Source: an uncultured Bacilli bacterium
GTDB taxonomy: Bacteria; Bacillota_I; Bacilli_A; RFN20; CAG-288
Assembly (NCBI GenBank): GCA_944349335.1
Contig: CALVMW010000001.1
Span: 80,309-144,308 of the forward strand
Direction: 5' to 3'
Length of the DNA stretch: 64,000 nucleotides
Shown here: one piece after another, positions 1 through 64,000 of the stretch
Numbering within the stretch: position 1 is the first letter of the stretch
Layout: each line of letters begins with the position of its first letter
Position numbers and translations under genes: made by a program
Notes under the pieces: generated by a model
The model's input: the letters and a program-made list of their open reading frames with translations, nothing else
Told to the model about the DNA's origin: nothing
Databases searched by the model: none

Positions 1-934
1 GTTTATTACCAGCAGCTTGACTTGCAGAGATAACAGACTGATAAACAGCACCGCCGCAACCGAAGATAACTTCAGTTCCTCTCTGATACCAACTTGTGCA
101 GTATTGAGTAGCAGCAGTTGTCGCTTGGAACTCACCAGCATAATAATACTGAATATTGATAGCTCCATCCTCTAAGCCTAATTCACTAGCAGCATAGTCA
201 GCACCTTGGCAATAACCAGAACCATATCTGACAACAGCAGGGACAGCCATACCACCTAAGAAGCCTAAGTTGCGATAACCTTCTTTAACAGCAGCATAGC
301 CAGCTAAGAAACCAGACTGCTCTTCACGATAAATGATAGAAGTGATATTATCGGTATATTCATAAGCAGCGTTGCCATTATCTGAATCTTCCTTAACACA
401 ATCGAAAGCTAAGAAATGAACATCATCAAATTCACCAGAATCGATAGCTTGTTTAATAGCAGATTGGAAAAGGTAACCAGGTAAAACGATAACATCAGCA
501 CCCCAAGAATTAGCTGAGCGCATAGCTTCTAAACGGCCCTGAGTATCATAATTATCTTCTGCCGGTTGATAATAATGGGTTTGAATTAAACCATCAGAAA
601 CCATATTATCAGAACCGATAGTTCCACCACCATTAGTTACAGCGAAAGCATTGACACCATTCCATGCAGACTCATTGAAAGAGTGATCATTTAATGTTCC
701 AGAATCAGTAACTAAAGCAATTCTTAAAGGCTTTTCTTCAGTGTAATTTAATTCAGCTAATTTACCATCATCGACAGTGTTATCGGTTCCGATATCTGTT
801 TCTTCTAATTCGAAAAAATCAACTTCGTCAGTAGTAGAAGAATTATTAGAACCACTGATACTAGAAGTTGATGTACAGGAACCAAGAGCTAAAACTAAGA
901 CAGCAAGAGAGATCAAACTGAACTGCTTTTTCAT
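1..934 (-). CDS. BMP-family (PnrA-like) ABC-transporter substrate-binding lipoprotein; 3' end runs off the window
   Basis: Hand translation of the minus strand from the ATG at 932-934 gives MKKQFSLISLAVLVLALGSCTSTSS... (signal peptide plus lipobox Cys, Ser-rich tether). Downstream residues (NDHSFNESAWNGV, GADVIVLPGY, FLAFDCV) are typical of the basic-membrane-protein nucleoside-binding family. The forward 69-aa ORF at 777..986 is a shadow of this gene. Confidence 0.75.
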   Translation of the reverse strand, partial: MKKQFSLISLAVLVLALGSCTSTSSISGSNNSSTTDEVDFFELEETDIGTDNTVDDGKLAELNYTEEKPLRIALVTDSGTLNDHSFNESAWNGVNAFAVTNGGGTIGSDNMVSDGLIQTHYYQPAEDNYDTQGRLEAMRSANSWGADVIVLPGYLFQSAIKQAIDSGEFDDVHFLAFDCVKEDSDNGNAAYEYTDNITSIIYREEQSGFLAGYAAVKEGYRNLGFLGGMAVPAVVRYGSGYCQGADYAASELGLEDGAINIQYYYAGEFQATTAATQYCTSWYQRGTEVIFGCGGAVYQSVISASQAAGNK

Positions 935-1525
935 ATATTCTTTTCCTCCTTTTTATATGAAAAAAACGTCTTTCCCGAAAAAATGAGCTCGACATACTGA
1001 GCCCATTTAAACCAATTACCCCTCTAGATATTTGGAATAAATGGATAGCCCCTTATAATGGCTAAGGGCTAGAAACATGACCACCACTCTAGGTCAACTA
1101 TACCCATTTTTTCAATACTTAATTTTATCACATAATTTATTTTCACCATTTTTAATCTCTATTAAATAGAAATAAACGACTAACTTTTAACCGCTATCAT
1201 TCTAGTTTTTTTAAGATTTTTATACTATAAATTACTAAAAAGGGGTTTCATGATTTTTACAAAAAAAAGATTGACAAGGTCTAAAAAATTAAATTTTGTT
1301 AAGCTGTATATACTATAAAACCAAGATAAAAATAATCTATTTTTTCACTAAATTTACTCAAACTGATTATCAACATACTTAAAAAATAGAGTAACTATAT
1401 TAAATAGCTACTCTTTTAATATCAATAATTTTATTTTTTGGTAATTTCATTTTTCATTAAAATAGCTTGTCAATATTTTTTTAACCATCTATCATCTTCG
1501 AGACTATTAATTATCTAAAGAGATT

Positions 1526-2944
1526 CTAACCAATACAGGATAGAATCTCACTAGATTTAAGATGTTTCTTTTCATAGAGAAGCTTACCTAAAGCGCTGAT
1601 TTGATCTCTGTGTGCTTTAATATATTTAATAGTTTCTTTTTCACACTTTCTAAGTAAAGCTTCAATCTTTCTCTCCATCTTTCTTCTTTTGATAGAAGTT
1701 TCGGTTCTCTTTCCTGACACGATGTGGGGAAGAGTCTCCCAACAAGAGGAATAGCCACACATATTAAACATGTTGTAAGCATCGACTCTCGCGTCTTGTA
1801 AATCGTCCTCACATCCTCTTGAACCTCTTCCACAAATAATCTTTTGCGCAAGAACACCAGCCATCGAGATTTTAATATCGGCAATAATTTTCTCATACGG
1901 CCAAAAGTCGCTTTCAATTTCATTAGCATGAAATTCGCCACTAGCACCAGAAATATTAAGTCTATTAATCTTAAAGTACTCCGGAAATGCTTTAGCAACG
2001 ACTGCATGTCCTGCTTCATGAATAGCAACTTCTAAGTTATCTTGTTTAGGTTTATCTTTAACTCTATCAGTAATATTATAAATAGAATTATCAATCATTT
2101 CTGAAGTGATATTATCAAAGCCATTCCTTAAAACTAAATCGTTTACAACAGCTTTTACACCTGCGCAAGTGATACCATTTAATGAAAGAGCAACTTCTTC
2201 ATCAATGAAATCTTCTGGAAACTTAAGATTAAACTCATGAAAATACTTTTTGAGAATCTCTAAAGCTTCTTCACCAGTTGGATATGGTACTCTTAAGAGT
2301 TTTTCTAGTCTTCCATGACGTAATAAGGCATCAGGAATATCACTGATGCTATTAGTAGCAGTTAGAACTAAGATATCATCATAGCTTTCAACACCATCAA
2401 GGTTTTCTTGTAATGCTCGCACAACTCTTCTTTCATGATTAATGAGCAAATCTAACTCATCAATGACAATAATTGCATGATCTACTTCTCGAGCTTTTTT
2501 AAATGTTTCATTGATACCTCTAACAATATTATTTTGTTCACCTTTAAAGACAAACACTGGGCAGTCACAGCATTTAATAAACTCTTTAATAAACAGTGAT
2601 TTACCATTACCTGGTTCTCCAAAGAGAATCACACCTTTAGGAACTGAAATACCTTTTGCTTTATATTCTTTTGAATGTTTAAACCAATTAATAACACTAA
2701 GAAGCTCTTCCTTTTGAGCTTCATGACCAATTACTCTTTCTAAAGGAACTTCGCCTTCTTTAAGCTTTGAAGCATAAATAAGTTCATATGATTCTACTTC
2801 TTTTGTTGAAAGTGATTCTTTTGACTCACTTGTTAAAGTAGATTCATCAAACTCCACCCAATCTTCTAAATCTTCTTCTTTTAAGTCCTCTTGTTCTTGT
2901 TCTAATGCTTCATCTTCATTAATTTTCCTTAATTGATAGTTCAT
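1526..2944 (-). CDS. FtsH-like AAA+ ATPase / M41 zinc-metalloprotease without the N-terminal transmembrane/periplasmic region (472 aa); acidic low-complexity N-terminus
   Basis: Walker A GEPGNGKS, Walker B IVIDELD, second region of homology TATNSISDIPDALLRHGRLE, and zinc site HEAGHAVVAKAF all line up with FtsH. No hydrophobic N-terminal segment; the first ~60 aa are E/D-rich. Confidence 0.7.
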   Translation of the reverse strand: MNYQLRKINEDEALEQEQEDLKEEDLEDWVEFDESTLTSESKESLSTKEVESYELIYASKLKEGEVPLERVIGHEAQKEELLSVINWFKHSKEYKAKGISVPKGVILFGEPGNGKSLFIKEFIKCCDCPVFVFKGEQNNIVRGINETFKKAREVDHAIIVIDELDLLINHERRVVRALQENLDGVESYDDILVLTATNSISDIPDALLRHGRLEKLLRVPYPTGEEALEILKKYFHEFNLKFPEDFIDEEVALSLNGITCAGVKAVVNDLVLRNGFDNITSEMIDNSIYNITDRVKDKPKQDNLEVAIHEAGHAVVAKAFPEYFKINRLNISGASGEFHANEIESDFWPYEKIIADIKISMAGVLAQKIICGRGSRGCEDDLQDARVDAYNMFNMCGYSSCWETLPHIVSGKRTETSIKRRKMERKIEALLRKCEKETIKYIKAHRDQISALGKLLYEKKHLKSSEILSCIG

Positions 2945-3472
2945 ATTTTTCCTCGCTTTTCTCTATTATTATGAACACTTTTTTTACTTATTTTTTATAA
3001 ATTTAATTATGTCCTCATATAAGTACATCAATAAAAGTGAATAAGATAGTGTTTATATTTATAAAATACTCATTTTTTATATATTTTATTTATTTACTTT
3101 CTTCTAAAAATATCCATGTTTAATCAAATTTAACAAAAAAAATAATAAAAAAAAGAAAAAATAACATATTAAATTTTTTGATTATTGAAATGATTAAAAC
3201 TATAAAAAGTAAAAAAGTACTAATCTAACAATAACGATATATTTCTTCAAAAAAGTCTTTTGTTTTTAATTTCTATTCTTATTAAATCGACTCCTTAATC
3301 ACTTCAAAAAACAGTATTTTATTGAATATAAAATAAGAATATAAATAATTATAAATAGTCGAGTTATTTTAAACTATATAACTATTTTAATCTATATTAT
3401 CTTTAATTTATATATTCTCCATAAAATCACTATTAGAAATAAGAGAAGTGAAGAGACTATTTAAATAGTTCT

Positions 3473-3787
3473 TCAATCTCCAGAATTTCCTTGATGAGAA
3501 AGATAAGTTTCCTCTGTCTCCTCTCTTTTAAAAATATAAAAATTTTCAATTCTAGAAATCATAGTACTATTAAATGCTTTACGATAAGGATAAATACTAA
3601 TTAAATCAAATCCAGCTTCACCAATATTCTCTAAAGTTGTAAACCAAATATTATATTTTGGATTTTCATTTTCCATTTTAAGTTCTTTGATTAACCATTC
3701 TGCTGGAGGCTCTGAATTACACCAATACAAAATAGAATTTCTATAGCCATTGTCAGTAAATTTAAGATAAACATAAACTGTTTTCAT
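3473..3787 (-). CDS. hypothetical protein (104 aa), co-oriented 17 nt downstream of the 430-aa ORF
   Basis: ORF only; no motif recognised; tight spacing with the upstream gene suggests an operon. Confidence 0.4.
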   Translation of the reverse strand: MKTVYVYLKFTDNGYRNSILYWCNSEPPAEWLIKELKMENENPKYNIWFTTLENIGEAGFDLISIYPYRKAFNSTMISRIENFYIFKREETEETYLSHQGNSGD

Positions 3788-3804
3788 CGATTTAACCTCC
3801 TATT

Positions 3805-5097
3805 TTATGAATTATCTGTTAATTTAGTAATTTGTTCACTTATATCGAGATTTAATGTTTTAATGTATTTTTTAGCATGGTTAAAATAAAAATTATATAA
3901 TTTTTTGTTGATCATTTCGGGCCCTACTACGACAACCATATCGGAAATGTTAATATTTCCGTTACCATGTACATCACTTACAAGCCAGGACATGAAAGCA
4001 TCTGGATCAATATAAGTATTTACTACAAAATATTTCGGATCTTCACCTTCTTTAAGGGGATGAGGAATAATATAGTCAGCTTGATTGTCATTTGGATCAA
4101 TATTTTTAAGCTCATTAATATCAAATGAAGTACAAGAAACACAAGCAAATTTTGTAGAGAAGAACTCTTCATATGATCTTTTTACAAATTTAAAAAATGG
4201 TTTTCTAACATAGAAACTTGTTCTGATCGCTTCACCGCTGATAGGCATTTTATTTTCTTCGATCATTGTTTCTAATGAATCATAGTGTTTTTTAGCATAT
4301 TTAGATTTCTCTCTAAACAATTTTTCTAAATCTCTATTTTCATCAAAATCAGCGCATAATACTTCTTTATCTGAACCATCGGGTACATTAAGATTTTCGA
4401 TAGTATCAAATATATATCCCTTAAAAAAGATAAAGTCTCCAGTATCGATTGGTAATAAAAGTGCATATAGTTTATTTCGGTATTCTTTAATCTTATAAAC
4501 TCTATACCAAAAGTCATAGAAATAAATATCAGGACTCTTAAAACCACGTATTTTAAATCTGATTTTCAACATCTTTCCTTCAGTAAATGCCTTATTGACA
4601 AGCCTTATTTTTCTACTAGTAGCAATATTATATTTATTTACTCCTTTTTTAAGCTTCTTTAACTCATTTTTATAATAGCTTCGGTTATGAATATTTGATA
4701 AAGAGTCTAATAATCTTTCTATCAAAAAATCTGTATCCTCATCCTTTGTAAATTTATCATTTTGAACCGCTGCTAAAATTTTTAAAATTTGCTCTTCACT
4801 TAAATAATATTTCTGCTCAATATAATACTTGCCTGATTTTGTTACTTCTAAGACAAAAGGAACTACATCAGAAAATTTAGTGGTAACTTCCATTAAAAAT
4901 CTAAGACAGTCCCCGATTCTTTGTCTTCTAACATCATTACCCTTTTTGGCCTTAGCATCGTATTTTAAACCGAAGTCATTAGCGTGTCGACAAATATCTT
5001 GTTGTGTGGCTGGATGGTTTTCATCAGTAAATCTTAGCAAATAGTCCAGAGTAAGCAATAATTCTATTTGATGGATTCTAGTGTCTGAATTTCCCAT
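3805..5097 (-). CDS. hypothetical protein (430 aa) with N-terminal winged-HTH-like segment and a central WYL-like segment; possible BrxR/CapW-type regulator with a long C-terminal extension
   Basis: N-terminus RIHQIELLLTLDYLLRFTDENHPATQQDICRHA resembles the HTH_11 region of WYL regulators. Central KIRFKIRGFKSPDIYFYDFWYRVYKIKEYRNKLYALLLPIDTG resembles a WYL domain core. Inference from motif resemblance only. Confidence 0.45.
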   Translation of the reverse strand: MGNSDTRIHQIELLLTLDYLLRFTDENHPATQQDICRHANDFGLKYDAKAKKGNDVRRQRIGDCLRFLMEVTTKFSDVVPFVLEVTKSGKYYIEQKYYLSEEQILKILAAVQNDKFTKDEDTDFLIERLLDSLSNIHNRSYYKNELKKLKKGVNKYNIATSRKIRLVNKAFTEGKMLKIRFKIRGFKSPDIYFYDFWYRVYKIKEYRNKLYALLLPIDTGDFIFFKGYIFDTIENLNVPDGSDKEVLCADFDENRDLEKLFREKSKYAKKHYDSLETMIEENKMPISGEAIRTSFYVRKPFFKFVKRSYEEFFSTKFACVSCTSFDINELKNIDPNDNQADYIIPHPLKEGEDPKYFVVNTYIDPDAFMSWLVSDVHGNGNINISDMVVVVGPEMINKKLYNFYFNHAKKYIKTLNLDISEQITKLTDNS

Positions 5098-5524
5098 ATT
5101 ATTCCTCCACGCTTAAATGATAATATATGAAAAAAGTATAACACACACATTTTTAATTATGTACTTATATAAGAACGATAAATATTCTTAACTTTCTAAC
5201 TAATATTAAAATTACTTTAGTTACAAACCAAAATTTTGAAATTTTTAATACTCTCTTTTAGCCTTAGTTAAATATAAGACATAATCCATAAAATCATAAT
5301 TTAGAATTTAAAAATAAGCTTATAGGTTAAATAAAGTTTAAAATATAGATTATTATTTTTTAGTGACAACACACAGACCATTTCCACATGAGTACTAAAT
5401 CAAAAAATATCCCCACAAAATAACGAAAATATAAGAAATATTTCTGTAGTACTAATACTGTTCGTACAACCCTTTTCCCACAAAATATAGATTCCATCAA
5501 TTTTGCGTTTCCTTGATGCAAAAT

Positions 5525-6540
5525 CTACTCCTCACTATCAATATTATCTTCCACTGTCTTTATAGATTCCAGGGCTTGATATTCCTGTTTTAATTCTCGA
5601 AGCAATTCTTCCTCGCTTGGTAAATACAATTTGTATTTTGACGCAAAAATCTGTGTTTCATTTTCAGGTAACGTATACTTAACTACAGACTCACTTTTAT
5701 CTGCGCACAAAACAATGCCAATCGGTGGATTGTCTCCCTCATTCATAAGTTCTCGCTCATAATAATGAACATACATCTGCATCTGTCCTAAATCCTGATG
5801 TGTTAAGTCTCCAACTTTTCAATCTATCAAAACAAAACACTTTAAAATGTAATTATAAAATACAAGATCAATTCTAAAATGCCGCCCATCAAATGTTATT
5901 CTTTTCTGTCTTGCAACAAATGAAAATCCTATGCCAAGTTCCAAAATAAATTTCTGTAAATGTGTAATTAGAGCTTGTTTTAAATCACTTTCATAAAAAT
6001 CTTCATTCGGTGTCAGTCCAAGAAATTCTAATACATATGGGTCACGGATGACATCTTCAGGTTTCTTCATCGGCTCTAAAGCCTGTATTTCCTGTGAAAC
6101 TTGCTCCTTATTTTTACTGGATAATAATCTTTCATAAAAGAAGGAATTTATCTGACGCTCAAGTTGTCTGGTACTCCATTGAGACTTTACAGCTTCCTGC
6201 ATATAAAATTCTCGTGCATTTTCATTCTCTACTCGCATTAGAAGGCGATAGTGCGTCCAACTCAATCCGCTACGCAGTGCGTAGCCATTTGGAAATGTTA
6301 AATAAAATTGCCTCATATTTTTCAAATTTGCAACGGTAAATCCTTTACCAAAATCTCGTGTCATTTGCTTTGACAACTCTTTTAATAAGCCTGTACCATA
6401 CTTAGCTTTTCCATTGCCACCTTGTTCTTCAATGATTGATTTTCCTATATTCCAATAGGCTTCAACCATTGCAAAATTAGCCGTTTGATAGACTTTATTT
6501 CTCGCTGTGGTTCAAATATTCTTTATTTCATCATAGAATT
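5525..6540 (-). pseudogene. YhcG/DUF1016-family PDDEXK nuclease, disrupted (two in-frame TGA codons, degraded start)
   Basis: The 216-aa (5819..6469) and 85-aa (5525..5782) track ORFs are in the same frame, separated by an in-frame TGA at 5819-5821 (...CFVLID*KVGDLTHQDLGQMQMY...). The N-terminal homology RNKVYQTANFAMVEAYWNIGKSIIE continues upstream of the annotated Met to a second in-frame TGA (...FYDEIKNI*TTARNKVY...) with no usable start. Matching residues include YWNIGK, NLKNMRQFY, RIDLVFYN and a DUF1016 C-terminal tail. Confidence 0.6.
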
Positions 6541-6574
6541 TTTAATTCATATACAATCCTCTTTTCTGAGATTT

Positions 6575-8584
6575 TTAAGATGGCATATTATCTTCGATAA
6601 TTTGTTTTATAATATCAAACACTAAATGAAATTCTGAAAAATCAATATTCTTCATTTCCTCACTCTCCGTGTAGATTGCCTTTGCAAATTCCATTTTGGA
6701 CAAAGCCAAATTAACCTTATTTTCATCTTTAATACTAAATACTCTTTTTTCCGATTGTCCGTCGATAATACAAATTTTCCCATGCCCACAACTATTTCTA
6801 TCCAAGCACATATAGTTCTTATCATTTGACAAACCAAATTCATCAAATTCCCGTCCCATATATATCCTTCTTGGAATACCATTAATCTCTATGGCTCTTT
6901 GTAAATCATCATCTAAATAATAATGTTCAATACACACTTGCTGCGTTTCTAATCTATGCTTTGGTATAGGCAAAATCATAGAATATACATTATTTTTCCA
7001 TATTTTGTACCTTCCTTCCACAGTTAATTGTTTGCTTGTATTTCTATCATCGGCATCAGCAACGAATATTATTTTTCGTGATTGCTGTACCTTTTCAAAT
7101 TCTTTGCACATTGTAACAAGATTAGAAGAACTCATATCTAATTTGGGGAGGTCATTGCTTTTAGAATTTTTAGGATTGTACTCAAGGAACTCTATGTCCA
7201 AATCATTATATTTTTTCTCCTGATTCTGAAAATAACGTAAAGCGGCTTTAAGATGCCTCCAGTCAGTTGCCCCTTCTGTTACAACTAAAGTCTTCTGCGT
7301 TCTATTTTGAATTGCATTTTTAATTTCTGATTGATATTTTTCTGTATTAGTCATATATGTGTATGCCTTCTTAAATTCTGTAAATCCTTCTGATGAGATT
7401 ATTTCTGCATTTGGCATCTGGTATATGTAATATCCATCTTTCCCATATTGTTCATCCATTCCTAACAGAAAAAGCGGGGAATGTGTCGTTATTATAAATT
7501 GTACTTTTGGAAATAATTTAAGCAATTTTGGTAACACCTCCCTCTGTAGTTTCGAATGTAAATGCAGTTCTATTTCATCAATAACAACAATCCCTTCTAT
7601 TTCATAATTCTTAATGCTTCTATTTATATCATTACTATCAGCATATCGTATAATCGTGGCAAACATATTAAACAATGCACTTTGTCCCGTTGATAATGCA
7701 TCCAATGTTGGGATTATGACTTTGTTGCTTTGACTATCAAAAATATTAAATCTTGATCCATACGCAGAACGAAAATTTAATCCAAAATATATATCTCTAC
7801 CGAGTATTTCCCCCATGACCTTTTCAATATTTTCTCTTGCAATATTCAATATCAATGCTTCGTTCACATCAACATGTGCAACTTGTAATCCAGTATTAGT
7901 TTTTTTTATATCCACTCTTGAATCCACAATGACATCCAAAAGCCACTTTAATGTTTCTTCCGTTACATTTTTTACTGAGATTGGCGTATTTAACTTTCCA
8001 TCATACCGATTTCTAATCATTATGTGCATGTCTGAGTCTTGCTCAGACACATAATATTTTTTCCCCATCCACTGGGGTCTTTCATATCTATCTGGTCCGA
8101 AATAACAAAAAATATTTTTCTCAAATACTTTTTCTATTTCTTTTTTTGAAATAAAAATATCTTTAAAATTTTCCTCATCTTTCCATATCCTTTTATTTTT
8201 TAATTCAACCCCTGTTTCAAGATGAAATTCATCATAAGTTAATTTGCCACTCTTAAATATATACTGACCTGCAGTATCTTCCTTATTAGATTCACAAAAT
8301 TCGATATAGGATATCATAAACTCATGACCAATATTTATCTCAGACGGAAGAATAGCTTTATAATATTGATAGCCTTCTCCATCTCTCTCTTGAACATTAT
8401 TGTAGACTTTTCCGGCCATTTCATAAAATGCATCAACTATGTTAGATAGTACTGTCGATTTTCCAGAACCATTTTCTCCGACTAATACAACGGGTTTAGG
8501 TGTATTATCACTATTTTTTCCAAAACTAATATTAACCCTTTCAGTAGGTCCAATGTTTCTATTATAAATAGATTTTATTTGCAC
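6575..8584 (-). CDS. OLD-family ABC-type ATPase fused to a C-terminal Toprim (DUF4435-like) nuclease domain; length and architecture fit a single-polypeptide PARIS (AriA-AriB) defence protein or a class-1 OLD nuclease
   Basis: N-terminal Walker A VLVGENGSGKSTVL; ABC-type Walker B/H-loop VVIDEIELHLH...FIITTHSPLFL; C-terminal LVVTEGATDWRHLKAA (Toprim Glu) and IIFVADADDRN (DxD). Intact 669-aa ORF. Confidence 0.65.
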   Translation of the reverse strand: MQIKSIYNRNIGPTERVNISFGKNSDNTPKPVVLVGENGSGKSTVLSNIVDAFYEMAGKVYNNVQERDGEGYQYYKAILPSEINIGHEFMISYIEFCESNKEDTAGQYIFKSGKLTYDEFHLETGVELKNKRIWKDEENFKDIFISKKEIEKVFEKNIFCYFGPDRYERPQWMGKKYYVSEQDSDMHIMIRNRYDGKLNTPISVKNVTEETLKWLLDVIVDSRVDIKKTNTGLQVAHVDVNEALILNIARENIEKVMGEILGRDIYFGLNFRSAYGSRFNIFDSQSNKVIIPTLDALSTGQSALFNMFATIIRYADSNDINRSIKNYEIEGIVVIDEIELHLHSKLQREVLPKLLKLFPKVQFIITTHSPLFLLGMDEQYGKDGYYIYQMPNAEIISSEGFTEFKKAYTYMTNTEKYQSEIKNAIQNRTQKTLVVTEGATDWRHLKAALRYFQNQEKKYNDLDIEFLEYNPKNSKSNDLPKLDMSSSNLVTMCKEFEKVQQSRKIIFVADADDRNTSKQLTVEGRYKIWKNNVYSMILPIPKHRLETQQVCIEHYYLDDDLQRAIEINGIPRRIYMGREFDEFGLSNDKNYMCLDRNSCGHGKICIIDGQSEKRVFSIKDENKVNLALSKMEFAKAIYTESEEMKNIDFSEFHLVFDIIKQIIEDNMPS

Positions 8585-8675
8585 TTTATCAAAAACTCCT
8601 TCCTATCTTTATCACAATAGTTTTCTATCTCTTATACTTATACATAGTACTCAAATATTATAGTTATCCTATTGT

Positions 8676-8864
8676 TCAAAAAAACCTTAATGCATCCTTT
8701 ATTGCTCCCACTTTCTCCACTGTTGAATATTTCCTCGAATGTTTAAATTCTTCTACCGCATTAGAGGCATCATACATTGGCAAACCCAAACTTCTTTTTA
8801 CCTCTGCTATATAAGCGGTAAGTACCTTGAATCCATGATTAGCTTCTATGTATTTATTTATCAT
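8676..8864 (-). other. small ORF / possible gene remnant immediately 3' of rlmD; its reading frame extends upstream without a start and overlaps the rlmD stop
   Basis: 62-aa track ORF; the same frame translates further 5' (…VRVEFGEREGKISLDNIVKRAEACKPKERVTYKMINKY…) with no Met; no family recognised. Confidence 0.2.
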
Positions 8865-8976
8865 TTTGTAGGTGACTCGCTCTTTCGGCTTGCACGCCTC
8901 GGCTCTTTTAACGATATTATCAAGCGATATTTTGCCCTCTCTCTCGCCAAACTCGACTCTTACACTGATTGTACTG

Positions 8977-10320
8977 TCAGGTTTTTTTGTGGGAAAGCAG
9001 TACTACTGTCTCTACGTGAAGAGTAAAAGGAAACATATCGACTGGTGTCACTCTTTTTACTTCATAATAGTCTTTTAATACATTTATATCGCGGGCTAAT
9101 GTGACAGGATCACAAGAAACATATACTACCTTTTGAGGTCTCAAATTAATTAATGATTGCAAAAATTCTACTGTCGCTCCTTTTCGAGGTGGATCCATGA
9201 TGACAACTGAAAAAGGAATCGTCGTTTTTTGCATAAATTCAGTGCAATCATCAGCGATGAAGTGAGCATTAAAAATATTATTAATTTTAGCGTTAATTTT
9301 AGCATCAGCGACAGCTTGTTTAACAATTTCAACTCCATAAACTTCTTTTACTTCTCTAGCACAAGATAAGCCGATCGTTCCAGTTCCACAATAGGCATCA
9401 AGAAGGATGTCATCTTTATTTAATTCAGCTCCTTTAATAGCTAAAGAATATAAATTTTCAACCTGTTTAGAATTAACTTGATAAAAAGAGTGTGAAGAAA
9501 TCAAAAACTTGTTGGTGAATATTTGATCTTTGATTCTTGTATACCCATATATAGGGACATCTTTTTCACCAAGAATAACATTAGTATGTCGATTATTAAT
9601 ATTAAAAACTACCCCTTTAACTTCAGAAATTTTTGAAATTAAGCGTTTAGCAAATTCTTTTCGGCCTTTTAATTTAGCATCTTTTACAACTATTGTAACT
9701 AATGCTTCTGATGAATCTGAGTTAGTTTTAATCAGTAAATGGCGAATATCACCTTCCATAGTATCTTCATCATAAGGTTTATATTTAAATTCTTGAAAGA
9801 GTTTTAAAGTATAATTAGTTATCTTTGTAGCTAGATTACTCTCCAATAAACATGAAGAAATAGGAACTAATTTATGAGTATTTAATGAATAATAACCAGC
9901 AGCGATTTTACCTTGAACTAACTTAATAGGCTTTTGAACTTTATTGCGATAATGATAGGGTGAAGCTAATGAGATTGTATCATCTACATCAATATCTAAA
10001 GAAGCAAATTTTTTAAATAGATTCTTAACTTTTTCCTTTTTATATTTTAATTGTTCTTTATAATCTAAATGCATAAGCTGACAGCCTCCGCATTTAGGAT
10101 AATAAGGACAAGGAGAATTAACTCTAAAAGGTGAAGATTTTAATCTTTTAATCACTTTAACATCTTTTAATTTTCCGTACTCAAAAGTCGTCTCAATGAG
10201 AGCCTTCTCTTGAGGCAACATGTCAGGAATAAATATTGTCTTATTATCTAAATAAGCGATTCCTCTTCCAAAATCATCTAGTGAGAGGATAGTTACTTCA
10301 TTTACTCTTTTACTCATCAT
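8977..10320 (-). CDS. rlmD: 23S rRNA (uracil-C5)-methyltransferase, RumA/RlmD family (TRAM + Fe-S + SAM methyltransferase)
   Basis: N-terminal TRAM-like beta region, Cys cluster CPYYPKCGGCQLMHL, SAM motif LLDAYCGTGTIGL, and C-terminal catalytic region DPPRKG...VSCDP. Confidence 0.8.
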   Translation of the reverse strand: MMSKRVNEVTILSLDDFGRGIAYLDNKTIFIPDMLPQEKALIETTFEYGKLKDVKVIKRLKSSPFRVNSPCPYYPKCGGCQLMHLDYKEQLKYKKEKVKNLFKKFASLDIDVDDTISLASPYHYRNKVQKPIKLVQGKIAAGYYSLNTHKLVPISSCLLESNLATKITNYTLKLFQEFKYKPYDEDTMEGDIRHLLIKTNSDSSEALVTIVVKDAKLKGRKEFAKRLISKISEVKGVVFNINNRHTNVILGEKDVPIYGYTRIKDQIFTNKFLISSHSFYQVNSKQVENLYSLAIKGAELNKDDILLDAYCGTGTIGLSCAREVKEVYGVEIVKQAVADAKINAKINNIFNAHFIADDCTEFMQKTTIPFSVVIMDPPRKGATVEFLQSLINLRPQKVVYVSCDPVTLARDINVLKDYYEVKRVTPVDMFPFTLHVETVVLLSHKKT

Positions 10321-11431
10321 CTAATCCATCGATAGGTCCAATCTTCTCTTTAAGAATATCTGAAACCATCTTTACATCTTCTAAATAAAACAAAGAACGT
10401 TCTTTTTCTTCTTTATGCATAACGAAATAAATCTTCATATATTTTAAATATAATTCAGCGATCCTTACATATGATTGATAAGTCATAGCAAGTGATAAGT
10501 CTTTGCAAAATTCATCGTTAACATAGAAAAAAGCCGAAGAAGAGTGGGCAATTTCACTAGCACCCTCATAGATTTTTGAATATTTTGATAATTCAGCAAG
10601 CTTTTCAACTCCATCGCGGAAGTTTAATTTAAAGCAGGCATCATTAGGATCAAATTTAGGATGAGAATAAAGCCAACCATATTCGATAAATTTTTTCATA
10701 TCTTTGCTCTTTAAGCCGTGTTCTTTCATATTTTCTTTGATCTGGGCAAAGATAATATCTAGTTCTTCTTGCGCAAAATTATCTTTATTTCTATAAGCAT
10801 TATTATAACTTATATGAGTTAAATAATCGCGGCGGCATTTTTCATCACCATCAACTAAAAGTTTTAAAACACATTCAGATTCATGCAATGTTCGCCAAGA
10901 GACAAAGGCATCAGGAAAAAGACCTAAGTTAAGCATTTTTAAAAAACCAGTAACCTTCTTAAAAACAGTTTCAAAAATATCGCTTACTAAAGAAGTAGAA
11001 GGATTAACTAGAGCCAGAGGAGAATTGATATGTTCTAAATAATCGACTGATGATTGCAAAATAGAAACATAGGGATCAGATGGTTCTATTCCAGTATTTA
11101 TATTATTTTTTGAATACGCTAAATATTCGTCATACCTTTTTAATAAATTGTTGACAACATCATAATTTTTCTTTTTCTTCTCATAATCAGGAATGAGTTT
11201 TAACTTTTTATATTCGCTGATAAGCATATCGATAAAAGAAGTTAATCTTCTTCTGATCTCAAAAGCCGAAAGTCCTTCAAAAGAGTTATTATAGCGACTA
11301 AAAATCTGTTTAATAGTCTTTTTCCCCATCTCTAAAATTCCCGCAACATCTGTGTCGCTTAAATCATGAGCTTGGAATTTGATCATATCGATGACGATTA
11401 AATCGAAGGTAGTTGTATTTATTTTTTCCAT
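10310..11431 (-). CDS. hypothetical protein (373 aa), possible N-terminal HTH
   Basis: ORF overlaps its neighbours by 11-13 nt (operon-like); SDTDVAGILEMGKKTIKQIF could be an HTH; nothing else recognised. Confidence 0.4.
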   Translation of the reverse strand: MEKINTTTFDLIVIDMIKFQAHDLSDTDVAGILEMGKKTIKQIFSRYNNSFEGLSAFEIRRRLTSFIDMLISEYKKLKLIPDYEKKKKNYDVVNNLLKRYDEYLAYSKNNINTGIEPSDPYVSILQSSVDYLEHINSPLALVNPSTSLVSDIFETVFKKVTGFLKMLNLGLFPDAFVSWRTLHESECVLKLLVDGDEKCRRDYLTHISYNNAYRNKDNFAQEELDIIFAQIKENMKEHGLKSKDMKKFIEYGWLYSHPKFDPNDACFKLNFRDGVEKLAELSKYSKIYEGASEIAHSSSAFFYVNDEFCKDLSLAMTYQSYVRIAELYLKYMKIYFVMHKEEKERSLFYLEDVKMVSDILKEKIGPIDGLDDE

Positions 11432-12534
11432 AGATCCCTCATAACTATATATGACTCAATTAAGGTCGAACCTATATTATAACCTCCGCAAGGAAGATTA
11501 ACATCTAAAACTTCACCGATAGCATATAGATTCTTATCTTCTTTTGAGGAAAAATTATGATTTAATAACTCTATATTAATACCACCATATGAGACCTGCG
11601 AATCTTTAAAAGGATAAAAATCCTGGAAATGAAAGAGAAGTTTACTATTTTTTATTTTATTCTTTTTTAGATATTCGATTAAAAATTTAGGATAAGCTGA
11701 TAAATCAGATATTAATTTAAACCCTTGGTATCTAGAAAAATCGATTTGAATAGATATTTCGTCTTTATTATATCCATCCTTTATCAGTTCATTAATATAT
11801 AAAGATAGGTTCATGATCACAATCCCAGATAAACCATCTTCCTTAAAGAGAACTTCGCCTTCTTCAGAATAAATTATCTTTCCCTTAACTAAGAGTGAAC
11901 AATTTCCTCTCAACCTTTGATTTTTTAAGCTAAAAGTTTTTTCTCTTACTTTTATTGGAACTAAAGAAGGAGAAAAAGGTCTATATGGTATCCTAAGTGA
12001 ATCAAGCAAACTGTAATCTACCTCTCTATCATAAGAAAAACCACCGGGAGCAAAGATTATTTTATCGTAAGGCTTAACTGACTTTTTTTCATTTGCAATA
12101 TAAGTGACTTCTTTTTTTATCCTATCAATTTTAATCACGTCATTAAAATTAACTGATATATGACTATCAATTTTCGATATTAAAAAATTGTAAATTGATT
12201 CAGAGCGATTAAAGAAAGGATAATATAAATCACCTTCTTTATAATATGAAAAAGAAAGTTTATCAGTTAAATAATGAAAAAAAGCATTAGGAAAATCTTC
12301 TCTATTAAAGAAGAAATCTTTTAGTTTATGCAAATAAAAGACATCATAATTATCACTATTTAAAAGTTTTTCATTGAAAAAATTACAGCGCCCATTACCA
12401 GCGACTAAAATTCTTCTTGCTAATATATCATTTTTTCTTTTTTTATCAAAAATGGTTATATGATATTTACTAGATAATTCAATAGCAGGAATCAAAGAAG
12501 AAATACCGCCACCTATGATGACTAATTCATCCAT
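11419..12534 (-). CDS. NAD(P)/FAD-dependent oxidoreductase, HI0933/BaiN-like flavoprotein family
   Basis: N-terminal dinucleotide-binding fold LVIIGGGISSL...IFDKK and the GNGRCNF motif characteristic of the HI0933 family. Confidence 0.65.
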   Translation of the reverse strand: MDELVIIGGGISSLIPAIELSSKYHITIFDKKRKNDILARRILVAGNGRCNFFNEKLLNSDNYDVFYLHKLKDFFFNREDFPNAFFHYLTDKLSFSYYKEGDLYYPFFNRSESIYNFLISKIDSHISVNFNDVIKIDRIKKEVTYIANEKKSVKPYDKIIFAPGGFSYDREVDYSLLDSLRIPYRPFSPSLVPIKVREKTFSLKNQRLRGNCSLLVKGKIIYSEEGEVLFKEDGLSGIVIMNLSLYINELIKDGYNKDEISIQIDFSRYQGFKLISDLSAYPKFLIEYLKKNKIKNSKLLFHFQDFYPFKDSQVSYGGINIELLNHNFSSKEDKNLYAIGEVLDVNLPCGGYNIGSTLIESYIVMRDLWKK

Positions 12535-13535
12535 GCCAAATTCTTTTTAGCTGTTATTATTGCAAATATATTCTGAGCATCATCTGACTTAAAACTTTCA
12601 AGTAAATTAACTATCTTCTTATCAGTATCTACTGTCGTATGAAGTTTTAAAATAAAATTAGTATCAAAGATACTTAGATCATTTCCGAGCTCTTTAAGCA
12701 GTTTATAATCGATAGAATCTAAATTCGAAACAAGAATATAAATCATATCAATATCATTAAAATCATAATATATGTCAGGACAACTCTCTCTATCGATAGT
12801 TATCAAAGATAAATTTTTACCGGTTAAAAGAGTGCTAGCAATCCTTTTCGAAAGAATTTCAAATACTTTATTTTTACTATCTTTAAAAAGTTCGCGGCGA
12901 GGAGTAGCGACAGAATACTTAAAGTTTTCAATAAGATCATAGAAATAATCAATAGCGAGCTTTTCATCAAAATAATTATTCTGCTTAATTAAGTCGTAAA
13001 CAATATATGTTAGACCACCGATAATAAAATCTTCGACTAATAAAGATGGTAAATATGAAGAAGCAAAATATAAATATTTTTTATTTATCAAGATAAAAAC
13101 ATTGTTAATAAAATTATTAAGCGCCCAATAAACAGTCTTACCATGATCATTTTCAATAAATAAATACAACAATTCACGGTTAATATTTACATGTGTAACA
13201 ATAACTTTAATTATTCCTAAAAGAAGGTCATCTTTACTATGAGAATGAGTGACTAATGTTTCAATCTTTTCTACAGCGGGTTGCATCAAACGATTAAAGC
13301 ATTCTCTAAGTAAAGAGGATTTATTGTCAAAGTGATTGTAGAAAGTAAGCCTTGCGACCCCAGCCATTTCTGCAATCTTGGTAATCCTAATATCGTCAAT
13401 GTGATTTTTCTTTAAAAGCTCAATCATTGCGTCGCAGAGCAAGTTGATGCTTTTGTCGACTCGCATGTCGACTTTCTTTTTATAAACTAAACCTTTCATA
13501 TTTTTAATTATAAAACTTTTGTACCGGGTTTTCAT
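12522..13535 (-). CDS. TetR/AcrR-family transcriptional regulator with extended C-terminal domain (true start may be an internal Met)
   Basis: TetR HTH signature ITKIAEMAGVARLTFYNHFDNKSSLL near the N-terminus; 337 aa is long for the family. Confidence 0.6.
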   Translation of the reverse strand: MKTRYKSFIIKNMKGLVYKKKVDMRVDKSINLLCDAMIELLKKNHIDDIRITKIAEMAGVARLTFYNHFDNKSSLLRECFNRLMQPAVEKIETLVTHSHSKDDLLLGIIKVIVTHVNINRELLYLFIENDHGKTVYWALNNFINNVFILINKKYLYFASSYLPSLLVEDFIIGGLTYIVYDLIKQNNYFDEKLAIDYFYDLIENFKYSVATPRRELFKDSKNKVFEILSKRIASTLLTGKNLSLITIDRESCPDIYYDFNDIDMIYILVSNLDSIDYKLLKELGNDLSIFDTNFILKLHTTVDTDKKIVNLLESFKSDDAQNIFAIITAKKNLAWMN

Positions 13536-13564
13536 CCTAAATTTTATAAAATTTTTAATTTAAA

Positions 13565-13594
13565 AAATAAAAAAAGGTTCGATTAGGAACCTTT
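13565..13594 (-). terminator. rho-independent terminator of rpsO (hairpin contains the stop codon)
   Basis: On the minus strand: aaaggttc-cuaau-cgaaccttt followed by a TTTTTATTTTTT run; the rpsO stop at 13583-13585 lies in the loop. Confidence 0.7.
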
Positions 13595-13858
13595 CTTGTC
13601 TTTAAGTTGTTTAACAATCTCTTCGTACTTAGTAGGATTCTCTTTCTTTAAATAAGCGAGAAGCTTCTTACGACGAGCGATGATGATATCCATACCTCTC
13701 TTGGAAGAATAATCATGCTTATTAGCAGTCATATGAGCAGTTAATTTCTTAATTCTCGCTGTTAATAAAGCAATCTGAACTTCACAGGAGCCAGTATCCT
13801 TTTCATCTCTTTGGCTACCTTTGATAAGAGTAGTCTTTTCATCCTTTGTTAAAGCCAT
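13583..13858 (-). CDS. rpsO: 30S ribosomal protein S15
   Basis: MALTKDEKTTLIKG...ANKHDYSSKRGMDIIIARRKKLLAYL matches S15; 91 aa. Confidence 0.9.
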   Translation of the reverse strand: MALTKDEKTTLIKGSQRDEKDTGSCEVQIALLTARIKKLTAHMTANKHDYSSKRGMDIIIARRKKLLAYLKKENPTKYEEIVKQLKDKKGS

Positions 13859-13968
13859 TTTTTACCTCTTTTATGCTTTCTGCATATATCCAGTCATGCG
13901 TGATTTGAGGAACGAGCGCAGAACCAGAAATAGCCTATTTATTATACAAGAAATATTATTATTTGCAA

Positions 13969-15117
13969 CTAAATCTTTAAAGCTTTCGTAATCTTTTTAA
14001 CGAGTTTCTCCTCTTTTTCTTCATAACCGAAAGATAAAAAGACATCTTTATTTATTTTACCCACAAAATATGAATTATATGGAACATGTTTCATCGACAT
14101 ATTTTTTTCAAATATATCGATCAAAGTTATCAGTTCTTCTTTACTTGCTTTTAAAGAAGTACATAGTTTTATTTCATAATCAAAATTTTCTAAAGCCTTA
14201 ATCTTTAAATAAGCAAGAGGTTCATCTTCTTTTCTTAATAGATAATAAAAATCATCGCTTGAAAAATCTTCAAAATCTTTTTCTTGTGCTTTTTTATCTA
14301 TCATTGCAATCTGTAAAAAATCCGCAGGAGTATCACATTTCTTAATGAACAAATCATTAACATGAGCCCCTTTCTTAAAATAAAGTAGCTGATATTGCTC
14401 TGAATTATTAAGAAGGGTTATAAGAGAAGTCTTACTATCAGGATACTGTTTATAAATATCTTGAAGCATAGTTTTTATTTCTTCTCTTTTTGTTCTTTTA
14501 TCATTACCACATGAATTTTTAGTAGTAGGAAAGTTTAATCTTTTAGATAAACTTAAGATATCTTTTTCTTCAGCTAAAATTAAAGGGCGAATAAAATCAA
14601 TATCTGCACAATCTAAATGCATCTTTGCTTCAAAAGTATTGATTCTGCCCGTATAAAGCATGTTTAAGAATAAAGTTTCTAGGCAATCATCGATATGATG
14701 AGCAAAAGCAACTTTTTTAAAGCCTAATTTCCTAGCAGCTTTATTGATGATAGCTTTTCTCATCCTTGAACATATAGAGCAGGGAAGTAATCCATCTTTA
14801 CTCTTATGTTGAGATAAAATAGAAAAAACTTCTTTCGCATCATATTCAATATAAGGGATATTTAAATTCTCAATAAACTCTTTAACTTTAGTAAAATCGA
14901 CATAAGGAAAACCAAAATCGAGGTGAACAGCAGCTAAAGTGAAATTTTTATCGCGAAATAAAGAATATCGTGAAAGCAAGTAAGCTAAAGCTAATGAATC
15001 TTTACCACCTGAGATTCCAAGAAGAATTTTATCACCATTTTTTATAAGTCCATACTCATAATCAGCTACTCGGATAGCAGCTAAGAGTTTTTTTATCAAT
15101 CTTTCATTATTTTCCAC
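13969..15117 (-). CDS. PP-loop ATPase of the TtcA / tRNA 2-thiocytidine synthetase-like family with C-terminal extension
   Basis: PP-loop ILLGISGGKDSLALAYLL, and the TtcA-type CxxC motif CSICSRMRKAIINKAARKLGFKKVAFAHHIDDCLETLFLNMLY. 382 aa is longer than typical TtcA. Confidence 0.65.
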   Translation of the reverse strand: MENNERLIKKLLAAIRVADYEYGLIKNGDKILLGISGGKDSLALAYLLSRYSLFRDKNFTLAAVHLDFGFPYVDFTKVKEFIENLNIPYIEYDAKEVFSILSQHKSKDGLLPCSICSRMRKAIINKAARKLGFKKVAFAHHIDDCLETLFLNMLYTGRINTFEAKMHLDCADIDFIRPLILAEEKDILSLSKRLNFPTTKNSCGNDKRTKREEIKTMLQDIYKQYPDSKTSLITLLNNSEQYQLLYFKKGAHVNDLFIKKCDTPADFLQIAMIDKKAQEKDFEDFSSDDFYYLLRKEDEPLAYLKIKALENFDYEIKLCTSLKASKEELITLIDIFEKNMSMKHVPYNSYFVGKINKDVFLSFGYEEKEEKLVKKITKALKI

Positions 15118-15183
15118 GTGAAAAATTATAACTTTTCATAATGTAAATAGCAAAAAAATATTATTTTTTCTATACTATTAGTT

Positions 15184-16053
15184 ATGAGTTCATTAGGTTT
15201 TCTTCTTGTCGATAAAGATATCGGTTTACCTTCTAACCACCTCGATTCACATATTAAAAGACTCTTCAATATCAAAAGAGTAGGACATTTAGGCACTCTT
15301 GATCCTTTTGCCTCTGGTTTAATGATTATCGCTATCGGAGAGATGACAAAAGCTCTACCTCTTTTTAAAGACGAGAAAAAAGAATATATCGCAACTTTAA
15401 AATTAGGTATTGAAACTGATACTTTAGATAAATTAGGAAAAGTGATCTCAACAAAATCTATCAAAGATTTTGATGAGAAAAAAATCCAGGAAGTCTTTAA
15501 AGAGCTTCAAAAAAGAGAATATCAATATCCTCCAAAGTATTCAGCCAAATGGGTCGATGGTAAAAGAGCCTATCAATTAGCTTTAGAAGGAAAAGAATTC
15601 GAATTAAAAAAGATTAAAATTAAAATTTATTCTCTTGAACTTTTAAAATATGACAAAGATAGCATCACTTTTAAAACTCTTGTTTCTAAAGGAACTTATA
15701 TTCGTTCTTTAGCTTATGATATAGCAAATTTATTAGGAACAACTGGTCACTTAGATAGTTTAAGAAGAACGAAGATCGATAACTTTGATATTTCCATGAG
15801 TACCAAAGAAAAAGATTTAACTGATGCGTCTATCTTCGATGAGAGGATTATCCCTGACGCAATAACCATTTATCCTGACGATGAAATAATCTCTAAAGTG
15901 ATACATGGCCATAAAGTCAAATTGGATTATTTACAAAAATATTTATTTATTAAAAAACAAGATAAATACTTAGCTATCTATATAAAAGAAGGAGAATATT
16001 ATCGTTCCTTTAGAGGATTTGCTATCGATAATCAACCTAAAGAACTTAAATAA
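15184..16053 (+). CDS. truB: tRNA pseudouridine(55) synthase
   Basis: GFLLVDKDIGLPSNHL...VGHLGTLDPFASGLMIIAIG (catalytic Asp motif). Sits next to rbfA/infB as in many bacteria. No obvious SD before the ATG. Confidence 0.85.
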   Translation: MSSLGFLLVDKDIGLPSNHLDSHIKRLFNIKRVGHLGTLDPFASGLMIIAIGEMTKALPLFKDEKKEYIATLKLGIETDTLDKLGKVISTKSIKDFDEKKIQEVFKELQKREYQYPPKYSAKWVDGKRAYQLALEGKEFELKKIKIKIYSLELLKYDKDSITFKTLVSKGTYIRSLAYDIANLLGTTGHLDSLRRTKIDNFDISMSTKEKDLTDASIFDERIIPDAITIYPDDEIISKVIHGHKVKLDYLQKYLFIKKQDKYLAIYIKEGEYYRSFRGFAIDNQPKELK

Positions 16054-16694
16054 TATGCTTTCATTTGTTCCTTTAAATTTAAACTTACTTTATTAGAAGA
16101 ACAAATTTTATTTTTTGTCTCTTTTAAAAGTAACTGATTTTTATCTTTTAAAAATAAAAAAACATACTCTTTATCTATAGGATATATATCAGCTAGTAAC
16201 CAAGCTAAAGCTAAATAACTCACTCTATCTAATTCATCCTTTAGATAATTATAAAACTGATAACGACTATCTAAATAATAGCGGAGAAAAATATAAAAAA
16301 CGCGTCGAAGATAAGCATTTTGACTCTTAACAAAAGAAGAAAATAAAGGGAAATCATCTTTAAATACTTTCTTTTTAATATATTGAGGAAGAGAGTCACT
16401 TATAGCCCAGGTAACAATAAAAGAAGAATATTTATCGATAAAAGAAAATTGGTCTTCATGTGTCTTTAAATTTAAAAGATTACTCGCAAAAAATAGATAA
16501 CGAAGTTCAAAAAAATCACTATCGTAAAAATCCTTTACATATTCTAATGAATATTCTTTTGCTAATCTTTTTAAAGTTGGCATATTAACACCGATGACAC
16601 ATAGTGAACAATCTTTGATAAGAGGAGTAAAAAAAGAGCGATATTTGCTATCGCCCTTTAATAAAACCTCTTCTTTAAGAGGATTTTTCATCAT
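16032..16694 (-). CDS. DNA alkylation repair protein, AlkD-like HEAT-repeat family (tentative)
   Basis: GVNMPTLKRLAKEY and periodic helical repeats resemble AlkC/AlkD-type proteins; weak. Confidence 0.45.
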   Translation of the reverse strand: MMKNPLKEEVLLKGDSKYRSFFTPLIKDCSLCVIGVNMPTLKRLAKEYSLEYVKDFYDSDFFELRYLFFASNLLNLKTHEDQFSFIDKYSSFIVTWAISDSLPQYIKKKVFKDDFPLFSSFVKSQNAYLRRVFYIFLRYYLDSRYQFYNYLKDELDRVSYLALAWLLADIYPIDKEYVFLFLKDKNQLLLKETKNKICSSNKVSLNLKEQMKAYYLSSLG

Positions 16695-17055
16695 CTAAGT
16701 CCTTTAATGTTTTGGGTTTAGTATTTAAAGCTTTTTCTATTAAAGCATCAATTTTTTGGCCTCTTTCAAAACTCTCATCTCTAAAGAATTTTAGTTCAGG
16801 AATCTTGTAAATATCGAGTGTTTTAGCAAGTAAAGATCTTATTTTCTTAGCATTAGTATTGAGATATGAAACTAAAATATCGCACTTACTTTCTTCAACA
16901 TGGGAAACATAAACGCGACAATAAGAATAATCCTTAGTCATCTCAACATCATTGATAGAGGCAAAAGAACAAAGGTCACTTTTTAATCCGTAAACAATAA
17001 TCTCCGAGAGATTCTTTTGAATTAACTGTTGAACTCTTTTTAATTTATCAGCCAT
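16675..17055 (-). CDS. rbfA: ribosome-binding factor A
   Basis: [20 protein letters not shown]... with a KH-like fold signature; immediately downstream of infB. Confidence 0.85.
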   Translation of the reverse strand: MADKLKRVQQLIQKNLSEIIVYGLKSDLCSFASINDVEMTKDYSYCRVYVSHVEESKCDILVSYLNTNAKKIRSLLAKTLDIYKIPELKFFRDESFERGQKIDALIEKALNTKPKTLKDLDDEKSS

Positions 17056-18865
17056 TCTTTACCTCCTCTTCACCATATGATTCTAATATATCACCTAATT
17101 CAAGGTTAAAATTATCAGAAATAGTAGCACCGCATTCAAATCCCGTTAATACTTCTTTAGCATCATCTTTAAAACGCTTTAAAGAAGTAAGATGAGTATT
17201 TAAAATTAACTCGTCATTACGATACACTCTGATGCGACTATTATTCTTGATCTTTCCATCTTTAACAAATAAGCCTGCGATTTGACCAACTTTGGAAGCT
17301 TTAAACAAGTTTCTAACTTCAGCATGTCCATAAATAACTTCTTCAAAGACAGGACCTAAAGTACCTTGTAAAGCTCTTTCGATATCTTCAATAAGGTGAT
17401 AGATAATATTATATTCTCTAATTTCAACCTTATCTTCTTTAGCAAGCCTCTTAATAGAGGCAGAGACTCTTAATCCAAAAGCTAAAACAATAGCGTGAGA
17501 AGCACTAGCGAGAACTAAATCACCCAAAGATACTTCTCCAGAAGCACAATGTAAAATTTGTAACTTAGTTCCAGGAATATCAATCTTCTCTAAAGAAGCT
17601 TTAATCGCTTCTGCAGTACCTTGGGTATCAGTTTTAATAATTAAGTTGATATTAGTCATCTCACCCTCTTTAGCACTAGCAGAAACATCAGCTAAAGATA
17701 AACCAGCCTCATTCTTTCCAATCAAGGATGCCGCTCTTTTCTCAGCTGCAGTCTTTGCATCTTTTTCATTAGAAAAAGCCTGGAATCTATCACCAGCAAC
17801 CGGGACACCACTTAAACCAGTGACTTGAACAGGGGTCGATGGCAAAGCGACCTTAACATTAGTCTCATATTCATTAGTCATCTTTCTTACTTTACAATAA
17901 AATTCACCGACAGCTAAATAATCTCCGATATGAAGAGTGCCGTTTTGAACTAGTAAAGTCGCTTTGCTTCCTTCCTTTTTATCAAGTTTAGCTTCAATAA
18001 CTGTTCCAGTTGCTAATTTATCGTCAGTAGCTTTTAAATCTAATAATTCAGCTAAAGAGAGGATACCTTCTAATAGTTCATCCACACCTTGGTTCTTTTT
18101 AGCAGAAATATTGAAGACCATAGTATCACCGCCCCATTCTTCAGCTAATAAGTCGTGAGCTGATAATTCGCTCAAAACTTTTTGAACATTAGCTTCAGGC
18201 TTATCGATCTTGTTGATAGCGACAATAATAGGGACATTAGCAGCTTTAGCATGAGCGATAGCTTCGATAGTCTGGGGCTTAACTCCATCATCAGCTGCGA
18301 CAACTAAAACAACGATATCAGTAACTGAAGCACCTCTAGCTCTCATCGCAGTAAATGCTTCATGACCAGGAGTATCAATAAAAGTGATCTTCTTTCCGTT
18401 GATAGTCTTCTGATAAGCACCGATCTCCTGAGTGATACCACCATGTTCACTATCAGTGATATTGGAATGGCGGATACAATCGATTAAAGTTGTTTTACCG
18501 TGGTCGACATGACCCATAATAGTGACGACAGGCGGTCTTTCATCATGGTCAGAATTTTTATCAAAGACAGACGCTTTTGTAAAATCATCGACCGTTGATT
18601 CTTCCTTTTTAAAATCAAATCCGTTATCTAAACAAATCTCTGCGATCAATTCATCAGATAAGACCGAGTTTAAAGAGATCATCTTTCCTTGCATTAAGAA
18701 GTTTTTGATAGTCTCTGTCGAGGAAATGTTAAGTTGTTTGCAAAGTTGATCGAGAGTTAATGATGAGGAGTAAATAAAGACGCCATCAAGTACACCGCCT
18801 TTTTTCTTAGCAAAATTAGTTTTGTTCTCTTTCTTCTTTTTGTCCATCTTCTTTTCTCCTTTCAT
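17048..18865 (-). CDS. infB: translation initiation factor IF-2
   Basis: G-domain motifs [22 protein letters not shown], plus an IF-2 C-terminal domain; 605 aa. Confidence 0.95.
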
Positions 18866-19142
18866 TTAAACATGTTTGGATAGCCTTAGCTAAGTCAGAA
18901 TTAAGAATTCCAACATAGTTAACGTCTTTATCTAGGTAAGAAGCGATATTCTCATCTCCATCGACAATAGCTGTGTCAAAAGCTATCCTATACATCTTCT
19001 CTCTATTCTTTTCAGAACAGCGCGGAAGAATAATTATCAGGTAAACTTCTTTCTTTCTTAAATATTCTTTTAATTTCTCTCCATAGGCGAGTTTTTTCAT
19101 TCTTTTAAGAAAATCGAAGTAAGTTTTCAATTTGTCAGGCAT
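18816..19142 (-). CDS. L7Ae-family RNA-binding protein (YlxQ-like); start probably an internal Met because the ORF overlaps infB by 50 nt
   Basis: Its position between ylxR and infB is conserved in Firmicutes; small size and L7Ae-like core (KLAYGEKLKEYLRKKEVYLIIIL). Confidence 0.55.
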   Translation of the reverse strand: MPDKLKTYFDFLKRMKKLAYGEKLKEYLRKKEVYLIIILPRCSEKNREKMYRIAFDTAIVDGDENIASYLDKDVNYVGILNSDLAKAIQTCLNERRKEDGQKEEREQN

Positions 19143-19381
19143 TTTTCTAAATCATTGATAAGATCACTTATATCCCCTTTATAATAACGAGATATAATTT
19201 TTGGCTTTTTCTTTAATATAGATATAGTATCACTATCTTTAAGAATATAATAGCCGCGGCTTTTAACTTTATGATTTACGTCAATAATATAACCATCATC
19301 AGTAAAAACGATACGGATAAGTTTCAAGAGAGGATATCGCTTTTTAGAAACGATATCCATCCTCTCAACTACATATTTCAT
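19127..19381 (-). CDS. YlxR/DUF448 family protein (nusA-infB operon)
   Basis: KRYPLLKLIRIV...GRGYYI-type motif (KSRGYYILKD); located just downstream of nusA. Confidence 0.75.
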   Translation of the reverse strand: MKYVVERMDIVSKKRYPLLKLIRIVFTDDGYIIDVNHKVKSRGYYILKDSDTISILKKKPKIISRYYKGDISDLINDLEKCLTN

Positions 19382-21144
19382 TTATCGTTCTCGTCCTCGT
19401 AATAATCGTATTGATCGTAATCATTATCGTCATAATTATCGTAATCGTTATAGTCTTCTTCCTCTTGCTCCTGCATCTCTTTTAATTCTTCTTCAGTATA
19501 GATAGGCATACCAGCTAAAGGTTGAGAGACTTTTTCTTCTTTATTAGCTTTCTTTTCACTATGACGTGAACGTTTAGTTTCAGAAGGACCTTTCTTCTGC
19601 TTCATAGCTTCTTCTAATTCCTCTAAAGAAATCTTTGGCTTATTAGTGATCTCAACATGTTCGATATTTAATTCTTTTTCCTTCATCTCTGAAGTCTTAG
19701 AATTAGGATCAGCAGCAGGCTGAGAAATCTTCTTTTCTTCTTCCTTCTTCCTTTCAACATCAGCTAAAGTCTCTTCTTCTTCAATCGGTTCCTCAATCGG
19801 TTCTTCGATCTCTTCTTCTTGAATAGTCTCAACAGGTGCTTTAGTACCTAATAACTTTTCAATATCCGGAATAAGCATATATTTTAGTCCTTCTTTGATA
19901 GCTTCATCAGCTTGTAAAACAGAGATAGAAGATTTTGTGATCTGACTAGCTAAGCGGACATTAACACCTTGGGAGCCGATAGCGACACCTTGGTTACCAT
20001 TAGTGACGACAACAGTAATTTTAGGGAACTCATAATTTTCTTCTTCCTCAAGTTCATCATAATGGACAGAAGAATCGAAGAAGTCTTCAGGGCAAGCAAT
20101 ACCGATAACTTGAGCAGGTTTCATCGCTTCAATAATCTGTAATGCTTTATTATCATAGTAACGTAAAACATCGATCTTCTCTCCATGAAGTTCAGATAAA
20201 ACTGAACGGATACGGCTAGATTCAGTTCCGACACATGTTCCGATAGGATCAACATTAGCATCATTAGAGGAGACAAAAATCTTCGTTCTCTTACCAGCGA
20301 CACGAGCGATCTTTTTGATTTCTACTTCACCGCTAGATATTTCAGGTACCGCTCTTTCAAAGAGTTTAATAATAAATTTTTCATTAGAGCGAGTAATAGA
20401 TAAACTAGGAGGATTAGATTTATCAGAAACATCAATAAGATAAACTAAAACATCATCACCGACGGCAAATCTATCTTGAGGAATAAGATTATATCTTCTT
20501 AAGATGCCGCTAGCTTTACCAAAATTTAACTCATAAGAATTATTATCAACTCTTGTTACGCGGCCTTTTATGAGATTTCCGATGTGATCAGAATAAACAG
20601 AAAGAATAGTCTGTTTTGAAGCTTCCTTAAGATGAGCTTGGAAAAGCTGCTTTACTCTTCTAACATAAGCCTTGTCTAATCTAGTTACATCGAAGGGGAT
20701 ATCGATAACATCTCCATAGTGGACATCATTATAAAATTCGGAAGCATCTTCTAAAGAAATTTGATAAGCGTCATCGACAATATCTTCATCAGGAGTAACA
20801 GTTTTAACATCGAAGATTTTAAAGCTACCACTTTCATCGTCGACGACAACTTTAGCTTTAATAAGGTCCTTAGCAGGATCATAATTATCCTTATCTTTGA
20901 AAAGTCCAGGGTAAGACCACTCTAAGTAGGCTTGCTCCATCGTTTTAAAGAGAATATCAGCGACGTCAGATGCTTTGACTAAAAGATCTTTTTCAATATC
21001 GCTGATAGCTAAAGCAAAGGCATCAGCATTGATAATTCCGGTAATCTTAGCTGTGGGAGATTGGTACTTAGGCTTTCTTCCACGTTTTTTAGCAACTTTT
21101 TCAACTTTTTGTTCTTTCAATTCAGGCATAATTATTTCCTCCAA
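19378..21144 (-). CDS. nusA: transcription termination/antitermination factor NusA with an unusually long acidic, Tyr/Asp-rich C-terminal tail
   Basis: NusA N-terminal domain, S1 and KH domains (e.g. IGLACPEDF-like, VVVTNGNQGVAIGSQGVNVRLASQITK). C-terminal EEPIEEPIEEPIEEEE and YNDYDNYDDNDYDQYDYYEDENDK low-complexity repeats. Confidence 0.9.
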   Translation of the reverse strand: MEEIIMPELKEQKVEKVAKKRGRKPKYQSPTAKITGIINADAFALAISDIEKDLLVKASDVADILFKTMEQAYLEWSYPGLFKDKDNYDPAKDLIKAKVVVDDESGSFKIFDVKTVTPDEDIVDDAYQISLEDASEFYNDVHYGDVIDIPFDVTRLDKAYVRRVKQLFQAHLKEASKQTILSVYSDHIGNLIKGRVTRVDNNSYELNFGKASGILRRYNLIPQDRFAVGDDVLVYLIDVSDKSNPPSLSITRSNEKFIIKLFERAVPEISSGEVEIKKIARVAGKRTKIFVSSNDANVDPIGTCVGTESSRIRSVLSELHGEKIDVLRYYDNKALQIIEAMKPAQVIGIACPEDFFDSSVHYDELEEEENYEFPKITVVVTNGNQGVAIGSQGVNVRLASQITKSSISVLQADEAIKEGLKYMLIPDIEKLLGTKAPVETIQEEEIEEPIEEPIEEEETLADVERKKEEEKKISQPAADPNSKTSEMKEKELNIEHVEITNKPKISLEELEEAMKQKKGPSETKRSRHSEKKANKEEKVSQPLAGMPIYTEEELKEMQEQEEEDYNDYDNYDDNDYDQYDYYEDENDK

Positions 21145-21609
21145 TTAAGCTTTAAATCCTATTTTTATCGACTGAATTTTATCTTTATCTAACTTTTCAA
21201 TTTTCTTGCGTCCTTTAATAAAGTAAAGAACTGAAATACTATCATCCTCAACTTTTTCAAGCTTAACCGCTTTTAATTCTTTATCGATAGTTTTTATATC
21301 GAGGTAATGAGAGATAAACCTTTCTAATTGATCATAGGGAATCTCTTTAGATGAACCACCTGAAGCAACATCAAGTGAATAAGGGAAATCTAGTTCATCG
21401 ATCTGATCAAGTAGAGTAGAGATATTAGTAGAATAAGTTTCAACTTCTTCAATCGTAATATTAAAATCTTTATCAACTAATATTTCTAAGATATCACCTT
21501 GTAAAGAATCATGATAGAAAGAGACTTTGACAAGTTCTAATCCTTCTTTATCACACTCTTCTTTGGCGATCTTTTCAATTTTTTTTAATAATTCTTCGCT
21601 GATAGCCAC
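21145..21609 (-). CDS. rimP: ribosome maturation factor RimP (likely GTG start at 21607-21609, since that GTG has an SD and the track ATG at 21621 does not)
   Basis: YlxS/RimP-like sequence directly upstream of nusA. On the minus strand atGGAGGTaaatGTG provides an SD 7 nt upstream of GTG, whereas the track ATG has no SD. Confidence 0.8.
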   Translation of the reverse strand: MAISEELLKKIEKIAKEECDKEGLELVKVSFYHDSLQGDILEILVDKDFNITIEEVETYSTNISTLLDQIDELDFPYSLDVASGGSSKEIPYDQLERFISHYLDIKTIDKELKAVKLEKVEDDSISVLYFIKGRKKIEKLDKDKIQSIKIGFKA

Positions 21610-21627
21610 ATTTACCTCCATAAAAAG

Positions 21628-21656
21628 AAAGAGCGGGCAAAAAATTGCCCACTCTT
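21628..21656 (-). promoter_or_regulatory. terminator-like hairpin (GC stem + interrupted U-tract) in the rimP-nusA leader; candidate NusA-dependent attenuator
   Basis: Minus strand: aagagtgggcaa-tttttt-gcccgctctt, then tctttttat immediately before the SD. No upstream same-strand gene for it to terminate. Confidence 0.45.
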
Positions 21657-21807
21657 AATTAACACGATTAAGAATGTGCTCTATTGAGCATAAAAATTAT
21701 AAACCCTTAATTTTTCTAAGTCAACTTTTAAGAATATATATATTTTTAATCAATAATAAGAAAATAGTTATAATAAGACTTTAATTATTATAAAATATCA
21801 AAGCATT

Positions 21808-23622
21808 ATGAAAGTATCTAAAATATTAAAAAAACAAACTTTAGCTTATATCGTCGGTCCTCTGTTTAAAATGATTGAGGCATTTTTTGATTTGATGATC
21901 CCTTTATTTATGAAAGCCGTCATCGATTTATCCTTTAATACGACAAGCGATATAATAACCCGCTCAATTGCCGATTTTTTAAAACTCTTCGGAACGTGGT
22001 TTACTGACGAGCGCATAAATTACGCTATCATCGGTGGCACACTTATCTTACTGATGGGTATCATCGGTTTTATGACGACGATGGTCTGCCAATATATCGC
22101 AGCGCGAGCTGCAAGTAAAGTAGGAACGGATTTAAGAGATACGATCTATGAAAAGATAATCACTTTAAGTAAAAAAGATTTAGAAAAATTTTCATTGAAT
22201 AAAGCTTTAACTATCCTAAATGCTGATTCATATCAGGTTCAACAAGGTGTCCTTTTCTTTATTAGATTAGGTATCCGTGCCCCTTTTATCATCCTAGGTT
22301 CTTTAGTTATCTCTTTTATTTTAGATTACCACATCGGTTTAGTATTTCTTTCTATCGTCCCTTTAATCCTTTTTATCATCTTCTTTGTTATGAAAAGAGC
22401 GAGCAAAGAGTATTTGTCTATTCAAAGTCAACTTGATTATTTATCTAATCTCACAAGCGACAATCTTGAAGGTACAAGAGTTATTAAAGCGTTTGATAAA
22501 CAAAAATACGAATGTGAGAAATTTGATAGAGGAAGTAAAGAATATGCTAGTAAAGCGATCAGAGTCAATAAAATCAATTCACTTATTAATCCTTTAACTT
22601 TCTCTATTGTCACTTTAGCGACAATATTAACTGTTTTGATCGGCGGCTTTGATATGAAAAATGGTTTTGTTGTTTTAGGAGAGGTAGTTTTACCTTCGAC
22701 TATCATTACTTTAACAAGCTATTTGACACAGATCTTCCAAACTTTGATCCTTTTAACTAACCTTGTAACTATCTTTACTAAATCGATCGTCTCTTGGAAA
22801 AGATGTGATTCACTACTAGAAATTGAGTCCTCTATTTATGATACTAAGAAACTTGTAATTCCTAATTTTAATTTAGGAGATGAGATCCTTCGCTTTGATC
22901 ATGTCTTTGTAAATTATGGCACCAAAGAACAAAATAGCGCATTAAAGGATATCTCTTTTTCCTTAAATAAAGGAGAAACTTTAGGTATTATCGGGGGAAC
23001 AGGATCAGGTAAAACAACTTTAGTGAGACTTATCTGCCGCTTCTTAGATTCTTCTGAAGGAACAGTTTATTATAAAAATAACGATATTAAAGATTATTCT
23101 CTTTATAATTTACGAGAAGAGATCGCTTATAATGTTCAAAAAGCCTCCCTTTTTAAAGGTACGATCAGGTTTAATATGCAGATCGCTAATAGTGATGTAA
23201 CTGATGAAGATATTATCAAGGCTTTAAAGATTGCGAAAGCAGACTTTGTCTTTGATTACCCTGATAAGCTAGATCATAATGTCGAAGAAAATGGAAAAAA
23301 CTTTTCTGGTGGACAAAGACAAAGGTTAGCTATCGCTCGTTCATTACTGAAAAATTCAGAAATTTTAATATTAGATGATTCTACTTCAGCCTTAGATCTA
23401 TTAACTGATAGAACTGTAAGAGAAAATATTAAAATTAATTATCCTGATTTAACTAAAGTCATCATCTCTCAGCGCGTCTCTACTATCATGCAGGCTGAAA
23501 AAATATTAGTGATGCAAGAAGGTAAAATAATTGCTAGTGGTAAGCATGATGAACTTATTAAGTCATGCCCTATTTATAAAGATACTTATCTCTCACAGCA
23601 AGGAGGTAGATATGAGTGTTAA
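21808..23622 (+). CDS. ABC transporter ATP-binding/permease protein (exporter half, type I)
   Basis: N-terminal 6-TM region; nucleotide-binding domain with Walker A GIIGGTGSGKTT, signature FSGGQRQRLAIAR, Walker B ILILDDSTSALD. Confidence 0.85.
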   Translation: MKVSKILKKQTLAYIVGPLFKMIEAFFDLMIPLFMKAVIDLSFNTTSDIITRSIADFLKLFGTWFTDERINYAIIGGTLILLMGIIGFMTTMVCQYIAARAASKVGTDLRDTIYEKIITLSKKDLEKFSLNKALTILNADSYQVQQGVLFFIRLGIRAPFIILGSLVISFILDYHIGLVFLSIVPLILFIIFFVMKRASKEYLSIQSQLDYLSNLTSDNLEGTRVIKAFDKQKYECEKFDRGSKEYASKAIRVNKINSLINPLTFSIVTLATILTVLIGGFDMKNGFVVLGEVVLPSTIITLTSYLTQIFQTLILLTNLVTIFTKSIVSWKRCDSLLEIESSIYDTKKLVIPNFNLGDEILRFDHVFVNYGTKEQNSALKDISFSLNKGETLGIIGGTGSGKTTLVRLICRFLDSSEGTVYYKNNDIKDYSLYNLREEIAYNVQKASLFKGTIRFNMQIANSDVTDEDIIKALKIAKADFVFDYPDKLDHNVEENGKNFSGGQRQRLAIARSLLKNSEILILDDSTSALDLLTDRTVRENIKINYPDLTKVIISQRVSTIMQAEKILVMQEGKIIASGKHDELIKSCPIYKDTYLSQQGGRYEC

Positions 23623-25366
23623 ACAACGACTTTTTTCTTACATAAAAGATAAAAAGAAAAATATTGCTATCGCCATCATTTCCATCGCTATCTACATCTT
23701 AGCTCAACTTTCCATTCCTCTCTTAGTCGGTTATTGCCTCGATTGTATCGGAACTATTGAAAATGGAGTATTTATCTATACATTAGATGAAAACATCACT
23801 TTATTCACAACTTATATAATTATCGGTTTTACCTTAGCTATTATCGGCTCTATTTTTGATTATATCTATGAATATCAGATCGGTAAAATGACTCAGAAGA
23901 TAGTTTATAGAATAAGAACAGAAACTTTCAATAAACTGAATTCTGTTCCTATTAAAGTGATCGATGAAAATAGGCATGGTGATCTTCTTCAGTTAGTTAT
24001 ATTAGATATTGAAAATGTTGCTAATGGCTTCTTCTCAGTCTTTAAACAATTGATTTTAGGTATTCTCTCTATCATCGTTACTATTATCATGATGTTTACT
24101 GTCAACTTTATTTTAGCTATCGCGGTTATTATATTATCTCCTCTCTCTCTATTTATGAGCCGATTTGTCGCTACTTTTACTCATCGTCACTTTAAAAAGC
24201 AAGCTTCAATTCAAGCGACATTGAATGCACTATCTTTAGAAACTATCGAAAATCAAGAGAATGTGCAGGCTTTAAACTATTCAACTAAAGCCATCAAACG
24301 TTTTAAAGAATATGATGATAAATTACAAGCTGAAAGTAGAGTCGCTCAATTTTCTTCCTCATGGGTCAACCCTTCGACAAGATTTGTCAATAATACTATC
24401 TATGCGCTTATCGGTATTGCGGGTATCATCATGATTATTTATACAGCTTCTTATCCTATCCTCAATATGACAATAGGTAAGTTAACTTCATTTTTAAGCT
24501 ATACAAACGAATACACAAAACCTTTTAACGAAATATCTTCAGTCATTTCAGAATTTGAAACTGCCCGTTCATCATTTATTAGAATAAATAACTTCTTAAA
24601 TTTAGAAGATGATATCGATGAAGGTAAAGAAGAAATTCACGATATACATGAGATAACTTTTGATCATCTTGACTTCTCATATGAGAAAGATAGACAACTT
24701 ATTGTTGATTTCAATAAGACTATTCAAGCAAAAAAGAAGGTGGCTATCGTCGGGCCAACCGGTGCTGGTAAAACCACCTTAATCAATCTTCTTATGCGCT
24801 TTTATGATCCTGATAAAGGAGCACTAAGATATGATAATGTGGACGCACGCGATATCAAAAAATCATCCCTTCGAGCTAATTTTGCTATGGTTTTACAAGA
24901 CACTTGGATTTTCAATGGAACTATTTTAGATAATGTTAGATATTCTAATCTAAACGCTAGCGATGAAGAATGTATAAAGGCTTGCAAGATCGCTCACGCC
25001 GATTCCTTTATAAATACTTTACCTGAAGGATATCACACCGTTGTCTCCTCTAAAAGTGGACTTAGTGAAGGAGAAAGGCAGCTCATTACAATCGCAAGAG
25101 CAGTACTAAAAAACGCTGATATCGTTATTCTTGATGAAGCGACATCTAACGTCGATACATATACTGAAAAATTGATAACTGATGCTTTTGATACTTTGAT
25201 GAAAGATCGCACATCGATAGTTATCGCACATAGACTTTCAACTATTATCTCAAGCGACCTAATTTTAGTTCTTAAAGATGGTAATGTAGTTGAATCTGGT
25301 AATCATCATTCTCTCTTAAAAGAGAAAGGTCTCTACTATTCACTTTACACGTCACAATTTAAGTGA
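23612..25366 (+). CDS. ABC transporter ATP-binding/permease protein (partner half; heterodimeric exporter)
   Basis: GGAGG SD then ATG at 23612, overlapping the upstream stop; Walker A VGPTGAGKTT, signature LSEGERQLITIAR, Walker B IVILDEATSNVD. Confidence 0.85.
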   Translation: MSVKQRLFSYIKDKKKNIAIAIISIAIYILAQLSIPLLVGYCLDCIGTIENGVFIYTLDENITLFTTYIIIGFTLAIIGSIFDYIYEYQIGKMTQKIVYRIRTETFNKLNSVPIKVIDENRHGDLLQLVILDIENVANGFFSVFKQLILGILSIIVTIIMMFTVNFILAIAVIILSPLSLFMSRFVATFTHRHFKKQASIQATLNALSLETIENQENVQALNYSTKAIKRFKEYDDKLQAESRVAQFSSSWVNPSTRFVNNTIYALIGIAGIIMIIYTASYPILNMTIGKLTSFLSYTNEYTKPFNEISSVISEFETARSSFIRINNFLNLEDDIDEGKEEIHDIHEITFDHLDFSYEKDRQLIVDFNKTIQAKKKVAIVGPTGAGKTTLINLLMRFYDPDKGALRYDNVDARDIKKSSLRANFAMVLQDTWIFNGTILDNVRYSNLNASDEECIKACKIAHADSFINTLPEGYHTVVSSKSGLSEGERQLITIARAVLKNADIVILDEATSNVDTYTEKLITDAFDTLMKDRTSIVIAHRLSTIISSDLILVLKDGNVVESGNHHSLLKEKGLYYSLYTSQFK

Positions 25367-25784
25367 TTTGGCCAATAAAGCGAAGATATCTTTCTAAAAT
25401 GATACAGGCGGAATAAGTATCGATTATATTCTTCTGTTTTTTAGCTTTCATATTCTCTGAATGAAGATAAGAAGAAGCATCAACAGTCGAATATCTCTCA
25501 TCTTGCATAACGATTTCAATCTTAAATTTTAATAATTTTTTCCTAAAGGCATAGGAAATATGAGTCATCTCACAAGCGTCACCTGAAGGGTAAAGAGGTA
25601 AGCCTAAAACGATTGTTTCAACCTTCTCTATTTTTAAAATCTCCTCAAGTTGTGATAAGGCAGAATCATAATCTTTGTATGAAAAAAATATCGTTTTCAA
25701 GGGCGAGACTAAAAATCCCGTCCTTGAAATAGCGATACCTAAACTTGTTTTACCTAAATCTAAAGCTAACAGATTTTTTTTCAT
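25359..25784 (-). CDS. ruvX: Holliday-junction resolvase-like protein YqgF/RuvX
   Basis: LLALDLGKTSLGIAIS N-terminal RNase H-like motif; downstream of alaS as in Bacillus. Confidence 0.8.
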   Translation of the reverse strand: MKKNLLALDLGKTSLGIAISRTGFLVSPLKTIFFSYKDYDSALSQLEEILKIEKVETIVLGLPLYPSGDACEMTHISYAFRKKLLKFKIEIVMQDERYSTVDASSYLHSENMKAKKQKNIIDTYSACIILERYLRFIGQIT

Positions 25785-28378
25785 CAGATATTTATATTTT
25801 CGATATACTCCTTAACTTTAGCAAAATTATCTAGAGATTTGACTCCGCCGTAAGCAACATCATCCTTGCCTCCTCCAGAGCCACCTAAAAGCTTGCTAAT
25901 CTCACGCATAATCTGACCAGCCTTAATAGATAAATCTCTTCCGCGAGCAAATACGATATCCTTTTTCTCTTTATTACCAGAAGCAATAAAGAGTAAGAGT
26001 GATGGATACTTATCGATAAGTTTTCTAACTAAATTATCTAATTCTTTATGATCTATATCTTCAATTCTCTCAATTAAAATGGTCTTTCCATTTACGGATT
26101 GAACTTTTTCACAAAGAGTTGAGAAAAGATTATTATTATTAGCTTCTGAAAGCTTTTTAATATTACTTTCTAAACCTTCAATCTTATTGTTGATAGATTC
26201 AAGTTTGGAAATTATGTCCTTAGGAGAATTAACTTTAAGATAAGTTGCGATAGAATTTAATCTATTTTCCTTCTCTTTCATATATTCATAAGCTTTTTTA
26301 CCAGTGTAGAAAACGATACGTCTAGTGCCAGCAGAGATAGCGGATTCAGAAACGATAGTGAAGAGATTGATTTCAGAAGTATTTAAAACGTGAGTACCCG
26401 CACAGAATTCAGTAGAATAATCTCCCATCGAAACAACTCTAACATGATCACCATACTTCTCATCAAAAAGATGCATAGCGTGCATATGTAAAGCTTTTTC
26501 TTTATCCATGATCTCAATCTTGACCGGTAAAGAAGCAAAAATCATTTCATTAACTCTCTTTTCAACTAAATCAAGATTTTCAACTTTGCCTTGATAAGAG
26601 AAATCAAATCTACCTAATTCATCATCATAATAAGCACCTTCTTGAACAATATCAGGAGATATTAATTCCTGTAAAGCTTTTTGAAGCAAATGGGTAGCTG
26701 AGTGATTCTTCTTAATAAGCTCTCTTCTTCCATAATCAGGATATTGATTAAAGATATCAGAGTGATGTACTGCGCCATATAAAACTTTTACATGAAGTAA
26801 ATTTTGGCCATTAGGTGCTTTAGAAACATGGTAAACTTCACATTCAGTGGTATTATTCTTGATCGAACCGATATCTGAAACTTGTCCGCCGCTTTCAGCA
26901 TAGAAGGATGTATCCTGGAAGATAATCTCACCTTCATCATCAATAGAATCAACTTTTACACCATCTTTAAATAATCCGATAACATCAGAAAGCATCATAG
27001 CTTCGCGATAAGAAAATTTACTTTCATCTTTAAATTCTAATAAGTCCTTGCTCTGCTTAGCAAAACTTTCTCTTTCACCACGCGCTTTTCTAGCTAAATC
27101 CTTAGCATTCTTTAGTAAGGCAAGATAACCCTTTTCATCGACAGTTTTATTAGCTTCTTTAGCTATCTCTTTTGTAAGTTCAAAGGGGAAACCATAAGTA
27201 TCAGCTAATTTAAAAGCATCATCCGCACTGACTTGATCATTATTTTCTAAGATTGTCTTTAATAATTTTTCACCGACTTTTAAAGTGATAGAAAACTTCT
27301 CCTCTTCACTTCTAATCATCTTCATAGTTTTTTCCATCTTATCCTGTAAATAGGGATAGTAATGCTCCATATTTTTAGTAACTAAAGGAACTAAAGAAGA
27401 AAGATAACCAGTCGGTAAACCTAATGAATTAGCATAACGGGCTGCTCTTCTAACCAATCTTTTTAAAACATATCCTCTTCCATCATTAGAGAAGATTGCC
27501 CCATCAGCTAAAGCGAAAGTTAATGAACGGATATGGTCAGCTATAACACGATAAGCTAACTTATATTCACCCTCATAAGGATATTTACTATCCTTCATAA
27601 TCTGTTCAATATAAGGGTAGAATAAATCAGTTTCAAAATTAGTTTCTGATCCCTGTAAGATACAAGCGATCCTCTCTAAACCAGCTCCTGTATCAATATT
27701 CTTTTGGGGAAGAGGTTTATACTCACTGCGGCTAACTTTAGGATCAGCATTAAATTGAGAGAAAACAATATTCCAGAGCTCAATATATCTCTCATTGTCA
27801 ATATCATCTTCTAAAAGCTTGATTCCTAAACCATCTTTATCATATTTTTCACCGCGGTCATAATTAATTTCAGTATCAGGCCCACAAGGACCTTCACCTA
27901 TCTCCCAGAAATTAGTTTTAGTCGCGACCATATGTGTAGGATCAATTCCGCACTTAACCCATAAGTTATAGGTATCCTTATCATCATAATAATAAGTTAT
28001 ATAAAGTTTATCTTTATCAAGACCAAAATATTTTTCAGAGGTTAATAATTCAAAAGCCCAGGGTATAACTTCTTCACGGAAATAATCACCGATTGAGAAA
28101 TTACCTAACATCTCAAAAAAAGTGTGGTGTCTTGCAGTATGACCAACATTGTCGATATCATTAGTACGAATACACTTTTGAGCATTGACAATTCTTCGAT
28201 GTTCAGGAGTAACTCTTCCATCAAAATATTTCTTTAAAGCAGCAACACCTGCATTGATCCATAGTAAAGTAGGATCTTTATCAGGTATTAAAGAAGCGGA
28301 GGGTTCAATATAGTGTCCATGCTCCTTAAAAAAATTTAACCAAGTATCGCGAATTTCATCGCTTGTCATCTTGCGCAT
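25784..28378 (-). CDS. alaS: alanine--tRNA ligase
   Basis: 864 aa; class II catalytic core (FTNAGM-like WINAGVAAL... region), editing-domain HxxxH/CxxxH motifs (HSATHLL, FCAGTHV), and a C-terminal DHHA1-like region. Confidence 0.95.
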   Translation of the reverse strand: MRKMTSDEIRDTWLNFFKEHGHYIEPSASLIPDKDPTLLWINAGVAALKKYFDGRVTPEHRRIVNAQKCIRTNDIDNVGHTARHHTFFEMLGNFSIGDYFREEVIPWAFELLTSEKYFGLDKDKLYITYYYDDKDTYNLWVKCGIDPTHMVATKTNFWEIGEGPCGPDTEINYDRGEKYDKDGLGIKLLEDDIDNERYIELWNIVFSQFNADPKVSRSEYKPLPQKNIDTGAGLERIACILQGSETNFETDLFYPYIEQIMKDSKYPYEGEYKLAYRVIADHIRSLTFALADGAIFSNDGRGYVLKRLVRRAARYANSLGLPTGYLSSLVPLVTKNMEHYYPYLQDKMEKTMKMIRSEEEKFSITLKVGEKLLKTILENNDQVSADDAFKLADTYGFPFELTKEIAKEANKTVDEKGYLALLKNAKDLARKARGERESFAKQSKDLLEFKDESKFSYREAMMLSDVIGLFKDGVKVDSIDDEGEIIFQDTSFYAESGGQVSDIGSIKNNTTECEVYHVSKAPNGQNLLHVKVLYGAVHHSDIFNQYPDYGRRELIKKNHSATHLLQKALQELISPDIVQEGAYYDDELGRFDFSYQGKVENLDLVEKRVNEMIFASLPVKIEIMDKEKALHMHAMHLFDEKYGDHVRVVSMGDYSTEFCAGTHVLNTSEINLFTIVSESAISAGTRRIVFYTGKKAYEYMKEKENRLNSIATYLKVNSPKDIISKLESINNKIEGLESNIKKLSEANNNNLFSTLCEKVQSVNGKTILIERIEDIDHKELDNLVRKLIDKYPSLLLFIASGNKEKKDIVFARGRDLSIKAGQIMREISKLLGGSGGGKDDVAYGGVKSLDNFAKVKEYIENINI

Positions 28379-28522
28379 ATATATCTCCTTAAAAAATTTA
28401 CCTTTACTATTTTAGTCATTTTATCTTAATAATGCTACTTATAAATATATATTTATATATTTATTAAATTATTTTTAAATTCTTAGCTTTCCTTTAAATT
28501 ATCATTATTTTACTAACAAAAA

Positions 28523-30940
28523 TCATTCTATAGATTTAAGTGATTCACTCATACTTATTTTTTTCATCTTTAATGAAAGAAGATAAGACACTAAAATACT
28601 AACAACAAAGGAAATTATAAAAGCGATCAGATATGTATACCAATAGATATGATAAACGAAATTTAAGAGGTTAGTCTGATTGACATATAGTACTAATACC
28701 GTCAAAGGATATCCAGCAATTAAACCTAAAACAGTACCAATAAAAACATCGACCATCATTTCATAGGTTAAAGTTTTAGCAATCTCTTTAAAGCGGAAGC
28801 CTAAAACTTTTAAAGTAGCGATCTCTCTAGTCCTTTCAGTAATATTTAAAGAAGTTAAATTATAAATAACAACAATTGAGAGAACAATAGCAAAAGCCTT
28901 GATCACATTAGTCATAACCATAATCGAAGAGAGGATTGAATTTATGTATTCATCGATATTTTCTTTTGTATTGATCGATAAAAAATTATATTCTAGAGAA
29001 ATTTCTTCCTTAAATTCACTTCTAGAAACACCTTCTTCTAACTGGACGTATACTAAACTAGGTTCATGTTCCTCATCATTTACTTTATAAATACCAAAGA
29101 GAAAAGAAGTTTCAAAAACATCTCTAATAACTTCTTTACTAGTATTACTGCCTTCGATCACTGTTAGTGTATCACCAATATTAACACCTAAGTCCTCGGC
29201 AGTTTTAGCATCTATAGTTATACCATCAGCATAAACAGGAATACTATATATATTAGATTCCGCTTCGATATAATAAATTGTACTAGCAATATTTGATTCA
29301 CCGATAAGAGTACAGTCTTCACTAAAGACACCTTCAAGATTTTTTACTCTTTCATCATCTTTTAGTTGTTTTAAAGCCGCATCTTGATTTAAACCAGGAA
29401 CGATCAATATATCCATCTTAACATTCTGACCATAATCTAAAGCGATATCATAATTTAAAGTATCCATGATGCCAAAGCCGCAGACTAAAAGAGATGTACA
29501 GCCAAAAAGGCCTAAGACAACCATCAGAGATTTACCTTTATTCATCAAGATATTTCTTAAAGCTAAACGCCAAGAAATATTGGTTTTTTTGCTTAAGAAT
29601 TCTTCATTTTTCGCTTTGAATTTAACATTCTTTTCTTTAGGTCTTAAAGTAGCAACTGGCTTCTCTTTTATTAAAGAGTGCGATATTAAAAAAGAACAGA
29701 TAAAAGCTAATAAAATAAGAATTAGAGTTATACAGATAGATAAGGGATAAAAAAAGTGAACAGATGCAAAAGGTATATCCCATAAAAGAGTATATTTTAT
29801 TCCAAGGACATTAGGTATAAATAATGGACCGATAAAGAAACCGAGAATAGAACCTAAAGCGCAGATACTCATTCCATAAATAGAATAATGAAGATATATC
29901 TGTCTTTTTTTAACACCGATAGCTTTTAATGTTCCTATATCGGGACGCGATTTTAAGATTAATTGCGATAAAGTTGTTAAAATTACTAAGACTGAAACTA
30001 AAAAGAAGATTATTGGAAAAACATAAGTGAGGTATTCTGATTGATGAACTTCACGATTTAAATCAGCGATAGATGAAATATCTTCTCCTTTTTGAATAGC
30101 TAATAGATCGTCACTAGAAGAAAATAATTCCTCGACATCTAAGATTGTCGTATCAATATTTGCAGTAGTAATTAAAACTTGACTTGCTAATGAATCGATG
30201 TTTTCATTTATCAATGTTTCAATATCATAAGAAAATATGGCTAAAAACGAAGAGATTTTTTCAACATCAAAATTAGAATTTAAGACATTTAAAAAAGAGG
30301 AGACCAGTTCATCTTTTTGAATATAAAAAGAAGGGGCTGAAAAGTTAGCACTCTGACACGCTTCAATAAAATACATCGTGCCAGTAATAGTAAAATTAAG
30401 AGATAGATCACCCTTTTTAAAAACATTTTCTTTTCCATCTAAGACAAAATTATCCAATAGATTAGTAATCTCACTGAAACTCGATAGATAAGTGCTATCT
30501 ATCGTTAGAGAGATCGTATCACCGATCTTTAGAGCATAATTTTCTAAAAAAGAAGAAGTAACTAATACCCCTTTTTCACCTTCCTTAATGATCGGAGTAG
30601 ACAATTCTTCACTATCAAGAGGAGTGTATAAATATGACAAAACATTATCATACTTAATCGGTGCATATATTCTTCTATCGATCTTTTCAATACCATCTAA
30701 AGAAAAAAGAGAATTATATTTTTCCTCATCTATTCGCTGCATCGTTAAATAAACGTCAGCAAGATTAGAACCATCATAAAGAATCTCAGTTCTATTTTTT
30801 ATATTCATCGCATTTGAATACAGCCCTGAAAATAAGCAAATAGCTAAAAAGGATATACAAAATAAAGATATAAGTTGCTTCCAATTTTTCAAAAGATTTC
30901 TTAGAAGCAATTTAAACATTATTAGTGAGGTTTTCATCAA
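28523..30940 (-). CDS. ABC transporter permease, FtsX/MacB-like (805 aa, two FtsX modules with large extracytoplasmic domains)
   Basis: Multiple TM clusters separated by large hydrophilic domains; overlaps and follows the ATPase gene. Confidence 0.75.
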   Translation of the reverse strand: MMKTSLIMFKLLLRNLLKNWKQLISLFCISFLAICLFSGLYSNAMNIKNRTEILYDGSNLADVYLTMQRIDEEKYNSLFSLDGIEKIDRRIYAPIKYDNVLSYLYTPLDSEELSTPIIKEGEKGVLVTSSFLENYALKIGDTISLTIDSTYLSSFSEITNLLDNFVLDGKENVFKKGDLSLNFTITGTMYFIEACQSANFSAPSFYIQKDELVSSFLNVLNSNFDVEKISSFLAIFSYDIETLINENIDSLASQVLITTANIDTTILDVEELFSSSDDLLAIQKGEDISSIADLNREVHQSEYLTYVFPIIFFLVSVLVILTTLSQLILKSRPDIGTLKAIGVKKRQIYLHYSIYGMSICALGSILGFFIGPLFIPNVLGIKYTLLWDIPFASVHFFYPLSICITLILILLAFICSFLISHSLIKEKPVATLRPKEKNVKFKAKNEEFLSKKTNISWRLALRNILMNKGKSLMVVLGLFGCTSLLVCGFGIMDTLNYDIALDYGQNVKMDILIVPGLNQDAALKQLKDDERVKNLEGVFSEDCTLIGESNIASTIYYIEAESNIYSIPVYADGITIDAKTAEDLGVNIGDTLTVIEGSNTSKEVIRDVFETSFLFGIYKVNDEEHEPSLVYVQLEEGVSRSEFKEEISLEYNFLSINTKENIDEYINSILSSIMVMTNVIKAFAIVLSIVVIYNLTSLNITERTREIATLKVLGFRFKEIAKTLTYEMMVDVFIGTVLGLIAGYPLTVLVLYVNQTNLLNFVYHIYWYTYLIAFIISFVVSILVSYLLSLKMKKISMSESLKSIE

Positions 30941-31638
30941 TAATCTAAATCCTCTATACTCTCTTTCTTCTCCTGTATAATATCTTCAACAACTTGACCA
31001 TCTTCAATTTTTATAACATGATCTGCGATATTACAAAGAGAAGAATTATGAGTGACGATGATGACTGTCGTCTTATATTGACGACAAAGAGAAAATAATA
31101 ATTTAATGATATTTCTACCTGTCTTTGAATCAAGAGCACCTGTCGGTTCATCACAAAGAAGGAGTTTAGGATTTTTAACTATCGCCCGCGCGATAGAGAT
31201 TCTTTGTTGCTCACCACCAGACAATTGATAGGGGAAATTACCTCTTCTATCTTTGAGTCCCACTTTAGTGATAATATCGAGGCTATCTAAAGGATGAGAG
31301 ACAATAGAACTAGCTAAAGCGACATTCTCATAAGCAGTAAGGTTAGCGATAAGATTATAAAATTGAAAAACAAAACCGATATCTTCTCTTCGAAAATCTT
31401 CTAAGAATCGCATATCGGCTGTAGCTAAATCTTTCCCATCGATAAAATAATGTCCACTAGTTAAAGTATCCATTCCACCTAAAATATTAAGTAAAGTAGT
31501 TTTACCTGCACCAGATGAACCGATAATTACAACTAGTTCTCCTTTTTCAATCGAAAAATCGATATTTTTTAAAGCGTGAACTAAGGTAGTTTTTTCACCA
31601 TAATCCTTAGATAAGCTTTTAACTTCGATAAATTTCAA
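30937..31638 (-). CDS. ABC transporter ATP-binding protein (MacB/LolD-like)
   Basis: Walker A GSSGAGKTTLL, signature LSGGEQQRISIARA, Walker B LLLCDEPTGALD. Confidence 0.85.
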   Translation of the reverse strand: MKFIEVKSLSKDYGEKTTLVHALKNIDFSIEKGELVVIIGSSGAGKTTLLNILGGMDTLTSGHYFIDGKDLATADMRFLEDFRREDIGFVFQFYNLIANLTAYENVALASSIVSHPLDSLDIITKVGLKDRRGNFPYQLSGGEQQRISIARAIVKNPKLLLCDEPTGALDSKTGRNIIKLLFSLCRQYKTTVIIVTHNSSLCNIADHVIKIEDGQVVEDIIQEKKESIEDLDY

Positions 31639-31648
31639 GCTATTTACC

Positions 31649-32140
31649 TCAATAGTCAGCTTTACCGTGAATATCTAAATAATCTTGATACAAATCTAAG
31701 CATCTATCACGCGAAATTTCGATAAAGTTGTCCTCATATTTCTTTGATTGTTTAATCTTTTCAAAGAATAATTTATCACCAAAACCAATTTTTTCTGTAT
31801 CCTCAAGATTACAGCCATAATAAACTTTATCAATATTAGACCAACAGATAGCACCAAAACACATAGGACAAGGAATACCAGTAGTATATAATTCACAGCC
31901 TTTTAAATTAAAAGTATTTAAGGCTTTACAAGCTTTTCTAATAGCATTCATTTCACCGTGACTTGTCGAATCATTATCTTTTAAAACTTGATTATGAGCC
32001 CTAGCGACAATAATTGCTTCGCCGTTACTACCTTCCTTAACGATGATAGCACCAAAAGGACCACCTTCATTATTAGTGATTCCTTCTTTAGCTTCTTCAA
32101 GTGCTAAATTCATCAAAGCTTCGTGATCAGTAAATAACAT
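31649..32140 (-). CDS. nucleoside deaminase of the CMP/dCMP deaminase zinc-binding family (TadA/GuaD-like)
   Basis: HGEMNAIRKA and PCPMCFGAI zinc-ligand motifs. Confidence 0.75.
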   Translation of the reverse strand: MLFTDHEALMNLALEEAKEGITNNEGGPFGAIIVKEGSNGEAIIVARAHNQVLKDNDSTSHGEMNAIRKACKALNTFNLKGCELYTTGIPCPMCFGAICWSNIDKVYYGCNLEDTEKIGFGDKLFFEKIKQSKKYEDNFIEISRDRCLDLYQDYLDIHGKADY

Positions 32141-32142
32141 AA

Positions 32143-32373
32143 TTAGTCAAACCAAATAACTTTATCATATAAAGCGATAGTTATGATGTCGACTATCCAT
32201 AAAATAGAGGGGCCTAAGAGTAATAAAATGATGCCGACAACAATACCGATAGAATCATTTTTCTCTAAAGATTTGATAAGTCTATAGACTGACCAAATAA
32301 TATCTAAAAAAGGCAAAGCAAAAATAATCTTAACAACCTTGCTTTGGTTATCTAAAAAATTACAGAATTCCAT
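32143..32373 (-). CDS. small hydrophobic membrane protein (76 aa)
   Basis: ORF with two predicted TM segments; no homology recognised. Confidence 0.35.
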   Translation of the reverse strand: MEFCNFLDNQSKVVKIIFALPFLDIIWSVYRLIKSLEKNDSIGIVVGIILLLLGPSILWIVDIITIALYDKVIWFD

Positions 32374-32447
32374 GATTCTTTCCTCCTTTAAGTATTATAT
32401 CACCTTCATGCACTTTCATTGTGCTAAAATATTTTTGAGGTTAATAT

Positions 32448-33374
32448 ATGGAGAAAAATAGTATCATCTTTTTAGGAACACCTACTATCTCAGCTTATGT
32501 TTTAGAAGGATTAATAAAAAATAATTTTAATGTTGTTGCTTGTATTACAAAAGAAGATAAAGTTAGAGGAAGGAATAATGAAATTAAGGAAAGCGATGTA
32601 GCCTTGATCGCTAAAAAGTACAATATCCCTTGCTATAAACCACATAAATTAAATTTAGAATGTGATTTTATTGATCAATATAATCCTGATCTATTATTAA
32701 CTTTTGCCTATGGACAAATATTATCTACGAAAGTTCTTGCAAAATGCCGCTATAAACCCCTTAATCTCCACGCATCTCTCTTACCTAAATATCGAGGGGC
32801 TGCACCGATTCAATATGCCTTACTTAATGGTGAAAAAGAGACCGGAGTCTCACTTATGGAGATGGTAAAAGAGATGGATGCTGGAGACATCTATGCAAGT
32901 GCAACTATAAATATTGATAAAGATGATAATTATACTTCTTTATCGGAAAAGATCAGCCGATGCTCATTAGATTTAGCCATTAAAAATCTCCCGCTTTATT
33001 TTGAAAATAAACTTACTCCAATAAAACAAGACGAGACAAAAGCAACTTTTTGTCCCTCGATAAAAAAAGATGAAGAACATTTAGCCTTAGATAGCTGTCA
33101 ATCTTTTATTAATAAAATTAGAGCACTTTCTTTTACTCCAGGCGCTTACTTATTATTAAATGATGAGATGATCAAGATTTATAAAGCAAGTTACTTTAAT
33201 GACAAGATAGAAGGGGATATAGGAAAAGTTATTTTTGCCCATAAAAAGAATATTATTTTACAATTAAATGATGGACAAGTTAGAATTGAGATATTACAAA
33301 GACCGGGAAAAAAGATGATGGATGCTGCTAGTTTTAATAATGGTTTTAAATTAGAAGGAATGATTTTAAGATGA
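32448..33374 (+). CDS. fmt: methionyl-tRNA formyltransferase
   Basis: IIFLGTP...NLHASLLPKYRGAAPIQYALLNGEKETGVSLM (formyltransferase active-site region). Confidence 0.9.
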   Translation: MEKNSIIFLGTPTISAYVLEGLIKNNFNVVACITKEDKVRGRNNEIKESDVALIAKKYNIPCYKPHKLNLECDFIDQYNPDLLLTFAYGQILSTKVLAKCRYKPLNLHASLLPKYRGAAPIQYALLNGEKETGVSLMEMVKEMDAGDIYASATINIDKDDNYTSLSEKISRCSLDLAIKNLPLYFENKLTPIKQDETKATFCPSIKKDEEHLALDSCQSFINKIRALSFTPGAYLLLNDEMIKIYKASYFNDKIEGDIGKVIFAHKKNIILQLNDGQVRIEILQRPGKKMMDAASFNNGFKLEGMILR

Positions 33375-33835
33375 AAACAAATGCGATGCGTATTTTAGAT
33401 AAGTTAAAAATTTCTTATGAAGTTTTTGACTATAGCAAGTCTAGTGCTATCAGTGCTCTTGATGTAGCTAAGTTTTTAAATGAAGATCCAAGATTTGTTT
33501 TTAAAACTTTAGTTACCTACGCTAAATCAAAAGAACATTATGTTTTTGTTATTCCTAGCTTAGGCGAATTAGATTTAAAAAAAGCTAGTATAGTTACTGA
33601 TGAAAAATATATAGAGATGCTCCCACAAAAAGAACTCCTCAGTTTAACCGGATATATCCATGGTGGATGTTCTCCTATCGGTATGAAAAAAGTATTTCCA
33701 ACCTTTCTTCATTCTTCTGCTAAAACACTCCCATATATTTTTATTTCGGGAGGAAAAGTCGGTCTTCAAATCAAAATCGCTCCGCATGATTTAGAAAAAG
33801 TAATTAAGTTAGACTATAGAGATTTAATTATTTAG
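33371..33835 (+). CDS. ybaK: Cys-tRNA(Pro)/aa-tRNA deacylase YbaK/EbsC family
   Basis: YbaK-like size (154 aa) and motifs (RILDKLKISYEVF...GGCSPIG). Confidence 0.75.
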   Translation: MKTNAMRILDKLKISYEVFDYSKSSAISALDVAKFLNEDPRFVFKTLVTYAKSKEHYVFVIPSLGELDLKKASIVTDEKYIEMLPQKELLSLTGYIHGGCSPIGMKKVFPTFLHSSAKTLPYIFISGGKVGLQIKIAPHDLEKVIKLDYRDLII

Positions 33836-33840
33836 ACAAC

Positions 33841-33872
33841 AAAAAAGGGGATTTAACTCCCCTTTTATTTTT
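33841..33872. terminator. bidirectional intrinsic terminator between the convergent ybaK and fba
   Basis: aaaaGGGGAtttaacTCCCCtttt hairpin with T-runs on both strands. Confidence 0.7.
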
Positions 33873-33879
33873 AATTAGA

Positions 33880-34758
33880 TTAGAGACCAGCCTTACCGAC
33901 AGAGCCGAAGACTTCCATTCTCTCCTTAACCTTAGCTTTAATAGCTTCATAGCCAGGTTTTAAGAGTTTACGAGGATCAAATCCCTTCTTATCCGGATCA
34001 GGTGCAGCCTTACCAGCGACACAATAATCAACAGTAGCAGCAGCAAAGACAAGCTGGCAATCAGTATTAACATTAACTTTGCTAACACCATTATAGATAG
34101 CCTTCTTGATCTGCTCATCAGGAATACCTGTTCCGCCATGTAAAACGAGAGGAATATGATCGGTTCTCTCATGGATTCTCTCTAAAGCATCAAAATGAAG
34201 TCCTTTCCAATCGGCAGGATAAATACCATGGATATTACCGATACCAGCAGCTAAGAAATCAACACCTAAACCAGCGATCTTAGCGCACTCTTCAGGATCA
34301 GCGATTTCACCATCAGCTGTAACACCATCTTCAGTACCACCGATAGCGCCGACTTCAGCTTCGATAGAAAGTCCAAAGTCATGAGCCATAGCAACTAATT
34401 CCTTAGTTTTAGCAACATTCTCATCAAAAGCGAAATGAGAACCGTCGAACATAATAGAAGTGAAACCAGCAGCGATACAAGCTTTAGCACCTTCATAAGT
34501 ACCATGATCAAGATGTAAAACAACAGGAACAGTGATACCTAAAGATTCATCCATAGCACGGACCATGCTAGCGACGGTCTTAAAACCAGTCATGTACTTT
34601 GCAGCACCTTCGGAAACACCTAAGATGACAGGAGAATTCAACTCTTGAGCAGTGGTTAAAATAGCCTTTGTCCACTCTAAATTGTTGATGTTGAATTGAC
34701 CGACAGCATAGTGTCCATCTCTTGCGAGTCTTAACATACGTGTAGCGTTAACTAACAT
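33880..34758 (-). CDS. fba: class II fructose-bisphosphate aldolase
   Basis: VGQFNINNLEWTKAILTTAQELNSPVILGVSEGA... and His zinc ligands (HLDHG, VLHGGTG). Confidence 0.9.
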   Translation of the reverse strand: MLVNATRMLRLARDGHYAVGQFNINNLEWTKAILTTAQELNSPVILGVSEGAAKYMTGFKTVASMVRAMDESLGITVPVVLHLDHGTYEGAKACIAAGFTSIMFDGSHFAFDENVAKTKELVAMAHDFGLSIEAEVGAIGGTEDGVTADGEIADPEECAKIAGLGVDFLAAGIGNIHGIYPADWKGLHFDALERIHERTDHIPLVLHGGTGIPDEQIKKAIYNGVSKVNVNTDCQLVFAAATVDYCVAGKAAPDPDKKGFDPRKLLKPGYEAIKAKVKERMEVFGSVGKAGL

Positions 34759-34856
34759 TTTGGAAATACCCCCTAATTGTTATCTTTTGATATTTTAGTT
34801 TTTTTCTAATGCTTTTACAATGATTTTAATTTTAAATCATAAAAAGAAATCAATTT

Positions 34857-36227
34857 TTACTTCTGAAACTTCTCTTTTAACTCATCGACAACTTTCTTCT
34901 TATAAGGAAGAGAAAACTCTAAATAATCTTTATCACCTTCTACTTGGTGCAAAGTTAACTCTTGGCCTTTGTATATAAACTTCGTTTTAATCTTTTCTTT
35001 TACAGGTCCTATTAAAAATCCGGCTGATAAAAAGTCTTTTAAACAGGAATTTTCATCATCCCATACTTTATAAAACTCACCCTCTTTAATGATGACATTG
35101 ATGGGACGAATGATCTTACCATCTTTTCTTCTCTTAGCTACTCCTTTATGTACTAATGAAGAAGGAACATAAGTGATTCCTGAATCATATGAGACCTCTC
35201 TTAACCTCAAGACATTAGAAAAAAGGGAATCATTAAAGGCTTCACCAGAAGTAGAGAAAAAGATATCTTTTTGGTATTCTTTCGAAATTATCTTCGTCTT
35301 TGCTATGAACGAATCTAAAGCATTTTTCTTAACTTCAATCTCATCTTTAGTCGTATATAATTCACCATTTCGCATCTCTTCAAAAGTCATATCGTTAAAA
35401 AAGAGGCAATCCGCATTTAATCTTGAAGGTAAAATCGTCTCATTATAAGCTTTAATAATATTCGTAAAGTATAACTTAGTAGTAAAAGTATTATTAGCTG
35501 ACGATATTTTTGCATCGCGAATAACTCTTCTAAGGAAGAGAGATTTTGGATTACCTGCGATAAAGTTTTTAATAAGAGAATTAGAGAAGGAGTTTAAAAT
35601 CAAGGAATTTAAGGCATAAATACCTTCGACAATGATTACATCATACAAAGAACCATCTATCTTTTTTTTACTTTGTACTCTCTCAGAGAAGATTTTTGAG
35701 TAAACTTTTTCAGTTATTGTTTTTCCTTCTAACAGTGCCTTAACATCATCGCTAGCTTCTTTTAAATCATAGACACTAGTCTCGTCAAAATTAAGTACTT
35801 TCCACTCGGCTTTTAATCCTTTAAGAAACATATTCATTTTCTCTACAGGAATTAAATCAGCGACTGCTACTCTTATTTTTTCTAAAACTTCATCACTATA
35901 TTTAGCATCAAAATCAACGTGATAAATTATCTTCTTTATCCTTTTTTCAATCTCTTTAATATTAGTTAATTCTCCATTAAAGTAATTTAAATTTACTTTA
36001 TTTGGGATGATAGCCGATAAACCGACATTATACTGATCTAATGATATCGTATAAGCTTTGTGAGAAAACTTCTTTAAAAGTTCAGTTAAATAAGTAGCAC
36101 AAAAAGATTTACCAGAAGATGAGGCACCAGCGATTAAAACGATGGCTTTTTTATCTGTTTCTAAACGTTCTTCAATTAAGTCTAGGTTAGCATAACCCCA
36201 TTTATCCATATGATGTACTACTATCAT
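34857..36227 (-). CDS. uridine-kinase/PRK-family P-loop kinase domain fused to a C-terminal CYTH-like domain
   Basis: P-loop IAGASSSGKS and DVIIVEGIYAL (uridine-kinase-like); C-terminal EIEVKKN...RLREVSYDSG resembles a CYTH (triphosphate tunnel) start. Confidence 0.5.
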   Translation of the reverse strand: MIVVHHMDKWGYANLDLIEERLETDKKAIVLIAGASSSGKSFCATYLTELLKKFSHKAYTISLDQYNVGLSAIIPNKVNLNYFNGELTNIKEIEKRIKKIIYHVDFDAKYSDEVLEKIRVAVADLIPVEKMNMFLKGLKAEWKVLNFDETSVYDLKEASDDVKALLEGKTITEKVYSKIFSERVQSKKKIDGSLYDVIIVEGIYALNSLILNSFSNSLIKNFIAGNPKSLFLRRVIRDAKISSANNTFTTKLYFTNIIKAYNETILPSRLNADCLFFNDMTFEEMRNGELYTTKDEIEVKKNALDSFIAKTKIISKEYQKDIFFSTSGEAFNDSLFSNVLRLREVSYDSGITYVPSSLVHKGVAKRRKDGKIIRPINVIIKEGEFYKVWDDENSCLKDFLSAGFLIGPVKEKIKTKFIYKGQELTLHQVEGDKDYLEFSLPYKKKVVDELKEKFQK

Positions 36228-36955
36228 AAGACATTAATCCATCCTAAGAATGCGTTACAAGTCTGATATAGAAGCTTACCTAAAGTAAAATTATCATTAT
36301 CTAAACATAGATCGCTGACTAAGTAATTCTGTAATGTTAAATTTCCAAAATGTGCAAGAGTATTAGAAATTAAAACTAGTAGGAACATGAGGATTAAGAC
36401 AGTTATCGTCATTTTTAAAAATCCTCTGACTGCACCTAAAATTCTACCGACTATTCCTCGTCCATCTTTACCTAATATCGGACCTAATATCGTATTAAAT
36501 AAGAAGCGGAAGAGAACTAAAAGAATAACTAAAAAGACAATAAAGAAGATTGCAAGTAAAGTCCAATAAGCAAAAGATGAAGAAATAGCGACACCTACTG
36601 TACTAGTAGTGACAAAAATATTTGATAAAAACATTCCTTGGAAGAACGTCGGGAAGGAAAGTTCAGTTAAGGCACTAGAGCATAATTGTTGAGAAGAAGT
36701 ATAACTTAAATCAACTAACGACTCAGCAAATATACCTTCTTGAGGAAGAAGACTATTATAGGCCATCGTTAAACTTTCACTGCCTAAAGAAGTAGACATG
36801 ATACCATAGGCAATAGGGATACCGATGTAATAAGCTAATAAAACAGCTCCGACAATCGAAAGAAAACGAATCGACCCTTTAGAAACACCCCTAAAGAATC
36901 CAAGAATAGCAGAAAAGCCTAAAAGGCAAGTTAAAATAATATCAATTGTGCTCAT
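36224..36955 (-). CDS. CvpA-family membrane protein
   Basis: N-terminus IDIILTCLLGFSAILGFFRGVSKG and four TM segments, typical of CvpA. Confidence 0.55.
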   Translation of the reverse strand: MSTIDIILTCLLGFSAILGFFRGVSKGSIRFLSIVGAVLLAYYIGIPIAYGIMSTSLGSESLTMAYNSLLPQEGIFAESLVDLSYTSSQQLCSSALTELSFPTFFQGMFLSNIFVTTSTVGVAISSSFAYWTLLAIFFIVFLVILLVLFRFLFNTILGPILGKDGRGIVGRILGAVRGFLKMTITVLILMFLLVLISNTLAHFGNLTLQNYLVSDLCLDNDNFTLGKLLYQTCNAFLGWINVL

Positions 36956-37514
36956 AATAAATACTCTTTTTTAGAATTTCTAATTTTTCATCACCTAATA
37001 AAACTTTGACGATAGCAAGGCCAAAATCTATGCTTGCAGCACAGCTTCTTGCAGTAATAAGCTTATCGTCTATAACAACATACTGATCTAAATATGTTCC
37101 ATCAAAATCTTCATTCATCGAAGTAAAACAAGTGTATTTTTTATTTTTTAAAAGACCTAAATGACCTAAAATAGTTGGTCCAGCGCAAATAGCAGCAATA
37201 TATTTATCTTTGTTTGCAAAATATTTAACCATAGAAAGAAAGAAGGGGTCTTTTTCCTCAACTATATATTCCGGTCCACCAGGGATGATAAGCATATCAT
37301 AATCATCAAAATTTACAGTGTGAACATCAACTAAATTTTTAACGCTAACACCATATCTACCTGTCGCTTCACTTCCGTTTAAAGAGGCAAAAGTAACATC
37401 GAGATTTGCTCTTCTTAAGATAGCTAAAGTACCGATCGCTTCTATATCTTCAAATCCATCAGTTACAATCATCAATAATCTCATAGAATCTACTCCTTTT
37501 GAATTCTTACTCAT
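36942..37514 (-). CDS. DJ-1/PfpI-family protein
   Basis: Nucleophile-elbow region AAICAGPTILGHLGLL; 190 aa. Confidence 0.8.
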   Translation of the reverse strand: MSKNSKGVDSMRLLMIVTDGFEDIEAIGTLAILRRANLDVTFASLNGSEATGRYGVSVKNLVDVHTVNFDDYDMLIIPGGPEYIVEEKDPFFLSMVKYFANKDKYIAAICAGPTILGHLGLLKNKKYTCFTSMNEDFDGTYLDQYVVIDDKLITARSCAASIDFGLAIVKVLLGDEKLEILKKSIYYEHN

Positions 37515-37769
37515 ATATTATTATAAGATATATACTATTATTTTTCACTTATTTACTTACCTTATTTATTATTTTAATATTTAAATTTATATAGATATTA
37601 AATGATAATGAATAATTTTATTTTTTATGCCTATTTTTCTATATTTTCTCCATATATTTACTCTTTATAGCAATAATAATTCATTTCTTTTAATTCAATT
37701 TATTATTGTTACTTAAGTATTGAAATTTTCTATTCATTAAAAAATATAAATGTTTTATAATTTATTTAT

Positions 37770-38900
37770 ATGAAAGCTATTGAAAAAGAATGTAATGATT
37801 TAAAAGGCTATAGTCTATGCTTTGAAGGGAATAAGCATCTAGCCACAATTATTGAACTTCCTTATAGAGAGGACACTTGGAAAGAAGAAGCTAAACCAGC
37901 CTTAGAAGAATTTCTTTTAGTCGCCCAATCTATCGCAAAATACGAAAAAGTTATCGTTGTTATCGATCCTAAGATCCCCTATGATGTAGTTGAGAAATTT
38001 CAATTTACAAACACTTTTATTTTACGTGAGAATTATAACGATTCCTGGGCAAGAGATAATACGCCTATCTTTATGAAGGATCAAGAAGAGAATCTAGTAG
38101 GTCTCGATTTTAAATTTAATAGTTGGGGCGGTAAATATAATGGTTTATATTCAGATTATGAATTTGATGATGCATTATCAAGAAATATCCTATTAGATTT
38201 AAGAATCCCTCGCCACGGTAAAAAAGATTTTGTCCTTGAAGGTGGAAATATTCTCTATGATGGTCATGGAACTCTTTTTACTTCGAAAGAGTGTCAAGTC
38301 TCTAAAGGTCGCAATCCTTTAATGAATATTAAAAAGATCGAGGAATATTTAAAAGAGGCCTTTAACGTCGAAAATATTGTCTTTGTTCCCTATGGTTTAT
38401 ATGCTGATGAAACTAGCGGCCATATCGATAATATCATCTCTCTTTTAGATGAAAATACGATCGCTTTATCTTTTTATAAAGAAGACGATGATCCTCAATA
38501 TCTGCGTTCAAAAGAAGATTATATCTTCTTAAAGAATATCGTAGATGTTAATAATAAAAAATATAATATCATCCTTTTACCTTGTCCTCGCCCTCTTTAT
38601 ATGTCAAAGGAAGATGAAAACAGTTTAATAACTCTCGATGGAATCAATAGAAAAGAAGGAAGAAGACTTGCAGCTTCTTATTGTAATCTGTATCAGGGAG
38701 AAAAATTTGTTTTAGTTCCTCAATTCTCCACTCAAGAAGATGAAGAAGCTCTAGCAATTTTAAAGAATTTTTATTCTGGTAAAAAAGAAGTCATTCCGAT
38801 TAAATCAAGAAATATTTTACTAGGTGGAGGTAATATTCACTGCATAACTAAAGAGATACCTTTCTCACCTAAATATGAGATCGACAAGGAGGTTTTATGA
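37770..38900 (+). CDS. aguA: agmatine deiminase
   Basis: Porphyromonas-type peptidylarginine-deiminase family; C-terminal GGGNIHCITKEIP with the catalytic Cys. Confidence 0.85.
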   Translation: MKAIEKECNDLKGYSLCFEGNKHLATIIELPYREDTWKEEAKPALEEFLLVAQSIAKYEKVIVVIDPKIPYDVVEKFQFTNTFILRENYNDSWARDNTPIFMKDQEENLVGLDFKFNSWGGKYNGLYSDYEFDDALSRNILLDLRIPRHGKKDFVLEGGNILYDGHGTLFTSKECQVSKGRNPLMNIKKIEEYLKEAFNVENIVFVPYGLYADETSGHIDNIISLLDENTIALSFYKEDDDPQYLRSKEDYIFLKNIVDVNNKKYNIILLPCPRPLYMSKEDENSLITLDGINRKEGRRLAASYCNLYQGEKFVLVPQFSTQEDEEALAILKNFYSGKKEVIPIKSRNILLGGGNIHCITKEIPFSPKYEIDKEVL

Positions 38901-58775: not shown

Positions 58776-60206
58776 ATGGCAAAAAACAAATTTATCGCAA
58801 AAAAAAGTGAAGACTTAGCTAAGTGGTACACAGATGTCTGCTTAAAAGCCGAGCTTATGTCCTATGCTCGTGCTAAAGGTTTTATTGTCTATCGTCCTGA
58901 TTCTTATGCTTTATGGGAAGAGATTCAAAACTATTTTAATCCACGTATCAAAAAATTAGGCGTAAGAAATGTTTACTTACCTACATTGATACCTGTGTCT
59001 TTACTCAATAAAGAGAAAGAATTTGTTGAAGGTTTTGCCCCTGAGTGCGCTGTTGTCACTAAGGCGAGCAACAAAGATTTAACTGAACCTTTAGTAGTAA
59101 GACCGACTAGTGAATGTCTTTTTTCCGATCATTTTAAAGATATAGTTCATTCCTATAATGACTTACCTGTCAAATATAACCAGTGGTGTTCAGTTGTTCG
59201 TTGGGAGAAAACTACTCGTCCCTTCTTAAGAGGTGCTGAATTCCTCTGGCAAGAAGGTCATACGCTCCACTTAGATGAATATGAAGCAAGAGAATTCGCT
59301 CTAACTATTCTCCGTCTATATAACGATTTAGGTAGAGATTTATTAGCTATTCCTTTTGTAACTGGAAGCAAACCTTCTAGTGAAAAATTCGCTGGTGCTG
59401 ATACAACTTATACTATCGAAGCTTTGATGCCCGATGGTCAAGCTTTGCAATGCGGTACTACTCACTATTTAGGAACTGGTTTCCCTGAAGGCTTTGACAT
59501 CAAGTACTTAGGAAAAGATAATACTCTCCATTATCCTCACTATACTTCATGGGGCTTTTCTACACGTCTATTAGGTGCTTTAATCATGGTACATGGTGAT
59601 GATAACGGCTTAGTTTTACCGCCTAAGATCGCACCTACTCAAGCGATTATCATTCCGATTAAAGCTGAAGATAACAAAGAAGTCAAAGAAACTTGTGAAA
59701 AAGTAAAAGATATCTTAATTAAAAACAATATCCGTGCTGAAGTCGATTTCTCTAATAAAACTCCTGGCTGGAAGTTTAGTCAATACGAGATGAAAGGTGT
59801 TCCTCTCCGTATAGAAATTGGTCCTAAAGATTTAGAAAATAATTCTTGTACTCTCTCTATCCGCTATGATGAATCTAAGAGGCAGGTCTCTTTAAATAAT
59901 ATTGAAACTACTATCAAAGAATTATTAGAAGAGATTCATAAAGGTATGTATAACAAAGCTCTTGAATACCTTAATTCACATATTTATGAATGTCGAACTT
60001 ATGATGAAATCAAAGAAGTACTCACTTCTCATAAAGGCTTTGTCAAAATGATGAGCACTTTAGAGAGTGAAGATGAGATCAAAATGAAGGAAGACTTCCA
60101 AGCTACACCTCGCGTCATTCCTTTTAACCAACAGCCTTTCTCTGACACTGATCCTCTTTCTGGTAAAAAGTGTGATACTGTCGTCTATTATGCAAGAGCC
60201 TATTAG
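58776..60206 (+). CDS. proS: proline--tRNA ligase, archaeal/eukaryote-like type lacking the bacterial editing insertion
   Basis: 476 aa; class II motifs (FRGAEFLWQEGHT, GTTHYLG) and an archaeal-type C-terminal domain. Confidence 0.85.
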   Translation: MAKNKFIAKKSEDLAKWYTDVCLKAELMSYARAKGFIVYRPDSYALWEEIQNYFNPRIKKLGVRNVYLPTLIPVSLLNKEKEFVEGFAPECAVVTKASNKDLTEPLVVRPTSECLFSDHFKDIVHSYNDLPVKYNQWCSVVRWEKTTRPFLRGAEFLWQEGHTLHLDEYEAREFALTILRLYNDLGRDLLAIPFVTGSKPSSEKFAGADTTYTIEALMPDGQALQCGTTHYLGTGFPEGFDIKYLGKDNTLHYPHYTSWGFSTRLLGALIMVHGDDNGLVLPPKIAPTQAIIIPIKAEDNKEVKETCEKVKDILIKNNIRAEVDFSNKTPGWKFSQYEMKGVPLRIEIGPKDLENNSCTLSIRYDESKRQVSLNNIETTIKELLEEIHKGMYNKALEYLNSHIYECRTYDEIKEVLTSHKGFVKMMSTLESEDEIKMKEDFQATPRVIPFNQQPFSDTDPLSGKKCDTVVYYARAY

Positions 60207-60215
60207 GAGGTAATA

Positions 60216-61979
60216 ATGAATATTTTCGATGAAAGAATTAAAGCTTTACAAAGAAGGATGCTTCAAGATGGCCTAAAAGCTTATATCATTAAAGCCTCTG
60301 ATCCACACCTTTCTGAAAGCTATGCTGATCATTATGGAGCTATGAGAAAATACTTTTGCTCCTTTACTGGTCAAGATGGAACATTACTAGTAACTTGTGA
60401 TGATTATTATCTATATACTGATGGCCGCTATTTTGTTCAAGCAGAAATCGAATTAAAAAATACTTCCTGTATACTTATGAAGGAAGGTACTAAAGAATGT
60501 TTACCATTAAATGAATTTATCAAGAAAAATGAACTCTATCCTTTAGGTTTTGATTCCTCACTTTTCTCTTTAGATGAAATCAAATCACTTTATCTTGATG
60601 ATAATCACAAAATTATCTCTATCAATTATGATGATATGTACACTAATATCCCTCTTCCAAAGGGTAAAATTTTCAAAATTCCCGATGAATATTTTAGTGT
60701 GACTAGAAAAGAAAGAATCTCTTCACTACTTAACTCTGCTAAAAAAAGCGGAGCTGATTCACTTTTACTAACTTCTTTAGAAGATATCGCCTTTGCTTTA
60801 TCTTATAGAGGGAGCGACATCGCTTGCACTCCTGTTTTTTACTCTTACCTTTTCATAGATAAAGATGAATCATTAACTCTATTTATCGATTTAGATAAGA
60901 TACCGGAAAATTTCGATAATGATATTAATGTTTTACCTTACGAAGAAGTCTATAACTTCTTAAATTCTCGCGAAGATAAAATTGCCGTCGATAAAAGTTT
61001 AGCTAATGCAAAAATAGTTAACCATATTAAAAATCCTCTTTTCATCGTCTCACCCGCTTACTTAGCTAAAGCCGTTAAGGGACCTATTGAAGTCGAGAAT
61101 ATCAAAAGAGTTCATGTTTTAGATGGTATCGCCGTGTTAAAACTCTTTAAGTATTTAAGAGATAATTTTAGAAAAGTGGAACTTGATGAAAAGAAGATCG
61201 CCGACTATATTGACGCGACAAGACTACTTAATAAGGAATGCTTCTCTTTATCCTTTGAAACGATCGCCGCTCTTGATAGTAATGCTAGCATGATGCACTA
61301 TGCTCCTAGTGAAGATAAATTTGCAACCTTAAAAGATGATAGTCAATTAGTATTAGTCGATTCTGGCGGTCAATATTTTGGTGGAACAACAGATATCACT
61401 AGAACTTTCCTTTTGCAAGAACAGCCTTCTAAAGAGATCATTCATGATTATACTTTGACTTTAAAATCTCATCTTAACATGATGATGACAACTTTCATGA
61501 AAGGATGCTCTGGCCGCGCCTTAGATATCAAAGCGCGCGAAGTCATGTGGAAAGAAGGTCTTGATTATAAATGTGGAACTGGACATGGTGTCTCCTATAT
61601 GCTCGGTGTCCATGAAGGTCCTATCGGGCTTAGATATTACACAAGACCTAATATAAAAGACGATTATCCTTTAGAAGTCGGAAATATTGTCACTGATGAA
61701 CCTGGTGTTTATAAAGACTATAAATATGGAATCAGAATAGAAAATGAACTTTTAGTAGTCAAGGATAAATCTACTGATCAAGGTGAATTCTTAACTTTTG
61801 AAACTGTTACATATTGTCCTTATGATAAACGTGGTATTGACGTAGATATGTTAACTGATGAAGAGTTAACATTCTTAAATAATTATCATAAATTGGTATA
61901 TGATAAATTATCACCTCAGATTCGTGATCAAGAACTTTTGGCCTTCCTTAAAGATTGCACTTCTCCTTTAGAAAAATGA
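60216..61979 (+). CDS. pepP: Xaa-Pro aminopeptidase (M24B, three-domain aminopeptidase P type)
   Basis: Creatinase-N-like N-terminal repeats and M24 metal ligands (VDSGGQYFGGTTDITRT, HGVSYMLGVHE, EPG). Confidence 0.8.
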   Translation: MNIFDERIKALQRRMLQDGLKAYIIKASDPHLSESYADHYGAMRKYFCSFTGQDGTLLVTCDDYYLYTDGRYFVQAEIELKNTSCILMKEGTKECLPLNEFIKKNELYPLGFDSSLFSLDEIKSLYLDDNHKIISINYDDMYTNIPLPKGKIFKIPDEYFSVTRKERISSLLNSAKKSGADSLLLTSLEDIAFALSYRGSDIACTPVFYSYLFIDKDESLTLFIDLDKIPENFDNDINVLPYEEVYNFLNSREDKIAVDKSLANAKIVNHIKNPLFIVSPAYLAKAVKGPIEVENIKRVHVLDGIAVLKLFKYLRDNFRKVELDEKKIADYIDATRLLNKECFSLSFETIAALDSNASMMHYAPSEDKFATLKDDSQLVLVDSGGQYFGGTTDITRTFLLQEQPSKEIIHDYTLTLKSHLNMMMTTFMKGCSGRALDIKAREVMWKEGLDYKCGTGHGVSYMLGVHEGPIGLRYYTRPNIKDDYPLEVGNIVTDEPGVYKDYKYGIRIENELLVVKDKSTDQGEFLTFETVTYCPYDKRGIDVDMLTDEELTFLNNYHKLVYDKLSPQIRDQELLAFLKDCTSPLEK

Positions 61980-62488
61980 TTAAGATAGCTTTATTTGAGC
62001 CTGAGAAGCCTGCGAATACTGGAAACATTATTCGTCTTTGTATGGCTTTAAATTGTCATTTAGCGATTATCGGTGAGCCTTCTTTTTCCTTGACCGAAAA
62101 AGCCTTTAGAAGAGCAAGTCTGGATTATATCATCGGCTTTGATATTGAAAGATATAAAGACATCGATATCTTTTTAGAAAAACATAAGAACTTTGAGGGA
62201 TACTTTTCTACAAGATATTCCAAAAATATCTATACTGAAAATGATTATTCAGATACTAAAAAAGATTATTTCTTTATGTTCGGTAAAGAATCTAGTGGTA
62301 TTCCTAAAGAAGTATTAAAAAAATATTATGAAAAGACAATTAGGATACCTATGGCTATCAATGCTAGATCACTAAATCTTGCTGATTCAGTCGCTATCGT
62401 TATTTCTGAATGCTTAAGACAACAAAATTTCCCTGATTTATCTACAAGAGAAACCATAAAAGGGCAAGATTTCTTGTCTAATTATTGA
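61976..62488 (+). CDS. trmL: tRNA (cytidine/uridine-2'-O)-methyltransferase TrmL (SpoU family)
   Basis: IALFEPEKPANTGNIIRLC and FGKESSGIP SPOUT motifs. Confidence 0.8.
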   Translation: MIKIALFEPEKPANTGNIIRLCMALNCHLAIIGEPSFSLTEKAFRRASLDYIIGFDIERYKDIDIFLEKHKNFEGYFSTRYSKNIYTENDYSDTKKDYFFMFGKESSGIPKEVLKKYYEKTIRIPMAINARSLNLADSVAIVISECLRQQNFPDLSTRETIKGQDFLSNY

Positions 62489-62663
62489 AAGATAACTTAA
62501 TTTCGACTATACTAAAAGCAACCTAGTGATATGCGGCTTTCCGACACATTCATTATAGAGCTTATACGCCGATATGGAGTTGAAGGCCTATCTAGTAATA
62601 GGAATCCCGATTATCCGCTGCGGCTCAAACATTAAACTTTGGGAAATTTACCCATCCTAGGCT

Positions 62664-62694
62664 ATACGGATAGTTTCTATCCGTATTTTTTTTA
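62664..62694 (+). terminator. strong intrinsic terminator closing the ~200-nt structured region upstream of tkt
   Basis: atacggatag-tttc-tatccgtat followed by T8. Confidence 0.75.
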
Positions 62695-62744
62695 TTAAGT
62701 AAATTTAGTAAAATTATATATAAATAAATAATCGGAGGTTACTT

Positions 62745-64000
62745 ATGAATTACGATGATATCGCTACAAAATGTCTGCGTTGTCTCTCACTTGATATGAT
62801 TGAAAAAGCTAAAAGTGGTCACCCTGGTATCGCTCTTAGCGCTGCTCCTATAATCTATACTATCTATTCGCGTCACTTAGTTTCAGATCCTAACAATCCA
62901 ACTTGGATCAATCGTGACCGTTTTGTTCTTTCTTGTGGGCATGCTTCAAGCCTTTTATATGCTACTTTACACCTTGCTGGTTATCCTCTTCCTTTAGAAG
63001 AATTAAAAAACTTCCGCAAGTTTGGTTCTTTTACTCCTGGTCATCCTGAACTCGGTATGACACCAGGTGTCGATGCGACAAGCGGTCCTTTAGGCCAAGG
63101 TTTAGCGCAAGCTGTCGGTTTAGCTATCGCTGAAAATCATTTGCGTCATCTCTATCCTGAAGGAAATAGATTGATTGATCATTACACTTATTGTTTAGTA
63201 GGCGATGGTTGTTTAGAAGAAGGTGTCGCAAGTGAAGCTATTGCTCTTGCAGGACTATTAGGTTTAAATCGTTTGATCGTTTTATATGATAAAAATGATT
63301 GCACCTTAGACGGTCCTTTAGCTGATTCCTCTAGAGAAGATACAAAAATGCGCTTTGAAGCTGAAGGATGGAATGTATTAACTGTTGAGGATGGAAATTC
63401 GATCGATGAGATCGACAAAGCGATTATGATCGCAAAGGAAGCTTTAGATAAGCCGACTCTTATCATCTGCAAGACTATTATCGGCTATGGTTCCCCTTAT
63501 CAAAACTCAAATAAGGCGCATGGTAAAGCATTTAATGAAGAAGAAGTTTTAGCAACTAAGAATTTCTTTAACTATAATCATCCAGCTTTTGAAGTACCTT
63601 ATGAAGCTTATAAAGCATTTGATAATTTTAAAAAGAGAGGTGAAGATAGTTTTAATAAATATAGTTCTGATTTAAAAGATTACGCAAATAAATATCCTAG
63701 CGATTATCAAACTTTCACTCTTTCAACTAGTGATATCTCTTCTTTATTACCGACCTCTGCTCCCATTTATGAAAAAGGCTTTAAACAAGCTTCAAGAGAT
63801 ACTTCTTTAAGCTTATTAAATCTCTTCGCTGAAAAGATTCCTTTCTTGATGGGAGGAAGCGCGGATGTTGCTGAATCAGTTAAAACAAAAGTCGCTACTT
63901 TTAAAGATTATTCTAAAGAGCATCCTGAAAATAAGAATCTCCGCTTTGGTATCCGCGAATTTGCGATGGCTTCAGTTCAAAATGGTCTCCTTTTACATGG
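62745..64000 (+). CDS. tkt: transketolase (N-terminal part; continues beyond the window)
   Basis: SGHPGIALSAAP (Tkt N-terminus), GHAS, GPLGQG, and TPP-binding region GDGCLEEG; GGAGG SD 8 nt upstream. Confidence 0.9.
   Translation, partial: MNYDDIATKCLRCLSLDMIEKAKSGHPGIALSAAPIIYTIYSRHLVSDPNNPTWINRDRFVLSCGHASSLLYATLHLAGYPLPLEELKNFRKFGSFTPGHPELGMTPGVDATSGPLGQGLAQAVGLAIAENHLRHLYPEGNRLIDHYTYCLVGDGCLEEGVASEAIALAGLLGLNRLIVLYDKNDCTLDGPLADSSREDTKMRFEAEGWNVLTVEDGNSIDEIDKAIMIAKEALDKPTLIICKTIIGYGSPYQNSNKAHGKAFNEEEVLATKNFFNYNHPAFEVPYEAYKAFDNFKKRGEDSFNKYSSDLKDYANKYPSDYQTFTLSTSDISSLLPTSAPIYEKGFKQASRDTSLSLLNLFAEKIPFLMGGSADVAESVKTKVATFKDYSKEHPENKNLRFGIREFAMASVQNGLLLH

Follow-up and report, generated by a model that had tools for sequence, protein, structure and literature searches.

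What does an FtsH-type protease do when it has no membrane anchor and does not lie where housekeeping ftsH genes are found? This is the question raised by a gene at 1526..2944 (minus strand) of the 64-kb stretch of Bacilli DNA analysed here, referred to as the window. The gene was identified from the ORF list and encodes, from an ATG start, a 472-aa protein with Pfam AAA (aa 105-221, 71.6 bits, cutoff 21.2) and Peptidase_M41 domains (aa 301-467; 1544..2044, minus strand; 57.7 bits, cutoff 29.9). Both PF00004 and PF01434 score above their gathering thresholds and all signature residues of the M41/classic-clade AAA+ superfamily are present. On the same strand, the sequence reads Walker A as GEPGNGKS (aa 109-116; 2597..2620), with G109, P111, G112, N113, G114, K115 and S116 invariant, and Walker B as IIVIDELD (aa 158-165; 2450..2473), with D162, E163 and D165 invariant. 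Sensor-1 is N198, the arginine fingers are R209 and R212, HEAGH (aa 309-313; 2006..2020, minus strand) lies inside the M41 domain and D381 is the putative third zinc ligand. The Walker motifs, N198, R209/R212, H309-E310-H313 and D381 are all invariant in 43 homologues, and H309, E310, H313 and D381 are invariant in 43 distant relatives as well as in the 43 close ones.

The AF2 model of the protein finds its best PDB matches in FtsH (from A. aeolicus and T. maritima), AFG3L2 and YME1. As in FtsH, Yme1 and AFG3L2, a classic-clade AAA+ module is followed by an M41 zinc protease on one chain, with the Walker A/B, sensor-1, arginine finger, HEXXH and third-ligand Asp residues conserved. In the source records one homologue carries the JGI label 'cell division protease FtsH' and the other family members are unnamed. 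About 110 nt 3' of the stop codon, a hairpin followed by a T-run (1388..1414, minus strand) may act as a terminator; it came from a consensus scan that gave three sites in the region where 0.8 were expected.

Unlike FtsH, the window protein has no transmembrane (TM) helices and no FtsH_ext domain, and it begins with an acidic disordered tail. Its highest Kyte-Doolittle 19-residue mean is 1.52 and falls within the M41 domain, and a Pfam search for FtsH_ext (PF06480) gave no match, so the pair of TM segments with an extracytoplasmic domain was not found. An N-terminal hydrophobic segment is present in 42 of 47 canonical FtsH proteins compared with 0/170 short-loop relatives. The tail (aa 1-62; 2759..2944, minus strand) contains 20 D/E and 7 K/R residues, and residues 1-49 are predicted to be disordered (AF2 pLDDT <50). 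Though its sequence varies, the tail is net negative in all 107 homologues in which it could be measured, where it has a median length of 48 aa and is 34% D/E, compared with 15% in the remaining protein. The first-pass annotation had described a complete AAA+ and M41 motif set, no TM segment and an acidic N-terminal tail, and Pfam, hydropathy, residue counts, disorder prediction and homologues bear out all three.

The protein scores 143 bits against the FtsH equivalog model TIGR01241 of NCBIfam (cutoff 600) and 67.8 bits against PRK10733 (cutoff 1008), and is about 25-28% identical to canonical FtsH. Housekeeping ftsH is a single essential gene in core synteny, for example tilS-hpt-ftsH in Firmicutes. 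TilS is encoded in the window (13969-15117) with no ftsH after it, and HE[AGS]GH occurs at one site only in the six frames of the window. No second FtsH homologue was found in the first 36 related loci (L001-L036). The context of homologues varies across 26 loci, where they lie beside Cas9, R-M, GmrSD and SLFN-like genes and not in core synteny, which is the outcome of the neighbourhood check that had been proposed for this gene. Synteny with the downstream Bmp/ABC/LeuRS block was considered and rejected, being found in the sister strain only. Beyond generic AAA+ similarity, PADLOC, NCBIfam and PHROGs hold no fitting family for the protein. Because it has no TM segment, carries truncated pore loops (described below) and falls far short of the TIGR01241 cutoff, the earlier proposal that this is not a housekeeping-type FtsH is supported. 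It differs from housekeeping FtsH also in being an accessory gene under WYL or riboswitch regulation.

The pore loops, a feature absent from the first-pass annotation, are both shortened. The pore-1 loop, KGEQNN (aa 134-139; 2528..2545, minus strand), lacks the aromatic-hydrophobic-Gly motif and, compared with FtsH, is short by 6-8 residues; the pore-2 loop (aa 166-171; 2432..2449, minus strand) falls 10-11 residues short of those of FtsH and AFG2. The MFVG motif of pore-1 and the full-length pore-2 loop of FtsH are thus both missing. Three routes gave this result: MAFFT alignment to E. faecalis FtsH, HMMER alignment to AFG2, and AF2 secondary structure, in which beta2 occupies 129-133 and alpha2 begins at 140 in the pore-1 region. 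Motif spacing gives the same picture, with 53 residues between Walker A and Walker B and 21 between Walker B and DG. In a set made up of E. faecalis FtsH plus 76 viral FtsH homologues, the two spacings are 59 and 32-33. A representative protein search returned 239 proteins, some of them canonical FtsH, at E<=1e-30, and among the best matches listed about 80 short soluble relatives, with identity down to 28%, have both deletions. In addition, Val or Ile takes the place of the inter-subunit signalling Phe of the FtsH DGF motif.

It is through their pore loops that AAA+ proteases are considered to work. Since the ATPase and protease sites are kept while both loops are deleted, ATP is probably used differently here, for gating, assembly or allostery. 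As judged from alignment and model, the threading function of the loops appears to be lost, and some other gripping surface is possible. The chloroplast FtsHi proteins of the Ycf2-FtsHi import motor, which are among the structural matches of the window protein, are likewise FtsH derivatives with one activity kept and a new job. They have lost the protease zinc site and kept the pulling motor. The window protein is their mirror image, keeping the protease site and losing the pulling loops. Literature searches on soluble or pore-loop-less FtsH in defence gave nothing relevant.

How the gene is controlled is suggested by the DNA upstream of it. Beyond a 528-bp gap (2945-3472; GC 0.22 for 3001-4000) lies an operon encoding a 430-aa protein, P430 (3805..5097, minus strand), and, 18 nt 3' of it, a 104-aa protein (3473..3787, minus strand) predicted as an ORF. 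P430 has no Pfam match, including WYL or HTH, at E<=0.01. Its AF2 model (pLDDT 87.6) has PafBC, DriD, CapW and BrxR as top Foldseek matches (probability 1.0, E ~1e-6, ~420 columns), which gives it, at the level of fold, the architecture of a wHTH-WYL-WCX-type transcription factor. P430 resembles these four regulators over its whole length, in its conflict-gene neighbours and in the palindrome in its own promoter, but is ~100 aa longer, and one P430 subfamily has a C-terminal P-loop extension. The 104-aa protein has no match in Pfam, PADLOC, NCBIfam or PHROGs, and its homologues (47-72% identity) were found only in the closely related loci L004 and L022-24.

Both the protease gene and P430 are preceded by a 16-bp palindrome, GTWCTNATATNAGWAC. 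The motif scan places one copy, the candidate operator GTCCTCATATAAGTAC, at 3011..3026, 66 nt upstream of the protease start codon, and the other, GTACTTATATAAGAAC, at 5161..5176, 63 nt ahead of that of P430. These are the two matches in 64 kb, one in each promoter, where 0.07 are expected. The same motif occurs 66-70 nt upstream of protease homologues in L003, L004, L005, L007 and L011, and for P430 homologues this distance is 62-64 nt in most loci (53-64 nt across the 10 loci with the motif), so that many species have it at fixed distances ahead of both gene families. All 20 exact matches are in loci of the protease family, with none in 86 other loci. Reading of the upstream sequence gives TGTTCATAAT (2968..2973, minus strand) as a candidate extended -10 of the protease promoter, and its equivalent is conserved upstream of protease homologues. 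The protease gene had earlier been described as separated from a WYL-like operon by a 528-bp AT-rich spacer. The spacer is as described, and beyond that the conserved palindrome is common to both transcription units. P430 most likely binds GTACTTATATAAGTAC and regulates both itself and the protease gene.

A P430 homologue lies within 10 kb of the protease gene in 13 of 26 loci, and where the two are paired they are usually adjacent and co-directional. L003, L005, L007 and L011 have the operator yet no P430 within 10 kb, and no P430 homologue adjoins the distant-subfamily protease gene in L044 or L047. A 437-aa neighbour in L047 was rejected as a P430 homologue, being a polytopic membrane protein. 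The protease gene is accessory in uncultured Bacilli of the gut and rumen and part of a small regulon marked by the 16-bp palindrome.

A SAM riboswitch stands ahead of the protease gene, its operon or a neighbouring operon in several loci, and in L046, L047 and L010 it lies directly upstream of the protease gene or its operon. A SAM riboswitch ahead of a protease or an ADP-ribose-hydrolase operon is unusual in itself, and in the literature searched, SAM riboswitches and anti-phage defence were not brought together in any paper. A search of the 528-bp spacer in the window for a riboswitch or other RNA gave nothing credible, the sole match being a sub-threshold snoRNA.

The neighbours of the homologues point towards ADP-ribose. 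An ADP-ribosylglycohydrolase (ARG) gene is found within 10 kb of the protease gene in half of the loci (13/26) and HAD/FtsK-gamma genes in 8/26. ARG, HAD_SAK_2 (6/148) and FtsK_gamma are the top three Pfam families among the 148 nearest neighbours, and Macro and NADAR genes also recur. The distant subfamily (30-32% identity) is again found beside ARG or FtsK-gamma plus Macro, L019 has ARG, PHP and NUDIX nearby, and the L030-type module consists of WYL regulator, protease, HAD and ARG. Along with the defence genes mentioned above, Doc adjoins homologues, and the window itself contains OLD/PtuA. The link to ADP-ribose rests on the relatives, because no homologue of ARG, HAD, Macro, NADAR or MoxR-vWA occurs anywhere in the 64-kb window.

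A role against viral ADP-ribosylation has been predicted (Iyer, Burroughs, Aravind et al. 2022, PMC9503650) for systems that combine ARG, a phosphatase, a WYL/Nudix regulator, vWA and NADAR/Macro. They have a conserved core with variable accretions within defence islands, couple ARG to rhodanese-phosphatase, HAD, HD or calcineurin-like phosphatases with no coupled ADP-ribosyltransferase, and the reported cases come from actinobacteria, planctomycetes and proteobacteria rather than Bacilli; no AAA+/M41 protease is mentioned among them (PMC9503650). The relatives of the window locus resemble these systems in having a WYL regulator with ARG, putative phosphatases of HAD or other type, vWA, and NADAR or Macro, in defence islands. 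Going by these recurrent partners, ARG, Macro, NADAR, HAD phosphatases and FtsK-gamma, within defence islands, the protease would belong to the ARG-centric class. The window shares the one-component regulator, through the P430 fold and the palindrome common to the protease gene, and differs in that it contains neither ARG nor phosphatase. In the Pfam census of the 148 nearest neighbours, none of the 25 commonest families is an ADP-ribosyltransferase.

Another known system invites comparison. IetAS, credited to Gao et al. in 2020, is said to be a defence system in which the AAA+ ATPase IetA works with a separate serine protease, IetS. The likeness lies in an AAA+ ATPase coupled to a protease in defence islands; the difference is that the window protease is a fused M41 domain. 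The sole PADLOC matches of the window protein are to generic IetA AAA+ models (<=50 bits), NF042959 (IteA) of NCBIfam gives 37 bits against a cutoff of 510, and neither the 25 Pfam families found most often in the 148 neighbours nor the window flanks showed a subtilase or IetS-like partner.

The explanation we favour, with moderate confidence, is that the protein is a cytoplasmic protease which is inducible, probably does not thread its substrates, and belongs to a conflict module centred on ADP-ribose and controlled by a WYL regulator. It would be a hexamer-type AAA+/zinc-metalloprotease derived from FtsH, which has lost the anchor and both threading loops but whose M41 active site is intact and whose nucleotide site is predicted to support hydrolysis. 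The WYL domain would sense a signal of stress or infection, or elsewhere the SAM-I riboswitch would sense low SAM; this would switch the protease gene on, and the protease would then act on specific cytoplasmic targets. Binding and hydrolysis of ATP may gate assembly or access to the protease chamber, with no pulling of polypeptide through the pore. The protease would form the protein-clearing arm of ARG-centric conflict systems against foreign ADP-ribosylation, and the module in the window would be reduced to regulator, small protein and protease. In favour of this explanation, the protease gene diverges faster than its flanks when compared with the sister strain but is far more conserved across genera than its RumA-like neighbour, and a tRNA gene stands next to the module in L015 and L044. 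Against it, the identity of the protease across genera (68-80%) is unusually high for a defence gene, and PADLOC has no model for the protein.

The same level of identity would suit a lineage-specific stress protease in a WYL-controlled, SOS-like DNA-damage regulon, a matter of chromosomal physiology and not of anti-phage conflict. P430 would then act like PafBC or DriD, sensing ssDNA and activating a few repair genes, and the protease would clear damaged or DNA-bound proteins. PafBC and DriD, the best structural matches of P430, are both DNA-damage-response activators, the partner enzymes carry FtsK-gamma DNA-binding domains, and the same RumA-like gene lies near the protease gene in the window, L005, L013 and L022. 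NADAR, Macro and ARG enzymes can also reverse ADP-ribosylation of DNA. We nevertheless think this explanation unlikely, as the location of the gene differs between species, with Cas9, R-M, GmrSD, Doc and SLFN adjacent, a SAM riboswitch is unexpected for a DNA-damage gene, and between sister strains the protease gene (90% identity) diverges faster than its core flanks (94-98.5%). That no copy was found in the phage or plasmid collections speaks for a DNA-damage role and against the protease being cargo of an unrecognised prophage, ICE or island, such as an anti-defence or host-takeover protease carried with ADP-ribose-processing enzymes. Searches of 50,697 phage records, 72,556 plasmids and IMG/VR turned up no relative with more than 30% identity, the IMG/VR scan for close relatives giving no match. 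All tblastn matches in phages and plasmids were below 30% identity and were canonical-type FtsH with N-terminal extensions, and the best 80 of 275 relatives from an IMG/VR profile scan were all long, canonical FtsH whose pore-loop spacing is complete. These searches gave no evidence that the gene came from a phage or plasmid, and the mobile-element origin raised in the first-pass annotation finds no support in them. Nor did the analysis yield anything in favour of the effector or antitoxin-degrading role which that annotation had also suggested. In the Pfam-annotated loci no integrase or phage structural gene was seen, and the trio of P430, 104-aa protein and protease in the window sits between core genes with no recombinase or repeats. 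Carriage by a mobile element is improbable on these grounds, even with the signs in its favour: some loci have long co-directional arrays of NrdD/NrdG, dNK, methyltransferases, FtsK-like ATPases and Doc, a ROOL RNA adjoins the protease gene in L046, the L015 and L044 modules lie beside tRNA genes, and the protease phylogeny is decoupled from that of the flanks.

The tight pairing of a zinc protease with an HTH regulator, usually as adjacent co-directional genes, could also mean that the protease is itself the switch, cleaving or degrading the P430 repressor or another regulator on a signal and so derepressing other members of the regulon. Metalloproteases are paired with repressors in this way in CapH-CapP, ImmR-ImmA and DdrO-IrrE, whose cleavage reactions are the model for this idea and which resemble the window in joining a zinc protease gene to the HTH regulator of a stress or defence regulon. 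Site-specific cleavage, moreover, would need no pore loops. CapP, ImmA and IrrE, all of the ImmA/IrrE family, lack an AAA+ module, and the regulators paired with them are small, of XRE type and devoid of a WYL sensor. WYL regulators have their own ligand sensor, and none is known to require a protease. The operator also stands before the protease gene itself, so that, barring leaky expression, the gene would be shut off just when it is required. In many loci the protease has no P430 nearby, and the distant-subfamily genes of L044 and L047 have no P430 homologue beside them. We therefore give a switch role little credence.

Our preferred reading, an inducible cytoplasmic protease of an ADP-ribose-centred conflict module, has a bolder form, which is possible but doubtful. 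Here the protein would belong to a large, undescribed family of 'non-threading' AAA+/M41 proteases forming the executive arm of conflict modules triggered by phage counter-defence. The WYL regulator would sense ligands derived from ADP-ribose or nucleic acids, the SAM-I riboswitch would sense SAM depletion, for example by phage SAM lyases, and the protease would clear away proteins that are foreign or ADP-ribosylated, perhaps on DNA, together with the FtsK-gamma-tagged ARG, Macro and HAD enzymes. If true, this would add a protease arm to the predicted bacterial immune systems that counter ADP-ribosylation. A WYL regulator and a SAM riboswitch are two unrelated sensors tied to one output gene, and the strong purifying selection on the ATPase and protease sites despite the loop deletions bears on how AAA+ proteases work. 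For these so far uncultured Bacilli, P430 and the palindrome offer a direct experimental handle.

The gene at window positions 1526..2944 (-) encodes a 472-aa FtsH-like protease in which Pfam recognises an AAA domain (aa 105-221, 71.6 bits) and a Peptidase_M41 domain (aa 301-467, 57.7 bits). The complete AAA+ and M41 motifs claimed in the first-pass annotation are all present, and are invariant in an alignment of 43 homologues. They comprise Walker A (GEPGNGKS, aa 109-116), Walker B (IIVIDELD, aa 158-165), sensor-1 (N198), the arginine fingers (R209, R212), the zinc site (H309-E310-x-x-H313) and a putative third zinc ligand, D381. The absence of a membrane anchor, also claimed there, was borne out, as no 19-residue stretch has transmembrane-like hydropathy and the maximum value (1.52) falls within the M41 domain. 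The reported acidic N-terminal tail is likewise real, with 20 D/E against 7 K/R in the first 62 residues, and AlphaFold2 (AF2) predicts aa 1-49 to be disordered. Tails are net negative in all 107 measurable homologues (median length 48 aa; 34% D/E versus 15% in the remainder of the protein), and the acidic tail is a trait of the family. A nested out-of-frame ORF lies in the M41-coding part (1588-2028 (-)) and at the equivalent position in 13 loci; it is open in many homologues (81-146 aa) and most likely reflects no more than the gene's AT-richness and strongly conserved sequence.

A predicted truncation of both pore loops was overlooked in the first-pass annotation. Aligned with FtsH of Enterococcus faecalis and with two membrane FtsH paralogues from plasmids, the family is missing the 8 residues holding the pore-1 loop MFVGVGAS and 11 pore-2 residues after Walker B. 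The HMMER alignment to AFG2 has the same two gaps, and Ile replaces the expected pore-loop aromatic residue. In the window protease, 53 residues separate Walker A from Walker B, compared with 59 in E. faecalis FtsH and 76 viral FtsH homologues, and Walker B and the DG motif by 21, compared with 32-33 in nearly all of this comparison set (30-34 overall, two unmeasured). In the AF2 model, beta2 (129-133) is joined to helix alpha2 by just six residues (134-139). In the DGF motif for inter-subunit signalling, Val or Ile replaces Phe. Despite the truncated loops, the best structural matches of the whole model are FtsH, AFG3L2 and YME1.

By sequence, the protease is a member of a large unnamed family. 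Searching 5.8 billion proteins gave 1627 matches, the best 120 of which are 68-95% identical, 453-504 aa long and composed of AAA and M41 domains only. Among 1.84 billion cluster representatives, 239 proteins matched at E<=1e-30, canonical FtsH included; the representative matches listed contain about 80 short relatives (405-480 aa, identity down to 28%), all with both loop deletions and HExxH. An N-terminal hydrophobic segment was found in none of 170 short-loop proteins but in 42 of 47 canonical ones, and anchor loss and loop loss are therefore coupled. The protease fails both the FtsH equivalog model (143 vs 600 bits) and the IteA model (37 vs 510 bits), and PADLOC gave only weak IetA matches. 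The only family member named in source annotations has the JGI label 'cell division protease FtsH', and no description of a soluble, pore-loop-less FtsH was found in the literature searched.

Upstream lie genes for a 104-aa small protein (3473..3787 (-)) and a 430-aa protein, P430 (3805..5097 (-)). P430 had no match in Pfam, but along its full length its AF2 model (pLDDT 87.6) matches PafBC, DriD, CapW and BrxR (Foldseek probability 1.0), and on this modelled fold it is a wHTH-WYL-WCX regulator. The first-pass annotation set the protease apart from this 'WYL-like operon' by a 528-bp AT-rich spacer. The spacer exists (GC 0.22), but the two genes have a regulatory link: both carry a conserved palindrome, their putative common operator. 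The 64-kb window has exactly two copies of this 16-bp palindrome, GTWCTNATATNAGWAC, against 0.07 expected; the first (3011-3026) precedes the protease start by 66 nt and the second (5161-5176) the P430 start by 63 nt. The motif precedes regulator homologues in ten loci, in most at 62-64 nt from the start codon, and protease homologues in five (L003, L004, L005, L007, L011) at 66-70 nt; degenerate GTAC-N8-GKAC versions occur in L008, L016 and L030. A slightly broader exact pattern gave 20 matches across all fetched loci, all in loci of the FtsH-like family, and none in 86 other loci. Further copies stand in front of genes of a 208-aa family (in L010 and L029) and of an LRR-type gene (in L003). 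P430 probably binds the palindrome, as either a repressor or an activator. Of 26 representative loci, 13 encode a regulator homologue no more than 10 kb from the protease, typically immediately upstream. One subfamily of the WYL regulator (583-596 aa; P0159-P0228) has an extra C-terminal extension of about 150 aa with a P-loop, GPSGIGKT in P0216 and degenerate in P0170.

The first-pass annotation had pointed to the neighbourhoods of homologues as a check, and there ADP-ribose enzymes and known defence genes recur near the protease. Thirteen of the 26 representative loci also encode ADP-ribosylglycohydrolase (ARG) within 10 kb, and the gene before it is often one for an FtsK-gamma+HAD_SAK_2 protein (8/26), giving the order protease-HAD-ARG. 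Among 148 nearest neighbours in 20 loci, the leading Pfam families were ADP_ribosyl_GH (9), HAD_SAK_2 (6) and FtsK_gamma (5), followed by NADAR, NUDIX, Fic and AAA_5. Fic/DOC is one of the recurrent families; in L010 a Doc/Fic-family protein (NGNKRTA motif, 11754-12290) lies between the FtsH-like gene and the HAD-ARG pair. Defence genes nearby include Cas9 arrays, restriction-modification (R-M) systems, SLFN-like ATPases, type II, III and IV restriction genes, SoFic and PDC candidates. L019 (52% identity) has ARG, PHP and NUDIX in the vicinity. The association with ADP-ribose genes survives great divergence: in a subfamily 30-32% identical to the window protease, ARG is two genes away in L044 and four genes upstream in L046, where a type I R-M system follows, and in L047 the protease is followed directly by an FtsK-gamma+Macro protein, then GmrSD, Dcm methylases and HNH. 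In its 64 kb, the window itself has no homologue of ARG, HAD, Macro, NADAR or MoxR-vWA.

A MoxR (AAA_5)/146-aa/HExxH+vWA/MetK-like operon was found in five loci (including L026 5697-9977, L029 13931-18204 and L030 13259-17509) and in L026 continues directly into the FtsH-like gene. Its third gene product (about 440 aa) has a HELYH metallopeptidase-like motif and a vWA-like DxSGS motif, and its fourth is a divergent S-adenosylmethionine synthetase paralogue. In precomputed Pfam matches, P0410, a short FtsH-like protein of 472 aa, carries a fused FtsK_gamma winged-helix domain, which is also fused to HAD and Macro partners in other loci; the fusion hints that the module may work on or near DNA. 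In two unrelated loci (L015 9637-9710; L044 6967-7038) the module has a tRNA gene directly upstream, an arrangement typical of sites where islands insert. On the C. botulinum plasmid pCBG (L039 5590-9595), a membrane-anchored FtsH paralogue with normal pore loops has ARG about 1.5 kb away, which may be coincidence.

SAM-I riboswitches (RF00162; Rfam gathering score 44.4 bits) directly precede the protease gene in L046 (7864-7991, 55.6 bits) and L047 (3272-3361, 51.2 bits). Another follows the regulator in L010 and precedes an operon of a 203-aa gene and the protease (8943-9032, 50 bits), and others precede the MoxR-vWA-MetK-like operon in L016 (13075-13161) and L030 (13093-13179; both 46.9 bits). 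Rfam found none in the window. These placements suggest that the riboswitch may be a second sensor for the modules in several loci. Control of a protease or ADP-ribose-hydrolase operon by a SAM riboswitch is unusual, and no SAM riboswitch in an anti-phage context was described in the literature searched. In L046, a full-length ROOL RNA (RF03087, 206 bits; 7217-7751 (-)) lies immediately upstream of the riboswitch and FtsH-like gene on the opposite strand.

The window comes from a metagenomic scaffold of 397 kb, and relatives occur in uncultured gut and rumen Bacilli and Erysipelotrichaceae-like MAGs (19 GTDB species representatives). Downstream of the protease gene are Bmp, an ABC transporter and LeuRS. 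A sister strain (L022-24) has the same trio (430 aa, about 105 aa, protease) between a RumA-like methyltransferase and Bmp, with 94-98.5% identity in the core flanks and 91%, 72% and 90% for P430, the small protein and the protease. Against other genera, identity is 68-80% for the protease and 41-50% for the RumA-like protein; this decoupling from the flanks is as expected of a gene pool moving between genomes. The window also encodes a 669-aa ABC/PtuA-like ATPase fused to Toprim, of OLD-family architecture (6575-8584 (-); PADLOC PtuA 116 bits, RT-Toprim C-terminal models 107 bits). Beside it, a YhcG/DUF1016 PDDEXK nuclease gene (PDC-S02; 5525-6469 (-)) is broken into two ORFs, of 216 and 85 aa, and is probably a pseudogene. 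The sister strain has neither gene, and 5525-8584 is therefore a region recently inserted between the WYL regulator and the RumA-like gene.

Carriage as mobile-element cargo is improbable, as the phage and plasmid collections, and the best 80 of 275 matches in IMG/VR, yielded only canonical-type FtsH homologues. A role as a switch that cleaves its regulator appears equally doubtful, and membership of a lineage-specific DNA-damage regulon, although a little less so, is still unlikely. The neighbourhoods of relatives match the ARG-centric systems for which Iyer et al. (PMC9503650, section 3.8) predicted a role against viral ADP-ribosylation. Those systems bring together ARG, a phosphatase (including HAD), a regulator of the WYL or Nudix type and vWA or another chaperone, with NADAR or Macro as add-ons. 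Neither FtsH nor any other M41 or AAA+ protease is mentioned in that paper.

The observation is real, and the protease, kin to the FtsH/M41 AAA+ proteases, is more unusual than the first-pass annotation described. Beyond its anatomy, the shared operator and the neighbourhood statistics, its function, including substrates and inducing signal, is inferred computationally. We lean towards reading it as an accessory zinc protease that would be inducible, work in the cytoplasm and belong to a conflict module centred on ADP-ribose and controlled by a WYL regulator; ATP would serve for gating rather than threading.

Follow-up and report, generated by a model that had tools for sequence, protein, structure and literature searches.

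A strain-variable accessory locus between rlmD and a Bmp-family lipoprotein gene in an uncultured Bacilli bacterium, with a nested insertion in the 3′ end of rlmD

Among the regulators of wHTH-WYL-WCX architecture, CapW and BrxR are repressors of CBASS and BREX, and PafBC and DriD are activators of damage responses. ABC ATPases of the PtuA type occur in Septu, next to a PtuB HNH nuclease, and in type I-A retrons; class 1 OLD-family nucleases are each encoded by a single, stand-alone gene, with an ABC ATPase at the N-terminus and a TOPRIM domain at the C-terminus; and the catalytic residues and tRNase activity of the TOPRIM domain of retron Eco2 (Ec67, type I-C) have been described (PMC12916289). 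The gene rumA/rlmD is an established target of integration, and elements entering it exchange its C-terminus (PMC4701971); those that use it in Firmicutes are serine-integrase ICEs and IMEs.

Genes comparable in part to these lie together in the interval between rlmD and a Bmp-family lipoprotein gene, at one end of the 64-kb stretch of DNA analysed here (the window). We put at roughly 70% the probability that this interval is a strain-variable accessory locus built of two layers, a regulator-protease module and a later insertion carrying a single-gene defence candidate. An earlier, sequence-only reading had taken positions 1526-8976 for one accessory/defence island; its accessory nature is upheld below, its unity is not, as the locus consists of two nested units of different age. 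Such a locus illustrates how a defence hotspot may be assembled without a visible integrase, since one species has the site both empty and filled, together with an allele in decay, and the insertion has its junctions within the 3′ end of rlmD, whose use as an integration target was already established.

Three alleles of one interval

The genes of the interval and its flanks are the following.

1..934, minus strand: Bmp-family lipoprotein gene, 5′ part, running off the window start (Pfam Bmp on the identical gene in contigs L009 and L011; conserved flank)
1388..1414, minus strand: terminator-like hairpin and T-run, about 110 nt past the protease stop codon
1526..2944, minus strand: 472-aa soluble FtsH-like AAA+/M41 metalloprotease (Pfam AAA 1e-19, Peptidase_M41 2e-15)
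3473..3787, minus strand: 104-aa orphan gene, 17 nt after the regulator gene
3805..5097, minus strand: 430-aa regulator of a small sequence-orphan family (modelled as wHTH, helical linker, beta-barrel and alpha-beta C-domain)
5525..6550, minus strand: YhcG/DUF1016 PD-(D/E)xK nuclease pseudogene (341 codons, single frame)
6575..8584, minus strand: 669-aa stand-alone ATPase-nuclease (ABC ATPase of PtuA type joined to a TOPRIM of retron-Eco2 type)
8977..10320, minus strand: rlmD as called (23S rRNA m5U1939 methyltransferase; Pfam tRNA_U5-meth_tr; conserved flank)

Much of what had been noticed from the letters holds. Every ORF from the Bmp gene (934 to off the window start) to rlmD is on the minus strand; the spacers are long and AT-rich (2945-3472, 528 nt and 16.7% GC; 5098-5524, 427 nt and 23.4%; to which 961-1525 can be added, 565 nt and 25.1%, the whole window having 31.7%); the genes adjoining the stretch are housekeeping ones (rlmD, S15, TruB, RbfA, IF-2, NusA); and there is neither an integrase nor a tRNA gene nearby, the only tRNAs of the window being at 56.5 kb. 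The long spacers gave nothing above noise in Rfam, and promoter-like sites are no commoner than in shuffled sequence. Composition, which had been proposed as a check, does not set the island apart: the stretch has 29.9% GC against 31.7% for the window, and the GC3 and codon usage of its genes are within or just outside the background range.

The comparison that matters is with conspecific contigs, which were retrieved by exact-protein look-ups (a contig search with rlmD as query gave only matches of 37-39% identity). With flanks 97-98% identical, they fall into three alleles of the rlmD-Bmp interval. Allele A, in two contigs, has the order rlmD, 430-aa gene, 104-aa gene, AAA-M41 protease, Bmp, and has neither the ATPase-nuclease nor YhcG. 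Allele B, the arrangement of the window, matched by three contigs, is allele A with a 3.6-kb insertion (5377-9004) in the final codons of rlmD. Allele C, the commonest (17 contigs), is a 1.6-kb mosaic of gene fragments, in which 2.4 kb of differing degenerate content separates rlmD from Bmp; the regulator and 90% of the protease are absent from 17 of the 22 conspecific contigs, and pieces of a different version of the regulator-protease layer are retained. Of the protease of the window, allele C keeps only the last 143 nt (1526-1669, the remnant in L007). Measured against this commonest allele, the variable DNA starts at 1669, inside the protease gene, and not at 1526 where the boundary had been drawn. 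Beyond it the sequence is shared: the spacer 961-1525 is 91-96% identical to that of L007, the hairpin at 1388..1414 sits in the part common to all three alleles, and the Bmp gene, 98% identical to that of allele C, is outside the island.

The same genes in the same order in related genomes would have spoken against an accessory stretch; conspecific contigs share neither the gene set nor its order, and it is because they differ in this way that the stretch is judged accessory. Since the window and L009 are 100% identical across 12 kb, allele B, including a frameshift in an A7 run described below, may rest on one sample. Allele A has the first layer without the second, with precise junctions, so that at least two events are needed. 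The first layer (about 1526-5376, present alone in allele A) would be the older regulator-effector module, and the second (5377-9004) a later 3.6-kb insertion into the final codons of rlmD.

The insertion in rlmD and its cargo

The insertion is delimited by these features.

5377..9004, minus strand: nested insertion, lacking in allele A, in the 3′ end of rlmD (comparison with L055)
9005..9039, minus strand: left copy of a 35-nt repeat, in rlmD (codons DMFPFTLHVET), 34 of 35 positions identical to the empty site
8676..9004, minus strand: new rlmD C-terminus brought in by the insertion (reads ...VVLLSHKK and continues as a long-form extension; called as a 62-aa ORF, 8676-8864)
5338..5411, minus strand: displaced original rlmD 3′ end (exact junction from comparison with L055)

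Against L055, window positions 12000-9005 align with 6725-9720 and window positions 5411-3431 with 9686-11666, at 97% identity. The interrupted rlmD is 97% identical to that of a conspecific (P0001), and its 3′ end is the insertion target. The displaced end consists of a degenerate right copy of the repeat (5377-5411), only about 60% identical to the left copy, followed by the original short-form terminus and downstream sequence (5338-5376), collinear with the empty site. It reads GDIF*FSTHVEMVCVLSLKN in frame, against VDMFPFTLHVET... in rlmD, and, rlmD itself apart, nothing else in the window matches the rlmD end as well; 1 of 1000 shuffles reaches that score. The sequence-only reading had seen no direct repeats, yet the rlmD terminus is repeated, imperfectly and over 35 nt, at 9005-9039 and 5377-5411; a generic repeat search also missed this repeat, degenerate as it is, and found the operator pair (D7/I3) discussed below. 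Repeats thus bound both ends of the insertion, one of them inside rlmD, and the empty site is seen in the related strain with allele A.

The ORF at 8676-8864 had been taken for a gene remnant abutting rlmD. It is not foreign but the C-terminal extension of long-form rlmD, severed by a frameshift: the 62 aa align over their whole length with residues 476-536 of an RlmD of 539 aa (36% identity, E 5e-7), and the extension is put out of frame by the A7 run at about 8979-8985. The insertion would then have replaced the C-terminus of RlmD and left the old terminus behind as a degenerate direct repeat. This likeness to the rumA-targeting elements of Firmicutes has its limits, as the insertion comes without an integrase and without conjugation genes, its cargo is only 3.6 kb, and its repeat of 35 nt is degenerate; no ORF in 5377-9004, nor any elsewhere in the stretch, was found to encode a site-specific recombinase. 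A search for remnants of the rlmD end upstream of the regulator gene at three other loci (L014, L021, L022) gave none that was convincing, L022 having only the 7-residue 'VDIFPIT'. The rlmD of the window is 55-58% identical to those of two 'Bacilli bacterium' MAGs (P0019, P0078), and gene callers place its start one codon later.

Besides the new, frameshifted rlmD C-terminus, the insertion carries the 669-aa ATPase-nuclease and the YhcG pseudogene. The first, noted earlier as an intact defence-type ATPase-nuclease, is indeed intact, with an ABC ATPase in residues 1 to about 380 and a TOPRIM domain in about 400-669, where all four catalytic residues are kept (E437, D441, D510 and D512, all invariant), and its family has more than 1,700 members. 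It has the PtuA ABC ATPase of Septu and type I-A retrons, but the adjacent PtuB HNH nuclease of Septu is missing, the next gene being the YhcG pseudogene and no HNH gene occurring in the stretch, and there is neither a reverse transcriptase nor a ncRNA; the nuclease is instead a TOPRIM fused to the ATPase. This TOPRIM shares with that of retron Eco2 the catalytic E...D and DxD, whereas the N-terminal half of the protein is an ABC ATPase and not a reverse-transcriptase domain; positions 1-12000 have no Rfam match to msr/msd or to any other RNA family, and the ABC ATPase, instead of the msDNA cage, would gate the nuclease. The overall design is that of the class 1 OLD-family nucleases. PARIS was considered and rejected, as its AriA ATPase goes with an AriB (DUF4435) TOPRIM, as partner or fusion, which is not what the 669-aa protein has.

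In other genomes its homologues are solitary genes beside IS110 elements, toxin-antitoxin genes or defence genes, and for this gene the label 'defence' has the support of homology and context; for the stretch, the neighbourhoods of the genes of the 430-aa family support it too. The 669-aa protein is a predicted single-gene anti-phage candidate; it may be an ATP-gated nuclease, shutting the infected cell down and possibly acting on tRNA. In one gene it joins the ATPase of Septu and type I-A retrons with the tRNA-cutting type of TOPRIM of retron Eco2, a combination suggesting that retron effectors and free-standing ATPase-nucleases swap parts.

The insertion would also have brought the YhcG nuclease gene, dead now. 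Its identity is clear (Pfam DUF1016_N 5e-40 and YhcG_C; PADLOC PDC-S02 2e-99), and the earlier description as a decayed nuclease is accurate: the single frame has three in-frame stops, two of them at codons 3 and 13 and the third within the (D/E)xK motif, which reads 'LID*K'. Reading TGA as a sense codon does not rescue it, and this was rejected because TAA is among the three stops and, under table 11, the long ORFs of the window are intact. No YhcG remnant is found beside a 70% homologue of the 669-aa gene in L051, so the two genes are not a fixed travelling pair.

A predicted regulator family, its putative operators and a membrane-less protease

The 430-aa protein had been called regulator-like, and its structure model agrees. 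It is predicted to fold like the wHTH-WYL-WCX regulators (DriD, PafBC, BrxR, CapW), with a winged helix-turn-helix at the N-terminus, a beta-barrel and an alpha/beta C-domain, DriD and PafBC being the best structural matches of the model. As with these factors, there is a palindromic site upstream of its own gene, the family is located among defence genes (restriction-modification enzymes, GmrSD, Schlafen/AlbA_2 and Fic in its neighbourhoods), and a shared operator implies control of a separately transcribed neighbour. In contrast to them, it has no detectable sequence similarity to WYL profiles or solved WYL proteins: there is no Pfam match even at E 10, the WYL profile included, and a profile search of the PDB gave nothing relevant and no solved WYL protein. 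It is also about 100-150 aa longer than BrxR and CapW, some members of its family have an extra C-terminal P-loop segment, their operator marks many cargo cassettes at one fixed distance, and the gene apparently controlled here is an M41 protease. Judged from sequence and model, this appears to be a previously undescribed family of WYL-like regulators, tiny and patchily distributed, which in the window appears to control a membrane-less FtsH-like protease.

The putative operator is a 16-bp palindrome, GTACnnATATnnGTAC, found about 72 nt upstream of the start codons of both the regulator and the protease.

5161..5176, no strand: operator O1 (putative), 16-bp palindrome, GTACTTATATAAGAAC on the plus strand, its centre 71 nt upstream of the regulator start
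3011..3026, no strand: operator O2 (putative), 16-bp palindrome, GTCCTCATATAAGTAC on the plus strand, its centre 74 nt upstream of the protease start

The scan covered the 64-kb window and the fetched loci. O1 and O2 are the only sites in the window with at least 11 of 12 matches, where 0.25 are expected, and across 27 loci (311 kb) 37 of 51 occurrences are found 60-90 nt ahead of an ORF start, the expected number being 1.5. The palindrome stands 69-77 nt upstream of genes of the 430-aa family in 16 loci; it precedes AAA-M41 genes in 7 of 10 cases (in 6 loci besides the window at the same distance), as well as further cargo genes and, in 3 of 3 cases, genes of a 323-aa family. Some of the other operator-bearing cassettes encode a PolC-like 428-aa protein, or HAD_SAK_2, NADAR and ADP-ribosylglycohydrolase proteins (RNA-repair/ADP-ribose-processing).

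The 472-aa protein resembles FtsH in that one AAA+ module precedes an M41 zinc peptidase that has the HEAGH motif, the FtsH model matching residues 62-467. The score against TIGR01241 (1e-41, 143 bits) is far below its cut-off of 600, and the model is matched only from its position 155. GEPGNGKS and DELD (Walker A and B), R209 and R212 (arginine fingers) and HEAGH are invariant among 9 homologues. Unlike membrane-anchored FtsH, the protein has no transmembrane segment and no periplasmic domain, its first 60 residues being acidic, variable and without a hydrophobic stretch, and it is accessory, not essential. In FtsH an aromatic residue of the pore loop is essential; the corresponding position here reads N(V/I)VEG, without an aromatic residue, and the protease may therefore not translocate its substrates in the manner of FtsH. 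PADLOC gives weak IetA-like ATPase matches only (6e-14; NCBIfam IetA 37 bits against a cut-off of 510), and as the locus has no S8 protease an Iet system (IetA and IetS) was rejected. No relatives of the protease or regulator were found in IMG/VR, and PHROG matches are only to unannotated families. We know of no defence system with an M41 protease, a literature search on FtsH-like/M41 proteases in defence or with WYL proteins gave nothing relevant, and a membrane-less FtsH-like protease is a type of protein not so far linked to phage defence or WYL control.

In 9 of the 15 informative loci, besides the window, regulator and protease genes share a strand with 0.3-6.3 kb between them. We propose that the 430-aa factor would bind the palindrome upstream of its own gene and of the separately transcribed protease gene, would, as the analogy with CapW, BrxR, PafBC and DriD suggests, sense infection or stress through a nucleic-acid or damage signal, and would then switch on the protease, which may serve as an effector degrading phage or host proteins.

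Readings of the locus

That all of 1526-8976 is one mobile element, an integrative mobilisable element or a prophage remnant with a single entry between Bmp and rlmD, would agree with the shared orientation of its genes, with the use of rumA/rlmD by serine-integrase elements (PMC4701971) and with the repetition of the rlmD terminus at the locus. We consider it very improbable: the repeat encloses 5377-9004 only, allele A has the first layer alone with precise junctions, allele C keeps pieces of another version of that layer, no integrase, relaxase or phage structural gene was found in the stretch (Pfam, PHROG), and there are no relatives among 2.9 million viral contigs. Scarcely more credible is a reading of the stretch as decaying junk left by former elements, with intact ORFs that survive by chance, even though the stops in YhcG, the frameshift in the rlmD extension, the long AT-rich spacers and the mosaic nature of the commonest allele are what such decay would produce. 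Against it, the ORFs of 669, 472 and 430 aa are full length when set beside homologues that are numerous or diverse, and none of their catalytic or invariant residues is lost; between alleles A and B the regulator and protease share 97% identity and show no disruptions, and both operators are intact.

The function of the first layer is a separate matter, since PafBC and DriD run housekeeping DNA-damage responses, and the module need not be anti-phage. It might be a LexA-independent DNA-damage or stress regulon of the lineage and not defence, the WYL-like factor switching on repair and proteostasis genes as PafBC does in actinobacteria and DriD in Caulobacter, with the soluble FtsH-like protease and, at other loci, the PolC-like protein among its targets. 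The rank of DriD and PafBC among the structural matches and the cassettes with PolC-like, HAD_SAK_2, NADAR and ADP-ribosylglycohydrolase proteins agree with this, and the occurrence of the regulator-protease pair downstream of rlmD in four lineages whose rlmD is only 44-48% identical could be old synteny. We nevertheless find it rather unlikely, as the module is dispensable in most conspecific contigs, its neighbours are mostly restriction-modification and other defence genes, and the regulator family is tiny and patchy. Between loci, moreover, identity is 67-89% for the protease and up to 75% for the regulator, far above that of rlmD, a difference that suggests horizontal spread, and the recurrence of the pair downstream of rlmD in other genera makes it a recurrent module, not a one-off acquisition. 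Going further, and only as a tentative suggestion, the 430-aa family may be an unrecognised, sequence-orphan branch of WYL-type sensors which in gut Bacilli-like bacteria run a modular 'cassette regulon', where every cargo gene (soluble FtsH-like protease, PolC-like protein, NADAR, LRR, other orphan proteins) has the same palindrome at the same distance from its start codon, and the protease could be the effector of a new inducible anti-phage system acting by regulated proteolysis. In any case, a profile-invisible regulator family, a precise 16-bp operator and a defined target gene form a regulatory unit that can be tested.

The 104-aa gene, noted earlier as an orphan ORF, is probably co-transcribed with the regulator gene. 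Its protein has no family match in Pfam, PADLOC, PHROG or NCBIfam; it has no similarity to the C-terminal extension of long-form regulators, of which it might have been a detached piece, and a resemblance to DUF4177 finds no support in Pfam even at E 10. The gene is present in allele A, and a homologue of 47% identity occupies the same position in L021.

The rlmD-Bmp interval and its three alleles

An island of this sort is in itself nothing out of the ordinary. New here are its resolved three-allele history with exact junctions, a sequence-orphan family of WYL-like regulators with a precisely positioned operator, the link between this family and a membrane-less FtsH-like protease, and the fusion of a PtuA-type ATPase to an Eco2-type TOPRIM domain in a 669-aa protein. 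The sequence-only reading had proposed an accessory, defence-related island between the Bmp lipoprotein gene and rlmD, and was essentially right, save in the nature it gave to a gene remnant abutting rlmD and in reporting no direct repeats.

Genes of the interval (window coordinates)
up to 934, minus: Bmp lipoprotein gene, 5' part
1526-2944, minus: 472-aa AAA+/Peptidase_M41 gene
3473-3787, minus: 104-aa orphan
3805-5097, minus: 430-aa gene without family match
5525-6469, minus: YhcG/DUF1016 nuclease, two ORFs
6575-8584, minus: 669-aa ABC-type ATPase with nuclease-like C-terminal domain
8676-8864, minus: 62-aa ORF
8977-10320, minus: rlmD

In a window of ~32% GC, the two spacers singled out earlier are indeed very AT-rich, with 16.7% GC (2945-3472) and 23.4% GC (5098-5524); in the proposed check of composition, neither overall GC nor the GC3 or codon usage of its genes distinguishes the stretch from the remaining window. 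No tRNA, Rfam family or integrase was found within or adjoining it. Two further long gaps without an ORF of at least 100 aa lie at 46321-46794 and 43064-43590, and 46-47 kb is the most AT-rich kilobase of the window outside the island (20.6% GC), with no Rfam family at gathering thresholds in this gap region. A 373-aa DUF5677 gene (10310-11431, minus strand) shares 11 nt with rlmD and 13 nt with the HI0933-like gene upstream; it is kept in all three alleles and, at 51% identity, in the comparison locus L021, and looks like a member of the core operon.

A scan of reference genomes with rlmD returned distant relatives only, and the allele question was decided by exact-protein look-ups in metagenome assemblies. 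Beyond the 17 metagenomic contigs with a 97%-identical RlmD, the next relatives are ~60% identical, and the named ones among close relatives (55-58%) are 'Bacilli bacterium' MAGs. Those 17 contigs carry allele C (two contexts displayed, L007 and L008, the other 15 listed as similar), in which only 2.4 kb separates rlmD from Bmp, with ORFs of 223, 97 and 53 aa between them and flanks 97.5% and 98% identical to the window. Homology to the window stops at 9007, inside the end of rlmD, and restarts at 1669, within the terminal part of the protease gene; the intervening 1.6 kb is a three-piece mosaic of the 3' half of a PolC-like gene (95% identical to an intact 428-aa gene of other loci), a spacer retaining an operator (L007 12834) and the final 146 nt of an AAA-M41 gene. 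Allele B, the window arrangement, occurs on three contigs, one of which, L009, is not independent evidence for it because it is 100% identical to the window across 12 kb. Allele A, on contig L055, reads rlmD (445 aa), 256 nt, the 430-aa gene (97% identical), the 104-aa gene, the protease gene and Bmp, with neither the 669-aa gene nor YhcG. The existence of these three alleles in one species supports the accessory-island interpretation.

A nested insertion at the end of rlmD

Comparison with allele A shows how the window arrangement differs from it. Window 12000-9005 corresponds to L055 6725-9720 and window 5411-3431 to L055 9686-11666, each alignment being ~97% identical, and therefore 35 bases of L055 are used twice. 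The empty site in L055 reads ...GATATGTTTCCTTTTACTCTTCATGTAGAGACAGT|CTGTGTGTTGTCACTAAAAAAATAA. At the left junction (window 9039 downwards) 34 of 35 nt are identical to the empty-site repeat before new sequence begins, and at the right one (5411 downwards) a degenerate copy, GATATTTTTTGATTTAGTACTCATGTGGAAATGGT, precedes the original continuation. A direct repeat, 35 nt of the rlmD end, thus exists at both junctions, which are sharp, and the insertion is therefore window 5377-9004, ~3.6 kb. The displaced rlmD terminus was also found independently of L055: its frame reads GDIF*FSTHVEMVCVLSLKN against VDMFPFTLHVET... in rlmD, and nowhere in the window does the rlmD end have a better non-self match, with only 1 of 1000 shuffles scoring as high.

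The insertion replaced the C-terminus of RlmD, which ends in ...HVETVCVLSLKK* in allele A and in ...HVETVVLLSHKKT* in the window. Directly after a run of seven A, a shifted frame goes on as KKPDSTISVRVEF...MINKYIEANHGFKV...RFF*, and the 62-aa ORF aligns over its full length with the 61 C-terminal residues of 539-aa long-form RlmD proteins of related taxa (36%, E 5e-7). The supposed gene remnant is therefore a long-form rlmD tail delivered by the insertion and put out of frame by one extra A.

Serine-integrase elements of Firmicutes are known to target rumA/rlmD and, on integrating, to exchange the C-terminus of RumA (PMC4701971). No recombinase is present in 5377-9004; the insertion could have arisen by site-specific recombination in trans, could be the leftover of a larger element, or could reflect recombination with a donor in which this cargo lay directly behind a long-form rlmD. 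In locus L022, ~350 nt upstream of 10001, there is a short in-frame 'VVDIFPIT*', similar to the conserved RlmD end VDMFPxT; its spacing from the regulator gene is close to that of the displaced terminus in the window, but the stretch is too short to carry weight.

The inserted ATPase-nuclease

As to function, which I infer for all the island genes, homology gives the defence label a sound basis in the case of the 669-aa gene, and context does so for the others. The first ~380 residues of the 669-aa protein are a PtuA-type ABC ATPase, matching PtuA models of PADLOC (5e-34) and NCBIfam (8e-24, under its cut-off) and solved retron Ec78/Ec83 and Septu PtuA (5e-14 to 2e-8). Residues 400-669 are without match in Pfam and PDB sequence searches; their PADLOC matches are limited to the C-terminal domain of RT-Toprim proteins of retron type I-C (2e-32) and to the related type XII RT-TIR models, and in NCBIfam they match the retron Ec67 fusion model.

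Comparison of the 669-aa protein (two values per entry, columns unlabelled)
PtuA chains: 23-27; 324-367
Retron Eco2 (Ec67) protein: 13.1; 240
OLD nucleases: 11.8-14.2; 230-264

Across 33 aligned family members T436-E437-G438, D441, D510 and D512 are invariant, with the same spacing as the catalytic E374, D378, D460 and D462 of the Eco2 TOPRIM, which cleaves tRNA after removal of the msDNA cage (PMC12916289). The family counts 1,704 or more members, uniformly ~670 aa long, and its gene stands alone in all contexts examined: adjoining toxin-antitoxin genes on plasmids, adjoining IS110 copies, within a defence island that also holds a helicase-MZB pair of DISARM/Druantia type, an HNH nuclease and a Schlafen/AlbA_2 protein, or solitary between glycogen phosphorylase and sbcCD. 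From the domain matches and these solitary contexts, the protein is thus a stand-alone ATPase-nuclease, OLD-like in design but built of a Septu-type ATPase and an Eco2-type TOPRIM; unlike retrons it has neither reverse transcriptase nor ncRNA, and unlike Septu no HNH partner.

YhcG starts 24 nt past the 669-aa gene as a single continuous 341-codon frame interrupted by three stops, a TAA (codon 3) and two TGA (codon 13 and within 'LID*K'), and is a pseudogene; in L051, which has a 70%-identical homologue of the 669-aa gene, there is no adjoining YhcG. Another homologue, P0436 (806 aa), has N-terminal HsdR_N-type domains (PF04313, PF13588), which connects the ATPase-TOPRIM family with DNA recognition modules like those of type I restriction. 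In L048 (4160-4820, 7526-7955) a homologue of the 669-aa gene (54% identity) is flanked by repeated pieces of a serine recombinase (Resolvase) gene and by a 64-aa ORF present twice, an arrangement suggestive of insertion with a flanking duplication.

The older, proposed regulator-protease module and its operator

Residues 62-467 of the 472-aa protein match the FtsH family model (1e-41, a score far under the FtsH cut-off), yet in contrast to FtsH there is no membrane anchor. Nine homologues taken from separate loci share without exception Walker A (GEPGNGKS), Walker B (DELD), the arginine fingers and HEAGH; their initial 55-75 residues are acidic and variable, and the pore-loop position that holds an essential aromatic residue in FtsH reads N(V/I)VEG. 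In the window and in 9 of 15 informative loci, the regulator and protease genes share a strand and are separated by 0.3-6.3 kb, with variable genes in between; the 104-aa gene has homologues only in L021 and allele A.

In L014, L021 and L022, too, the regulator gene is found 1-7 kb downstream of rlmD, and this rlmD has only 44-48% identity to that of the window; between loci, identity is 67-89% for the protease and up to 75% for the regulator. The space between rlmD and regulator holds other cargo in L021 and L022 (a four-gene set with DUF6339; a Fic gene). In a Pfam census of 128 neighbouring genes, defence-associated and related families dominate, including restriction-modification (AlwI, DpnII, EcoRII, methyltransferases), GmrSD, Schlafen/AlbA_2, Fic, YhcG, ADP-ribosylglycohydrolase and HAD_SAK_2, with no integrase family among the 25 listed of 71 matched. 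Old synteny under strong constraint is a possible account of the module's place downstream of rlmD; my conclusion is that it is an accessory module exchanged horizontally, which tends to sit there and attracts further cargo.

The 430-aa protein has no match in Pfam, PADLOC, PHROG, NCBIfam or a PDB sequence search, and belongs to a small family (171 clusters at 90% identity; 167 representatives at E <=0.001 in a profile search of 1.84 billion proteins). About one third of the members among the matches listed are ~150 aa longer (~583-595 aa; P0170, P0204, L018 7001-8752), with a Walker A-like GTGKTS motif in the extension and, in one member, precomputed nSTAND3/AAA_16 hits; these would be fusions of the regulator with a P-loop fragment. 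A relationship of the 104-aa protein to this extension was considered and rejected, the two being unrelated.

A repeat search gave a 25-nt match between 3002-3026 and 5152-5176, with the palindromic core GTACnnATATnnGTAC. These are the only two sites with at least 11 of 12 matches in the 64-kb window (0.25 expected from shuffles), and both lie upstream of start codons, centred at 74 nt for the protease and 71 nt for the regulator. In 26 further loci fetched for encoding 430-family members, the palindrome precedes the family gene by 69-77 nt in 16 loci. It also lies upstream of AAA-M41 genes (7 of 10 loci), of genes of a 323-aa family (3 of 3), and of NADAR, LRR_5, PolC-like and several orphan genes. 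Of 51 sites (>=10/12 matches, 311 kb), 37 are 60-90 nt upstream of an ORF start, where 1.5 are expected at random, and 32 of these at 70-80 nt. This is strong comparative evidence for a regulon in which every cassette has an operator and a promoter of its own. The putative binder of the palindrome is the 430-aa protein, which may act as a repressor or as an activator, both roles occurring among relatives.

In allele C, which has no regulator gene, an orphan operator (GTACATATACAAGTAC, L007 12834-12849) with a promoter-like sequence is joined to the 3' stump of the protease gene. The 428-aa protein (L018 8846-10132, L033 7160-8446, L007 11813-12484) recurs beside 430-family genes, sometimes with its own operator; it has weak DNA_pol3_alpha and finger-domain matches and resembles PolC residues 1144-1323. 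Allele C retains only its C-terminal half, 95% identical to a copy in an otherwise divergent locus.

Follow-up and report, generated by a model that had tools for sequence, protein, structure and literature searches.

Genes at the locus

The window, i.e. the whole 64,000-nt stretch of DNA analysed here, carries on its minus strand two adjacent open reading frames with ATG starts, one for a 430-aa protein (the gene 'fam0', positions 3805–5097), predicted below to be an orphan wHTH-WYL-WCX-like regulator, and one for a 104-aa small protein (positions 3473–3787). They are separated by 17 bp, each is preceded by GGAGG, and public assemblies of this sequence carry identical calls for both. The sequence-only reading had described positions 3473–5097 as a two-gene operon; both ORFs are located exactly there, and the two genes are presumably co-transcribed. 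The pair is flanked by AT-rich spacers of 427 bp (5098–5524) and 528 bp (2945–3472), with a GC content of 0.22 over positions 3001–4000. Downstream of the regulator gene lies the gene of a soluble FtsH-like AAA+/M41 metalloprotease (472 aa, positions 1526–2944, minus strand), and upstream that of an OLD/PtuA-like ATPase-Toprim protein (669 aa, positions 6575–8584, minus strand). The pair had been placed between these OLD-like and FtsH-like genes and between AT-rich spacers; the spacers are as described, but a split YhcG/DUF1016 nuclease gene (5525–5782 and 5819–6469, minus strand), located between the OLD-like gene and the 430-aa gene, had been overlooked.

The island is bordered by an rlmCD-like methyltransferase gene and a Bmp/ABC transporter operon. 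It contains neither an integrase gene nor a tRNA gene, and Rfam and tRNA scans of positions 1–12000 gave no match. A search of the 528-bp spacer for remnants of the mini-Pol gene or other genes of the fuller arrays described below found none.

The 430-aa protein and its family

A homologue search with the 430-aa protein returned 171 homologue clusters, indicating that its gene is a real, conserved one. The family is small, with only 169 representatives recovered when its profile was searched against 1.84 billion proteins, and its members come from uncultured Bacilli of the gut and rumen; canonical WYL proteins were not reached by this search. No significant match to the 430-aa protein was found in Pfam, NCBIfam or PADLOC, and PHROGs gave just a weak, non-significant match to a family of unknown function. 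With the WYL model PF13280 no match was obtained at E ≤ 1, whether for the window protein itself, for 39 homologues or for 10 distant relatives, and the Pfam HTH models likewise gave none in 40 aligned members and 10 distant relatives, so that all HMM-level tests of the proposed domains (WYL PF13280, WCX, HTH_11) were negative. The same library detects the WYL domain in the BrxR of pEFER (E = 1.4e-13), whereas it does not in the 430-aa family, and hhalign assigned a probability of 0.2% to the alignment of the family profile with this BrxR. A comparison of the family profile with PDB sequences yielded noise, with mitofusin at E = 0.11.

An AF2 model built on 40 homologues (pLDDT 85.9) consisted of four regions, all encoded on the minus strand. 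These are a wHTH (residues 1–96, 5–96 in the model; positions 4810–5097) with a recognition helix predicted at residues 58–74 and the motif N54-D-V-R57-R58-Q-R60, a helical linker or bundle (residues 97–173; positions 4579–4809) with helices at 101–112, 122–133, 139–148 and 158–173, a beta-rich WYL-like domain (residues 174–246; positions 4360–4578), and an enlarged alpha/beta C-terminal domain (residues 247–430; positions 3808–4359). The block YFYDFWYRVYKIKEY...LYALLLP, previously likened to a WYL ligand-sensing domain, is present and maps to residues 175–232 of the model, within its beta-rich domain. The model thus has the order of WYL regulators, with the wHTH at the N-terminus, followed by the linker and an Sm/SH3-like beta-barrel WYL domain. 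Conservation is highest in the wHTH (70% mean identity), and the C-terminal domain evolves fastest (37%). In the WYL-like strands, R199, Y201 and A212 are invariant across the family alignment, which is suggestive of possible binding of an ssDNA or nucleotide ligand by this domain.

DriD of Caulobacter crescentus and PafBC of Actinobacteria are WYL-domain transcription activators that sense ssDNA, and BrxR and CapW are wHTH-WYL-WCX repressors encoded beside BREX, CBASS and other defence systems. When the AF2 model was searched with Foldseek, the best 19 matches were all PafBC, DriD, CapW or BrxR, with E-values of 1.3e-6 for PafBC and 2.4e-6 for DriD and full-length, collinear alignments of 415–427 columns. 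Because of the model and these matches, and despite the failed HMM tests, the earlier guess of a wHTH plus WYL-like protein appears right at the fold level, the 430-aa protein being predicted as a very diverged, sequence-orphan wHTH-linker-WYL-WCX ligand-sensing transcription factor. The C-terminal extension of about 150 aa, which had been said to belong to no recognised family, indeed has no HMM match; part of it, however, seems to be the equivalent of WCX, since 176 of the 203 residues of a DriD WYL+WCX fragment align with the model. The remainder would be extra elements, this domain being about twice the size of WCX (~184 aa vs ~82 aa in DriD).

Some family members were observed to carry C-terminal P-loop or LRR fusions, and these hint at roles beyond simple regulation.

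The 104-aa protein

Only one other cluster was found for the 104-aa protein in 5.8 billion sequences, in addition to same-position copies in loci L003 and L004. The ORF is confined to the closest relatives of the window locus (L001–L004), and elsewhere unrelated genes occupy the place behind the regulator, so that the 104-aa and 430-aa ORFs do not co-occur as conserved partners beyond these relatives. A PADLOC match to Cas11f (E = 0.019) was rejected as noise. The model of the protein, built from a 2-sequence alignment, has a likeness in fold only (13% identity) to GFRP (GTP cyclohydrolase I feedback regulatory protein) and the KCTD H1 domain, and no GTP cyclohydrolase gene was found near the ORF. 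The 104-aa protein is a lineage-specific accessory cargo of the regulator operon, and may be a small protein-binding modulator.

A conserved palindrome upstream of the regulator and other genes

Upstream regions of the family members were aligned for 49 non-redundant loci from genomes and metagenomes. An 18-bp palindrome, TGTACnnATAnnnGTACA (consensus TGTACTnATATnAGTACA), of the form TGTAC-N8-GTACA, was located 76–90 nt before the family ATG in 38 of these 49 loci. It was the comparison across loci that revealed this candidate operator; a generic inverted-repeat finder, applied to the AT-rich spacers, returned weak AT-rich pairs only and did not reveal it. A position weight matrix was then built from the regulator sites of the 38 loci, and with a threshold score of ≥17 it detected 70 sites in 55 loci (620 kb), as compared with 0–1 in Markov-1 resamples. 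Sixty of the sites had a nearby ORF, and 42 of these 60 were situated 70–89 nt before its start. Twenty-seven sites preceded genes other than the regulator, including those of the FtsH-like protease and a mini PolIII-alpha-like protein, and therefore lay outside the training set of the matrix.

Exactly two intergenic sites were found in the 64-kb window. Candidate operator O1 (cGTTCTTATATAAGTACA, positions 5160–5177, score 19.8) lies 80 nt before the ATG of the regulator, and candidate operator O2 (TGTACTTATATGAGGACA, positions 3010–3027, score 25.1) lies 83 nt before that of the FtsH-like protease. O2 matches TGTNCNNATANNNGNACA exactly in a pattern search and is the top-scoring site of the window, the maximum in 20 shuffles being 17.8. 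A third pattern match (29930–29947), located within an 805-aa ORF and scoring in the range of the shuffles, was rejected as a chance occurrence.

Co-variation of the recognition helix with the half-site

In the predicted recognition helix, N54, R58 and R60 are invariant, and position 57 is either R or K. Proteins with VRRQR are paired with TGTAC arms and those with [VI]KRQR with TGTCC arms; the TGTCC form was found in 6 of 6 K lineages vs 1 of 30 R lineages (Fisher p = 3.6e-6, a value that ignores the kinship of the lineages). A neighbour-joining tree placed at least two independent switches between R and K, with the K-type clade L020/L047/L048 (arms AGTCCC...GGGACT) nested within the R-type proteins. 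As read from these alignments, the co-variation of R/K57 with the half-site is a signature of direct protein-DNA contact, and R/K57, paired with A/C in the half-site, is a candidate specificity residue. The role of the 430-aa protein as a DNA-binding regulator is strongly supported in silico by the conserved palindrome and this co-variation. Taken together, the palindrome, its enrichment, its spacing and this co-variation correspond in silico to the inverted repeat at regulated promoters that is expected of the WYL class.

Promoter geometry and direction of control

In the promoter of the regulator, a putative extended -10 element, TGtTATACT (positions 5135–5143, minus strand), lies 19 nt after O1, which would place O1 over the -35 region. 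Another sequence resembling a -10, TATCAT (positions 5117–5122, minus strand), was noticed 37 nt after O1, at a spacing like that of the target promoters. Among the family, a -10 element (TATACT or TATAAT, often TG-extended) was present 18–19 nt after the site in 15 of 29 regulator promoters. The second element, TATCAT, lies 36–37 nt after the site. For the FtsH-like gene, the putative -10 is CATAAT (positions 2968–2973, minus strand), 36 nt after O2. Target promoters in general had a good -10 (cATATAAT or TATAAT) 36–38 nt after the site (20 of 30) and a poor -35, the TGn extension being found in 5 of 30. A generic promoter scan gave results not above those of shuffles.

Promoters regulated by DriD have the site at a fixed position and no recognisable -35 (PMC13004042). 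The spacing from site to -10 is likewise fixed here, with values that differ from those of DriD and PafBC (18–19 nt at the own promoter and 36–38 nt at the targets); the target site is thus upstream of the -10 by 36–38 nt, whereas in DriD/PafBC it lies over the -35 position. Since the target sites stand at this distance from a good -10 with a poor -35, and since the fold is closest to the activators DriD and PafBC, activation appears the more likely mode at target promoters, a view that we hold with about even confidence. From these sequences we therefore favour a regulator that activates its targets and autoregulates its own promoter.

The FtsH-like protease as the conserved partner

In the FtsH-like protease, Walker A, Walker B and HEAGH are intact, and it matches PF00004 and PF01434; the AAA and Peptidase_M41 domains, the Walker A/B motifs and HEXXH are thus shared with FtsH. 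It differs from FtsH in that an acidic N-terminus of 60 aa replaces the transmembrane/periplasmic one, with no transmembrane segment found (maximum hydropathy 1.52), and in that it is encoded in variable islands behind a WYL-type operator. Against the FtsH equivalog model TIGR01241 it scored 143 bits vs a cut-off of 600 bits.

Among the 29 loci whose flanking sequence reached 3 kb or more, 16 had the FtsH-like gene downstream of the regulator on the same strand; it accompanied the regulator in three further loci. When loci were sampled from the protease side, a member of the 430-aa family was found within 9 kb in 3 of 4; the remaining locus, L059, has the palindrome before its FtsH-like gene and no family member within 9 kb. 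The palindrome was present 83–86 nt upstream of nearly every FtsH-like gene, the protease-sampled loci included. Between loci whose regulators share 41–54% identity, the proteases share 70–81%. Because the operator precedes both, it is the regulator and the protease, not the 104-aa gene, that form the conserved module, and the protease, first taken as a mere boundary of the pair, turns out to be the conserved partner (16 of 29 loci and a shared operator). In the literature, we found no relevant report of a system combining a WYL protein with an FtsH-like/M41 protease.

Defence islands and fuller arrays

Known defence genes were found beside family members in many loci, in agreement with the defence-island setting proposed earlier. 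These are the OLD/PtuA-like ATPase and YhcG genes in the window and, near the relatives, McrBC, AlwI and type IIG R-M, GmrSD, Cas9 loci, PDC-M33A and an RT fusion. Several genomes carry the island at the same position behind the rlmCD-like gene, with different content. The regulator adjoins these known anti-phage genes, yet its apparent targets are not known systems. Fuller arrays contain genes of the mini PolIII-alpha-like protein (often adjacent), a protein with sigma-70 region 4, an FtsK-gamma/HAD_SAK_2 protein, an ADP-ribosylglycohydrolase, NADAR, Doc-like and LRR proteins, several of them behind operator copies of their own. A scan of viral contigs yielded no relatives of the 430-aa protein, and PHROGs identified no phage hallmark genes among the array members.

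It is conceivable, and we propose it tentatively, that this local regulon, switched on by the WYL sensor, is an inducible system for conflict or damage response in gut Bacilli that has not been described before. Its members, each behind an operator, might then be the highly conserved protease, with the mini PolIII-alpha-like nucleotidyltransferase in fuller versions, and the FtsK-gamma/HAD phosphatase, and the ADP-ribosylglycohydrolase, NADAR, Doc-like and LRR proteins might, with the same reserve, be counted among them. The window could, on this tentative proposal, be its minimal form, made up of the regulator, a lineage-specific small protein and the protease.

Proposed mode of action and alternative explanations

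What goes beyond the fold, the site statistics and the gene neighbourhood is inference. We consider it probable that the 430-aa protein is a WYL regulator of the DriD/PafBC-like kind, an orphan by sequence, and that it governs a local regulon through operator binding, autoregulation, control of the protease and a ligand switch. It would bind TGTAC-N8-GTACA, presumably as a dimer. Because O1 is at its own promoter, it would autoregulate the operon that it shares with the 104-aa gene; O2, upstream of the promoter of the FtsH-like gene, would place the protease under its control, and the two sites together would make the regulator and the protease one locally regulated module. Judging from DriD, PafBC and CapW, the WYL domain may sense a small nucleic-acid-type ligand, e.g. 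ssDNA arising from DNA damage or phage attack, and thereby switch the regulon. With DriD and PafBC the model has in common the helical linker between wHTH and WYL. The differences are that those proteins have ~320–330 aa vs 430 aa here, with no detectable sequence similarity, that the operator TGTAC-N8-GTACA differs from theirs, and that the regulon here is a local, variable array in defence islands, whereas theirs consists of dispersed DNA-repair genes.

The sequence-only reading had pointed instead to BrxR/CapW-type regulators, according to which the protein would be a repressor that silences both its own operon and the protease gene and comes off the DNA when a ligand binds. The overall fold class is the same, the location in defence islands fits, O1 over the -35 of a TG-extended -10 promoter suits autorepression, and CapW and BrxR are repressors adjoining defence genes (PMC9122601, PMC11662680). 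However, DriD has a three-helix bundle where BrxR and CapW have a helix-beta-hairpin (PMC10853764), and the linker predicted here, with four helices at residues 101–173 and no hairpin, is a helical bundle as in DriD/PafBC; owing to this linker and to the best structural matches, which are activators, the DriD/PafBC subclass is the closer one. Moreover, the BrxR operator is downstream of the -10 (PMC9122601), whereas the 430-aa family also has sites upstream of target promoters, outside the core promoter and with a weak -35. We therefore regard such a repressor as rather unlikely.

The remaining explanations are far less probable. The tight genomic association with the protease, the P-loop and LRR fusions, and locus L059 would also suit a palindrome bound by another factor, with the 430-aa protein as a non-regulatory partner such as a substrate adaptor of the protease or a sensor. 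Such a partner is improbable given that a residue of the recognition helix co-varies with the half-site, that the wHTH is the most conserved domain, and that the site accompanies the gene at a fixed distance in 38 of 49 loci. Even less credible is a new two-gene defence effector module made up of the 430-aa and 104-aa proteins, an idea raised earlier on the grounds that they are co-transcribed in a defence island and that neither has an HMM match. The 104-aa gene is missing outside the closest relatives, neither model contains a catalytic domain, the conserved operator and the co-variation point to DNA-binding regulation, and nothing indicates an effector formed by the pair. The similarity of the wHTH to ScpB and the frequent proximity of the mini PolIII-alpha-like gene might suggest that the protein serves the replication or partition of an integrated mobile element, the palindromes being iteron-like sites; we give this the least credence, because the island in the window has no integrase or tRNA gene, viral contigs contain no relatives, and the palindromes are single sites about 80 nt from the starts of many different genes, followed by -10 elements.

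There is growing recognition that WYL regulators act as switches in bacterial immunity and in non-SOS responses to DNA damage. The DriD/PafBC-like protein described here is probably a new, sequence-orphan version of this known class, with a regulon that may be new biology. Its family is invisible to current HMMs and is therefore missed by annotation pipelines and defence-island surveys. Sequence comparison has nevertheless yielded four testable items, namely the operator, the candidate specificity residue, the promoter geometry and the regulon. Through the last of these, the FtsH-like protease and the mini PolIII-alpha-like protein stand out as candidate effectors in uncultured Bacilli of the gut and rumen, which offers a practical starting point for work on what may be a new inducible system.

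Neighbouring genes in the window

The spacer of 427 bp that precedes the regulator gene carries, in its distal part, an exact 11-nt direct repeat, CCCACAAAATA (+ strand), in two copies 65 nt apart (window 5412-5422 and 5477-5487). A gene for a YhcG/DUF1016 PD-(D/E)xK nuclease, listed by PADLOC as candidate PDC-S02, was found on the minus strand split into two ORFs of 85 aa (window 5525-5782) and 216 aa (window 5819-6469). Since the split interrupts the nuclease domain, the gene is probably a pseudogene. The minus-strand gene at window 6575-8584 encodes a 669-aa protein: the N-terminal half is a PtuA/AAA_21-like ATPase, and the C-terminal half matches retron RT-Toprim (type I-C) models in their Toprim part. 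The protein looks like a single-gene OLD-like nuclease; an unannotated 62-aa ORF (window 8676-8864) lies ahead of its gene. Just beyond the island, a gene for a 373-aa DUF5677 protein (window 10310-11431, minus strand) adjoins an rlmCD-like methyltransferase gene and overlaps both adjacent genes by a few bases.

Variant regulators and their operators

Long forms of the regulator (homologues P0039-P0108, 583-596 aa; loci L020, L032, L045, L047 and L048) have an additional P-loop domain of about 140 aa at the C-terminus, with nSTAND3/AAA_16 matches, in which Walker A was intact (GxxGxGKT) in some and degenerate (GPAYETGR) in many. In homologue P0197, LRR_5 repeats take the place of this domain.

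The regulator genes are in tandem at one locus (L017:6078-9353), comprising two full copies, 1) one K-type and 2) one R-type, and one fragment; the type of the upstream palindrome matches each copy. One family member (L037:1555-2805) had D for R/K at the co-varying position (VDRRR), and its palindrome had a third arm type, TGGGC...GCACA. The D variant and its arms fit a proposed role of the co-varying residue in setting half-site specificity.

Several loci at which this gene set is low-GC and Bacilli-type (L007, L010, L014, L017, L021 and L024) belong to bins with the label Prevotellaceae, Alistipes, Bacteroidaceae or Paludibacteraceae. This reflects either binning contamination or horizontal spread.

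Genes accompanying the regulator and the FtsH-like gene

Mini PolIII-alpha-like proteins of 400-645 aa form a family with a distant relationship to PolC/PolIII-alpha in the palm and finger domains, with weak PF07733 and PF17657 matches and without the PHP, exonuclease and OB parts. Their genes, found at L006:9361-10581, L011:2745-4673, L017:9427-11364, L032:9846-11132, L056:11326-12663 and further loci, usually lie immediately 3′ of the regulator and frequently have their own operator copy. At L004 the gene is in three fragments, and no remnant of it was found in the 528-bp spacer of the window.

Co-directional genes recur 3′ of the FtsH-like gene in L016, L019, L031, L032, L045, L046, L052 and L059-L061. 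The set encodes an FtsK_gamma+HAD_SAK_2 protein and an ADP-ribosylglycohydrolase, together with an AAA_5 ATPase that is accompanied by two uncharacterised proteins. A second S-adenosylmethionine synthetase-like gene also belongs to the set, and NADAR and Doc-like proteins are encoded close to it. This composition suggests that the theme of the set is reversal of nucleic-acid or protein modification.

Follow-up and report, generated by a model that had tools for sequence, protein, structure and literature searches.

A PtuA-like ATPase fused to a retron Eco2-type Toprim domain: a probable, unnamed single-gene anti-phage defence in an uncultured Bacilli bacterium

Introduction

Few immune modules are as common in bacteria as ABC ATPase-nuclease pairs (OLD, Gabija, PARIS, Septu and the type I-A and I-B retrons), yet there is continuing debate about how their ATPases detect infection and control the nuclease. 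We analysed a 64,000-nucleotide stretch of DNA from an uncultured Bacilli bacterium (hereafter the window) that encodes an ATPase and a Toprim nuclease domain in a single polypeptide, and asked to which of these systems, if any, the protein belongs. The initial annotation, made from the sequence alone, read it as a single-polypeptide PARIS (AriAB) protein. Our analysis indicates that the gene constitutes, very probably, an anti-phage defence of one gene that has no name as yet; the reading that we favour, at a probability of roughly 0.7, is a stand-alone nuclease composed of a PtuA-type ATPase and a Toprim domain of the type I-C retrons (Eco2/Ec67).

An intact gene in a decaying island

6575-8584, minus strand: whole gene, encoding the 669-aa ABC ATPase-Toprim fusion (ORF list and translation; GTG start, TAA stop codon included)

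The reading frame is intact, as first described, with 669 codons and a stop. It begins at a GTG with AGGAAGGAG about 9-10 nt upstream as ribosome-binding site, and the N-terminus, (M)QIKSIYNRNIGP, fits the consensus MYIKxIxxxNxGPIE of the family in the alignment of homologues. Assuming ~31% G+C, at which ~8% of random codons are stops, we estimate the chance of an open frame of 669 codons at ~1e-24. A protein identical to that of the window (P0001) is present on metagenome contigs. Between the gene and the stop codon of a 62-aa ORF upstream lie ~90 bp of intergenic DNA, and the native promoter may be located beyond them. Scanning for promoters and terminators gave counts not above those in shuffled sequence.

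The window copy sits in a decaying island. The neighbouring DUF1016/YhcG gene (PADLOC PDC-S02), already recognized as a decayed nuclease, survives as two separate ORFs (216 and 85 aa) and has lost its N-terminus, and the window also holds a weakly IetA-like AAA-protease and a recombinase remnant. The description of the region as an AT-rich accessory stretch is correct as to its accessory character; the gene itself is not more AT-rich than its neighbourhood (31-33% G+C, versus 22-31% in the surroundings), because the entire window is AT-rich.

The N-terminal half is a PtuA-like ATPase

7400-8584, minus strand: PtuA-like ABC ATPase domain, N-terminal, aa 1-395 (Pfam, PADLOC, phmmer against the PDB, Foldseek, AF2)
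8453-8479, minus strand: Walker A (P-loop) GENGSGKST, aa 36-44, with K42 (translation; homologue alignment)
7682-7696, minus strand: ABC signature LSTGQ, aa 297-301 (translation; aligned to the PtuA signature region)
7556-7588, minus strand: Walker B and D-loop VVIDEIELHLH, aa 333-343, with D336 and the catalytic E337 (translation; alignment)
7475-7489, minus strand: H-loop TTHSP, aa 366-370, with H368 (translation; alignment)
7298-7399, minus strand: linker joining ATPase to Toprim, aa 396-429 (AF2 secondary structure)

Pfam, PADLOC and an AF2 model (pLDDT 83.6) confirm the predicted layout, a single polypeptide with an ABC-type ATPase in its N-terminal half and a Toprim nuclease domain behind it, and all of the motifs originally quoted (GENGSGKST, VVIDEIELHLH, TTHSP, VVTEGATD and FVADADDRN) are found in the translation. 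A large insert separates Walker A from the signature motif within the ATPase domain, and the linker that follows the domain holds a long helix (aa 402-426). The nucleotide-binding residues are strictly conserved: G36, N38, G39, G41 and K42 are unchanged across 54 aligned homologues, and L297, S298, T299, G300 and Q301 of the signature, D336, E337, L340, H341, L342 and H343 of the Walker B and D-loop segment, and H368 and P370 of the H-loop are invariant in the family alignment.

Several searches place this half closest to PtuA. The protein matches the Pfam models AAA_21 (2.7e-20, 74.1 bits) and AAA_15 (4e-12, 46.9 bits), and the PADLOC models with the top matches to the ATPase half are those of PtuA (5.2e-34). 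Against the PDB, phmmer ranks PtuA of the retrons Ec78 and Ec83 first (5e-14), with AriA (8e-3) and TsOLD (6p74; E 0.63) far behind, and the best 50 full-length Foldseek matches are all PtuA structures. With the NCBIfam PtuA equivalog model the protein reaches 84.5 bits, below the cut-off of 500; as judged from these comparisons, the domain is PtuA-like and no PtuA equivalog.

The C-terminal half is a Toprim of the retron I-C lineage

6578-7297, minus strand: Toprim nuclease domain of the retron Eco2/type I-C lineage, C-terminal, aa 430-669
7262-7276, minus strand: Toprim motif IV EGxxD (E437-G438-A-T-D441), part of VVTEGATD, aa 434-441
7049-7057, minus strand: Toprim motif V DxD (D510-A-D512), within FVADADDRN, aa 507-515 (translation; invariant)
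6926-6928, minus strand: E553 in CIEHYY, proposed second-metal ligand (alignment of domain-bearing representatives)
6695-6697, minus strand: K630 in LSKMEF, candidate catalytic or substrate-binding lysine (alignment)

The initial annotation staked its reading on a DUF4435 or OLD-Toprim match within the C-terminal 250 aa. Pfam models give no such match, yet the domain is a genuine Toprim, of retron I-C lineage. A Pfam search with the isolated C-terminal 272 aa returned no DUF4435, Toprim or OLD model at E<=10, and single-sequence phmmer with the C-terminus against PDB sequences gave chance matches only; the relation to Ec67 surfaced only with a 22-sequence profile of the C-terminus. Alignments to the retron models of PADLOC and NCBIfam begin only at about position 300 of the profile.

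The two-metal Toprim site is present, with E437, D441, D510, D512 and E553 invariant and K630 nearly so. Over 185 aligned residues the Toprim domains of the window protein and Eco2 are 23% identical. In the HMMER alignment, TEGATD falls on TEGKTD (residues 373-378 of the Ec67 chain), making E437 and D441 the equivalents of the Eco2 metal ligands E374 and D378; this motif, EGxxD (motif IV in the definition of PMC7736814), is invariant in all domain architectures compared. K446 aligns with Eco2 K383, an RNA-backbone contact (PMC12405507), in an LKAAL motif common to both proteins. By motif order, D510 and D512 would correspond to Eco2 D460 and D462 (PMC12405507). E553 (E178 of homologue P0121) is the sole column invariant in all 150 cluster representatives bearing the Toprim domain, and its order and spacing suggest that it is the counterpart of Eco2 E515. 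K630 is invariant within the family and nearly so across architectures, and lines up by HMMER with an Ec67 lysine other than K562, the one that PMC12405507 names for Eco2. From motif order and a weak match by HMMER, E553 and K630 are candidate equivalents of Eco2 catalytic residues.

Both proteins also share the extended TEGxTD...LKAAL segment, DxD and a C-terminal helix (Eco2 structures: PDB 9i2f and 9lm3), and by analogy the window Toprim likely uses the same two-metal cleavage chemistry as Eco2. Eco2 is regulated by its msDNA and the phage nuclease DenB, whereas the window protein has no reverse transcriptase (RT) domain and carries an ABC ATPase in the N-terminal position; RVT_1 has no match in it, and residues 1-395 are the ABC ATPase. 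An msr/msd ncRNA, and with it an msDNA cage, is probably lacking as well.

Relation to PARIS, OLD and HEC-04

As a fused PARIS system (AriA-AriB), the protein would use its ATPase to sense anti-restriction proteins such as Ocr and so free or activate a DUF4435 Toprim against tRNA-Lys. Both pair a Toprim effector with an ABC ATPase of the AAA_15/AAA_21 type, fused forms of PARIS are known, and the outcome would be comparable if the window protein cuts tRNA. The published thresholds for the PARIS ATPase are at least 32 bits for AAA_15 or at least 27 bits for AAA_21 (PMC9122126), both exceeded here (46.9 and 74.1 bits), although this is unspecific, as PtuA and many other ATPases pass as well. For the effector the threshold is at least 27 bits for DUF4435 (PF14491), and this signature is absent from the whole protein (Pfam, E<=1) and from the C-terminal 272 aa (E<=10); the sole PADLOC match of this kind to the C-terminus is AbiLii (E 0.016). 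AriA and AriB are remote matches, and among solved structures neither domain has its nearest relative in them: AriA trails PtuA at 8e-3 versus 5e-14. PARIS is related to the ATPase-Toprim family only distantly; membership of the window protein is largely refuted, and we regard it as very improbable.

The OLD family comprises Class 1 (P2 Old, TsOLD and Vibrio OLD), Class 2 (GajA) and Class 3 (retron Eco8 OLD). [quoted passage not shown] Membership in OLD by sequence and profile does not hold up: the Pfam models for the OLD-type Toprim and DUF2813 give no match, TsOLD is matched only at E 0.63, and OLD and GajA structures are missing from the best 50 full-length fold matches. Mestre et al. moreover placed the I-C Toprim as a lineage apart from OLD (PMC7736814). 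A strict Class 1 OLD nuclease, acting as a DNA nickase or exonuclease in the manner of P2 Old, Thermus OLD or Vibrio OLD, is unlikely, if less so than PARIS.

A functional precedent for the architecture is HEC-04 (Hma-embedded candidate 04, discovered inside a different defence system; preprint of Payne et al. 2024, bioRxiv 10.1101/2024.01.29.577857), an experimentally validated single-polypeptide ABC ATPase-Toprim fusion whose defence requires both active sites, that is, Walker A and the acidic Toprim residues. Compared by published residues, HEC-04 (K62, E319, D375 and D377) and the window protein (K42, E437, D510 and D512) differ in size and spacing, and no HEC-04 model is among the PADLOC matches to the C-terminal domain.

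A widespread family without a conserved partner

The suggestion that the protein belongs to a diverged family is borne out, and this ATPase-Toprim family is unnamed, with no model in Pfam, NCBIfam or PADLOC v2. Full-length homologues number more than 120 (49-94% identity), and all retain K42, S298-Q301, D336/E337, H368, E437/G438/D441 and D510/D512. Copies at ~35-55% identity occur in many phyla with a patchy distribution that looks horizontally transferred. Matches on plasmids are only partial or distant and are labelled 'AAA family ATPase', and the only matches in the phage collection, all of them partial, were to three short fragments that carry no annotation.

The Toprim domain extends beyond this family. 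Pfam was run on relatives that lack the family ATPase and are long enough for another domain (68 of 150 representatives). Eco2-type Toprims occur in fusion with ABC ATPases (two kinds or more), with DNA methyltransferases, with SIR2 and FtsK-like domains, with receiver, Sel1 and SspH/mad8-like domains, and with an N-terminal domain of ~300 aa with no Pfam or PADLOC match. Relatives of ~540 aa were considered as RT-Toprim retrons and rejected, as the PADLOC retron profile is matched in the Toprim half only.

The closest characterized relatives of both halves are retron proteins (PtuA of type I-A, the Toprim of type I-C), which raises the alternative that the gene supplies the effector to a retron- or Septu-like system of several genes, and that the partner (RT plus ncRNA, or a PtuB HNH nuclease) lies elsewhere or has been lost. 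The lone protein would then be inactive or unregulated, and the decay of the surrounding island accords with such a loss. HMM, sequence and fold comparisons all put the ATPase of the window protein into one clade with Septu PtuA and the PtuA of type I-A retrons (Ec78/Eco7 and Ec83/Eco4), and the full set of Walker A, signature, Walker B glutamate and H-loop is present; the window protein differs from Septu in lacking the PtuB HNH partner and in having its nuclease, a Toprim, fused to the ATPase. No HNH gene adjoins the gene in the window or in homologue loci, and neither the window nor the contexts of three homologues contain an RT, HNH or other conserved neighbour. Clustering of neighbours across 38 loci from many phyla revealed no family in more than seven loci and no RVT_1, HNH or otherwise conserved neighbour; in one locus (L007) an HNH_2 gene lies ~1.9 kb upstream, past recombinase fragments. 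Rfam at gathering thresholds found only two tRNAs in the whole window (at 56.5 kb) and no ncRNA near the gene. Rfam covers retron ncRNAs poorly, but with no RT a retron ncRNA is not expected. These contexts reveal no obligatory partner gene. In the 54-sequence alignment, members as distant as 49% identity are still full-length and keep the catalytic residues unchanged, and copies are spread over many phyla; both observations favour a protein that functions autonomously and is under selection. We consider dependence on a missing partner very improbable.

The contexts of the homologues are of a defence type. In 7 of the 38 loci the copy lies in or beside a type I restriction-modification operon, including the order hsdR-hsdS-gene-hsdM; the hsdM genes of five of these seven are ~80% identical and perhaps reflect one or a few embedding events. 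One homologue (P0053) is fused to HSDR_N, another lies in an island with helicase/MZB/HNH and SLFN genes, and others are near IS110 elements or integrases. Homology and these contexts support the initial view of a defence-type gene in an accessory stretch, and it is from them that a defence function is predicted. Some copies are flanked by core metabolic genes, as in Coprobacillus (guaA, gene, NUDIX), and the protein has a weak Pfam match to SMC_N (1e-9, below the gathering score), as might be expected of a housekeeping ATPase-nuclease for DNA repair or chromosome maintenance (RecF/RecN/SbcC-like) that is no immune gene. The patchy, horizontal-looking spread, the copies within restriction-modification operons and defence islands or near insertion sequences and integrases, and the best matches of both domains to immune proteins all count against a housekeeping role, which we consider highly unlikely.

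Proposed mechanism

For the favoured PtuA-Toprim nuclease, we propose that the large insert mediates self-association of the ATPase, whose nucleotide-bound state would hold the fused Toprim inactive. The ATPase would sense a phage cue (a phage protein, or an altered nucleotide or nucleic-acid state) and change its ATP-dependent conformation, freeing the two-metal Toprim site (E437, D441, D510, D512 and E553, with K630) to cleave nucleic acid. Going by Eco2, the likeliest targets would be tRNAs and other RNAs, so that translation would halt and the infection abort (abortive infection). Both the autoinhibition and the trigger are inferred.

Among Toprim relatives, AriB, Eco2 and P2 Old cut tRNA, whereas DNA is the substrate of GajA, Vibrio OLD and retron Eco8 OLD; the fold by itself does not tell which of the two is cut. 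Once uncaged, or as an isolated domain, the Eco2 Toprim acts as a toxic RNase and nicks tRNA acceptor stems (PMC12405507, PMC12916289), and by this analogy we give RNA an even chance of being the substrate, with DNA somewhat less probable. More tentatively, the family may be an autonomous single-gene system in which a Septu-type ATPase replaces the RT/msDNA cage as the switch on an Eco2-type Toprim tRNase. In a broader view, Eco2-type Toprims would act as an effector cassette that passes freely between systems, and type I-C retrons would represent one gating mode among many.

Significance

The family, widespread in gut anaerobes, naturally combines parts known from two systems, Septu PtuA and the Toprim of retron Eco2, the structures of which have both been solved recently, and it indicates that a 'retron-type' Toprim is not restricted to retrons. 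Such proteins are currently annotated just as 'AAA family ATPase', and rules based on the ATPase may mislabel them as PARIS or Septu. As a minimal one-protein system, the family poses the question of whether direct control of a Toprim RNase by a PtuA-type ATPase is possible with neither msDNA nor a second protein.

Gene Integrity and Conservation

The window encodes, on its minus strand, a fusion of an ABC-type ATPase and a Toprim domain, whose features are as follows.

6575..8584, minus strand: ATPase-Toprim gene, an uninterrupted ORF of 669 codons (ORF list and translation)
Residues 36-44 of the translated product: GENGSGKST
Residues 297-301: LSTGQ
Residues 333-343: VVIDEIELHLH
Residues 366-370: TTHSP
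Residues 434-441: VVTEGATD
Residues 507-515: FVADADDRN

The description of this ORF as intact in the initial annotation is thereby confirmed, with all quoted motifs found in the translation. The gene starts with GTG, with AGGAAGGAG upstream at ribosome-binding-site distance. We estimate the chance probability of a 669-codon open frame at ~1e-24 in this DNA (~31% G+C). An identical protein (P0001) is encoded on contigs from human-gut metagenomes, the longest of 0.88 Mb; of the more than 120 full-length homologues (49-94% identity), 54 were aligned, and these show no variation at the catalytic positions of either domain. Therefore, the gene is real, intact and under selection.

The ATPase Domain Resembles PtuA

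The N-terminal domain, in which the ABC ATPase site is complete, most closely resembles PtuA, which serves as the ATPase in both Septu and type I-A retrons. Pfam assigns residues 1-373 only to generic ABC-type ATPase families (AAA_21, 2.7e-20; AAA_15, 4e-12), while the PADLOC PtuA model scores 5.2e-34 and PtuA or I-A ATPase models make up 24 of its 25 best full-protein PADLOC matches. Among solved structures searched by sequence, PtuA of retrons Ec78 and Ec83 scored ~5e-14, as against 8e-3 for AriA (over 48 residues) and 0.63 for Thermus OLD. The comparison of a predicted structure with known ones that had been suggested from the sequence pointed the same way: for the AlphaFold2 model of the whole protein (pLDDT 83.6), PtuA chains alone make up the 50 best Foldseek matches in the PDB. 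PtuA equivalog status was rejected, as the NCBIfam score is 84.5 bits, below the cut-off of 500.

The Toprim Domain Resembles That of Retron Eco2

Of the Pfam families anticipated for this protein, only those of the ATPase were recovered; the last 270 residues have no Pfam match at E<=10. By sequence, this C-terminal domain instead matches the Toprim half of models for type I-C retrons, the RT-Toprim fusions typified by Eco2 (Ec67). It aligns to positions 304-528 of 529 in the PADLOC type I-C RT-Toprim profile (1.3e-32) and matches NCBIfam retron_Ec67_fus (2.9e-8), and the Eco2 protein is the sole match of a 22-sequence profile of the domain searched against all PDB sequences (E 2.6e-4). In Foldseek comparisons, Eco2 chains are the sole significant matches (4e-7 to 1e-6; AriB, 0.05-0.08). 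By tblastn, residues 422-664 show 30.6% identity to a Herpetosiphon gene whose annotation is RNA-directed DNA polymerase. The RT-TIR_XII models (PADLOC PDLC02961 and PDLC02962) match the Toprim domain at 3.7e-13, and match other Toprim-bearing proteins as well.

Two motifs, IV (EGxxD) and V (DxD), define the I-C Toprim, a lineage that stands apart from OLD (Mestre et al., PMC7736814); the corresponding segments here are TEGATD and DAD. HMMER places E437 and D441 on Eco2 E374 and D378. In Eco2, E374 binds metal A with D460/D462, and D378 binds metal B with S513/E515; defence is lost when the metal residues are mutated, and RNase activity is also much lower in the E374A and D378A mutants (PMC12405507). 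Across 150 cluster representatives with this Toprim domain in any architecture, E553 is the sole fully invariant residue, and E437, G438, D441, D510, D512, R544 and K630 are invariant or nearly so. Given this conservation and the alignment with Eco2, the Toprim active site looks complete; the correspondence of E553 and K630 to particular Eco2 residues is one that we infer. The catalytic lysine of Eco2 has been named as K562 (PMC12405507). In our alignment of the Eco2 PDB chain, position 562 is Asp and the lysine opposite K630 is K541; K562 may follow the numbering of the Burkholderia OLD reference.

A Widely Shuffled Toprim Module

The Eco2-type Toprim occurs in 961 clusters (50% identity) and has been shuffled widely as a module. 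The family ATPase accompanies it in 59 of the 150 best representatives, counting truncated fragments; the N-terminal modules of the rest include distant AAA_15/AAA_21 ATPases, N6/N4 DNA methyltransferases (5 of the 68 members that lack the family ATPase and are long enough for another domain) and RVT_1 reverse transcriptases, and SIR2 (SIR2_2), FtsK, receiver, Sel1-repeat and HTH (HTH_3) modules are also found fused to it. In the protein P0243 the Toprim lies N-terminal to an SspH/mad8-like domain, and in P0183 (868 aa) it is duplicated. A large group of ~540-aa proteins (e.g. P0135, P0143, P0157, P0159, P0168 and P0186) carries it at the C-terminus; they match PADLOC RT-Toprim_I-C in the Toprim half only, from profile position ~300. 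PADLOC matched nothing in the ~300-aa N-terminal domain of the six members tested, nor did Pfam in that of P0135; the domain is either a new sensor or an RT that has diverged very far.

Genomic Context

The genes surrounding the fusion in the window include the following.

10310-11431, minus strand: DUF5677 protein, 373 aa, between an HI0933-like flavoprotein gene and the RumA-like gene
Upstream of the ATPase-Toprim gene, beyond the 62-aa ORF: RumA-type rRNA methyltransferase gene
8676-8864, minus strand: 62-aa ORF, between the RumA-like and ATPase-Toprim genes
5525-6469, minus strand: DUF1016/YhcG PD-(D/E)xK nuclease gene (PADLOC candidate defence PDC-S02, 2.4e-99)
1526-5097, minus strand: three further island genes, downstream of the split DUF1016/YhcG gene

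The 62-aa ORF has no Pfam or PADLOC match; at 39% identity over 61 aa it matches the C-terminus encoded by a large serine recombinase gene at L016, a locus carrying a family homologue, and is probably what is left of a recombinase-borne element that had inserted immediately downstream of rumA. The DUF5677 reading frame overlaps both of its flanking genes. The proposal of a decayed nuclease gene beside the fusion held up: the DUF1016/YhcG gene is a decayed defence candidate, since it is broken into two ORFs (216 and 85 aa) and ~38 N-terminal profile positions are missing. Locus L039 likewise has a related gene near its family member. Two of the further island genes, ORFs of 430 and 104 aa, have no Pfam or PADLOC match; the third encodes a 472-aa soluble AAA+/peptidase M41 (FtsH-like) protein with an acidic N-terminus that is weakly IetA-like (5.7e-14). 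Together, the three may be another, unrecognised defence unit.

Three homologues at 52-54% identity lie in unrelated contexts. The first is flanked by IS110 copies and small ORFs; the second shares an island with a helicase/MZB/HNH system, a Schlafen/AlbA protein and broken serine recombinases; the third, in Coprobacillus, has guaA on one side and a NUDIX gene on the other. Scanning one genome per species added 34 loci, spanning Bacillota, Actinomycetota, Bacteroidota, Fibrobacterota, Spirochaetota, Desulfobacterota, Kiritimatiellae and others. When every ORF of 70 aa or more lying no further than 6 kb away was included in a clustering across 38 loci, no neighbour family occurred in more than seven, the number reached by HsdM. 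The order hsdR-hsdS-GENE-hsdM is found in L027 (1292-9494), L029 and L033, in L030 and L039 as far as their contigs reach, and in partial versions in L021 and L016; the homologue P0053 has an N-terminal HSDR_N domain. This placement between hsdS and hsdM resembles that of PrrC, which sits within EcoprrI, and the 'guilt-by-embedding' pattern. Five restriction-modification-linked loci, from MAGs placed in different phyla, have hsdM genes that are ~80% identical, which points to a mobile cassette or to binning errors, and these loci may represent few independent events. No partner gene was found in the window or the homologue loci, and Rfam detected no ncRNA near the gene. With its neighbours so variable, the gene is a self-contained unit, often in or beside other immune systems and mobile elements.

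Relation to Named Systems

PARIS is defined as AAA_15/AAA_21 plus DUF4435 (PMC9122126). The initial annotation's reading of the protein as a single-polypeptide PARIS (AriAB) has to be set aside because the protein lacks DUF4435 and matches AriA and AriB only remotely. In the published profile that merges AAA_21 with DUF4435 the threshold is only 20 bits, so an automated run might call the protein PARIS on its ATPase alone. Nor is it Septu, as there is no PtuB, or a retron, as there is no RT. The single-gene ATPase-Toprim context of OLD Class 1 is present; by sequence, neither domain falls in OLD clades. We found no model for the whole protein and no family name in Pfam (2025), NCBIfam 20.0 (2026) or PADLOC-DB 2.0; public records label the family 'AAA family ATPase', 'ATP-binding protein' or 'hypothetical protein'. 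We came upon no paper on this fusion in text searches, although subscription journals or recent screens may describe it.

Proposed Mechanism

The protein has a complete ABC ATPase site, an apparently complete Toprim site, defence-type contexts and no obligatory partner. It would work like the ATPase-Toprim class of OLD, Gabija, PARIS and HEC-04. HEC-04, another single-chain ABC ATPase-Toprim, is anti-phage and depends on its Walker A lysine as well as on the acidic residues of its Toprim (bioRxiv 10.1101/2024.01.29.577857). Stand-alone PtuAB traps ATP, its proposed activation being by phage proteins and falling ATP levels, while release of retron-bound PtuAB depends on ATP hydrolysis (PMC12819146). 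In the retron, msDNA cages the Eco2 Toprim until the msDNA is destroyed by the phage nuclease DenB; the freed Toprim is a toxic RNase, nicking tRNAs in the acceptor stem and also cutting other RNAs (PMC12405507, PMC12916289). Here, the PtuA-like ATPase would oligomerise, keep the fused Toprim inactive and sense a phage cue, and would then license the Toprim to cut RNA/tRNA or DNA, stopping translation or replication. We put the probability of an RNA or tRNA substrate at roughly one half; DNA would be a serious but lesser contender. One small point favours RNA: Eco2 K383, within an LKAAL segment common to both proteins, contacts the RNA backbone (PMC12405507) and aligns with K446, which is nearly invariant. 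The modular swapping of partners between ABC ATPases and Toprim nucleases is already well established.

Follow-up and report, generated by a model that had tools for sequence, protein, structure and literature searches.

A compact, probable 6S RNA gene between trmL and tkt in an uncultured Bacilli lineage

The spacer between trmL and tkt in a 64,000-nucleotide stretch of DNA from an uncultured Bacilli bacterium (hereafter the window) very probably encodes the 6S RNA (ssrS/bsrA-type) of this lineage, with a sigma-A promoter and a terminator of its own. 6S RNA is a well-known small RNA that binds RNA polymerase and holds it back, and to our knowledge it is expected in nearly all bacteria. The RNA is of this known kind, and the window copy is compact and diverged enough to escape Rfam. 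A first-pass annotation had offered two readings of the spacer, a free-standing small RNA of 6S- or SRP-like size or a cis-regulatory attenuator for tkt. The former was borne out, the RNA being free-standing and specifically 6S; SRP RNA has no Rfam support.

Results

The spacer carries its own transcription signals

On the + strand of the window, the gene order is proS, pepP (60216-61979), trmL (61976-62488) and tkt, whose ATG lies at 62745. The spacer was correctly placed between trmL and tkt by the first-pass annotation; it is 256 nt long and contains three signals, a promoter-like site, one terminator-like site and a GGAGG. The last, read from the sequence before the ATG, is the tkt Shine-Dalgarno (62734-62738, + strand), and the ATG itself lies 51 nt past the end of the T-run of the RNA gene, in agreement with the earlier estimate of about 50 nt. 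Further upstream, the pepP stop and the trmL start overlap (ATGA, 61976-61979), and the gene calls of relatives have the same overlap or an abutment; the overlap suggests that pepP and trmL are translationally coupled. Elsewhere in the window, two adjacent tRNA genes (56468-56623, - strand; 62.7 and 72.7 bits with the Rfam tRNA model) lie in the gap between an ORF ending at 56270 and an ORF starting at 56986.

The promoter scan identified a sigma-A/sigma-70-type promoter at 62485-62513 (+ strand, 10 of 12 matches), with a -35 element TTGAAA (62485-62490), a 17-nt spacer and a -10 element TATACT (62508-62513). Transcription is predicted to start near A62520. The -35 element overlaps the trmL stop codon TGA (62486-62488), so that the putative 6S promoter begins inside the end of trmL. 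An equivalent -35/-10 pair, identified by eye, is present in all 14 homologs with upstream sequence and ends 7-12 nt before the closing stem of the RNA.

The only terminator-like site found by the terminator scan in 61900-62900 is an intrinsic terminator at 62664-62693 (+ strand), composed of a 10-bp stem (62664-62686) with a 3-nt UUU loop and a subsequent U-run. The 10-bp stem noted in the first-pass annotation is therefore real, and its U8 tail holds only in part, the run reaching eight T's when the last stem base, T62686, is counted. A terminator hairpin occupies the same place in 11 of the 14 homologs. In the other three, L208:8796-8936(-), L120:360-507(+) and L216:5461-5611(-), a U-run directly follows a 9-10 bp closing stem and no separate terminator hairpin is present; the closing stem seems to double as the terminator stem there. 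The primary transcript of the window gene is predicted to be about 174 nt long (about 62520 to 62693). From the promoter and the terminator, both conserved in homologs, we infer a discrete small RNA made from its own transcription signals.

Homologs in related uncultured Bacilli

The window belongs to a metagenome scaffold. Its TrmL protein has many relatives at 55-68% identity, some labelled 'Bacilli bacterium'. Homologs of the spacer element were collected from the loci around the genes of these TrmL relatives and from one DNA-pattern scan of metagenome contigs; the scan returned at least 120 loci, mostly chance matches, which were filtered with nhmmer and with the covariance model R1 described below. 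At least 14 further distinct homologs were obtained, all from metagenome contigs of related uncultured Bacilli and linked by nhmmer E-values of 1e-34 to 2e-5. A TrmL synteny search with one genome per species yielded a single useful locus, L002. The surroundings of trmL in more distant relatives (L003-L018, L217, L220-L224) yielded no copy of the RNA, which confines the trmL-6S-tkt arrangement to a narrow clade. In L220/L221 (1735-1982), a 248-nt spacer after trmL precedes an S41 peptidase gene and contains a terminator and no 6S homolog; L217 and L222-L225 are without any such spacer after trmL.

All homologs share the same order of parts: the promoter -35/-10 pair, a stem formed by the two ends of the RNA, GCGNN followed by UUUCCGACA, then GUYGAARGC, a hairpin and RRAUCC, and finally GGGRA, behind which comes the terminator hairpin or, in L208, L120 and L216, the closing stem with its U-run.

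Transitive homology links the RNA to the Rfam 6S family

Scanned at gathering threshold, the whole 64-kb window gave two Rfam matches, the tRNAs, and nothing in the spacer. The gathering score of the Rfam 6S/SsrS model (RF00013) is 46.4 bits. In a permissive scan of 62400-62800, this model scored 15.1 bits (E 0.67), short of that threshold, through a local match at 62582-62610 that corresponds to the apical hairpin. All other matches in the permissive scan (PK-HAV and L20_leader, both driven by the terminator, and SNORA26) were sub-threshold and at chance level. Since the window copy lies far under the Rfam threshold, its membership in the 6S family rests on transitive homology.

Twelve homolog loci were scanned in the same permissive manner, and RF00013 matched at the position of the element in nine. 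L137 (47.3 bits) and L216 (47.1 bits) exceeded the curated threshold; L208 (45.0 bits), L120 (43.4 bits), L117 (39.4 bits) and L176 (37.9 bits) followed, and then L002 (26.6 bits), L092 (24.9 bits; same RNA as L090) and L162 (22.7 bits; same RNA as L134). No 6S match came from the permissive scan of L089, L085 and L200, where the RNA is present in its L086, L082 and L093 versions. Four of the matches (L137, L216, L208 and L176) are full-length and cover model positions 1-187. The RF00013 scores form a continuous gradient within one family, with the window copy at the far end. An Rfam scan had been suggested with the first-pass annotation as a check on the spacer; it returned nothing significant in the spacer itself, and its answer came from the homologs L137 and L216, which pass RF00013.

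To avoid circularity, the window and its close relatives were kept out of the covariance model R1, which was built from the six homologs at 38-47 bits with RF00013, none of them close to the window copy. R1 gave a sole significant match in the 64-kb window, full-length at 62522-62661 (46.6 bits, E 8.9e-10); the next-best match had an E-value of 0.97. Over about 1.26 Mb of fetched loci, the other family members were the only sequences that R1 recovered, with scores of 43-105 bits. When applied to a 783-nt E. coli locus, its best match fell inside the annotated ssrS (18.2 bits, E 2.7e-4). The R1 matches show that the predicted window RNA is homologous to sequences accepted by the curated 6S model of Rfam.

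Comparative evidence for a 6S-like rod

The structured 6S core, as delimited by the R1 match, spans 140 nt (62522-62661, + strand), with the two strands of the closing stem at its ends. This stem, P1, pairs CCUAG (62522-62526) with CUAGG (62657-62661). It is followed by a linker (62527-62537) that ends in a G/C-rich GCGGC, GCGCG in most relatives; the block is conserved in alignments A3, A5 and A7 and has no conserved pairing partner. Helix P2 pairs UUUCC (62538-62542) with GGAAA (62642-62646). A 15-nt 5' strand (62543-62557, GACACAUUCAUUAUA) and a 3' side of about 15 nt (62627-62641) form the central bubble, which opens into a terminal arm (62558-62626) supported by covariation, RNAalifold and the Rfam consensus. 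Within the arm, the outer helix pairs GAGCU (62558-62562) with GGCUC (62622-62626), and the inner helix pairs GCCGAUA (62568-62574) with UAUCCGC (62612-62618) around a conserved C-C mismatch. A GA/UC pair (62582-62583 with 62605-62606) and the apical hairpin CCUAU-CUAGUA-AUAGG (62587-62602) complete the tip. The tip of the Rfam 6S consensus, Gc-AaG-CCcgg...ccgGG-AA-gC, matches GA-AGG-CCUAU...AUAGG-AA-UC of the window, and the family motif is GA-ARG-stem-AA-UC. Taken together, the comparisons show a predicted 6S rod: a short closing arm leads to the 5-bp P2, then to a bubble with about 15 nt on each side, and finally to a terminal arm that is long and irregular. For a 6S RNA, the proposed structure is compact, its upstream arm of 5 + 5 bp being unusually short, and nothing in the window RNA evidently corresponds to the '-35-like' region.

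The first-pass annotation had named a covariation analysis of homologous spacers as a further check. This was performed on a hand-curated alignment of 15 sequences (A5) with the proposed structure of 34 pairs, and it supported the structure: standard pairs filled 94.0% of cells compared with 68.0% after shuffling (0 of 500 shuffles reached the observed value), double changes occurred in 24 of the 34 pairs, and the covariation score was 0.647 against 0.197 in the control, all with pair counts that are inflated because A5 was fitted by hand to the structure. Sliding the 3' partners by 1-3 columns reduced pairing in A5 to 38-56%. By helix, double changes were present in 5/5 pairs of P1 (100% of cells paired in the 15 sequences), 7/8 of the outer terminal helix, 8/9 of the inner helix and 4/5 of the apical hairpin. 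P2 was also paired in 100% of cells, being invariant in the 15 sequences (family form UUUCC/GGRAA), and showed no covariation; the GA/UC pair never varies on both sides. Covariation therefore neither supports nor contradicts these two elements. P2 was independently proposed by RNAalifold, and the Rfam 6S model aligns it to its own uGAgCC/GGuUCa helix; by this alignment P2 corresponds to what would be the bubble-adjacent 6S helix that is unwound by product-RNA synthesis.

The structure failed when projected on a plain MAFFT alignment (A4), because the helices were out of register, and the hand alignments A5 and A6 were consequently padded with N's, which biases pair counts toward the structure. 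Two kinds of unfitted control were used for A5, RNAalifold on plain MAFFT alignments of 6 and 14 sequences and an alignment-free test of flank complementarity. With 6 sequences, RNAalifold recovered P2, both terminal helices and the apical hairpin; with 14, it recovered the inner helix and the apical hairpin, with compensatory changes in 10 of 11 pairs. The flank test found P1 helices of 5-10 bp and a Fisher combined p of 1.6e-10 for the family, the 5-bp P1 of the window itself not being significant alone (p = 0.78). Compensatory changes are thus shown to support P1 and the terminal arm of the predicted fold.

Single-sequence folding of the + strand was no better than chance (z = -1.18; 30 of 200 shuffles fold as well). 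The structured region posited by the first-pass annotation stands on comparative evidence from covariation, and not on the thermodynamics of a predicted single fold. The - strand fold looked better (z = -2.48) and was rejected as a candidate, since neither terminator nor promoter makes sense on that strand and the family lends it no support. Among the individual hairpins listed earlier, cctat/atagg (62587-62602) is conserved, covaries and is the apical hairpin. The gatatgcggc/gccgatat hairpin is present in the window and is not kept by relatives, and it conflicts with the covarying GCCGATA/TATCCGC pairing of the inner helix. The ccgc-tg-gcgg hairpin would have a sterically impossible loop of 1-2 nt, its halves belonging to two different helices, and tggg/accca (62640-62654) is not positionally conserved, its GGG lying in or next to the 3' strand of P2.

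Two further structural observations were made. In L093:2100-2260 (same RNA in L187 and L200), an insertion of about 18-20 nt lengthens the apical hairpin to CCGAC, 24 nt and GUUGG; the tip of the modelled terminal arm is tolerant of extension. RNAalifold on A4 also proposed a pairing CGACA(Y)/(G)UGUUG between two invariant blocks, 62541-62546 and 62577-62583 in the window. This pairing could be a conformer of the free RNA that hides the product-RNA start, or a coincidence, and the invariance of both blocks puts it beyond the reach of covariation.

A predicted template for product RNA

UUUCCGACA is invariant in 15 of 15 sequences. R1 places the CCGACA of the family on CCGAUA of E. coli ssrS, in which U44 is the experimentally determined start site of the product RNA (PMC3988568). 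In the window RNA, the product RNA is predicted to start opposite C62545, with the invariant A62546 adjacent. A conserved adenine next to the start and a GG at product positions 4/5 or 5/6 are hallmarks of 6S RNAs (PMC8414754); in the predicted product RNA, GG falls at positions 4/5, the E. coli arrangement, and the adjacent A of its template is conserved.

On the model of the established 6S mechanism, we propose that the RNA would mimic an open promoter and lodge in the active site of the housekeeping RNA polymerase holoenzyme, so that sigma-A transcription would be damped under nutrient scarcity. During outgrowth, the polymerase would take the RNA as a template and, starting opposite C62545, synthesize a short product RNA, 5'-GUCGGAAAGCCGC... 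in the window and, in the family, 5'-GUCGGAAA with a G/C-rich stretch behind it. The linker GCGGC would template positions 9-13 of the product RNA, counted from the start site; such a templating role would explain the conservation of GCGNN before UUUCC despite the lack of a pairing partner. Product-RNA synthesis would unwind P2, and the freed GGG strand would then fold into a hairpin in the 3' bubble, by which the RNA would be released from the polymerase.

In the window, the candidate release hairpin pairs CUCAAA (62624-62629) with UUUGGG (62638-62643, + strand) and competes with P2 for the G's, as in the E. coli type. When the 3' segment was folded alone, in nearly all 15 sequences the hairpin had the G's of the P2 3' strand in its 3' arm. 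Arm sequences vary among members (CUCAAA/UUUGGG, CCUUA/UAAGG, CCUAG/CUAGG, CCUGG/CCGGG) and keep no fixed register, and the folding energies are modest (-1.7 to -7.8 kcal/mol), usually better than those of shuffles and no better in L212. The predicted hairpin appears to resemble the release hairpin of E. coli and the 3'-bubble hairpin of B. subtilis (PMC8876501, PMC3988568).

A lineage-specific small RNA that is 6S-like in shape only and does something else, such as base-pairing regulation or binding of another protein, would fit the mere 15 bits of the window copy with RF00013 and an upstream arm far shorter than in the 6S RNAs studied. We consider it very improbable. Full-length alignments put two homologs over the curated 6S threshold, another four lie within 9 bits of it, and the most conserved block of the family is the predicted product-RNA template, aligned with the E. 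coli start site. In addition, truncated B. subtilis 6S-1 RNAs consisting of the bubble and two short arms can still run through the whole 6S cycle in vitro, although their affinity is about 10-fold lower (PMC8876501), so that a short upstream arm is compatible with 6S function.

Comparison with known 6S RNAs

The likeness to B. subtilis 6S-1 (bsrA) is one of features. Both have the Firmicute 6S rod, including a P2 that is (in the window RNA, would be) unwound by product-RNA synthesis. The product RNA of 6S-1 starts 5'-GUUCGG..., with the same initial G as that predicted for the window RNA, 5'-GUCGG... A conserved adenine beside the start site (PMC8414754) is a further feature in common, and a hairpin can form in the 3' bubble of 6S-1 (PMC8876501), as is predicted for the window RNA. 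They differ in size, 6S-1 having about 190 nt and long helical arms that include a '-35-like' region, in contrast to the 140-nt core and the 5 + 5 bp upstream arm of the window RNA. 6S-1 was discovered next to aspS, according to Suzuma 2002 as cited in PMC3299989; on that account, aspS is a neighbour both of B. subtilis 6S-1 and of the homolog L216, whereas the window gene lies between trmL and tkt.

With E. coli ssrS, R1 aligns the family over the full length. Both RNAs have CCGA, the start nucleotide and A at the start of the 5' bubble and ACCU at the start of the 3' bubble, and in both the 3' bubble may form a hairpin together with the 3' strand of the helix that is unwound. The apical motif reads stem-AA-UC-CUAA in the window RNA and stem-AA-GC-CUUAAAA in ssrS. 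Each has a same-strand protein gene close downstream, fau in E. coli and tkt in the window. The match is low, with 18 bits for ssrS with R1 and 15 bits for the window RNA with RF00013, and product synthesis starts at U44 (with ATP) in E. coli, unlike the predicted start at C62545 (with GTP) in the window. E. coli 6S RNA matures through processing, and it is not known to have its own terminator immediately behind the closing stem.

Lactic acid bacteria provide a precedent for divergence. Their divergent 6S RNAs, including those at non-canonical Weissella loci, are missed by covariance-model searches and were recovered through synteny together with promoter and terminator (PMC8414754), the same route as was needed for the window RNA. 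The 6S genes of lactic acid bacteria are flanked by rarA and uspA (PMC8414754), as opposed to the trmL-6S-tkt order of the window clade.

Relation to tkt

Of the 14 distinct homologs collected, 12 have tkt downstream of the RNA, as the window does, a linkage unexplained by 6S function. It could point to a cis-acting leader, riboswitch or attenuator of tkt, in which a ligand-sensing fold upstream of the terminator decides on read-through. Most of the tkt-linked homologs are close relatives with the trmL-RNA-tkt order, and the RNA also stands directly upstream of tkt in L120 and L208, where the upstream gene is different. In L120, the closing stem and U-run are followed within about 30 nt by the tkt Shine-Dalgarno and ATG (L120:366-535) and no promoter is recognisable between the RNA and tkt; in the window, the promoter scan gave no strong tkt promoter.

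The fold, however, is that of 6S RNA and comes with its own conserved promoter and terminator, and no Rfam riboswitch or leader family was found at gathering threshold, in accordance with the failure of the first-pass annotation to match a known riboswitch. The sole leader match, L20_leader in the E-value scan, is terminator-driven and scored 19 bits against a threshold of 58.7. The window terminator, which begins at 62664, overlaps no conserved helix, P1 ending at 62661; with terminator and helices thus separate, nothing could switch the terminator. In 10 of the 12 tkt-linked homologs, a TGnTAnAAT extended -10 element, identified by eye, lies between the terminator and tkt. The window has AGTAAAAT at this position, where the promoter scan was negative. 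Outside the tkt context, L216 has the RNA directly after hisS-aspS and before a UPF0154 gene, and L117 has it before an LCP-family gene. Because the RNA is also found beside aspS or an LCP gene, and because tkt is usually provided with a promoter of its own, the attenuator reading of the first-pass annotation is not supported, and we regard a tkt leader as very unlikely, marginally more so than a small RNA of merely 6S-like shape. A riboswitch for tkt (TPP, PRPP and others) was ruled out by context and fold. T-box leaders were detected by Rfam in two of the homolog loci, at L216:8795-9007(-) (116.6 bits), upstream of hisS within the hisS-aspS-6S cluster, and at L208:12207-12414(-) (107.5 bits).

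Proximity of a 6S RNA gene to a downstream gene has a precedent in E. coli, with 20 nt between ssrS and the downstream fau. Co-transcription of 6S RNA with the next gene is known, and E. coli ssrS and fau are co-transcribed. There may be some read-through into tkt in the window, resembling the ssrS-fau case, and in the L120 organism the 6S promoter may drive tkt by read-through.

Other RNA classes and the small open reading frame can be set aside quickly. SRP RNA, tmRNA and RNase P had no support in either Rfam scan, and their conserved motifs were unmatched. A small protein gene has next to no probability: the 34-codon ORF at 62531-62635 (MRLSDTFIIELIRRYGVEGLSSNRNPDYPLRLKH) is present in the window and the same frame is open in L002 (41 codons), but it has no Shine-Dalgarno before its ATG. 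Of the 14 other family members, 10 lack a counterpart, L120 having an unrelated ORF in another frame only, while L212 and L218 have versions shortened to 22 and 17 codons. The substitutions are compensatory for RNA helices rather than synonymous, and the absence of reading-frame conservation refutes a protein gene.

Discussion

The trmL-tkt spacer is best read as a 6S RNA gene, and in most respects as an ordinary housekeeping RNA gene that reveals no new regulatory principle; its value lies mainly in annotation and in the short-armed variant. More speculatively, and with a small chance of being right, the RNA could be a naturally minimised 6S, with an upstream arm of 5 + 5 bp and no '-35-like' region, that is physically coupled to tkt in this clade and in at least one relative, L120, forms the 5' leader of tkt, the closing stem acting as a leaky terminator. 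If this were true, one and the same transcript would sequester RNA polymerase and also supply an enzyme of the pentose-phosphate pathway.

The uncultured Bacilli lineage in which the Rfam 6S model misses the gene occurs in metagenomes from fermentation and other sources. With the 15 sequences and their structure, the family model could be extended and 6S RNA thereby annotated in genomes of the lineage. A natural short-armed 6S RNA fits the in-vitro sufficiency of the bubble and two short arms (PMC8876501), and the lineage may serve as a natural test of it.
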